The notes under the pieces: model-generated
What the model was told of the DNA's origin: nothing
Seen by the model: the letters and a program-made list of their open reading frames with translations, nothing else
Databases searched by the model: none
Shown: positions 1-13,110 of the stretch, one piece after another
How the letters are laid out: every line of letters starts with the position of its first letter
How positions within the stretch are numbered: the stretch's first letter is position 1
From: a virus
Lineage: Duplodnaviria > Heunggongvirae > Uroviricota > Caudoviricetes
Direction: 5' to 3' (one strand)
IMG/VR virus record: IMGVR_UViG_2684622670_000001
Coordinates: 1-13,110 of that record
DNA length: 13,110 bases
Made by a program: the position numbers and the translations under genes

Positions 1-51
1 ATTAGTATCGGAAACAGGAAAGGAAGGCGAAAGACGGTTTAAATGATGCGC

Positions 52-315
52 TTACCCCTCTGAAGCACTGTCGATTCTTCCAACCAATCCGGATGGAGAC
101 TGCCCATTCGCTCCTGAATACAAACAGGCGATATGGGCAACCAGCATATTCAGCAGCATTGAGCGTACAGCCAAATCCGACACACGACTTGAGTCTGTGT
201 TATCGAGATAAATGGTTGCTTGCGTGAAATACTGCTGAAGAAGTGCGTCGTCTACAGATGAGAATTCAGGATAGCGTAGCTTAAATGCGGAGGGGGCAAA
301 TATTACGACGCCCAT
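52..315 (-). CDS. Putative head completion / head-tail connector-like protein (DUF4054-like motif), 87 aa
   Basis: ORF with ATG at 315 preceded by GGGAG (spacing ~7). The motif '[26 protein letters not shown]' resembles DUF4054-type head proteins, and the gene sits downstream of the major capsid gene. Assignment is by motif recall only. Confidence 0.4.
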
Positions 316-327
316 TTGCTGCTCCCG

Positions 328-675
328 CTATTTTTCGTCAGCCTTTTTTACGCCCGGAGCCGGATTTTCCGGGTCAAGGCCTTCGAGGCCAGTTTTCGAT
401 TCTTTCAGATCTTTACCCTGCGCATTCAGACTGCGAATATCTTTCTGAATGAAGATTGCATTATTCTGAATATACGCGGCATCCTTATAGGTCTCGATGA
501 ACTTATCTATGAAGTCTTTCTCGACCATGGTAACTCCGAAAGCCCCCTCAGGAATTGCACCATCAAGACCACGGAGGGCGGTTGTTGCCGCCCCGTTCAG
601 GATTACTGTTTTGCCATCCAGAGTTACCTGAAGGCCATTTGGCAATTTGCAGCCAACGCTTACCATTTCTGCCAT
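328..675 (-). CDS. Hypothetical phage head-module protein, 115 aa
   Basis: ORF with ATG at 675 preceded by GGGAG (spacing ~8), starting 4 nt after the major capsid gene stop. No family recognised. Confidence 0.5.
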   Translation of the reverse strand: MAEMVSVGCKLPNGLQVTLDGKTVILNGAATTALRGLDGAIPEGAFGVTMVEKDFIDKFIETYKDAAYIQNNAIFIQKDIRSLNAQGKDLKESKTGLEGLDPENPAPGVKKADEK

Positions 676-678
676 GAA

Positions 679-1719
679 TTAAACTCCCAACATGCTTGCA
701 AATGCCAGCGGCTGGCGAATGATTGCGCCCCAGGTGCCACCGGTTTTCTTTTGTTTGTACGCGGACAGGTCAACAACAACCGGATGCGCACGCATTTTTT
801 CGGTAAATGCGCAGTAGCCGGTGTCCTGACCATCCAAATCGTCGGCGATCAACTGAACCAGTTCGCCGGATTCGGTTTTGTACTCGACAGCAGTAACAAC
901 GCGCAGGTTCGGGAAGTTTTTCTTCAGCTGATCAGACACGTTGACGTTGTACATGTTGGTCTTGGTCAGATTTGCTTCTGACTCTGGACTCATCGCCAGC
1001 GTCATCTTGCTGTCTCGCTCAACGTACCCCTTGGTCTGCTTCACTAACTGCATGTAAAGCGCCTGGATATCGTCATACACCGCCTGACCGTCTTTGGTTG
1101 CCCAGGTGGTTCCGCCGCTCGCACCAGTTGCACCCGGGGTGATTGATGCCGGAAGGTTAGGGTCATTCAGAATGCCGTAGTTCTTCAGGCCAGCAACGCC
1201 GAAGAAGTAGGACTTGTTCTGAAACTTATTCAGGGTCAGCGCAGAAGCAGTATTCAATTGTTGAGCCCATGCAATGCGGCCTTCACCGTAACGGTCAAGT
1301 TCCAGCTCACCCCACTGAGTAATGGTCTGGTACAGATAGGACTCACGAGCAACCCAGTTGACGTTAGCATTTACCTGCCCATTATTGTTGTAGTCACCAT
1401 AACTGGAAACCTGACCCGTTGATTCCACAACCGGGAATTGTGCGGTCATGGTGGTCCAGTCTCCCTTCTTCGTTTCCCCCAGAATTTCCACCGCTTTCAT
1501 CGGAGTGACAAGGATGCGAATCAGTTCCGGGTCAACGTAATTAGTGAAGTACCATGGAATGCCAGAGTTGCTGGTTGTTACCAGTGAAGGCTGAGAATCC
1601 ATTGCATAGGAATAGCTATTAGCAACAGCATCCGTCAGATAGGCTTTGGCTTCCGGAAGGATTACACCGTAATCTCGCTCAGCCATAGCTTTATGTTGTA
1701 AAAATTCTGCGTTATTCAT
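679..1719 (-). CDS. Major capsid protein (HK97-fold, DUF2184/encapsulin-like type), 346 aa
   Basis: ORF with ATG at 1719 and GGAG at -8. Size and position (after portal, Mu F-like, scaffold-like and a small Gly/Ala-rich protein) are typical of the major capsid gene. Family is inferred from synteny and composition, not a search. Confidence 0.7.
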
Positions 1720-1722
1720 GTA

Positions 1723-2202
1723 TTAGCTCCAGGTGCCCATCTGAATCAACTCGCCAGCCTCGCCAGCACTGCCAACAACAAATTTTGTTTCAACGTAATC
1801 CGAGATTGACGCCCCGGCATCGCCAGCGGTAATAGTTCCATCTGACAGTTTGGCGAAAATCTTCTGCCCTACAGTTGCCGCACCGGCCGTTTTCACCCAG
1901 TAGTCACCAGCAGTCATCAATGTCATCTGAACTCCAGGCTGAATAGTCATAGATGATTCACCAAGCCATGTGGTGACAGACGCCTGCCCTTCCCGATGAA
2001 CGAAACCGGCAGGAGCACCGGTTCCAGTGTTATTGACAACACCATTGCTTACCCATGCAAAGCGACCAACAACAACCCCATTTGCACCGGCAACAAGAGC
2101 TCCCTCACCTGCAAGAAGACTTGCTTTAGGGTTAGCCGAAGCGAAATCGCCCTCAACTCCCGGCGCCTGTTGCTGATTAATTACACTTTGAAAGCCACTC
2201 AT
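1723..2202 (-). CDS. Putative head decoration/cement-like structural protein (Gly/Ala-rich, DUF2190-like position), 159 aa
   Basis: ORF with ATG at 2202 and GGAG at -8. Gly/Ala-rich composition and position immediately upstream of the major capsid gene. Confidence 0.5.
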   Translation of the reverse strand: MSGFQSVINQQQAPGVEGDFASANPKASLLAGEGALVAGANGVVVGRFAWVSNGVVNNTGTGAPAGFVHREGQASVTTWLGESSMTIQPGVQMTLMTAGDYWVKTAGAATVGQKIFAKLSDGTITAGDAGASISDYVETKFVVGSAGEAGELIQMGTWS

Positions 2203-2205
2203 TTC

Positions 2206-3432
2206 TTAGCTCCGTTTCAGTTTAGTTGCGCCAGGAAATGCCTTGGCGAAAGAATTGGTTGCGGCAGCATCCATACCCATACCATGAGATGGTTTGCGAA
2301 CTACCGCTTTCTGGCTGATAGCAAATTCAACCATCGATTTAAGTGCTGAAGGATGAACGCCTTTATGTTCAGCACCAATTGAATCAAGAGCAAAGCGATA
2401 AATAGACTCTGCGGAATCCATAGCTACCAGACTCACATCACCAACCAAAGCGCGAACGCATTCTCGAGCCTCATTGGCTTGACGGATACGCCCCATCACA
2501 TTCTCTTCAGCTTTTCGAATTAATGCGGCATCCATAGCTGCTTTATTCTCATCATCGTCTTCATCCTCGGCAGTCTTTTTATCCTTGCCGTCATCATCTT
2601 CGTCTTCCGCTTCTTTGCGGTCACGATCGCGATCCTTTCGCTCACGTTCTTCACGCTCTTTTAGTTCATCCTCTTCACGTTTCAGACGCTCTGCTTCTGA
2701 CTCATTATCTCTCTCAGCCTGCGTGGCTTCGTCTTCAACAACCTTTTGCACTTTCTTTTCCACTTCTTCTGGCTTCTCATCACTTGCCAGCATCGGCGTG
2801 ATAACTGCCATCAACTTTTTAGTAAGTTCTGACATTGATTTCATTCCTGTTGGTATTGAATCCCCGACAACAACGTCGGATCCGGCTCTTCCCTCTGTTA
2901 CGAGAGCAACGTGGTTCCCGACGATATCGCGCATTACACCATCGTATGGCTGGCCTTCATGCACGCCGGGGGTCATGTCAGCTACATATCTGTAGGCCGA
3001 CGAAAGTTCTTTCTTCTCGTCTGTCTCGATTCCAGCGATAGAATCTGCGTCCCATACGACAAGCGAGTTCTTGAGATAAGTCCCGTCAAACTCAGCATCA
3101 GTACCAGTAGAACCAACCACAGCCATCTTCTGAGGGTCTGCAGCAGTAACCGGAATGTGTTCGTTAAGGAGCGGGATGTTGTTGAATGTAGATGCTGCTT
3201 TGGCTAACTCTTTCGGGTCACGAAGCAGGTAGTAAAACTTGTCAGGCTGTAAACCTAGCGATCTGTAATTAGGGATTTCACGCCCATAATAAGGGCAAAC
3301 GTTAGCCTTACTGATTGGCGTCACTTCGATATGCAAACGCCCATCCTTATCAAAGGAGCGCACCGTTGCCTTGTCGAATGCCAATCCGTGATATCCCCAT
3401 TGCCAGTCGCCTTTAACTTTGCGTAATGGCAT
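2206..3432 (-). CDS. Putative scaffold / prohead-processing protein (DUF2213-like N-terminal region) with a highly charged low-complexity central linker, 408 aa
   Basis: ORF with ATG at 3432. Central segment '[41 protein letters not shown]' is charged and low-complexity. Position between the Mu F-like gene and the decoration/capsid genes fits a scaffold role. Confidence 0.55.
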
Positions 3433-3452
3433 GCTTTTACCTTTCGGCAGGC

Positions 3453-3475
3453 AATAAAAAAGCCGCAGTAGCGGC
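3453..3475 (-). terminator. Hairpin (GCCGC-UACU-GCGGC) followed by UUUUUUAUU; candidate weak intrinsic terminator/attenuator
   Basis: Seen directly on the minus strand: 5-bp GC stem, 4-nt loop, U-tract. It overlaps a 13-codon mini-ORF (3437..3478) that has a strong SD (AAGAGGA). Confidence 0.3.
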
Positions 3476-3566
3476 CATTATTTCCTCTTGGACATAGCTA
3501 TTTTCAGTAGTGCAATCATTAAGCAACCAAAAATCAACACTAATCCCAGAGACCATAAAACCTCAA

Positions 3567-4385
3567 TCATTTTCTATCTATCCCAGGGATAACAGGAGAC
3601 CACGTACAACGGCAGTTGATAGCCTCTCCCGGCAGCACCCATTCACCATCAAGATACAGCCCTTTATCGAGGTCGAACTCTTTACCGTCAGCTTTCACAT
3701 GGGATGGCCTTGGCTGCTTCCCGGCGTGTGAGTGACGCCAGATTCCTTTGGTGATGCCTAACTTCTTCTGCCGTTCAGACTGAATTACCGCTGTAGCTTT
3801 GTTGTTCTGATCGCGTGCGATCGTCTCAGCGCGTCTGCGTGTAATGCCATATCGCTTAACCAGTTCATCAGTGAGATAGCCAAGGTCACGACCACGGCTG
3901 ACAGACTGCATGACTATCGTCTCAACCTGTGTGTGATAGTGTTCAGGTATGGATTTAATCAGGTTGACGTTCTCGTTAACGACAGCCTGCATCACGTTCT
4001 TAAGCTCGTCATTCATTGTGAACTTAACGGTAAATCCGCCAGCCTTTAACGCTGAGTGTAACGAAACGTCGGTGTTGCGCAGTGTCTTATCAACGAAGCG
4101 ATCAGCTAGTTTCTTAGCCAGTTCATTGAATTTATGCTCCCACTGCTTGCCTAGTCTTGACAATCTGCGCTTTAACTCATTCGCAGGACTGGAATCCATC
4201 GCCATGTTGTTTTTGTATGCGCCCTCAAGCCAGTATCGGTATGACTTATCCATCTCCCTAACCAGTTTAAGAAGCTCAGAGCGATACCACTCATGAACTC
4301 CGGCGTTAGCTCTTACTGGACGAAGGGTTTTCCGGGTCTTCGAATCCTTCTTCGATGGACTCGTTTTCGTACTCTTCTTCGTCAT
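3567..4385 (-). CDS. Head morphogenesis protein, SPP1 gp7 / Mu F-like, 272 aa
   Basis: ORF with ATG at 4385. C-terminal '[19 protein letters not shown]' matches the conserved Mu F-like C-terminus, and the gene follows the portal gene. The 5' end overlaps the portal 3' end by 80 nt, so the true start is uncertain. Confidence 0.7.
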
Positions 4386-5841
4386 ATTCAGATTCCATCA
4401 TGTGGTATGGGCTGGCCTTATCCGACTGGCGCATGCTTCTTATTGCATCAAGATCGAACACGCCAGCTTCGGCATAGTTCTTGTCAGCCTCAGACTGATG
4501 TTTCATGATCTCGGCTTTCTCTGCTTCTGTAAGCTCATACAGAGGCAGGAACTCAAAATCAATGTCAGGGTCAATCTCGCCAAATTCGTTTAACTGGATA
4601 ACATCCAGTACTGTTTTCAGTGGTACTCTGAACAGATTCTCCTGCATGGCGTGGATTGAGTCATAGAAGACGCGGATTTCTCCATCAGATGACGCGTTTA
4701 GCCCGTTAGGAGTGATGCCAAGGAGCTTAACCAGGGGAATGCTTGATACCGATGCCATTTGTTCCTGCGCTTGCGCCTGAAGAGCATCAACTCCGGACAG
4801 ACTTGTCACAAACTGGAAGAATTCTTCTCCATCCTTATCAATAAGGAACATTCCGCGATTGTCGCGAACCTTATTGAATAGCTCGGCACGCATAAACAGG
4901 TTTGGGTCTGCAATTCCAGACAAGGCATTCTGCATGTTCGTCTTCAGCCCGTGGACCACAAACGAATGAACCAGATCGCTAACGCTGTCACGTGTTCTCA
5001 GCCAGTTCTGCACATATGGCTCTGCCATCTGACTCAGCGACAAGCCGCCGAAGTTGTACGCCGCTTTGAGAATGTCTGGCACCTGGCGAGAAATCATTGT
5101 CAACATGCGACTGGCGTGAACCGTGCGCCCCATGACATACCATTCAGATGGATTGAAGAAGTCAGGGCTTAGAGGATTGTCAGCGTTATACACGCCCGGG
5201 TAAGTCCACATGGCTTCGATAACGCGGAAACCATTCAGGCTTCCTTTGGTAATCTTGCGCGGACTGATATAGAGCTTCTTATCCAGTTCGTCGGGAACCA
5301 GCCAGGCTGAGTTACCGCTTGGCGTCTTCACGTCGATATAAATCTGTCCGCGCCCGAAGTAACCGTCATGTTCCGCCGCCTCGCGAAACTTCTCTCGCAC
5401 TCTGAAACGCTTTAATGCGTCGTCAAGCTGGCGAATCTTATCGGCCTTGTCGTCACCATCGTCTTTACCTACATGCTTCAGCTCAATCCATTTTCGCGTC
5501 ATCTCTTCTGCTATCGTGCCAGTAATCTTGCGATACTCCGGCAACTGAGCAAGTTGAGACAGATATGGGTAGCCGGGAAATCCACCGTAGCCATATGCGG
5601 TGATGTTTGCTGAGTTAAGGTAACTGTACGGCGTGGAGTCCATCGCCAGAGCTGACTCCCCAATATGTTCAGGAATAACGCCTGGCGGGGGTACGTATCT
5701 CTCAATTCTGCGCAATGCCTCGCCTTCATTTTTAATTCGCTCCTGTTCGTTAATAATCGCAAGAACATTCGCCAGAGACATTGGCTGTTTCGCCTCTTCT
5801 TTCTGAGGCTCAGATTTTTTCTTTCTCAAAAAATTAAACAC
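4306..5841 (-). CDS. Portal protein (DUF1073-like), ~511 aa
   Basis: Large ORF immediately downstream of the large terminase gene, with an acidic C-terminal tail. The longest ORF starts with GTG at 5841 (GAGG ~8 nt upstream); the first ATG is 20 codons downstream at 5781. Confidence 0.7.
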
Positions 5842-7361
5842 TATGCGAGCCTCAAAAGGTCTTCAGATATACGTAACGGACCATTGCCATTTTTCATCTC
5901 ATCGATGGCATCCATCATCGGATCAAGCTGGTCGTCGTGCGTATTGAAATCAGGATTAATGGCTTCCATCTCAACGAGGAAGTCGTTGATGAATGGTGCG
6001 CTGCTGGGCAACTTGATGTAACCGGACTCGATATAACCCTGTACGTCCATCAGTCGTGTGTACTTATCCTTATCGCGCTGAATTGCTTTGATGGGGCATA
6101 TCGCTTTTTTTCGGATGTTCTGTATCAGGCCTGTGCCAGATGACTTGTCCTCTATCGCCATATGGCGAAGCGGCCCATTCTTCAGAGTTTTGCACTTTTC
6201 CCAGAATGCAACAGCACGGCGTTGTAATTCATCGGCCTCCCATTTACCGCGAATCATATCGATCAGATAGATGTACCCGTCAGTACCAAGCCCCCAGTGC
6301 TCGAATACTGAGAAGTCGTTGACCTCTTTTGTTTTCTGTGCGGTGTCTCCATAGACGGCACGCCATTGCATGGGAGGGAGTACCGAATATTCACCAAACC
6401 ATTCAGACTTAATAAGCCCCCCGCCTTTGGCGGTTGGTCGTTGCTGATAAAGGGCATTCCATACAAGAGAACCGCGCTGTTTGCACTTCTCTACGAACTC
6501 TCTCGGCATGCGCTCAGGAAACAGAATTTCACCGGGATTGCGCAGTCGATACACATTACCGTTGAGTTCATGAATCTCTTCCTTTTCAGCCTCCATTGGG
6601 AAGCTAACTACGCGCCAGCGTTCCCCGCCCTCTTCAGCTAGTTTTAATAACTGTCCGGCGAGATCGTTTTGATGCCAGCGTGTCAGGATGATGACAATTC
6701 CGTTTATCTTCGGGTCAACACGAGTGAAGAATGTCGTGTCATACCAGTCCATCACCGCTTCCTGGTAAGTTGGAGACGATGCGGTTTTGTAATCTTTCGC
6801 GGGGTCATCAATAACCCCAATGTTCATACCCTGCCCGGTGATGCCACCGTTAACACCAGCAGAACGATATGAGCCGCCGTGTAGTTCGCCTTTGGCATCA
6901 ACTGGTTCCCATAGCTCGGTTTTGTTGATACCTCCCGCCAAACTGCGTCCTGAAGGTATTTTCACGTCAGGGAAAACATCAGCGTACTTATCAGAGGTGA
7001 TAATGCGTTTAACGTCACGGCTCATTCGGTCTGACAGGTCAGAAGAATATGAGCACGAGATAATGTTCCATGATGGATGATGTCCTAACACATACGCTGG
7101 GAAGCGGCGAGAGCACAACTCACTCTTTCCTGAGCGCGGAGGGGCAAACACCATTAGCCTGGGCATGTTTCCGGCTTTAACTTCATCCAGAAAGTGATCT
7201 AGCTCAGCACAAAGCAGCTCGTTAAACCAACCTGTTTCGTATTGCGGATTAGTGTACAAAGTGAAATCGAGAAGGTTTTTTCTTGCTGAGCGGATAGCCA
7301 GCTCTTTGTGCAACTCATAAATCTGAGCGTTTCGATTCAAGCTGATTGGAGCGCCTGCCAT
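5841..7361 (-). CDS. Terminase large subunit, ~506 aa from the first ATG
   Basis: Walker A-like '[10 protein letters not shown]' near the N-terminus; size ~500 aa; follows the small terminase gene. First ATG at 7361 is preceded by AAGGAA; the track ORF begins with TTG at 7367. Overlaps the small terminase 3' end by ~47 nt. Confidence 0.8.
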
Positions 7362-7905
7362 TACCAAGTTCCTTCAGTTTCTCTTCAAGTAACTCTTCTG
7401 ACATATCGGCATAACGAACAGGCCCACCATCAGCGCCAGTTATTTCTGTAGATGTTTGCTCTTTAAACGCCTGAACAGAAACATGCTTACCAAGAAGTTC
7501 GAGATTTTTGACTTTATCAGGCCATTTAATTTTCTTCAGAAGTGCGGCGCTATCTGCGGATACCATCTCCACGACATCCATTCCTGATAGCGTTGTGCGC
7601 CATACCTTAGGCCAGTCTTTGATGGGTTTTAACTCACCGTTTTGCAGGAGAATGTCGAGCACATCCATCTGGTCGATTTCAACCAATCTACGAAGAACAT
7701 AGGCTGCATCTATGCCAGTCTGTTCAACGCGGGCGGATTTAAGTTCAGCAACGAATTTTTGAACATTAACATTTGCTAATAATCGAGATGCCTGCTCATT
7801 GGCGGTCTTCTCGCTGTAGCCCGCCCTGATCGCTGCCTGTGTTCCGTTCAGATCTTTCAGGTACTCACGGGCAAACAGCTCTTGTTTGTCGGTGAGCCTT
7901 GCCAT
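7315..7905 (-). CDS. Terminase small subunit (Terminase_2-like HTH N-terminus), 196 aa
   Basis: N-terminal 'LTDKQELFAREYLKDLNGTQAAIRAGYSEKTANEQASRLL' is the characteristic small-terminase HTH motif. ATG at 7905 with GGAG ~9 nt upstream; sits directly upstream of the large terminase gene. Confidence 0.75.
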   Translation of the reverse strand: MARLTDKQELFAREYLKDLNGTQAAIRAGYSEKTANEQASRLLANVNVQKFVAELKSARVEQTGIDAAYVLRRLVEIDQMDVLDILLQNGELKPIKDWPKVWRTTLSGMDVVEMVSADSAALLKKIKWPDKVKNLELLGKHVSVQAFKEQTSTEITGADGGPVRYADMSEELLEEKLKELGNGRRSNQLESKRSDL

Positions 7906-8036
7906 TATTTGTGCTCCGTTTATCCGTTAAAAGGGATATCAGTTAAGTTATCCCGTGTAGGGTATAAGCCATTATCAAGCCCACCAGTAGATGGGCTTTG
8001 TAATGGAGAGCCGTTGTGAAAGTGGCTCTCAGACTG

Positions 8037-8240
8037 TCATTTTTTCCCTTTCTGTTTACCTGCCCACTGTTTTGCAATGTACAGGCAGTCATCGAAAATT
8101 CGGCCTTTTCTGCTGGCTTGTGAACAACGGCGGTAATGTTCCACCGCCATGTCAGCGCCAGTCATAGCCGCGTTTTGGTCGTATCCAAGCTTTATTAACT
8201 CGGTTGTTACATTTTTATGTATGAAATCAATCGGAGTCAT
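8037..8240 (-). CDS. Hypothetical small protein, 67 aa (accessory cassette, second gene)
   Basis: ORF with ATG at 8240 overlapping the upstream gene stop (ATGA), suggesting translational coupling. No family recognised. Confidence 0.5.
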   Translation of the reverse strand: MTPIDFIHKNVTTELIKLGYDQNAAMTGADMAVEHYRRCSQASRKGRIFDDCLYIAKQWAGKQKGKK

Positions 8241-8833
8241 GCTGGTTTACCATCAGGGAAATCCCCCATGTCACATAGCTTGAACTGAATCAGATCCTTC
8301 ACAAGCTGCTCAGCCTTTTTAATGGCCCTCTTCTCTTTCTTCCGACGAGTCATGAGAGCGCTACCTGCTTGACCGTGCATTTCAAATGAGAACTTCTCAG
8401 CAGCCGCGACACGGTTTTGCATTTCGCTGATTGCCATATCGGTCAGGCCAGAGAAATCGAGGAGGTTAATGTCCTTCCCACCCTCAAGCTCAGTCATGTG
8501 GTCATACACCTGCGCCTGAAGCTCATAGCTGTAGCTCATTGCCATGAGGCAAGCTTCACGCTTGGGAAAATTGCAAATATCCCTCTCCACAACACCACCT
8601 GTTCCGTTGATATAGGTATCAGTTGCAAAAAATTTTGCAGCTGCATCCCCGAGAACCTTGGGTACTTTCTTCATGAAACTGCGGTGTTCGAGTTTGCGAT
8701 ATTTCTTACAGGGGAACGCAAGCCCCTCCGCCTCCGCTTTGGATTTCCGATCAGCATTAATGTAATCCACCATCTCAAGACTGCTCATGGTCGGGTATTC
8801 GCCAGAAGGAAGAACGGTTAATGATTTGTTCAT
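8237..8833 (-). CDS. Putative Rha-family-like phage regulatory protein, 198 aa (accessory cassette, first gene)
   Basis: ORF with ATG at 8833 and AAGGAA ~8 nt upstream. N-terminal region ('TMSSLEMVDYIN ... KLEHRSFMKKVPKVL ... REACLMAMSYSYELQAQVYDHM') loosely fits the Phage_pRha pattern as I recall it. C-terminal ~90 aa unassigned. Confidence 0.45.
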   Translation of the reverse strand: MNKSLTVLPSGEYPTMSSLEMVDYINADRKSKAEAEGLAFPCKKYRKLEHRSFMKKVPKVLGDAAAKFFATDTYINGTGGVVERDICNFPKREACLMAMSYSYELQAQVYDHMTELEGGKDINLLDFSGLTDMAISEMQNRVAAAEKFSFEMHGQAGSALMTRRKKEKRAIKKAEQLVKDLIQFKLCDMGDFPDGKPA

Positions 8834-8978
8834 GTCGGTATTTCCTTTAGAAAGTTGAGCCTGTTCGCACAGAAAAGCCGTCCCCGAGAGGTCCTCACCT
8901 ATACGGCAGTTCTCAGGCTCAGCTTTCTGAAAGACTCGGGATTGTTACGCGCTGCGATACGCTGTGAAATTCAGATGT

Positions 8979-9003
8979 AAAAAAAGCCCCGCATCGCGAG
9001 GCT
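8979..9003 (-). terminator. Intrinsic terminator-like hairpin plus U7 downstream of Rz
   Basis: Minus strand reads AGCCUCGC-GAU-GCGGGGCU followed by UUUUUUU: an 8-bp stem (one G-U pair) with a run of seven U. Confidence 0.5.
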
Positions 9004-9034
9004 CATTAAATTGACTTTGTGATTTGCAAAAAAA

Positions 9035-9472
9035 TTATTTCAGGCATTGCGTCCTGATATATTCCTGCAGGTAGTTAACCTGCGCGGTTATCCTGTCGAT
9101 TCCACTTCGGAGACGGTAATAATTGAGTTCAGCATCTGCTGTAAGTCTTGGGCTTTCTCCATCGCCCATGCTGCTGGCTCCGGTCGTTGACTTTGCACAG
9201 GTGGCGGCGACTTGCAGGCGCTTACGACCAGCAGAAACATCAGCACGGAGACTTTCGATAGTCGCGTTAGCATCAGCAAGCTCCTTTGTGTATCTGGCAT
9301 CGAGTTCTGCTACGTCACGTTGACGCTTCTGCATGTCAGCGATGATGGATGTGGCTTTATCGCGCTGTTCTTTGTAGGCGATTGCATTATCACGGTAATG
9401 ATTAACAGCCCATGACAGGCAAACGATGATGCAGATAACCAGAGCGGAGATAATCGCGGTTACTCTGCTCAT
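9035..9472 (-). CDS. Rz: Rz i-spanin (inner-membrane spanin subunit), 145 aa
   Basis: First ~31 aa ('[31 protein letters not shown]') match lambda Rz as recalled; the rest is a divergent Rz-like coiled-coil region. ATGA overlap with the R stop; Rz1 is embedded in the +1 frame. Confidence 0.85.
9088..9273 (-). CDS. Rz1: Rz1 o-spanin (outer-membrane lipoprotein), ~61 aa from Met10 of the embedded ORF
   Basis: Embedded entirely within Rz in another frame. Signal peptide with lipobox ('[20 protein letters not shown]') followed by a proline-rich mature region ('[16 protein letters not shown]'). The start choice (Met10 versus Met1 at 9300) is inferred. Confidence 0.7.
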
Positions 9473-9945
9473 ACCTCAATCTCTCTGACCGTTCCGCCTG
9501 CTTCTTTGAATTTTGCAATCAGGCTGTCAGCCTTATGCTCGAACTGACCATAACCAGCGCCCGGCAGTGAAGCCCAGATATTGCTGCAACGGTCAATTGC
9601 CTGACGAATATCACCGCGATCAATCATCGGTAAAGCGCCACGTTCTTTAATCTGTTGCAATGCCACAGCGTCCTGGCTTTTCGGAGAGAAGTCTTTCAGG
9701 CCAAGCTGCTTACGGTAGGCATCCCACCAACGGGAAAGAAGCTGGTAACGTCCGGCGGCTGTTGATTTGAGTTTGGGGTTTAGCGTGACAAGTTTGCGAG
9801 GGTGATCGGAGTAATCAGTGAATAGCTCTCCGCCAACAATGACGTCATAACCATGATTTCTGGTTTTCTGTCGTCCGTTATCAGTTCCCTCTGACCACGC
9901 CAGCATATCGAGGAACGCCTTACGTTGATTATTGATTTCCACCAT
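9469..9945 (-). CDS. R: Endolysin R (lambda-type lytic transglycosylase), 158 aa
   Basis: Protein '[39 protein letters not shown]...' matches lambda R as recalled. 17-nt overlap with S and ATGA overlap with Rz, as in lambda. Confidence 0.95.
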
Positions 9946-10252
9946 CTTCTACTCCGGCTTTTTTAGCAGCGAAGCGTTTGATAAGCGAACCAATCGAGTC
10001 AGTACCGATGTAGCCGATGAACACGCTCGTTATATAAGCGAGATTGCTACTTAGTCCGGCGAAGTCGAGAAGGTCACGAATGAACCAGGCGATAATGGCG
10101 CACATCGTTGCGTCGATTACTGTTTTTGTAAACGCACCGCCATTATATCTGCCGCGAAGGTACGCCATTGCAAACGCAAGGATTGCCCCGATGCCTTGTT
10201 CCTTTGCCGCGAGAATGGCGGCTAACAGGTCATGTTTTTCTGGCATCTTCAT
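9929..10252 (-). CDS. S: Holin S (class I; S107 antiholin / S105 holin dual-start), 107 aa
   Basis: Protein '[39 protein letters not shown]...' matches lambda S as recalled, including the Met1-Lys2-Met3 dual-start motif. Confidence 0.95.
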
Positions 10253-10578
10253 GTCTTACCCCCGATAAGGGGATTTGCTCTATTTAATTAGGAATAAGGT
10301 CGGTTACTGATAGAACAAATCCAGGCTACTGTGTTTAGTAATCAGATTTGTTCGTGACCGATATGCACGGGCAAAACGGCAGGAGGTTGTTAGCGCAACC
10401 TCTTGCCACCCGCTTTCACGAAGTCAGCCATTGCGCTGGTTTTCTTTTATGCAAAGCACACCGCACCGTAGCCACAGCGGATAAGGTGATTGTTTTGTAT
10501 GCTTTGTGTTTGGTTGATTATGTATTTCAGAAATGTTGTGCTAATGTTGTCATTCATATAAAGAAGGATTAAACACAA

Positions 10579-10758
10579 ATGAATGACTTTGACACAAGAA
10601 GGCTCCACGCAATCCATATGTTACTTCAAGAGATCTCTGATAAAACCTTGCAAATAGCCATGTCAACGCACTCTGATGAAAACAAGAAAAGTCTTATCAC
10701 ACCACTAATGAAAAGACATGCGGATCTAGTCGCTGAATTTCAGGAACTATTGAAATAA
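10579..10758 (+). CDS. Candidate small ORF (59 aa) on the opposite strand within the Q-S intergenic region
   Basis: ATG at 10579 preceded by AAGAAGGA (spacing ~10); 59 codons ending in TAA; lies in an AT-rich stretch that does not overlap any minus-strand gene. Just below the 60-aa cutoff of the supplied ORF track. No family recognised. Confidence 0.35.
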   Translation: MNDFDTRRLHAIHMLLQEISDKTLQIAMSTHSDENKKSLITPLMKRHADLVAEFQELLK

Positions 10759-10761
10759 TTA

Positions 10762-10789
10762 AATACCCACACAGAGATACGGGGGTATT
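10762..10789 (-). terminator. Hairpin (AAUACCC ... GGGUAUU) with U-rich 3' side on the minus strand; candidate tR'-like terminator of the late leader transcript
   Basis: 7-bp perfect inverted repeat with a 14-nt loop, followed on the minus strand by UAAUUAUUUC. It lies at the 3' end of the lambda-like 6S-leader segment and immediately after the stop of the plus-strand 59-aa ORF. Confidence 0.35.
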
Positions 10790-10949
10790 AGTTACCACAT
10801 TAGCAACTTTATTGCGTCAATATTTGCAAACCTCTCAGCCCGCGATGGTTGGAGTTCCAGACGATACGTCGAAGTGACCAACTAGGCGGAATCGGTAGTA
10901 AAGCGCCGCCTTTTTTCATCTCACTACCACAACGAGCGAATTAACCCAT

Positions 10950-11114
10950 CTATCCCATACTGGAGAATTCACCATGATATTTTATCCTGGCATTTTCCAT
11001 TGCCTTTCTAGCCTCCTCGATATCGTCAAAACACCCTACATGAATCCTCCATGTAAGAATTCCAGTATCTGGATTGTAATTAAAAAGTCTCAATGCATCT
11101 TCACGTTTTAACAT
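10950..11114 (-). pseudogene. Degraded HNH-AP2 homing endonuclease remnant (54-codon ORF)
   Basis: Translation 'MLKREDALRLFNYNPDTGILTWRIHVGCFDDIEEARKAMENARIKYHGEFSSMG' joins an HNH_3-type N-terminal motif ('LFNYNPDTGILTW') directly to an AP2-type C-terminal tail ('GCFDDIEEARKAMENARIKYHGEF'), with no catalytic core between them. Sits in an AT-rich insertion with a weak RBS. Confidence 0.45.
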
Positions 11115-11300
11115 AGGCGAACCACATAGATATTAGAGCCTGCTGACATAGAAATATCACCACGAGAGAAGTCGCCAAAAGCGATATTTCTCAGGCTCTA
11201 TTCCTATGTGCTCTCGAGTTTATGATGCGCATGTCAGTGCGCTTAGAACTTAAAGATGAGGTGGGTAAAAGCTGAAAGAATGTGAACGGATATAAATCTG

Positions 11301-11343
11301 CCATTCTTGGGTCAAATTTACCCAACTTTATTCAAATAGTCAA
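11301..11343 (-). promoter_or_regulatory. Late promoter pR' with qut/Q-binding region and promoter-proximal pause element
   Basis: Minus strand reads TTGACT (11343..11338), a 17-nt spacer, TAAATT (11320..11315), then TGACCCAAGAATGG. This closely matches the lambda pR' sequence as recalled (TTGACTTATTGAATAAAATTGGGTAAATTTGACTCAACGATGG). Located ~45 nt downstream of the Q stop. Confidence 0.75.
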
Positions 11344-11385
11344 TATTATGCCGTTAATATGTTGCCATCCGTGGCAATCATGCTG

Positions 11386-12009
11386 CTAACGTGTGACCGC
11401 GTTCAAAATGTTGTCTGCGATTGACTCTTCCTTGTGGCATTGCACCACCAGAGCGTCATACAGCGGCTTAACAGTGCGTGACCAGGTGGGTTGGGTAAGG
11501 TTTGGGATTAGCATCGTCACAGCGCGATATGCGGCGCTTGCTGGCATTCTTGAATAGCCGACACCTTTGCATCTTCCGCACTCTTTCTCAACAACTCTCC
11601 CCAATTGCTCTGTTTTTGATATATCAACCGCACGGCCTGTACCGTGGCAATCTCTGCATCTTGCGCCCGGCGTCGCGGCACTACGGCAATAATCCGCATA
11701 AGCGAATGTTGCGAGCACTTGCAGTACCTTTGCCTTAGTATTTCCTTCAAGCTTTGCCACACCACGGTATTTCCCCGATACCTTGTGTGCAAATTGCATC
11801 AGATAGTTGATAGCCTTTTGTTTGTCGTTCTGGTTGAGTTCATGCTTACCACAGAATGCAGCCATTCCGAATCCGGCTTGTGATTGCGCCATCCCCATAG
11901 CAGCCATCACATCAGTACCGGAAAGAGAGTCAGAAGCCGTAGCCCGTGGTGAGTCGCTCATCATCGGGCTTTTTGGCGAATGAAATTTAGCTACGCTTTC
12001 GAGTCTCAT
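11386..12009 (-). CDS. Q: Late gene antiterminator Q (lambda-type), 207 aa
   Basis: Protein 'MRLESVAKFHSPKSPMMSDSPRATASDSLSG ... CRDCHGTGRAVD ... CGRCKGVGYSR ... NILNAVTR' matches lambda Q as recalled, including the zinc-binding Cys motif. ATGA overlap with ninH. Confidence 0.95.
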   Translation of the reverse strand: MRLESVAKFHSPKSPMMSDSPRATASDSLSGTDVMAAMGMAQSQAGFGMAAFCGKHELNQNDKQKAINYLMQFAHKVSGKYRGVAKLEGNTKAKVLQVLATFAYADYCRSAATPGARCRDCHGTGRAVDISKTEQLGRVVEKECGRCKGVGYSRMPASAAYRAVTMLIPNLTQPTWSRTVKPLYDALVVQCHKEESIADNILNAVTR

Positions 12010-12194
12010 CGTCTTCCCCTCTTGCCCTGTTTGACCATCAGGACGCCGTTAACTATTACATGACGCTCGCCTTTGCTGTCTCTGTTGTACTTGAGCACTG
12101 TTCCTCTTGCGCAGGAAAGCATCCTCGCCACTTCGGTCTGATTGCCTCGTGTCTGGATAAGAAGCTCTGGTATCGTTTGAATTGTGGCGTTCAT
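12006..12194 (-). CDS. ninH: NinH-like protein, 62 aa
   Basis: 'TIPELLIQTRGNQTEVARMLSCARGTVLKYNRDSKGERHVIVNGVLMV' resembles lambda NinH ('TIPDMLVEAYGNQTEVARRLKCSRGTVRKY...') as recalled. Positioned immediately upstream of Q. Confidence 0.8.
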   Translation of the reverse strand: MNATIQTIPELLIQTRGNQTEVARMLSCARGTVLKYNRDSKGERHVIVNGVLMVKQGKRGRR

Positions 12195-12553
12195 ACGTTC
12201 TCCAGTTCGGTGATTTTTATTCCAAGCCGTCCGCCTGGTACTTTCACACCACGAATTACGCGAATGTCATCGAATTGCTCGTCGTCTTCCGCAAATCCGG
12301 CGTGGATAAGGGAGTCGAGTAAACCTTTCAGGATGTTATCGAGGTCGCGGCGGCGGGAGTCTGGAACGTCTGCGATGACTTTGATGCGGAGTCGTGATTT
12401 GGTGAAAATGTCTAACTTGAGTTGGCGGATGATTTGCTGAACGTCTTTTCGGTATTTCTGGCCTTTATCGCTGATGTAGTATTGTCTTCCCCGTCTTCGC
12501 CAGTAGGTATTCACCGACGGCGGGTATGGAAGCACAAACTGATATTCGTTCAT
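12191..12553 (-). CDS. rusA: RusA-family Holliday junction resolvase, 120 aa
   Basis: Conserved RusA motifs 'DVPDSRRRDLDN' and 'GGRLGIKITE'; 120 aa; nin-region location; ATGA overlaps on both sides. Confidence 0.85.
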   Translation of the reverse strand: MNEYQFVLPYPPSVNTYWRRRGRQYYISDKGQKYRKDVQQIIRQLKLDIFTKSRLRIKVIADVPDSRRRDLDNILKGLLDSLIHAGFAEDDEQFDDIRVIRGVKVPGGRLGIKITELENV

Positions 12554-12840
12554 GACTTAATCTTCCCCTCCTTCAGTAGTATCGCCTGCGTCCTGATCAC
12601 GCCTTCGAGGTGGTAAAGTCTGGCGTCTTTGTTGTCGATATTATGGGTACGTCGGTCGATTTCATCGTGACACGCGCTACAAGCCCATGCGCCGATCAGG
12701 TCGTCAGGCTTCATTCCCGTTCCGCAAATTCCAGCCATCCGGTAATGTGCCAGAACTGTAGTTTCAGGATTGCCATTGCATACGCCGTAAATACGTACCT
12801 GGCATTCTCTGCCGCGCGCTTCTTTGCGTAGGTTAGCCAT
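12550..12840 (-). CDS. ybcO: YbcO-like putative nuclease (DUF1364), Cys-rich, 96 aa
   Basis: 'RGRECQVRIYGVCNGNPETTVLAH ... CSACHDEIDRRTH' matches the YbcO/DUF1364 family as recalled; located directly upstream of rusA as in DLP12-type nin regions. Confidence 0.65.
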   Translation of the reverse strand: MANLRKEARGRECQVRIYGVCNGNPETTVLAHYRMAGICGTGMKPDDLIGAWACSACHDEIDRRTHNIDNKDARLYHLEGVIRTQAILLKEGKIKS

Positions 12841-13059
12841 TTAATACTCCAGTTCAGGGGCATTTTTTAGGTCATGTTTTTTGCAGAATTGCTGCCACTC
12901 TCTTTCCAGCCGCTTACCTGTAAATTTCACTCTGCATTTTGAGTAAGTGCTAATGGCATTAAATGGTGCTGAGCCTTCAGGAAATCGAGAGCGGAATACT
13001 TCTGCCACAGGTACTAAAACCAAATACAAATAATCAGAGCTACTAAACGAATCACTCAT
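12841..13059 (-). CDS. Hypothetical nin-region protein, 72 aa
   Basis: ORF with ATG at 13059 and GAGGAA ~7 nt upstream; ends 1 nt before the ybcO-like start. No family recognised. Confidence 0.5.
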   Translation of the reverse strand: MSDSFSSSDYLYLVLVPVAEVFRSRFPEGSAPFNAISTYSKCRVKFTGKRLEREWQQFCKKHDLKNAPELEY

Positions 13060-13110
13060 CGTCTTCTTCCTCGTGCATCGAGCTATTCGGATCGCTCATC
13101 AGTTCTGCGC
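13052..13110 (-). CDS. 3' end of an upstream nin-region ORF (partial; 5' end outside the window)
   Basis: Open frame running from the window edge to TGA at 13052..13054 (C-terminus '...ELMSDPNSSMHEEEDDE'), overlapping the next start by 8 nt. Identity unknown. Confidence 0.3.
   Translation of the reverse strand, partial: AELMSDPNSSMHEEEDDE

Follow-up and report, generated by a model that had tools for sequence, protein, structure and literature searches.

What kind of unit is the pair of small genes that a lambdoid phage carries between its lysis genes and its small terminase gene, and how would such a pair be expressed from within the late transcript? The window analyzed here is the whole 13,110-nt stretch of a Caudoviricetes record (IMGVR_UViG_2684622670_000001), and it holds at this place a 198-aa and a 67-aa open reading frame that the initial annotation had described as an accessory cassette, hinting at lysogenic conversion or antidefense. 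The analysis places the cassette as a variant of the known rha locus plus a dedicated small partner gene, preceded by a conserved leader RNA that recurs in front of many other accessory genes.

A two-gene unit in the Rz-to-terminase slot

On the minus strand, the genes of the window follow each other in the order Q, holin, lysozyme, Rz/Rz1, the 198-aa and 67-aa open reading frames, small and large terminase, portal, and head genes. The open reading frame pair, the flanking genes, and the hairpins on both sides are all present at the coordinates given by the initial annotation, as listed here.

11386-12009, minus strand: Q, lambdoid late region
9035-9472, minus strand: Rz/Rz1 (Rz, PF03245, E 2e-36)
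8979..9004, minus strand: intrinsic-terminator-like hairpin (GAGCCUCGCGAUGCGGGGCUU; stem-loop 9004..8984) with a 7-U run (8985-8979), directly after Rz
8237..8833, minus strand: 198-aa protein, assigned as a divergent Rha-family member from profile homology, predicted structure, and homologues
8037..8240, minus strand: 67-aa basic protein of PHROG 4439, predicted to form three helices (ATGA start/stop overlap, purifying selection, linkage)
7933..8030, minus strand: conserved 3' flank of the slot with three hairpins (folding and conservation)
7315-7905, minus strand: small terminase gene, terS (PF03592, E 8e-38)

DNA searches showed that the contents of the Rz-to-terminase slot vary among otherwise related phages. 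The interval matched 160 phage records, none of which reached 80% coverage, and the DNA that is widely common is limited to ~200 nt 5' of the ATG of the 198-aa gene and ~100 nt before terS. Part of the interval was matched in 2629 of the 5426 complete Escherichia coli genomes and the whole cassette in 17 of them, in one case within a P22-like prophage with a different packaging module, while the Erwinia phage Midgardsormr38 has a homologous gene pair after Rz/Rz1. In both phi80 and P22, rha lies directly after Rz/Rz1. These data bear out the earlier view of the locus: the cassette is a mosaic, accessory, two-gene unit in a variable Rz-to-terminase slot.

The stem of the terminator-like hairpin after Rz has 9 pairs, 6 of them G-C, and the same element carries a terminator annotation in phi80. 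At the other end of the cassette, three hairpins (at about 8030-8006, 8005-7970, and 7954-7933) lie in a segment (7900-8045) that folds at -43.9 kcal/mol versus -25.7 +/- 3.1 for shuffled sequences (z = -5.9; 0 of 200 shuffles as good). This 3' flank is partly conserved in 176 phage records, including HK97, Sf6, mEp235, and P22-like phages. Its last hairpin, GGGAUA...UAUCCC followed by UUUU, is weakly terminator-like; a terminator scan called none of the 3'-flank hairpins as a terminator. Scanning the cassette region for promoters gave 2 promoter-like sites versus 1.7 expected by chance. The hint at lysogenic conversion or antidefense lost ground here: no signature of such a function was found, neither protein matches PADLOC-DB 2.0 at E <= 1, and the hint is further weakened by the place of the genes behind a terminator in a Q-dependent late operon, with no convincing promoter of their own.

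The Rha-like protein and its probable small partner

The 198-aa protein belongs to a large enterobacterial family (2108 database matches), among whose members the NCBI name "Rha family transcriptional regulator" is frequent. Its start at the ATG at 8833 is backed by full-length homologues and by the fixed geometry between the Shine-Dalgarno (SD) sequence and the AUG in the leader described below. The window protein has no Pfam, NCBIfam, PADLOC, or PDB sequence match of its own, and none to PF09669 (Phage_pRha) at E <= 1. Weak PF09669 matches were obtained for 23 of 46 aligned close relatives (best E, 6.7e-6), and some database relatives have a precomputed match to this family. When the family profile was compared with phi80 Rha, residues 45-179 were matched over 119 columns (probability 92.8%, E 3.9e-7), in agreement with the Rha-like character recognized at the outset. 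The C-terminal half had been left unassigned; this no longer stands, as BLASTP detected its homology to the corresponding region of phi80 Rha (38% identity, E 3e-6). This homology makes the cassette an allele of the known rha locus rather than a new kind of cargo, and the 198-aa protein is, judged by sequence homology, a divergent Rha-family member over most of its length. With P22 Rha, hhalign detected no similarity, and a link of the C-terminal module to the ORF11CD3 domain, suspected by eye, was unsupported by that comparison.

The AlphaFold model of the 198-aa protein (pLDDT 72.8) predicts a winged-helix-like N-terminal domain (residues ~18-117) followed by a long antiparallel helical hairpin (residues 128-187) and a tail ending in ...LCDMGDFPDGKPA. 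PDB searches with single sequences and with profiles returned nothing meaningful, the best matches being designed ankyrins and an immunity repressor at E > 0.01. From the model we infer a Rha-type winged-helix DNA-binding protein, whose function would follow from its homology to phi80 Rha, and the C-terminal helical hairpin probably serves oligomerization. All that is known of the Rha product comes from genetics, where it blocks phage growth when the host is IHF-deficient (PMC4936722, which cites Mozola and Friedman 1985 and Henthorn and Friedman 1995 for the genetics), and phi80 rha is annotated with "DNA synthesis inhibition in IHF- hosts."

The second gene opens inside the end of the first, the TGA stop of the 198-aa gene (8239-8237) and the ATG of the 67-aa gene (8240-8238) sharing an ATGA. 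Short as it is, this second frame proved to be a real gene: it is conserved as a protein, in a family that forms 33 clusters when grouped at 90% identity and has 102 representatives at 50%, and evolves under purifying selection (e.g., dN 0.07 with saturated dS versus locus L055), dN being far below a mostly saturated dS in both the 198-aa and the 67-aa families. An exhaustive profile search showed that nearly all of its relatives are small stand-alone proteins. Its place outside the characterized families also holds; it falls into PHROG 4439, scans of Pfam, NCBIfam, and PADLOC gave nothing beyond one sub-threshold RMF match, and the predicted structure, a confident three-helix bundle (pLDDT 85), has only generic fold matches.

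Linkage says more about the 67-aa protein. In 52 of 80 IMG/VR loci with a 67-aa homologue, the gene directly upstream of it encodes the C-terminal module of the 198-aa protein, behind a Rha-type N-terminus in 33 cases and a Bro-N-type one in 19; the same module behind a Bro-N domain was also found in Edwardsiella. The 4-nt ATGA overlap is kept in nearly all of these 52 loci, so that the two genes are, as proposed earlier, almost certainly translationally coupled. Moreover, 58 of the 78 loci with a gene of the 198-aa family continue with the 67-aa gene (20 lack the partner), and the G[DN]FP tail motif of the 198-aa family is associated with the presence of the partner (odds ratio 6.8, p 0.003). 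Since the 67-aa gene follows the C-terminal module behind either type of N-terminus, a protein pair is suggested, and the two proteins probably form a pair built on this module.

What such a pair would do can be read in several ways. A phage-exclusion or abortive-infection module, with the 198-aa protein inhibiting phage DNA replication and the 67-aa protein acting as its cognate neutralizer, would fit the annotation of phi80 rha and the growth block (PMC4936722) and would have a precedent in the prophage defense BstA, whose KilA-N-domain protein is part of the same domain network and which comes with self-immunity (PMC8585504), just as the tight coupling, the small second gene, and the association of tail and partner resemble a toxin-antidote layout. 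We nevertheless consider this reading unlikely: PADLOC gave no match, a late-operon position past a terminator, lacking a convincing promoter, argues against the expression in the lysogen that defense needs, the partner is absent from 20 of the 78 family members, and BstA owes its immunity to a DNA element within the gene, not to a protein (PMC8585504).

It is improbable, too, that the 67-aa gene has an accessory role of its own and is simply carried along beside the Rha-like gene without forming a functional pair. In Serratia and Gilliamella prophages and 17 IMG/VR loci, a distant subfamily does occur alone, flanked by cII-like and replication genes with no Rha-like gene present, and this reading would also account for the loci that lack the partner; but these stand-alone relatives, of 81-90 aa and 45-55% identity, form a more distant and longer subfamily, whereas the ATGA overlap to the C-terminal module persists across the swap between Rha-type and Bro-N domains and the tail motif goes with the partner.

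Quite improbable, in turn, is a P22 Ant-like antirepressor that would inactivate a CI-type repressor, be it that of its own phage or of a co-resident prophage. The labels that suggest it, namely the match to PHROG 63 "anti-repressor Ant" (E 7e-11), the hits on antirepressor-annotated proteins by tblastn and in BFVD, and the RefSeq label "anti-repressor" of P22 rha, reflect N-terminal DNA-binding domains held in common rather than any test; it is the winged-helix region that is matched, the protein lacks the ANT/KilAC domain (PF03374), and a gene expressed only after Q action would come too late to induce its own prophage. The reading as a Rha-family protein with a coupled partner is the one carried forward below.

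A conserved leader RNA upstream of the first gene

The initial annotation had missed a conserved structured RNA between the terminator and the ATG of the 198-aa gene, to us the most interesting part of the interval. Its elements, and those of a second copy elsewhere in the window, are as follows.

8834..8962, minus strand: conserved structured 5' leader RNA, ~130 nt (covariance model R1, covariation)
8962-8949, minus strand: P0 hairpin
8941-8935 with 8888-8882, minus strand: PKa with PKb, long-range pairing of the 5' tail with the apical loop
8934-8923 with 8854-8843, minus strand: P1, which holds the SD sequence AAAGGA (8848-8843)
8920-8914 with 8863-8857, minus strand: P2
8913-8910 with 8874-8871, minus strand: P2b
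8907-8903 with 8881-8877, minus strand: P3
8899-8890, minus strand: P4 mini-hairpin, optional among copies
8870-8864, minus strand: 7-nt bulge
11112..11262, minus strand: second, divergent leader copy (R1 67.3 bits, E about 1e-16)
10950-11114, minus strand: 54-aa open reading frame, like the N-terminus of an HNH_3 endonuclease gene (truncated); the second leader copy ends at its ATG

The fold comprises five helices and a long-range loop-to-tail pairing, and the covariance model R1 gives the copy at 8834..8962 a score of 137 bits. Covariation was assessed on 67 distinct leader sequences. In the model-based alignment, 93.2% of the cells are paired versus 83.6% after shuffling, with slid controls at 37-54%; changes on both sides were found in 31 of 40 pairs versus 18.4 expected, a number that none of 500 shuffles reached, and the covariation score was 0.288 versus 0.126 for shuffled alignments. 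A plain MAFFT alignment of the leaders led to the same result (88.4% paired versus 81.4% shuffled; 0 of 500 shuffles reaching it). The loop-to-tail pairing is absent from the model, yet 6 of its 6 pairs covary: in all 47 sequence types, the apical loop has its complement in the 6-8 nt immediately 5' of P1, and this PK helix occurs in 16 different sequences, every one of them complementary. Likewise, the 3' strand of P1 with the SD pairs with the 5' strand in 24 of the 24 distinct P1 combinations examined, and the copies that the model found and the pattern scan had missed show compensated changes in P2 and PK. Sense copies score 100-170 bits versus 18-35 for antisense, and G-U pairs are frequent, both of which point to RNA rather than DNA; the distance of the leader to the SD and the AUG is fixed. 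The leader is a conserved RNA structure.

This RNA is apparently undescribed so far. Rfam 15 gave no match at E <= 1 for both window copies, both phi80 copies, and the L123 copies, and no description of an RNA element upstream of rha was found in a literature search that did not cover the key 1995 rha paper. Some identities were tried and discarded: the core motifs of a hammerhead or other known ribozyme do not fit, in line with the Rfam result; no WATCAANNNNTTR match, as for an IHF site, was seen by eye in the leader; and a sigma-70 promoter (TTCACA-N16-TATTAA/AACAAT) as the cause of P0 conservation is found in a subset of copies only and would also cut off the covarying PKa strand. In the window, a promoter-like site at 8968..8941 (9/12 consensus, no better than chance) overlaps P0 and, if active, would give transcripts without part of PKa.

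A pattern scan of IMG/VR yielded >100 copies, to which R1 added others that the pattern had missed, including two in L123, one in L124, that of P22, the second phi80 copy, and one after Q in L001. The leader precedes at least 12 unrelated first genes, among them genes for Rha, KilA-N, ANT, T5orf172/MUG113, and HNH_3 proteins and a membrane protein, and phi80 rha and P22 rha both lie behind it (169.8 and 74 bits, respectively). The terminator-like hairpin precedes most leader copies, and conservation of the interval from terminator to ATG extends to phi80 and as far as the Erwinia phage. Single genomes may carry several copies: the window and phi80 each have two, and L123 has a tandem pair. The second window copy has kept P1 and the PK pairing (CGAGAG/CUCUCG) with different sequences. 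In an alignment to lambda, it and the 54-aa open reading frame stand out together as a clean 355-nt insertion (10952-11306) a short way downstream of pR', and a full-length HNH_3 relative lies behind a leader in L120. So discrete an insertion indicates that the leader moves together with its gene; as a repeated intergenic motif that sits beside variable genes and moves with them, it behaves like a PeSL cassette. In E. coli K-12, the covariance model found no leader copy in the DLP12 and Qin prophages, and K-12 transcript maps are thus of no help.

That the leader is kept as DNA, as a recombination linker or a protein-binding site without RNA function, is highly improbable, because its place exactly at a mosaic joint, with inter-phage homology ending at the start codon, its repetition within single genomes, and the precedent of the PeSL cassettes of T4-type phages (PMC2839356) are outweighed by the compensatory double changes, the strong strand asymmetry of the model scores, the many G-U pairs, which would be A-C mismatches on the other strand, and the fixed distance to the SD and the AUG. 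DNA-level and RNA-level roles of the leader are not mutually exclusive.

A proposed translational gate on mobile late genes and its relation to known systems

We propose a model built on the observed pairings and their covariation, the SD within P1, the SD-AUG geometry, and the gene linkage. Transcription of the cassette would result from pR' read-through of the terminator after Rz, giving an mRNA that would start with the ~130-nt structured leader, in which P1 pairs the SD of the 198-aa gene. With its SD paired in P1, translation of the 198-aa gene would be gated or kept low. The apical loop also pairs, with strong covariation, with the 7 nt immediately 5' of P1, and by simple helix geometry rather than computation, this loop-to-tail pairing and the full P1-P2 stem are probably mutually exclusive because the tail sits at the foot of a ~28-bp hairpin and would have to span to the loop at its far end. 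If PK and P1-P2 cannot coexist, the leader would most likely be a two-state switch, in which an SD-open pseudoknot may fold initially, while transcription proceeds, to be followed by a more stable SD-closed hairpin. The 67-aa protein would then be made by translational coupling, and its co-inheritance with the C-terminal module across domain swaps suggests that it probably binds or modulates this module or the tail of the 198-aa protein. The leader and its gene would together constitute a mobile regulatory cassette that places diverse DNA-binding and nuclease genes in late transcripts, and the most likely role of the leader would be that of a translational gate on such mobile accessory genes.

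Altogether, we lean toward reading the cassette as the form taken here by the rha locus of lambdoid and P22-like phages, a nonessential module in the Q-dependent late operon with an SD-gating leader and a probable protein pair. We put forward a wider reading only tentatively, as possible but short of probable: the leader could represent a new, mobile class of pseudoknot riboregulators, acting as a two-state switch under kinetic or effector control or conceivably as a processing element, that gates Rha, KilA-N, Bro-N, ANT, HNH, and GIY-YIG-like genes in lambdoid late transcripts and might be the cis element of IHF-dependent rha control, with the 198-aa and 67-aa proteins forming a complex via the GDFP tail.

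The leader RNA is what makes the cassette worth following up. The rha locus has been known since 1985, and the leader offers a concrete handle on its regulation; a fold that buries the SD provides a testable route to how lambdoid phages restrain potentially harmful accessory genes in their late operon. This fold recurs widely in enterobacterial prophages and stands in front of phi80 rha, of P22 rha, and of a dozen accessory genes that are unrelated; by marking the 5' edge of a mobile cassette it bears on the exchange of cargo among mosaic phage genomes. The 67-aa protein with its exchangeable C-terminal module is, moreover, a candidate two-protein unit within the large family of "antirepressor-like" phage proteins.

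Several known systems share part of these features. BstA, from the same domain network, is likewise a DNA-binding protein that is encoded by prophages and hinders phage replication, and the idea of cognate self-protection is common to BstA and to the exclusion-module reading; its genomic location differs, and PADLOC gave no sequence similarity. The closest counterparts are phi80 rha and P22 rha (orf201), which occupy the same place in the late operon, have the same upstream terminator and leader RNA, and encode proteins of similar size (184-201 aa). phi80 Rha has profile-level homology to the window family over residues 45-179, whereas the C-terminus of P22 Rha is an ORF11CD3 domain without detectable similarity to the window protein; the N-terminal domain of the latter is too divergent to match PF09669 alone, and both prototypes lack a coupled 67-aa gene.

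The genes found behind the leader come from the Bro-N/KilA-N/Rha/ANT/T5orf172 domain-shuffling network of "antirepressor-like" phage proteins that Iyer, Koonin and Aravind reportedly described in 2002. Proteins of that network likewise join an N-terminal DNA-binding domain to an exchangeable C-terminal module; the window protein differs in that its module, a helical hairpin with a GDFP tail, has no Pfam match and comes with a dedicated small partner gene.

As for the leader, SD-sequestering leaders are said to precede T4 homing endonuclease genes, free-standing or intron-encoded, such as I-TevI (reportedly Gott et al. 1988 and Gibb and Edgell 2010). There, too, a selfish or accessory gene within a longer phage transcript has its ribosome-binding site masked by a hairpin, and nuclease genes (HNH_3 and the GIY-YIG-like T5orf172) are among the cargo here as well. 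In contrast to the T4 leaders, an internal late promoter that bypasses the hairpin was not identified here, and a single conserved, complex fold with long-range tertiary pairing is common to many unrelated genes. PeSLs of T4-type phages, which combine a promoter with a terminator stem-loop and act on DNA and transcription (PMC2839356), are likewise short conserved regulatory motifs, repeated within a genome beside variable, nonessential genes at mosaic joints; the leader described here is set apart from them by a fold of several helices that takes in the SD and covaries at the RNA level.

Differences from lambda in the late region

Compared with lambda, the window carries a clean insertion and a divergent stretch on either side of the lambda-like 6S region, with the following features:

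10952-11306, minus strand: 355-nt insertion, directly after the pR' -10 region
10440-10860: stretch divergent from lambda, flanked on one side by the lambda-like 6S region and on the other by the lambda-like sequence that precedes the holin gene
10579-10758, plus (opposite) strand: 59-aa ORF inside the divergent stretch

The 355-nt insertion contains the second copy of the leader RNA, the conserved structured 5' leader of the 198-aa gene, together with a 54-aa ORF similar to the N-terminal part of an HNH_3 endonuclease, and the lambda-like transcribed leader (6S region) picks up again directly past it. No family match was found for the 59-aa ORF, which may be another small inserted gene.

Leader RNA copies in other phages and the start of P22 rha

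Two leader RNA copies also occur in several phages, with a different accessory gene behind each copy. Positions in these two-copy phages, by locus, were as follows:

4141-4278: phage phi80 (L003)
1970-2116 and 2283-2434: Edwardsiella hoshinae (L123)
3245-3370: locus L031
8502-8625: locus L005

In phi80, PHI80_66, an N15 gp59-like protein, lies behind the second copy; the E. hoshinae copies are arranged in tandem, ~300 nt apart.

In phage P22 (locus L292, NC_002371), the rha start as annotated (locus position 2076) falls within the leader RNA (1982-2147). Since the conserved SD-AUG end of the leader RNA covariance model indicates as start the ATG at 2145, 23 codons downstream of the annotated one, the annotated N-terminus may, judging from sequence, be too long. 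Comparable spurious N-terminal extensions were seen in some IMG/VR relatives.

The 67-aa protein and its relatives

Residues 1-31 of the 67-aa protein (window 8150-8240) resemble the ankyrin-repeat consensus in their N-terminal 30 residues, TPIDFIHKNVTTELIKLGYDQNAAMTGAD. In line with this likeness, designed ankyrins were weak matches (E 0.015) and long repeat proteins were matched in multiple stretches; at odds with it, the predicted fold is a plain three-helix bundle.

A longer, more distant subfamily (81-90 aa; L125, L127, L128, and IMG/VR loci L174-L211), from Serratia, Gilliamella, and other prophages, is located in the early-right operon, between a cII-like gene (PF05269) and the replication genes, and none of these members has an Rha-like gene nearby. 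In some copies of the gene pair (L102 3620-4217; L132, L142, IMG/VR), the Rha-family 198-aa gene is frameshifted or truncated beside a still intact 67-aa gene, which hints that the latter can persist when its upstream partner is no longer functional.

The 3' flank of the Rz-to-terminase slot

The slot is bordered by a conserved, strongly folded region:

7933-8030, minus strand: three-hairpin region, 3' flank of the slot

Candidate roles for this flank are a 3' stabilizer, a terminator, or a recombination joint. It is common to HK97, HK106, Sf6, mEp235, and P22-like phages, irrespective of the upstream cargo.

Follow-up and report, generated by a model that had tools for sequence, protein, structure and literature searches.

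A 59-residue protein family (phrog_3719), probably moron-like, encoded opposite the late operon between antiterminator and holin in lambdoid prophages of Enterobacterales

Late promoters of the pR' type are always active, and in lysogeny their transcripts are terminated immediately downstream (PMC7547250). The closest described counterparts of the terminator considered here are lambda tR' with its 6S RNA, and the StxS sRNA of Stx phages. The interval between Q/tR' and the holin gene is a variable slot in these phages, and in Stx and HK-type phages it holds cargo such as stx and tRNA genes, which run in the same direction as the late operon and are expressed via Q read-through. Lambdoid phages are also known for morons (a term whose definition by Juhala and Hendrix is quoted in PMC2629481), with lambda bor and lom and the “ant moron” of P22 as examples. 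The small gene described here occupies the same slot as the stx and tRNA cargo, but is convergent with the late operon. It resembles the known morons in being present or absent among close relatives at the same site, in having a composition distinct from its flanks, in forming a small unit between terminator-like hairpins, and in having no role in the surrounding operon. It differs from them in a 3' hairpin that is mainly oriented for the opposite strand; lysogen phenotypes are known for bor, lom, and sieA. The explanation that we favor on balance, and regard as rather probable, is that of a moron-like gene of the phrog_3719 family in lambdoid prophages of Enterobacterales, carried in a cassette that abuts the late terminator. 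It would be an ordinary moron-type add-on, with its convergent, terminator-sharing geometry as the one distinctive feature.

The window, meaning the whole stretch of 13,110 nucleotides that was analyzed, corresponds to Escherichia albertii contig BBVP01000037.1 (positions 5579..13110 constitute locus L012), and the late region of a lambdoid prophage lies on its minus strand (Table 1). Three stretches are homologous to lambda, namely window 11386..11307 (lambda 44509..44588), 10950..10823 (44590..44716), and 10426..10253 (45011..45185), with 96-97% identity by blastn over 10253..10426 and 10823..10950. A 396-bp substitution displaces lambda tR' and approximately 230 bp beyond it, and the ORF sits within this segment, of which the part unique to ORF carriers spans about 10543..10822. 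The original prediction that the ORF lies in an island with no lambda counterpart agrees with this alignment, as the whole segment is nonhomologous to the lambda sequence that it replaces. The window also carries a 356-bp insertion relative to lambda at 10951..11306, approximately 10 nt past the pR' start site, and as a result its pR' leader measures about 545 nt, up from about 190 nt. This insertion, with a 54-aa ORF (10950..11114, minus strand), is the deletion remnant of an HNH homing-endonuclease gene, which is found at full length (163 aa) in the same place in E. coli EC187792 (L039 1328..1819) and in other strains, and a terminator-like site is located inside the remnant (11058..11034). 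Following pR', at 11296..11314 on the minus strand, the window reads AAGAAT in place of AACGAT, the sigma-dependent pause element of lambda, so the -10-like Q-loading pause signal seemingly survives the insertion.

Table 1. Coordinates of the late-region features and of the gene cassette in the window
Feature	Position	Strand	Evidence or remark
Late antiterminator Q (lambda type, 207 aa)	11386..12009	-	PF03589
Late promoter pR', TTGACT-17-TAAATT	11315..11343	-	Promoter scan; homology to lambda 44509..44588
Homologue of the first ~127 nt of lambda 6S/pR' leader RNA	10823..10950	-	96% identity to lambda 44590..44716
Hairpin with T-rich tail, probable late-strand intrinsic terminator standing in for lambda tR'	10753..10789	-	Terminator scan; L002, L036
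59-aa gene (phrog_3719)	10579..10758	+	ORF call, alleles, dN/dS, AF2; predicted antiparallel two-helix hairpin
Shine-Dalgarno sequence AAGGA	10564..10568	+	Read from sequence; 10 nt before ATG
Candidate extended -10 element TGcTAATGT (weak, inferred)	10539..10547	+	Aligned elements in nearest lineages
Segment of 396 bp replacing lambda 44717..45010 (tR' and downstream)	10427..10822	.	blastn against lambda and E. coli G3/10
Terminator-like hairpin 5' of the ORF, at the left boundary of the non-lambda segment	10420..10443	+	Terminator scan
Holin S (lambda S107 type)	9929..10252	-	PF05106
Endolysin	9469..9945	-	
Rz	9035..9472	-	Terminase and portal genes come next

The ORF comprises 59 codons on the plus strand, from an ATG at 10579 to a TAA at 10756-10758, and both these coordinates and the translation are identical to those originally predicted. 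The Shine-Dalgarno sequence proposed along with the ATG is also present, and a purine-rich motif of this kind is located 6-10 nt 5' of the start in all eight lineages inspected, while in the Serratia alleles GTG replaces ATG at an unchanged start position. Base composition bears out the description of the region as an AT-rich island, with the GC fraction dipping to 0.30-0.40 over positions 10500-10800 versus 0.45-0.54 in the flanks. Dinucleotide shuffling of the 396-bp segment yields ATG-initiated ORFs of at least 59 aa in 376 of 2000 cases (19%), and shuffling of the 1133-bp Q-S spacer does so in 1340 of 2000 (67%). Since an ORF of this length is so common in shuffled sequence, its significance rests only on comparative evidence.

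This comparative evidence makes it almost certain that the ORF is a genuine protein-coding gene. An initial search returned the same protein from E. albertii and one with 85% identity from E. coli, and HMMER (1.84 billion representatives) together with two profile searches recovered only proteins of 59-61 aa with 40-85% identity, the sole length exception being one truncated call of 46 aa. In total we distinguish approximately 20 alleles across this range of length and identity, all of which keep the start, the frame, and the length, and further alleles obtained from IMG/VR are likewise all intact. Frameshifts or stops in relatives, named as a possible refutation when the ORF was first noticed, are not seen among them. 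The substitution patterns, evaluated with the Nei-Gojobori method, point to purifying selection, with dN/dS values of 0.04-0.33 for the deeper allele pairs: 0.20 for the window versus Salmonella (19 synonymous and 24 nonsynonymous differences), 0.04 for L036 (Pseudocitrobacter) versus L037 (26 synonymous versus 13 nonsynonymous), 0.11 for L033 versus L040, and 0.08 for L027 versus L036. The closest pair, the window and the E. coli allele, gives 0.63 on only 14 changes and is uninformative, and in the most distant pairs synonymous sites are at or near saturation. Mean pairwise differences at codon positions 1, 2, and 3 are 0.33, 0.26, and 0.57, and close alleles show indels of 1 nt and 5 nt in the flanks of the ORF and none inside it.

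The family itself had already been cataloged. The protein matches the phrog_3719 profile from end to end (E=1.9e-30, residues 1-59 on positions 1-59 of 59; PHROGs v4, unknown function), and GenBank and UniProt hold “hypothetical protein” entries of the same family (QTA20550.1, QTA23754.1, WP_108474035.1, WP_149559870.1, and A0A3Y2DUV2), with identical or near-identical sequences and without functional information. The gene is thus neither unannotated nor of unknown family, as had been proposed from the sequence, and the expectation that automated annotation would likely miss it did not hold either, as gene callers report it on the same contig (L012). Literature searches by accession, PHROG identifier, peptide, and topic returned nothing on the 59-aa gene.

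Family members are hosted by E. albertii, E. coli, Salmonella enterica, Pseudocitrobacter, and Serratia (including Serratia marcescens). In S. enterica, one allele is present on at least 1,000 contigs and a second on 967, and an S. enterica allele is indexed in 2,032 blocks of the assembly collection. When 5,426 complete E. coli genomes were queried with the segment by megablast and blastn, only the flanks matched and no genome carried the ORF segment, and two scans of species-representative genomes gave no match. Searches by tblastn of 50,697 isolated-phage records with four family members, and of 72,556 plasmids with the window protein, gave no match either. Members of the family reside in prophages, often in Salmonella and rarely in E. 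coli. Given the low overall frequency of the gene, its absence from isolated-phage records may be due to chance; 174 of these records share the flanks of the gene.

The gene faces the late operon in every locus read: it is encoded on the other strand, with the late antiterminator on one side and the holin on the other, and its start is 232-473 nt from the holin start. The genes around it are far from constant: the neighboring Q proteins are of five types (PF03589 with 207 aa, PF03589 with 277 aa, PF06530, a 200-aa DUF1133-like protein, and a 205-aa protein without a Pfam match), the holins belong to Phage_holin_3_1, 3_3, 2_1, and 2_3, and the endolysins and packaging modules vary as well. The slot lacks the gene in lambda, in E. 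coli G3/10 (58 nt, terminator only), and in E. coli EC187792, where, as in phages Kapi1 and mEp506, it is occupied by tRNA-Thr and tRNA-Asn.

Additional arrangements are seen in individual lineages. Serratia marcescens prophages (L022-L026 5762..7111, plus strand) contain a second cargo gene, encoding a 449-aa FRG-domain protein (PF08867), after the family gene and before Q. In P0005, the most divergent lineage (L031/L032 4738..4992, plus strand), an 84-aa ORF without a Pfam match is located upstream on the same strand and ends 8 nt before the family gene, with which it may form a two-gene unit. In E. albertii CP043266, two different prophages each carry the identical 59-aa gene, and in one of its loci (L009 2875..4103) an IS element (transposase, HTH_Tnp_1 and rve) is found between the holin and the family gene.

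The hairpin that the original prediction placed just past the ORF is present, with its stem-loop at 10762..10789, and the scan identifies it as terminator-like on the minus strand. Its T-rich tail overlaps the last codons and the stop codon of the ORF, and the sequence following the hairpin reads TAGTTACC on the plus strand and TAATTATTTC on the minus strand. A hairpin is found 4-20 nt past the stop codon in all ten lineages compared, and in seven of these it is more stable as late-strand RNA (in Salmonella, -21.7 versus -13.0 kcal/mol). The late-strand tail contains 5-7 T in its first 8 nt in nine of the ten lineages versus 1-5 T for the plus-strand tail, and only L027, L033, and partly L031 have a good T-tract on the gene's own strand, which gives them a bidirectional look. 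This combination of late-strand stability and T-tails suggests that the hairpin is primarily a terminator of the late operon. In relatives without the HNH-remnant insertion (L002 and L036) it is located approximately 190 nt from the pR' start (approximately 193 nt in the E. coli allele), compared with 194 nt for the lambda 6S RNA, and this spacing argues that it stands in for lambda tR'. We therefore consider it quite likely that the hairpin acts as a late-strand terminator and tR' surrogate; the structure predicted to follow the ORF is real and, more than simply the ORF's own terminator, would have a chiefly late-strand role in the place of tR'.

The likeness to lambda tR'/6S RNA and to the StxS sRNA thus lies in the ~190-nt spacing in L002 and L036, in the late-strand T-tract, and in the homologue of the 6S 5' half that precedes the hairpin. 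The lambda tR' hairpin (AATCCCGAAAC...GTTTCGGGATT, then T6) is located just past the end of the homology to the window, which stops at window 10823 (lambda 44716), and no sequence homology to it was found. The window differs from lambda further in its long leader and in a degraded hairpin. Indeed, the window copy is the weakest of the set, at about -7 kcal/mol versus about -15.5 kcal/mol in the E. coli allele (L002 5183..5213); compared with that allele, two mismatches disrupt its stem and 5 nt are deleted from its T-tract. In the E. coli allele, ACCCCCG/CGGGGGT pairs as a perfect stem, with TTTTTATTT following on the late strand. The loop CCCCGCAGAGAT is read on the plus strand in the E. coli allele (L002 5192..5213) and on the minus strand in Pseudocitrobacter (L036 5185..5216) and Salmonella, as if it had been flipped. 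In Serratia, the FRG-domain gene is situated between the ORF and Q, and the hairpin there consequently cannot be the first terminator after the late promoter.

On the plus strand, no sigma-70 promoter reached the scan threshold in the window, and a relaxed scan revealed no promoter motif common to the whole family. The extended -10 candidate TGcTAATGT is matched at the same distance from the ATG by TGtTATTTT in Pseudocitrobacter (L036) and Salmonella (L050) and by TGaTAATTT in L037, and a transcript starting from it would have a leader of about 25 nt that includes the Shine-Dalgarno sequence. Farther upstream, the hairpin at the left edge of the non-lambda segment (CCAGC...GCTGG, then TTTTCTTTT) recurs in Pseudocitrobacter L036, where its stem is longer, and in E. 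coli G3/10, which lacks the ORF; a plus-strand transcript stopped by this hairpin might be antisense to the 5' end of the holin gene. Directly upstream of the 59-aa gene, with its end 7 nt away, is a 74-aa ORF with a TTG start (10348..10572, plus strand; 69 aa if counted from the first ATG), which appears as a 72-aa gene call in L009. It was evaluated as an operon partner and rejected: the 1-nt and 5-nt indels of close alleles fall inside it, so it is probably not coding.

The original description of the product as probably helical is in line with its AlphaFold2 model (11-sequence alignment; pLDDT 97, pTM 0.78), in which a helix (residues 3-27), a loop (28-32), and a second helix (33-58) are predicted to form a confident two-helix hairpin. 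The protein has no membrane segment. Its invariant residues follow an a/d heptad spacing (I12, L16, I19, T23, and I26 in helix 1; I40, M44, H47, and L58 in helix 2) and mostly occupy a/d core positions, while the conserved polar positions include Q17, S32, D33, K36, P42, and E53. Residues L43, L50, and L57 make up a second hydrophobic stripe on helix 2, from which we infer either dimerization into a four-helix bundle or docking of a partner. Profile searches of the PDB returned designed coiled coils only and the structural matches were generic; Pfam and NCBIfam gave sub-threshold matches only, and PADLOC a likewise sub-threshold match to BrxA in one member (E 0.008), with none in the other 10 members. 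The protein resembles Rop of ColE1, a 63-aa helical hairpin whose dimer is a four-helix bundle, in size, in its helix-loop-helix arrangement, and in a loop near residue 30. Homology to Rop was rejected, with an hhalign probability of 0.4% (E 0.14) and a Foldseek match that is not significant (E 3.4).

Several other explanations for this locus can be weighed against the same data. A chance ORF in the AT-rich noncoding spacer past tR', called as a gene because of a fortuitous SD-like sequence, would fit the frequency of similar lengths among the shuffles (19% and 67%), the nearly neutral comparison of the window with the E. coli allele, and the negative plus-strand promoter scan. However, start, frame, and length are kept by some 20 alleles down to 40% identity, dN/dS is low in all but the closest pair, third codon positions are the most variable, indels are confined to the flanks, and the predicted fold is confident; a chance origin is thus exceedingly improbable and appears effectively refuted by the comparative data. 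The substitution pattern also speaks to the idea that the selected element is an RNA or DNA feature, such as the late-strand leader, an antisense RNA tuning the holin, or the terminator region, with the ORF as an incidental passenger. Near-saturated synonymous sites alongside conserved amino acids are the reverse of what constraint on an RNA sequence would leave, nucleotides outside the ORF are not conserved between distant lineages, no long minus-strand ORF runs across the region, and positions 10200-11450 have no Rfam match at E<=1. We consider this idea very unlikely even though the segment lies in the late-operon leader directly 5' of the holin, its hairpin is clearly selected on the late strand, and any plus-strand transcript would be fully complementary to the late mRNA.

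Granting a protein product, its invariable proximity to the holin start (232-473 nt) invites the view that it regulates lysis, as a cytoplasmic antiholin-like factor or as a brake on leaky holin expression, and small cytoplasmic helical lysis regulators do exist, for example, T4 RIII. The adjacent holins nevertheless fall into no fewer than three Pfam families that are unrelated to one another, among them class I-like and pinholin-like types, which argues against a specific protein-protein partner; moreover, the gene is on the opposite strand, so that it would be anticorrelated rather than coexpressed with the lysis genes, and its product has no membrane segment. Such a role appears quite unlikely. 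Use of the gene not in the lysogen but upon infection or early in lytic growth, prior to the action of Q, is unlikely as well, though phage proteins that are small, helical, and of unknown function often act in early host takeover or anti-defense, and an accessory gene of this kind could be pictured here. The gene belongs to none of the early operons and has no known early promoter upstream, a plus-strand terminator-like hairpin lies just 5' of it, and no PADLOC or other family match supports an anti-defense or host-takeover activity. As to mimicry of the FliG ARM-C domain to modulate the flagellar motor of the lysogen, the FliG_C profile (PF01706) is matched by the window protein at E=0.002 and by the best family member at 3.4e-4 over profile positions 31-73, with a local similarity to E. 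coli FliG 246-281 (LLQEV..L.IAL). The score of 18.8 bits falls short of the Pfam gathering cutoff of 23.3, only 4 of 11 members match at E<1, and the hhalign probability is 1%, which leaves a FliG mimic hardly credible.

The favored reading remains that of a moron-like gene in a cassette abutting the late terminator, and the orientation antisense to the late operon within an AT-rich segment absent from lambda and from many related phages supports the moron layout suggested at the outset. On the plus strand, the cassette would consist in order of a terminator-like hairpin, a weak promoter region, the Shine-Dalgarno sequence, the 59-codon ORF, and a GC-rich hairpin. It is postulated that in the lysogen the transcript from the always-active pR' stops at this last hairpin; since promoters of this type are always on and are terminated in lysogens, the hairpin would shield the ORF, which would be spared convergent transcription and could be expressed at a low level from its own weak promoter. 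After induction, Q-modified polymerase would pass the hairpin and run head-on and antisense, at a high rate, over the ORF into the holin gene, and the ORF would be silenced by collision and antisense RNA. The reverse orientation would at the same time keep moron transcription out of the holin gene. With a shield in the lysogen and silencing driven by Q, expression would be specific to lysogeny, and we regard lysogeny-specific expression with a Q-driven shut-off as about evenly poised between right and wrong. The product would be cytoplasmic, an antiparallel coiled-coil hairpin of helices 3-27 and 33-58 that probably pairs into a four-helix bundle. Because Q, holin, and endolysin families are exchanged around a conserved protein, its partner is probably not tied to any one phage module, and the likelier target is some general aspect of infection or, most likely, a host component. 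That the protein is a dimeric binder of a host target is a tentative and somewhat doubtful proposal.

These results add a well-supported small protein family to the known cargo of the Q-to-holin hot spot in lambdoid prophages. The family is common in Salmonella, where a single allele alone accounts for at least 1,000 contigs, and its arrangement, convergent with the late operon and next to the terminator on which Q would act, is unusual and strictly conserved. For what is at present a hypothetical protein, the practical importance is modest. If the gene is expressed only in the lysogen and silenced by Q, it would offer a simple model for a moron switch operated by head-on transcription, and the protein could reveal a new lysogenic-conversion or prophage-maintenance function.

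Follow-up and report, generated by a model that had tools for sequence, protein, structure and literature searches.

A structured leader RNA and the probable remnant of an endonuclease cassette in the late leader of a lambda-type phage

Results

Organization of the late promoter region

The window, by which we mean the entire stretch of 13,110 nucleotides of viral DNA that was analyzed, carries on its minus strand a lambda-type Q gene, relatives of which are annotated as antitermination protein, followed by the late promoter pR' and a lambda-type late leader that is interrupted by a block of 350 bp (Table 1). Read along that strand, the -10 hexamer TAAATT is followed by TGACCC, by AAGAATGG (11308..11301) and by CAGATTT..., after which the sequence is not that of lambda; +1 of the late transcript is placed as in lambda pR'. 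The elements of a pR'/qut site, namely the -35 and -10 hexamers, the Q-binding spacer and a -10-like hexamer at +1..+6, are all present in the arrangement TTGACT-17-TAAATT. The +16/+17 pause site of lambda and the terminator tR' are both absent, as the sequence from +9 onward is that of the block and the tR' region is replaced by the segment 10424..10822.

Table 1. Features of the late promoter region and of the second RNA locus, with their positions in the window.
Feature	Position	Strand	Evidence
Late antiterminator gene Q, lambda type, 207 aa	11386..12009	(-)	ORF list; Pfam PF03589 Antiterm, E 5.6e-56
Late promoter pR': -35 TTGACT (11343..11338), 17-nt spacer, -10 TAAATT (11320..11315)	11315..11343	(-)	Promoter scan; collinear with lambda pR'
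Late transcript +1..+8, AAGAATGG, with -10-like element, in place of lambda AACGATGG	11301..11308	(-)	Comparison of filled and empty sites
350-bp non-lambda block, probable remnant of a 683-bp cassette	10951..11300	(-)	BLAST against lambda, E. coli genomes and phage records
5' leader segment of the cassette, 58 nt	11243..11300	(-)	Alignments; homologous to the early late leader of lambdoid prophages L138, L139 and L140
Structured leader RNA, copy 1, 120 nt	11123..11242	(-)	Covariance model R1, 115.6 bits, E 2.7e-27; fold z-score -3.5
Remnant ORF of HNH_3 + AP2 endonuclease, 54 codons	10950..11114	(-)	Residues 1-21 fused to the last 33 residues; PHROG 99 'HNH endonuclease', E 7.6e-14
Terminator-like 11-pair hairpin plus TGTTTTG, made where the deletion joins two inverted-repeat arms	11034..11058	(-)	Terminator scan
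Deletion junction, between imperfect direct repeats AGAATCC / AGGATTC of the intact gene	11042..11048	(-)	Overlap of BLAST pieces against L001
Resumed lambda-type late leader (GATGGGTTAATTCG…), lambda 44590-44716	10823..10950	(-)	BLAST, 96% identity
Structured leader RNA, copy 2, diverged	8844..8962	(-)	Covariance model R1, 61.9 bits, E 6e-14, full model length
Empty pR' site contexts: AACGATGGGTTAATTCG; TGACYCAACGATGGGTTAATTCG			Lambda-type pR'

Pairwise BLAST against lambda (NC_001416) aligned window positions 11400-11301 with lambda 44495-44594 and positions 10950-10823 with lambda 44590-44716, the latter at 96% identity. The two matches are collinear and have five lambda bases in common, so that exactly the 350 bp between them lack a lambda counterpart, as had been proposed for this leader from the letters of the window alone. 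In 30 records of lambda-like phages, including lambda itself, the stretch covering these flanks measures only 195 bp, so that these are empty sites, and the proposal thus also withstood the comparison with lambda and its close relatives that could have overturned it. A blastn search with the block found no match in 50,697 phage records, and the diverged copies of the RNA that we describe below were found later, by the covariance model only; filled sites did come to light in 16 complete E. coli genomes. The description of the block as AT-rich holds only mildly, its G+C content being 40% compared with ~50% in the flanks.

Further along the late strand, a second non-lambda segment of 399 bp (10424..10822) stands for lambda 44717-45014, including tR'. 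It contains a 59-aa ORF on the plus strand (10579..10758; phrog_3719, unknown function), antisense to late transcription, and a terminator-like hairpin on the late strand at 10783..10766.

The intact cassette and its endonuclease gene

The full form of the block, to which we refer as the cassette, is present at exactly this position in 16 of the 5,426 complete genomes of E. coli and in ~11 viral contigs of IMG/VR, and it also occurs in metagenome contigs. Both halves of the window block are matched in the 16 E. coli genomes, spread there over 671 bp and annotated as 'HNH endonuclease'. The intact cassette measures 683 bp and is composed of the 58-nt leader, the 120-nt structured RNA and the gene of a 163-aa endonuclease (~190 nt of leader and an ORF of 492 nt). 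At locus L001 this gene lies between Q and the holin gene, with junctions identical to those of the window. The intact 163-aa protein (WP_000919140.1) matches Pfam HNH_3 (E 5.7e-17) and AP2 (E 5e-8), and an HNH nuclease domain is therefore present in the L001 allele; it is absent from the window copy.

Homologous genomes thus differ by presence or absence of the cassette at one defined site. The complete E. coli set holds lambda-type pR' at 1,331 places in 1,201 genomes, and 17 of these (~1.3%; the 16 intact cassettes plus a decay form, L002) are filled now or were filled formerly. Looser motif patterns retrieved no further viral loci, only four E. coli metagenome contigs and two chance matches. 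The copies in E. coli are nearly identical to each other, and the direction of transfer hence cannot be read from them.

Relatives of the endonuclease were found by tblastn in 3,810 phage records, many of them annotated as homing endonuclease, the best being 46.6% identical. A large protein collection yielded closer homologues at 86, 74, 66, 62 (Xenorhabdus bovienii) and 56% identity, whose genes lie ~250 nt downstream of the Q gene (in L143, of a cut upstream ORF), behind the same RNA, and precede the lysis genes wherever the contig extends that far. As even the homologue at 56% identity is placed in this way, location behind the late promoter has been retained through considerable divergence. 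We had considered that these homologues follow a different family of Q, and this was rejected, as the window Q is itself a PF03589 protein and theirs are longer and diverged. From about +9 onward the block can be aligned with late leaders that are native to other lambdoid prophages; these prophages have pR'-like promoters and a longer PF03589 Q, and the promoter of one of them (L140) is clearly homologous to lambda pR'.

Junctions of filled and empty sites

All 24 filled sites carry AAGAATGG and all 122 empty sites carry AACGATGG, which means that +1..+6 reads AAGAAT in every filled site and AACGAT in every empty one. The difference lies at +3/+4, GA in the filled and CG in the empty state, and it is never separated from the insert; among the empty sites of IMG/VR, none has AAGAAT and at least 120 have AACGAT. 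Hence the unit starts at +3, with its left boundary at +2/+3, and brings its own GAATGG. The two bases could represent an immunity polymorphism or could merely be insert sequence.

These comparisons alter how the ends of the block are to be read. The original prediction had a clean insertion at +8 with ATGG duplicated at both junctions. The motif is literally present at both, but the left copy belongs to GAATGG, which is found only with the insert and is CGATGG in empty sites, and the unit begins not at +8 but at +3. The two ATGG copies are hence not a duplication of the target, and we reject target-site duplication, as the left copy is not lambda target sequence. The microhomology that had been suggested at the junctions is there at the level of bases only. 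At the right joint, the stop codon TAG of the ORF abuts GATGGGTTAATTCG. In a diverged filled allele (L138) the ORF continues through ATGGG into the lambda-like leader and there is no second copy of ATGG, so that the right joints of L138 and L001 differ.

Filled sites are spread over at least 12 haplotypes of the promoter, eight of which are also represented by empty alleles. Variants located 3-4 bases further upstream (GACCC, GACTC or GACCA) and in the spacer between -35 and -10 are shuffled among filled and empty sites, and the breakpoints lie within a few bases of the insert. The exact 24-mer of the left junction was absent from species-representative genomes. One lambda-type pR' locus that was fetched has a third type of sequence after the promoter (AACGAATGGATAAAT…), neither lambda leader nor cassette. 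It was also observed in alignment A6 that the endonuclease ORF ends in ~25 nt (GGTGAATTCTCCAGTATGGG; window 10950..10990) with a weak resemblance to GGTAAATTTGACTCAAC…GATGGG of pR', a likeness that may be due to chance or to the alignment itself.

Decay of the cassette

Compared with the intact gene, the window copy has lost 327 bp, an in-frame deletion of 109 codons that removes residues 22-130 and with them the nuclease core. In Pfam searches the 54-aa ORF that remains has no match to HNH_3 and retains a weak AP2 tail, and small ORFs of the block gave sub-threshold matches only. A single IMG/VR contig (L009) shares this deletion junction, which was seen at no site in the 5,426 complete genomes. 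With its nuclease core deleted the window copy is unable to home, and by its sequence it is a remnant rather than a member of the free-standing HNH homing endonuclease genes. The hairpin that the deletion created is a possible new promoter-proximal terminator.

A second, independent form of decay is seen in L002 (2493..2640) and L005, in which the first 107 nt of the block are fused at TAGAGCCTG, a 9-bp repeat, to the right arm of lambda tR', after which come genes for tRNA-Asn and tRNA-Thr and a class II holin.

A conserved structured RNA in the leader

When the spacers between Q and the HNH gene were aligned, the ~120 nt upstream of the start codon proved to be better conserved than their surroundings, and about one third of the 350-bp block is accordingly a conserved structured RNA. 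The fold that we propose consists of a hairpin P1 (GCGY…RCGC), a long hairpin formed by Pa and Pb with a small hairpin Pd in its apical loop, and two pseudoknots. In PK1 the P1 loop pairs with a bulge that separates Pb from Pa on the 3' side of the long hairpin, and in PK2 the linker 5' of Pa pairs with the apical loop.

Over 31 distinct sequences, 97.8% of the cells of the proposed helices are paired and 10 pairs show double changes. None of 500 shuffles reached the observed percentage paired, the counts of compensatory changes or the covariation score, and controls slid along the alignment pair in 32-51% of cells. RNAalifold recovers the nested part unaided, and in the model-fitted alignment compensatory changes affect 21 of 39 nested pairs. 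The pseudoknots were counted on hand-extracted segments of fixed length, as alignment A3, which was made with the model, places the pseudoknot strands wrongly in diverged copies and contains two spurious rows. On these segments 99.5% of cells are paired, versus 82% in shuffles, and three of the five pairs of PK1 and three of the six of PK2 covary, with one pair taking all four Watson-Crick forms. Among the diverged copies PK1 exists in seven sequence versions, in all of which the two strands are complementary, and PK2 in several; an eighth PK1 pair, CCGCA/UGCGG, is read from the sequence of P22. The frequent G-U pairs fit the sense strand only.

Taking the motif to be P1, Pa, Pb, Pd, PK1 and PK2 in the sense orientation before a late-operon start codon, both window copies match the model over its full length. 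Rfam 15 gave no match at the gathering threshold anywhere in the window, and nothing credible over either copy at E values up to 10. Comparative analysis gives good support to the leader RNA as a structured element that is widespread in lambdoid late operons, is not among the catalogued RNA families and is present twice in the window.

Gene contexts of the RNA

The second copy in the window lies after the Rz terminator (a terminator-like hairpin with T-run is found upstream of it at ~8978..9004 on the minus strand) and before a 198-aa Ant-like ORF (8833..8237; phrog_63 anti-repressor Ant / phrog_26415). Lambda-type prophages, P22, HK446 and Stx phages commonly show the same arrangement. The R1 model finds dozens of copies after Rz in lambda-type prophages, as well as those of HK446 and P22, and blastn with copy 2 matched 145 phage records, 73 of them Stx2a-converting and the others from phages of Salmonella, Klebsiella, Enterobacter and other hosts, almost none of which is annotated at this place.

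A 20-mer from the RNA block occurs at 23 loci in Xenorhabdus genomes and in 25 viral contigs. The usual order in the Xenorhabdus prophages is endolysin, terminator, RNA, a variable gene (Rha, P22-antirepressor-like or HNH endonuclease) and Rz/Rz1. In P22, HK446, Stx phages and Xenorhabdus prophages the RNA stands before Rha, Ant/KilA-N or HNH genes, and the start codon lies 8-14 nt downstream of it. The Shine-Dalgarno sequence lies within the basal helix in most copies and just 3' of the helix in P22, so that simple sequestration of the Shine-Dalgarno sequence is not universal.

Discussion

Origin of the block

The block is, in our view, probably the decayed remnant of an accessory-gene cassette that settled in the initially transcribed region of a lambda-type late promoter. 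We propose that the cassette would have originated in a lambdoid phage whose promoter was related and pR'-like, and would have entered lambda-type phages by recombination, with the left joint at +2/+3 in conserved promoter-proximal sequence and the right joint at the ATGG(G) microhomology. The stop codon of the endonuclease gene abuts lambda +4/+5. It would then have spread among lambda-type late promoters either by gene conversion stimulated by the endonuclease or by ordinary recombination. In this mechanism the AAGAAT of the cassette itself replaces AACGAT, so that the sigma70-dependent pause would still be inducible, and the Q-modified polymerase would read through the cassette into the lysis genes. 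The nuclease would subsequently have decayed through a 327-bp in-frame slippage deletion between imperfect repeats, with loss of the HNH core, and decay of the nuclease is the usual fate of selfish genes of this kind. The leader RNA would be a separate functional element that is common to many cassettes, whether these carry Rha, Ant/KilA-N or HNH genes. The insertion itself puts a selfish gene of a familiar kind in a place that is new for it, and in the window this gene is already dead.

How the cassette moved is less clear than what it was. The "homing-type" character that was originally predicted finds partial support in an endonuclease gene of the homing type, in a polymorphism at a fixed site and in the occurrence of filled alleles on at least 12 haplotypes; against it, the window copy has no nuclease core, and an exchange of modules fits the data too. 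In such an exchange, to which we assign a substantial chance that nevertheless falls below even, a crossover in shared pR' sequence together with an illegitimate joint after the stop codon would have moved leader, RNA and gene as one, with subsequent reassortment by phage recombination and with the endonuclease as a passenger. The L140 promoter, with its homology to lambda pR' and a leader that aligns with the block from about +9, speaks for such an exchange; the RNA heads Rha, Ant and KilA-N genes at another site of late operons, which argues that cassettes can move without a nuclease, and the unequal right joints of L138 and L001 also fit. The "insertion" may accordingly be a module swap whose left part is the late leader of another phage family, and recombination, which is ordinarily frequent among lambdoid phages, could account for its spread over promoter haplotypes. 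Endonuclease homologues with as little as 56% identity nevertheless keep their position after Q, as a site preference would have it, and the many haplotypes with breakpoints a few bases from the insert resemble the outcome of short co-conversion tracts, although neither of these observations is decisive.

A cassette remnant is also to be weighed against readings that see something other than decay or other than a cassette. The remnant might have been kept for a new role, the leader RNA or the deletion-made hairpin and its U-tract serving the constitutive pR' transcript as a terminator close to the promoter or as a regulatory RNA, in the manner of lambda 6S RNA or StxS. Short RNAs derived from pR' can indeed be regulatory, according to the material on them in PMC7547250, and the loss of lambda tR' from the window, the 11-pair hairpin with TGTTTTG at the junction and a deletion that is in frame and leaves the RNA intact all agree with such a role. 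We consider it unlikely, given that the deleted form recurs in a single other contig and in no complete genome of the 5,426, that the hairpin as read from the sequence includes 3 G-C and 3 G-U pairs and has a poor U-tract, and that another terminator-like site is available at 10783..10766. An element resembling a transposon or IS that duplicated its target ATGG would explain the motif at both ends and little else: the cassette has no transposase ORF and, to judge from reading its sequence, no recognizable terminal inverted repeats of transposon type, the left ATGG stands in GAATGG against CGATGG of the empty site in every case, and filled allele L138 has no second ATGG, which together make this reading very improbable. 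We give still less credence to a group I or other self-splicing intron that would carry a homing endonuclease ORF and be spliced from the late leader. A structured RNA does adjoin an HNH ORF and the block does end in G, but no Rfam intron family scored at E values up to 10, the stop codon of the ORF is the last triplet of the block and leaves no 3' intron core, and elsewhere the RNA stands before ordinary genes that lead directly into Rz. A group I intron in particular was rejected, as a core on both sides of the ORF is absent and Rfam intron matches are none.

Late transcription through the filled promoter

In lambda pR' the -10-like pause-inducing element needs A at position 2 and T at position 6, and the sigma70-dependent pause is needed for loading of Q. 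As read from the sequence, the AAGAAT of filled sites retains both bases, and Q loading therefore probably survives in the filled promoter, even though sequence of the block stands in place of the lambda pause site at +16/+17. The terminator scan predicted no terminator-like site between pR' and the ORF of the block, from which we infer that the intact gene would be transcribed from constitutive pR' even in lysogens, and that late transcripts of the window would carry the block, as the original prediction had it.

Among regulatory sites, the late promoter of lambda with the pause at which Q is loaded is a textbook example. In E. coli, ~1% of lambda-type late promoters put up with a selfish cassette of 683 bp that separates the pause-inducing element from the pause site. 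The filled promoters are thus natural variants on which the sequence needs of Q loading can be tested.

Relation to known systems

The closest parallel to the endonuclease gene is provided by the free-standing HNH_3 + AP2 homing endonucleases of T1-like, T5-like and Xanthomonas phages, which have the same domain architecture and size, the same polymorphism at one site and the same decay by deletion. The gene described here differs from these in that its best phage relative is 46.6% identical, that it travels with a conserved structured leader RNA, that its homing activity is a predicted one and that its site is inside lambda qut, between the pause-inducing element and the pause site, rather than in a gene or at a gene boundary. 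With respect to position, the leader corresponds to the lambda pR'-tR' leader (6S RNA) and to StxS of Stx phages as presented in PMC7547250, each being an RNA of the constitutive late promoter upstream of the Q-controlled terminator. It is, however, unrelated to them in sequence and structure, and is interrupted at +3..+9 with tR' replaced.

A literature search for a pR' leader that contains an HNH gene, or for an RNA motif ahead of rha, returned nothing except P22F, an 89-nt RNA species from sequencing (P22 21,301-21,389) that is treated as an uncharacterised read cluster without known function in the relevant part of a 2026 report (PMC13397905). P22F (5756..5844 of our P22 locus, L187) corresponds to the 3' two-thirds of the P22 copy of the motif, where it coincides with the long hairpin, plus 8 nt beyond its 3' end, and the hit of our model in P22 (21,259-21,381) starts ~40 nt upstream of it, thereby adding P1 and a strand of PK2. 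The passages on P22F in PMC13397905 give no structure, family or conservation. Taken as they describe it, P22F shows that the P22 copy of the RNA accumulates during infection, and its 5' end, which falls inside the Pa helix, hints at processing. The P22 paper (PMC13397905), in its discussion of P22F, proposes as an analogue the IsrK leader of the Gifsy-1 isrK-orf45-anrP operon, likewise an RNA that directly precedes a prophage operon of the antirepressor type; the Rfam isrK model, however, matches neither window copy at E values up to 10 and we see no evidence of homology.

A possible role of the leader RNA

The leader RNA is of more interest than the insertion itself, being an uncatalogued RNA that in P22, HK446 and Stx-converting phages fronts genes, rha and antirepressors among them, whose control is poorly understood. 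Our best guess, made with low confidence from the position of the element, is that the RNA acts in cis on the mRNA and controls the translation or processing of the downstream gene. More specifically, we put forward as a tentative idea, which we would not yet call likely, that the 120-nt RNA belongs to an undescribed cis-regulatory class that heads interchangeable late-operon cassettes (as in P22, HK446 and Stx phages) and gates their translation or processing in response to a factor or ligand, and that its conserved sequence may also serve as a recombination handle for the movement of cassettes, including movement into lambda qut.

The element also bears on existing annotation. In P22 (AF217253; L187 5714..5850) and HK446 (JQ086372; L186 5577..5702) the annotated starts of ORF201 (rha) and HK446_058 (KilA-N) lie inside the RNA element. 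Both phages have an ATG with a Shine-Dalgarno sequence 3' of the element, and relatives annotated by PGAP start ~10 nt after it, so that the deposited starts of ORF201 and HK446_058 are probably ~70 nt too far upstream.

Copies of the element are also found in three Xenorhabdus contigs. Two of these (L147, at ~78x coverage, and L163) are stand-alone contigs of 1,253 bp, and in a third (L152) a 1,253-bp stretch ends a contig of 9,253 bp; X. bakwenae has three chromosomal copies of the element. The lysis-cassette region seems to be a multi-copy repeat across resident prophages.

Follow-up and report, generated by a model that had tools for sequence, protein, structure and literature searches.

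The stretch of DNA analysed here (13,110 nt, referred to below as the window) is part of a lambdoid prophage with its genes encoded on the minus strand, in the order Q, late leader, S-R-Rz and terminase. In full, the gene order consists of a ninH-like gene, RusA and related genes, the antiterminator gene Q, a spacer, the holin gene S, the endolysin gene, Rz, a gene of 198 aa, the terminases, and portal and head genes. The spacer between Q and holin S measures 1133 bp (11385..10253), and positions along it are also given as q coordinates, counted in phage orientation (q = 11386 minus the window coordinate). It contains the late promoter pR′, whose hexamers coincide with the pR′/qut annotation of the homologous stretch of phage HK630, a cassette with an open reading frame (ORF) of 54 codons, and a remaining part of the lambda-type late leader (Table 1). 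This last part corresponds to about +9 to +135 of the lambda 6S RNA, and restarts directly after the stop codon of the ORF. The following ∼400 bp (10822..10424) are unrelated to lambda and replace the lambda-type leader between the leader and the S-proximal region; they have no counterpart in the E. coli prophages with an intact cassette, which carry tRNA-Asn/tRNA-Thr genes there, and no tRNA genes were found in the window. A terminator-like hairpin (10783..10766, minus strand) lies near the position of lambda tR′, and an opposite-strand ORF of 59 codons (10579..10758) is gene-called in several assemblies and has no Pfam match above threshold. Further downstream, the slot of the 198-aa gene (8833..8237, minus strand), which stands behind a second copy of the RNA leader described below, is occupied by Rha or KilA-N in related prophages; Pfam searches with this gene and with the next one (67 aa, 8240..8037, minus strand) gave no match.

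Table 1. Features of the Q-holin S spacer and its surroundings in the window.
Feature	Position	Strand	Evidence
Late antiterminator Q, 207 aa (upstream neighbour)	11386..12009	-	ORF list; Pfam Antiterm on the identical gene in locus L007
Late promoter pR′ (TTGACT, 17 nt, TAAATT), holds the Q-binding region	11315..11343	-	Consensus scan; alignment to lambda
Initial transcribed sequence AAGAATGG (empty sites: AACGATGG)	11301..11308	-	sigma70 '-10-like' pause element
Whole cassette, 350 bp (677 bp in intact alleles)	10951..11300 (q86-435)	-	Comparison with empty L001 (lambda) and L003 (E. coli 13C1065T) and with occupied L002
RNA leader, copy 1	11112..11242	-	Alignment A2, RNAalifold, pair counts; model R1, alignment A4
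HNH-AP2 endonuclease gene remnant, 54 codons + stop	10950..11114	-	ORF list; alignment to intact alleles; Pfam
Imperfect 16-bp hairpin made by the deletion, junction in 3-nt loop	11028..11063	-	Consensus scan; -11 kcal/mol, z=-2.4
Deletion junction TGG/AGG (W22-R23)	11047..11049	-	Window ACATGGAGGATTCATG versus parent ACATGGAAGAATCC...GGTAAAAGGATTCATG
Remaining lambda-type late leader	10823..10950	-	q436-563 versus lambda 81-207, 96% identity
Holin S, 107 aa (first late gene downstream)	9929..10252	-	ORF list; Phage_holin_3_1
RNA leader, copy 2 (diverged)	8831..8962	-	nhmmer E=2.8e-9; covariance model 60.5 bits, E=3e-12

In lambda and in the prophage of E. coli 13C1065T the leader reads AACGATGG/GTTAATTC without interruption (the slash marks the site of the cassette), and many other prophages are likewise empty. 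The empty lambda-type leader can also be given as AACGATGG/GTTAATTCGC, with …TTGACCCAACGATGGGTTAATTCGCTCG… as the fragment around the site, and the uninterrupted leader of lambda and 13C1065T as ...TAAATTTGAC(T or C)CAACGATGG/GTTAATTCGCTCG.... Since lambda and numerous E. coli prophages have an empty site, the whole cassette represents an insertion in the late leader. Occupied alleles (the window and E. coli JNE131328, L002) and empty ones (13C1065T and lambda) are 96-98% identical in the flanks on both sides, and thus differ by the presence or absence of the cassette at one site. The borders are ambiguous by 4-5 nt, with ATGG repeated at both ends; the cassette ends with the stop codon of the ORF and consists of the gene and ∼186 nt of 5′ leader. 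When the Q-S spacer was compared by megablast to the phage collection, only the lambda-like flanks were matched (34% coverage). A group I intron was considered as the nature of the cassette and rejected: no border placement within the ATGG ambiguity gives both a 5′-exon U and a terminal G, no 3′ intron part follows the ORF, at whose stop codon the cassette stops, and no group I match in Rfam was obtained at E<=10 for the window or for the intact allele.

The position of the insertion within the late transcript can be given from the transcription start of pR′, which we take from lambda to lie at ∼11308, a placement consistent with initiation 7 nt past the -10 hexamer. Counted from there, the cassette begins at ∼+9, i.e., ∼8 nt past the start of pR′ transcription. 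This region sets up a sigma70-dependent pause at +16/+17 that is required for Q loading and in which a '-10-like' element has a role (PMC5001585). The insertion separates the sigma70 '-10-like' pause element from the +16/+17 pause site and destroys the GGG discriminator. In addition, the pause element reads AAGAAT in occupied alleles versus AACGAT in empty ones (AAGAATGGC versus AACGATGGG); the two substitutions were seen in occupied alleles only, and no empty site with AAGAAT was found in 5426 E. coli genomes. This change, right next to the left border, could reflect any of co-conversion, compensation, or a recombination joint with another type of leader.

The 54-codon ORF, confirmed in the ORF list at 11114..10950, starts with ATG and has the translation MLKREDALRLFNYNPDTGILTWRIHVGCFDDIEEARKAMENARIKYHGEFSSMG. 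An intact parent gene exists at the same site: in 16 of the 5426 complete E. coli genomes, a megablast search with the Q-proximal part of the spacer recovered 889 bp where the window has 563 bp, and the extra DNA is annotated as 'HNH endonuclease' in all 16. In E. coli JNE131328 this gene encodes WP_000919140.1 (163 aa) and lies between Q and tRNA-Asn/tRNA-Thr/holin. Pairwise BLAST aligned q1-344 to positions 1-344 of this allele and q338-563 to positions 665-889, an offset of exactly 327 bp. Nucleotides 1-66 and 67-165 of the remnant are 100% identical to nucleotides 1-66 and 394-492 of the intact 492-bp gene (L002 2772-3263), and the identity of these two stretches (66 and 99 nt) is far beyond chance. 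The window thus lacks 327 bp or 109 codons (residues 23-131) in frame, and its ORF consists of residues 1-22 joined to residues 132-163 of the 163-aa parent. At the junction, the parent reads ...ACA TGG AAG AAT CC... and ...GGT AAA AGG ATT CAT G..., versus ACA TGG AGG ATT CAT G in the window: codon 22 (W) now abuts codon 132 (R) of the parent, with a direct microhomology of only 1 nt (A). One identifiable lesion hence derives the ORF from an intact homolog at the orthologous site, as is characteristic of a pseudogene. The original prediction, made without database searches, had proposed that some 100 residues were missing through an in-frame internal deletion; this is borne out, and it is the comparison to full-length genes at the same locus that decides the matter. 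The deletion also brought together the arms of an inverted repeat, which form a hairpin with the junction in its loop (Table 1), followed by a short U run (UGUUUU) that gives it a terminator-like appearance. The two parental stretches have no comparable fold, and this hairpin is probably incidental.

In terms of protein domains, Pfam assigns residues 55-97 of the parent (DHINGDRSDNRIANLR..., 61.5 bits, cut-off 24.8) to HNH_3, a His-Me finger family (PF13392), and residues 108-157 to AP2 (PF00847; 33.6 bits, just over the cut-off of 33.3). The HNH_3 match lies wholly inside the deleted codons 23-131. Accordingly, the 54-aa peptide alone gave no HNH_3 match even at E<=10, and AP2 was hit at E=0.13 with 13.1 bits, below the gathering threshold of 33.3, and over profile positions 29-53 of 54 only. 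Two parts are left, a conserved segment from the N-terminus (LFNYNPDTGILTW) and, joined to it, the last AP2 strand and helix (RIHVGCFDDIEEARKAMENARIKYHGEF). The 22 N-terminal residues, initially taken for an HNH_3-type motif, turn out to lie outside the HNH_3 profile; they represent the conserved N-terminus of the HNH-AP2 family and can be aligned with homologs down to ∼35% identity (alignment A1). The real end of the AP2-type tail is KYHGEFSSMG and not exactly KYHGEF. The profile search suggested as a check of the original prediction thus gives no significant match of the peptide to HNH_3 or AP2, but rejecting the prediction for this reason would be wrong, because a peptide of 54 aa is too short for Pfam. 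Based on the domain matches of the parent, the deletion took the entire catalytic core along with half of AP2, namely its first 24 residues. In AP2/ERF structures, these 24 residues correspond to the DNA-contacting beta-strands. Judging from the residues that are left, the remnant cannot be a nuclease or cleave DNA and probably cannot bind it either, and nothing suggests a new function.

The same junction is present in a series of other loci (L004-L014), and the exact 54-aa product was found by protein look-up on 19 contigs with at least four different backbones. Among the carriers are three complete chromosomes (CP117600.1, CP043266.1, which is E. albertii RM9974, and CP117654.1), many independent drafts, and one IMG/VR contig, the one match in a scan of viral contigs. 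No match to the exact junction was obtained among genome contigs with one genome per species, and the deleted form is absent from all 5426 complete E. coli genomes. The modules neighboring the deleted allele vary between carriers (lambda-type Nu1/A terminase, Terminase_2/6N, Terminase_4/TerL, different nin regions). There are two haplotypes of the deleted allele, which differ at 3 of 563 nt, a divergence too low to test for selection; a single difference falls in the ORF (1 in 165 nt) and is synonymous. The identical junction in all contigs together with the several backbones points to a single recent deletion that would have moved between prophages by recombination. Two E. albertii-type prophages with the deleted allele (L004 and L006, 3304-3870) carry a different HNH_3 gene of 188 aa between ninE and ninG, which is likely another freestanding endonuclease insertion.

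Other lesions affect the same gene. Most of the 16 IMG/VR contigs with the cassette are intact, and two (L027, L036) have a 1-bp deletion that leads to a product of 46 aa. Another 1-bp deletion, with a product of 112 aa, occurs in read-set assemblies (L015, L018, L019); as some frameshift alleles stem from error-prone assemblies of this kind (the Q gene of L015 is fragmented) and may be sequencing errors, the 112-aa alleles are weak evidence of independent decay. Related prophages therefore display one site in four states (empty, intact, frameshifted, and internally deleted), as would be expected once a selfish endonuclease gene has passed through its invasion.

The parent is a member of a large family of proteins that are full length throughout: 3810 records match in the phage collection, the match spanning 80% or more of the query in 2894 cases (coverage of residues 2-163), and they commonly bear the annotation 'HNH homing endonuclease'. 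The best matches in this collection have 44-47% identity and no record is above 60%. The lineage of the parent itself was found only in prophage-derived sequences (bacterial assemblies, read-set assemblies, IMG/VR contigs), in each case right behind the late promoter. Among the entries of the protein database, 147 match the parent at E <= 1e-10, and no family of short proteins resembling the 54-aa form was found among these homologs; the original prediction would have failed had the ORF belonged to a conserved, intact family of small proteins, and none appears there. Freestanding phage homing endonucleases combining HNH_3 and AP2 (PF13392 + PF00847), for example in the Escherichia/Salmonella siphophages Bas77 and NTEC3 and in Xanthomonas phage Xop411, resemble the parent in their two-domain architecture, their length (∼160-170 aa), their conserved N-terminus, and their sequence (44-47% identity over 2-163), whereas the copy in the window, without residues 23-131, has lost the whole catalytic core. 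Among solved structures, plant AP2/ERF domains (e.g., WRI1, PDB 7wq5) align to residues 108-158 of the parent (E=0.0026), yet the remnant has only the last strand and the helix of this domain. I-HmuI of Bacillus phage SPO1 (PDB 1u3e), a structurally characterized HNH homing endonuclease, shows a weak and insignificant likeness (E=0.66) to residues 51-103, i.e., the HNH core; unlike the parent, it is intron-encoded and has no AP2 domain, and nothing of the matching region is left in the remnant.

We thus interpret the ORF, with a probability of roughly 90%, as the inactivated remnant of a 163-residue HNH-AP2 gene that suffered one 327-bp deletion within a presence/absence cassette of a lambda-type late leader. 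In the scenario that we propose, the intact protein would be a site-specific (homing-type) endonuclease cutting the empty leader, and the cassette would have spread by break repair after cutting. Once the gene was in place, the nuclease may have been unselected and would have decayed, by a deletion in this case and by 1-bp frameshifts elsewhere. The single deletion joining codon 22 to codon 132 removed the whole His-Me (HNH_3) core together with the first 24 AP2 residues, the reading frame being kept by chance. The cassette would persist in the leader, where it is transcribed from pR′ and presumably continues to interrupt the sequence that was once the target. The homing-endonuclease cycle that Goddard and Burt are said to have described in 1999 leads from invasion to fixation, degeneration, and loss. 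The coexistence of intact, frameshifted, internally deleted, and empty alleles at one site resembles this cycle; however, the model is framed for intron- or intein-encoded genes, whereas the gene studied here is freestanding in a non-coding leader and would be homing only by our reading. When the insertion was attributed earlier to a decayed freestanding homing endonuclease, the endonuclease remnant was rightly identified, while 'homing' is a label that we infer from the presence/absence polymorphism and the annotation of the family. The endonuclease gene is also not all that was inserted, as the 5′ half of the cassette holds a conserved structured RNA leader.

How the cassette reached its site bears on this label. 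It might instead be a resident cargo (moron-like) gene that was moved by ordinary homologous recombination between mosaic phages, the nuclease serving the phage or prophage, for instance by cutting competitors, in which case 'homing endonuclease' would be a mislabel. Diverged homologs with 86, 74, and 66% identity (L023, L020, and L021, respectively) indeed lie right after Q and ahead of the lysis genes, a shared position that follows Q genes of three types (207, 254, and 273 aa) and fits either a lineage targeting the late leader or a long-resident cargo gene. L020 and L021 have an initial transcribed sequence with homology to the left end of the cassette, so that the left 'border' might represent a joint made by recombination. 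Furthermore, the RNA leader is common to the unrelated cargo genes Rha, KilA-N, P22_AR_N, and Acb2, and in another prophage (L048, see below) an HNH-AP2 gene occupies the cargo slot between endolysin and spanin genes. Yet, the presence/absence polymorphism is sharp and the flanks are highly similar on both sides, the stop codon marks the end of the cassette, phage proteins that combine HNH_3 and AP2 generally carry the annotation 'homing endonuclease', and repeated inactivation speaks against a maintained function. We therefore find a cargo origin rather unlikely, and the ORF would be a deletion remnant under homing and cargo alike.

It seems considerably less probable still that the 54-residue product is itself a selected small protein, such as a truncated peptide that binds DNA or acts as a decoy. 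In its favor, the deletion preserved the frame, the ORF is open and protein-identical on the 19 contigs and across several prophage backbones, its sole substitution is synonymous, and the regulatory leader ahead of it is fully preserved. However, with one junction and a divergence of 3/563 nt the allele is too young for selection to show, and an in-frame outcome has a chance of 1 in 3. The absence of the catalytic core and of the first 24 AP2-match residues, the frameshifts in sister alleles, and the absence of any similar short-protein family among the homologs equally argue against such a role. The chance that the deletion is an assembly or sequencing artifact is negligible: the window does represent a single draft contig of 13 kb (BBVP01000037.1), but the occurrence of the same junction in the three complete chromosomes, the many independent drafts, and the IMG/VR contig refutes this. 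Decay of an HNH-AP2 endonuclease gene by a single deletion hence stands as our reading of the ORF.

The RNA leader in the 5′ half of the cassette comprises the 131 nt ahead of the ATG of the remnant. It is more conserved than the coding sequence, with 96, 88, and 80% identity versus 84, 73, and 69.5% in L023, L020, and L021, respectively. A second, diverged copy in the window follows the terminator after Rz (∼9004..8979) and directly precedes the 198-aa gene, and further copies were found in L002 (5316-5446), L005 (8148-8278), L039-L050, and phi80 (L052 ∼901-1056). According to pattern scans, the leader precedes unrelated genes in other prophages, some of which Pfam names P22_AR_N, Rha, and Acb2/Tad1, and searches with the profile and the covariance model revealed equivalents before Rha and KilA-N genes at other loci. 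Identified by BLAST, the type represented by copy 2 is the terminator-to-rha spacer of phi80, HK620, HK639, and 73 Stx2a-converting phages, and it is also found in phages of Salmonella, Klebsiella, Hafnia, and Providencia; in total, 220 of the 5426 E. coli genomes and 145 phage records were matched. The Xenorhabdus-type element had no blastn match in the phage collection.

Two loci illustrate the variety of genes behind this leader. In L048 (7899-8519, minus strand), the leader and a 163-aa HNH-AP2 gene lie between the endolysin and the Rz/Rz1 spanin genes; L048 is a Xenorhabdus/Photorhabdus-like prophage, and its sister phages have P22_AR_N or Rha in that slot. A prophage remnant of Xenorhabdus beddingii (L039, 1275-1514) encodes behind the leader an 80-aa protein with the Acb2/Tad1 hairpin domain (Pfam E=4e-14), Acb2/Tad1 being the anti-CBASS/anti-Thoeris sponge family; this gene suggests that the leader marks a slot for anti-defence cargo.

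The predicted fold of the leader consists of a short hairpin followed by an interrupted hairpin of ∼31 bp (19 + 12 bp, with a 7-nt bulge on the 3′ side). The ribosome-binding region and the ATG are covered by the base and flank on the 3′ side of this long hairpin, whose closing pairs include the Shine-Dalgarno GG, ∼9 nt before the ATG. Copy 1 folds with -50.1 kcal/mol (z=-5.2), its start codon being paired. In alignment A4 (24 distinct sequences), which was fitted to the model, 93.9% of the cells are paired, versus 82% in shuffles and 35-48% with slid partners; 25 of the 37 pairs changed on both sides, and values as high as those observed were not obtained in any of 500 shuffles. The restriction of G.U pairs to the sense strand speaks for an RNA and not for a DNA palindrome. 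Under this model, the leader is a structured RNA supported by covariation. A second pairing emerges from the 6-7 nt directly 5′ of the hairpin, for which six sequence versions show complementarity to the 3′ portion of the apical loop (CGAGAG/CTCTCG, CTGAGAG/CTCTCAG, CCATGAG/CTCATGG, CCCGAG/CTCGGG, CACAGAA/TTCTGTG, CACCGA/TCGGTG), with a chance of 0.003-0.075 per sequence. This pairing and the full hairpin cannot coexist, since one nucleotide would have to span ∼30 bp, and they would hence be alternative conformers.

A search with Rfam 15 gave no gathering-level match in the window, and relaxing the threshold to E<=10 yielded nothing but noise for both copies and for the intact allele. We found no description in the searchable literature of an RNA leader of rha or of an HNH gene in a lambdoid late leader, and no consensus match to a sigma70 promoter inside the leader element. 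An HDV-like ribozyme was also considered, given that the order of the strands (5′ flank, 5′ strand of the hairpin, inner hairpin, loop strand, 3′ strand of the hairpin) resembles P1-P2-P3-P1′-P2′. It was rejected, as the would-be cleavage site lacks a G.U, neither a suitable L3/P1.1 nor an Rfam match was found, and the inner 'P3' hairpin is unconserved in members of the copy-2 type.

A possible parallel is the leader of lambda N, a hairpin that occludes the ribosome-binding site (RBS) and is processed by RNase III. Both have a long, interrupted duplex (∼31 bp here) whose 3′ base overlaps the Shine-Dalgarno sequence of the next gene; in contrast to the lambda N leader, to which it has no sequence relation, the present leader belongs to no Rfam family and has a second covarying pairing that is incompatible with the full hairpin. 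Our best guess is that the leader controls the translation of cargo genes by RBS occlusion, which would be relieved by refolding or by RNase III-type processing. More tentatively, and with somewhat less than even confidence, we propose that the remnant has been preserved together with an undescribed class of cis-regulatory RNA (∼125-131 nt), a switch or processing site that would time the translation of cargo genes and would have been carried into the pR′ leader by the HNH cassette. Such an RNA would combine a small hairpin, the ∼31-bp hairpin occluding the RBS, and the mutually exclusive pairing of 5′ flank and apical loop, and would precede interchangeable cargo (HNH-AP2, Rha, KilA-N, P22_AR_N, the anti-CBASS Acb2) in late operons of lambdoid phages of enterobacteria, among them phi80, HK620, and the Stx2a phages. 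The HNH cassette would then have taken a copy of it to +9 of pR′, inside the region of sigma70 pausing and Q loading, and the late promoter would have to tolerate the insertion or compensate for it (AACGAT to AAGAAT, loss of the GGG discriminator).

The remnant itself is a case of ordinary gene decay, a new instance of a well-known kind, which automatic annotation will label as a 54-aa 'hypothetical protein'. Taken alone it matters little, but it provides a clean, mapped example of the decay of an endonuclease gene in place, with all four states of the site available. The occupied prophages constitute natural variants with which to test what Q loading at pR′ requires. Finally, the leader represents a widespread family of structured RNA, without a match in Rfam, that stands ahead of cargo and anti-defence genes, and it could explain the silencing or the timing of these genes in late transcripts.
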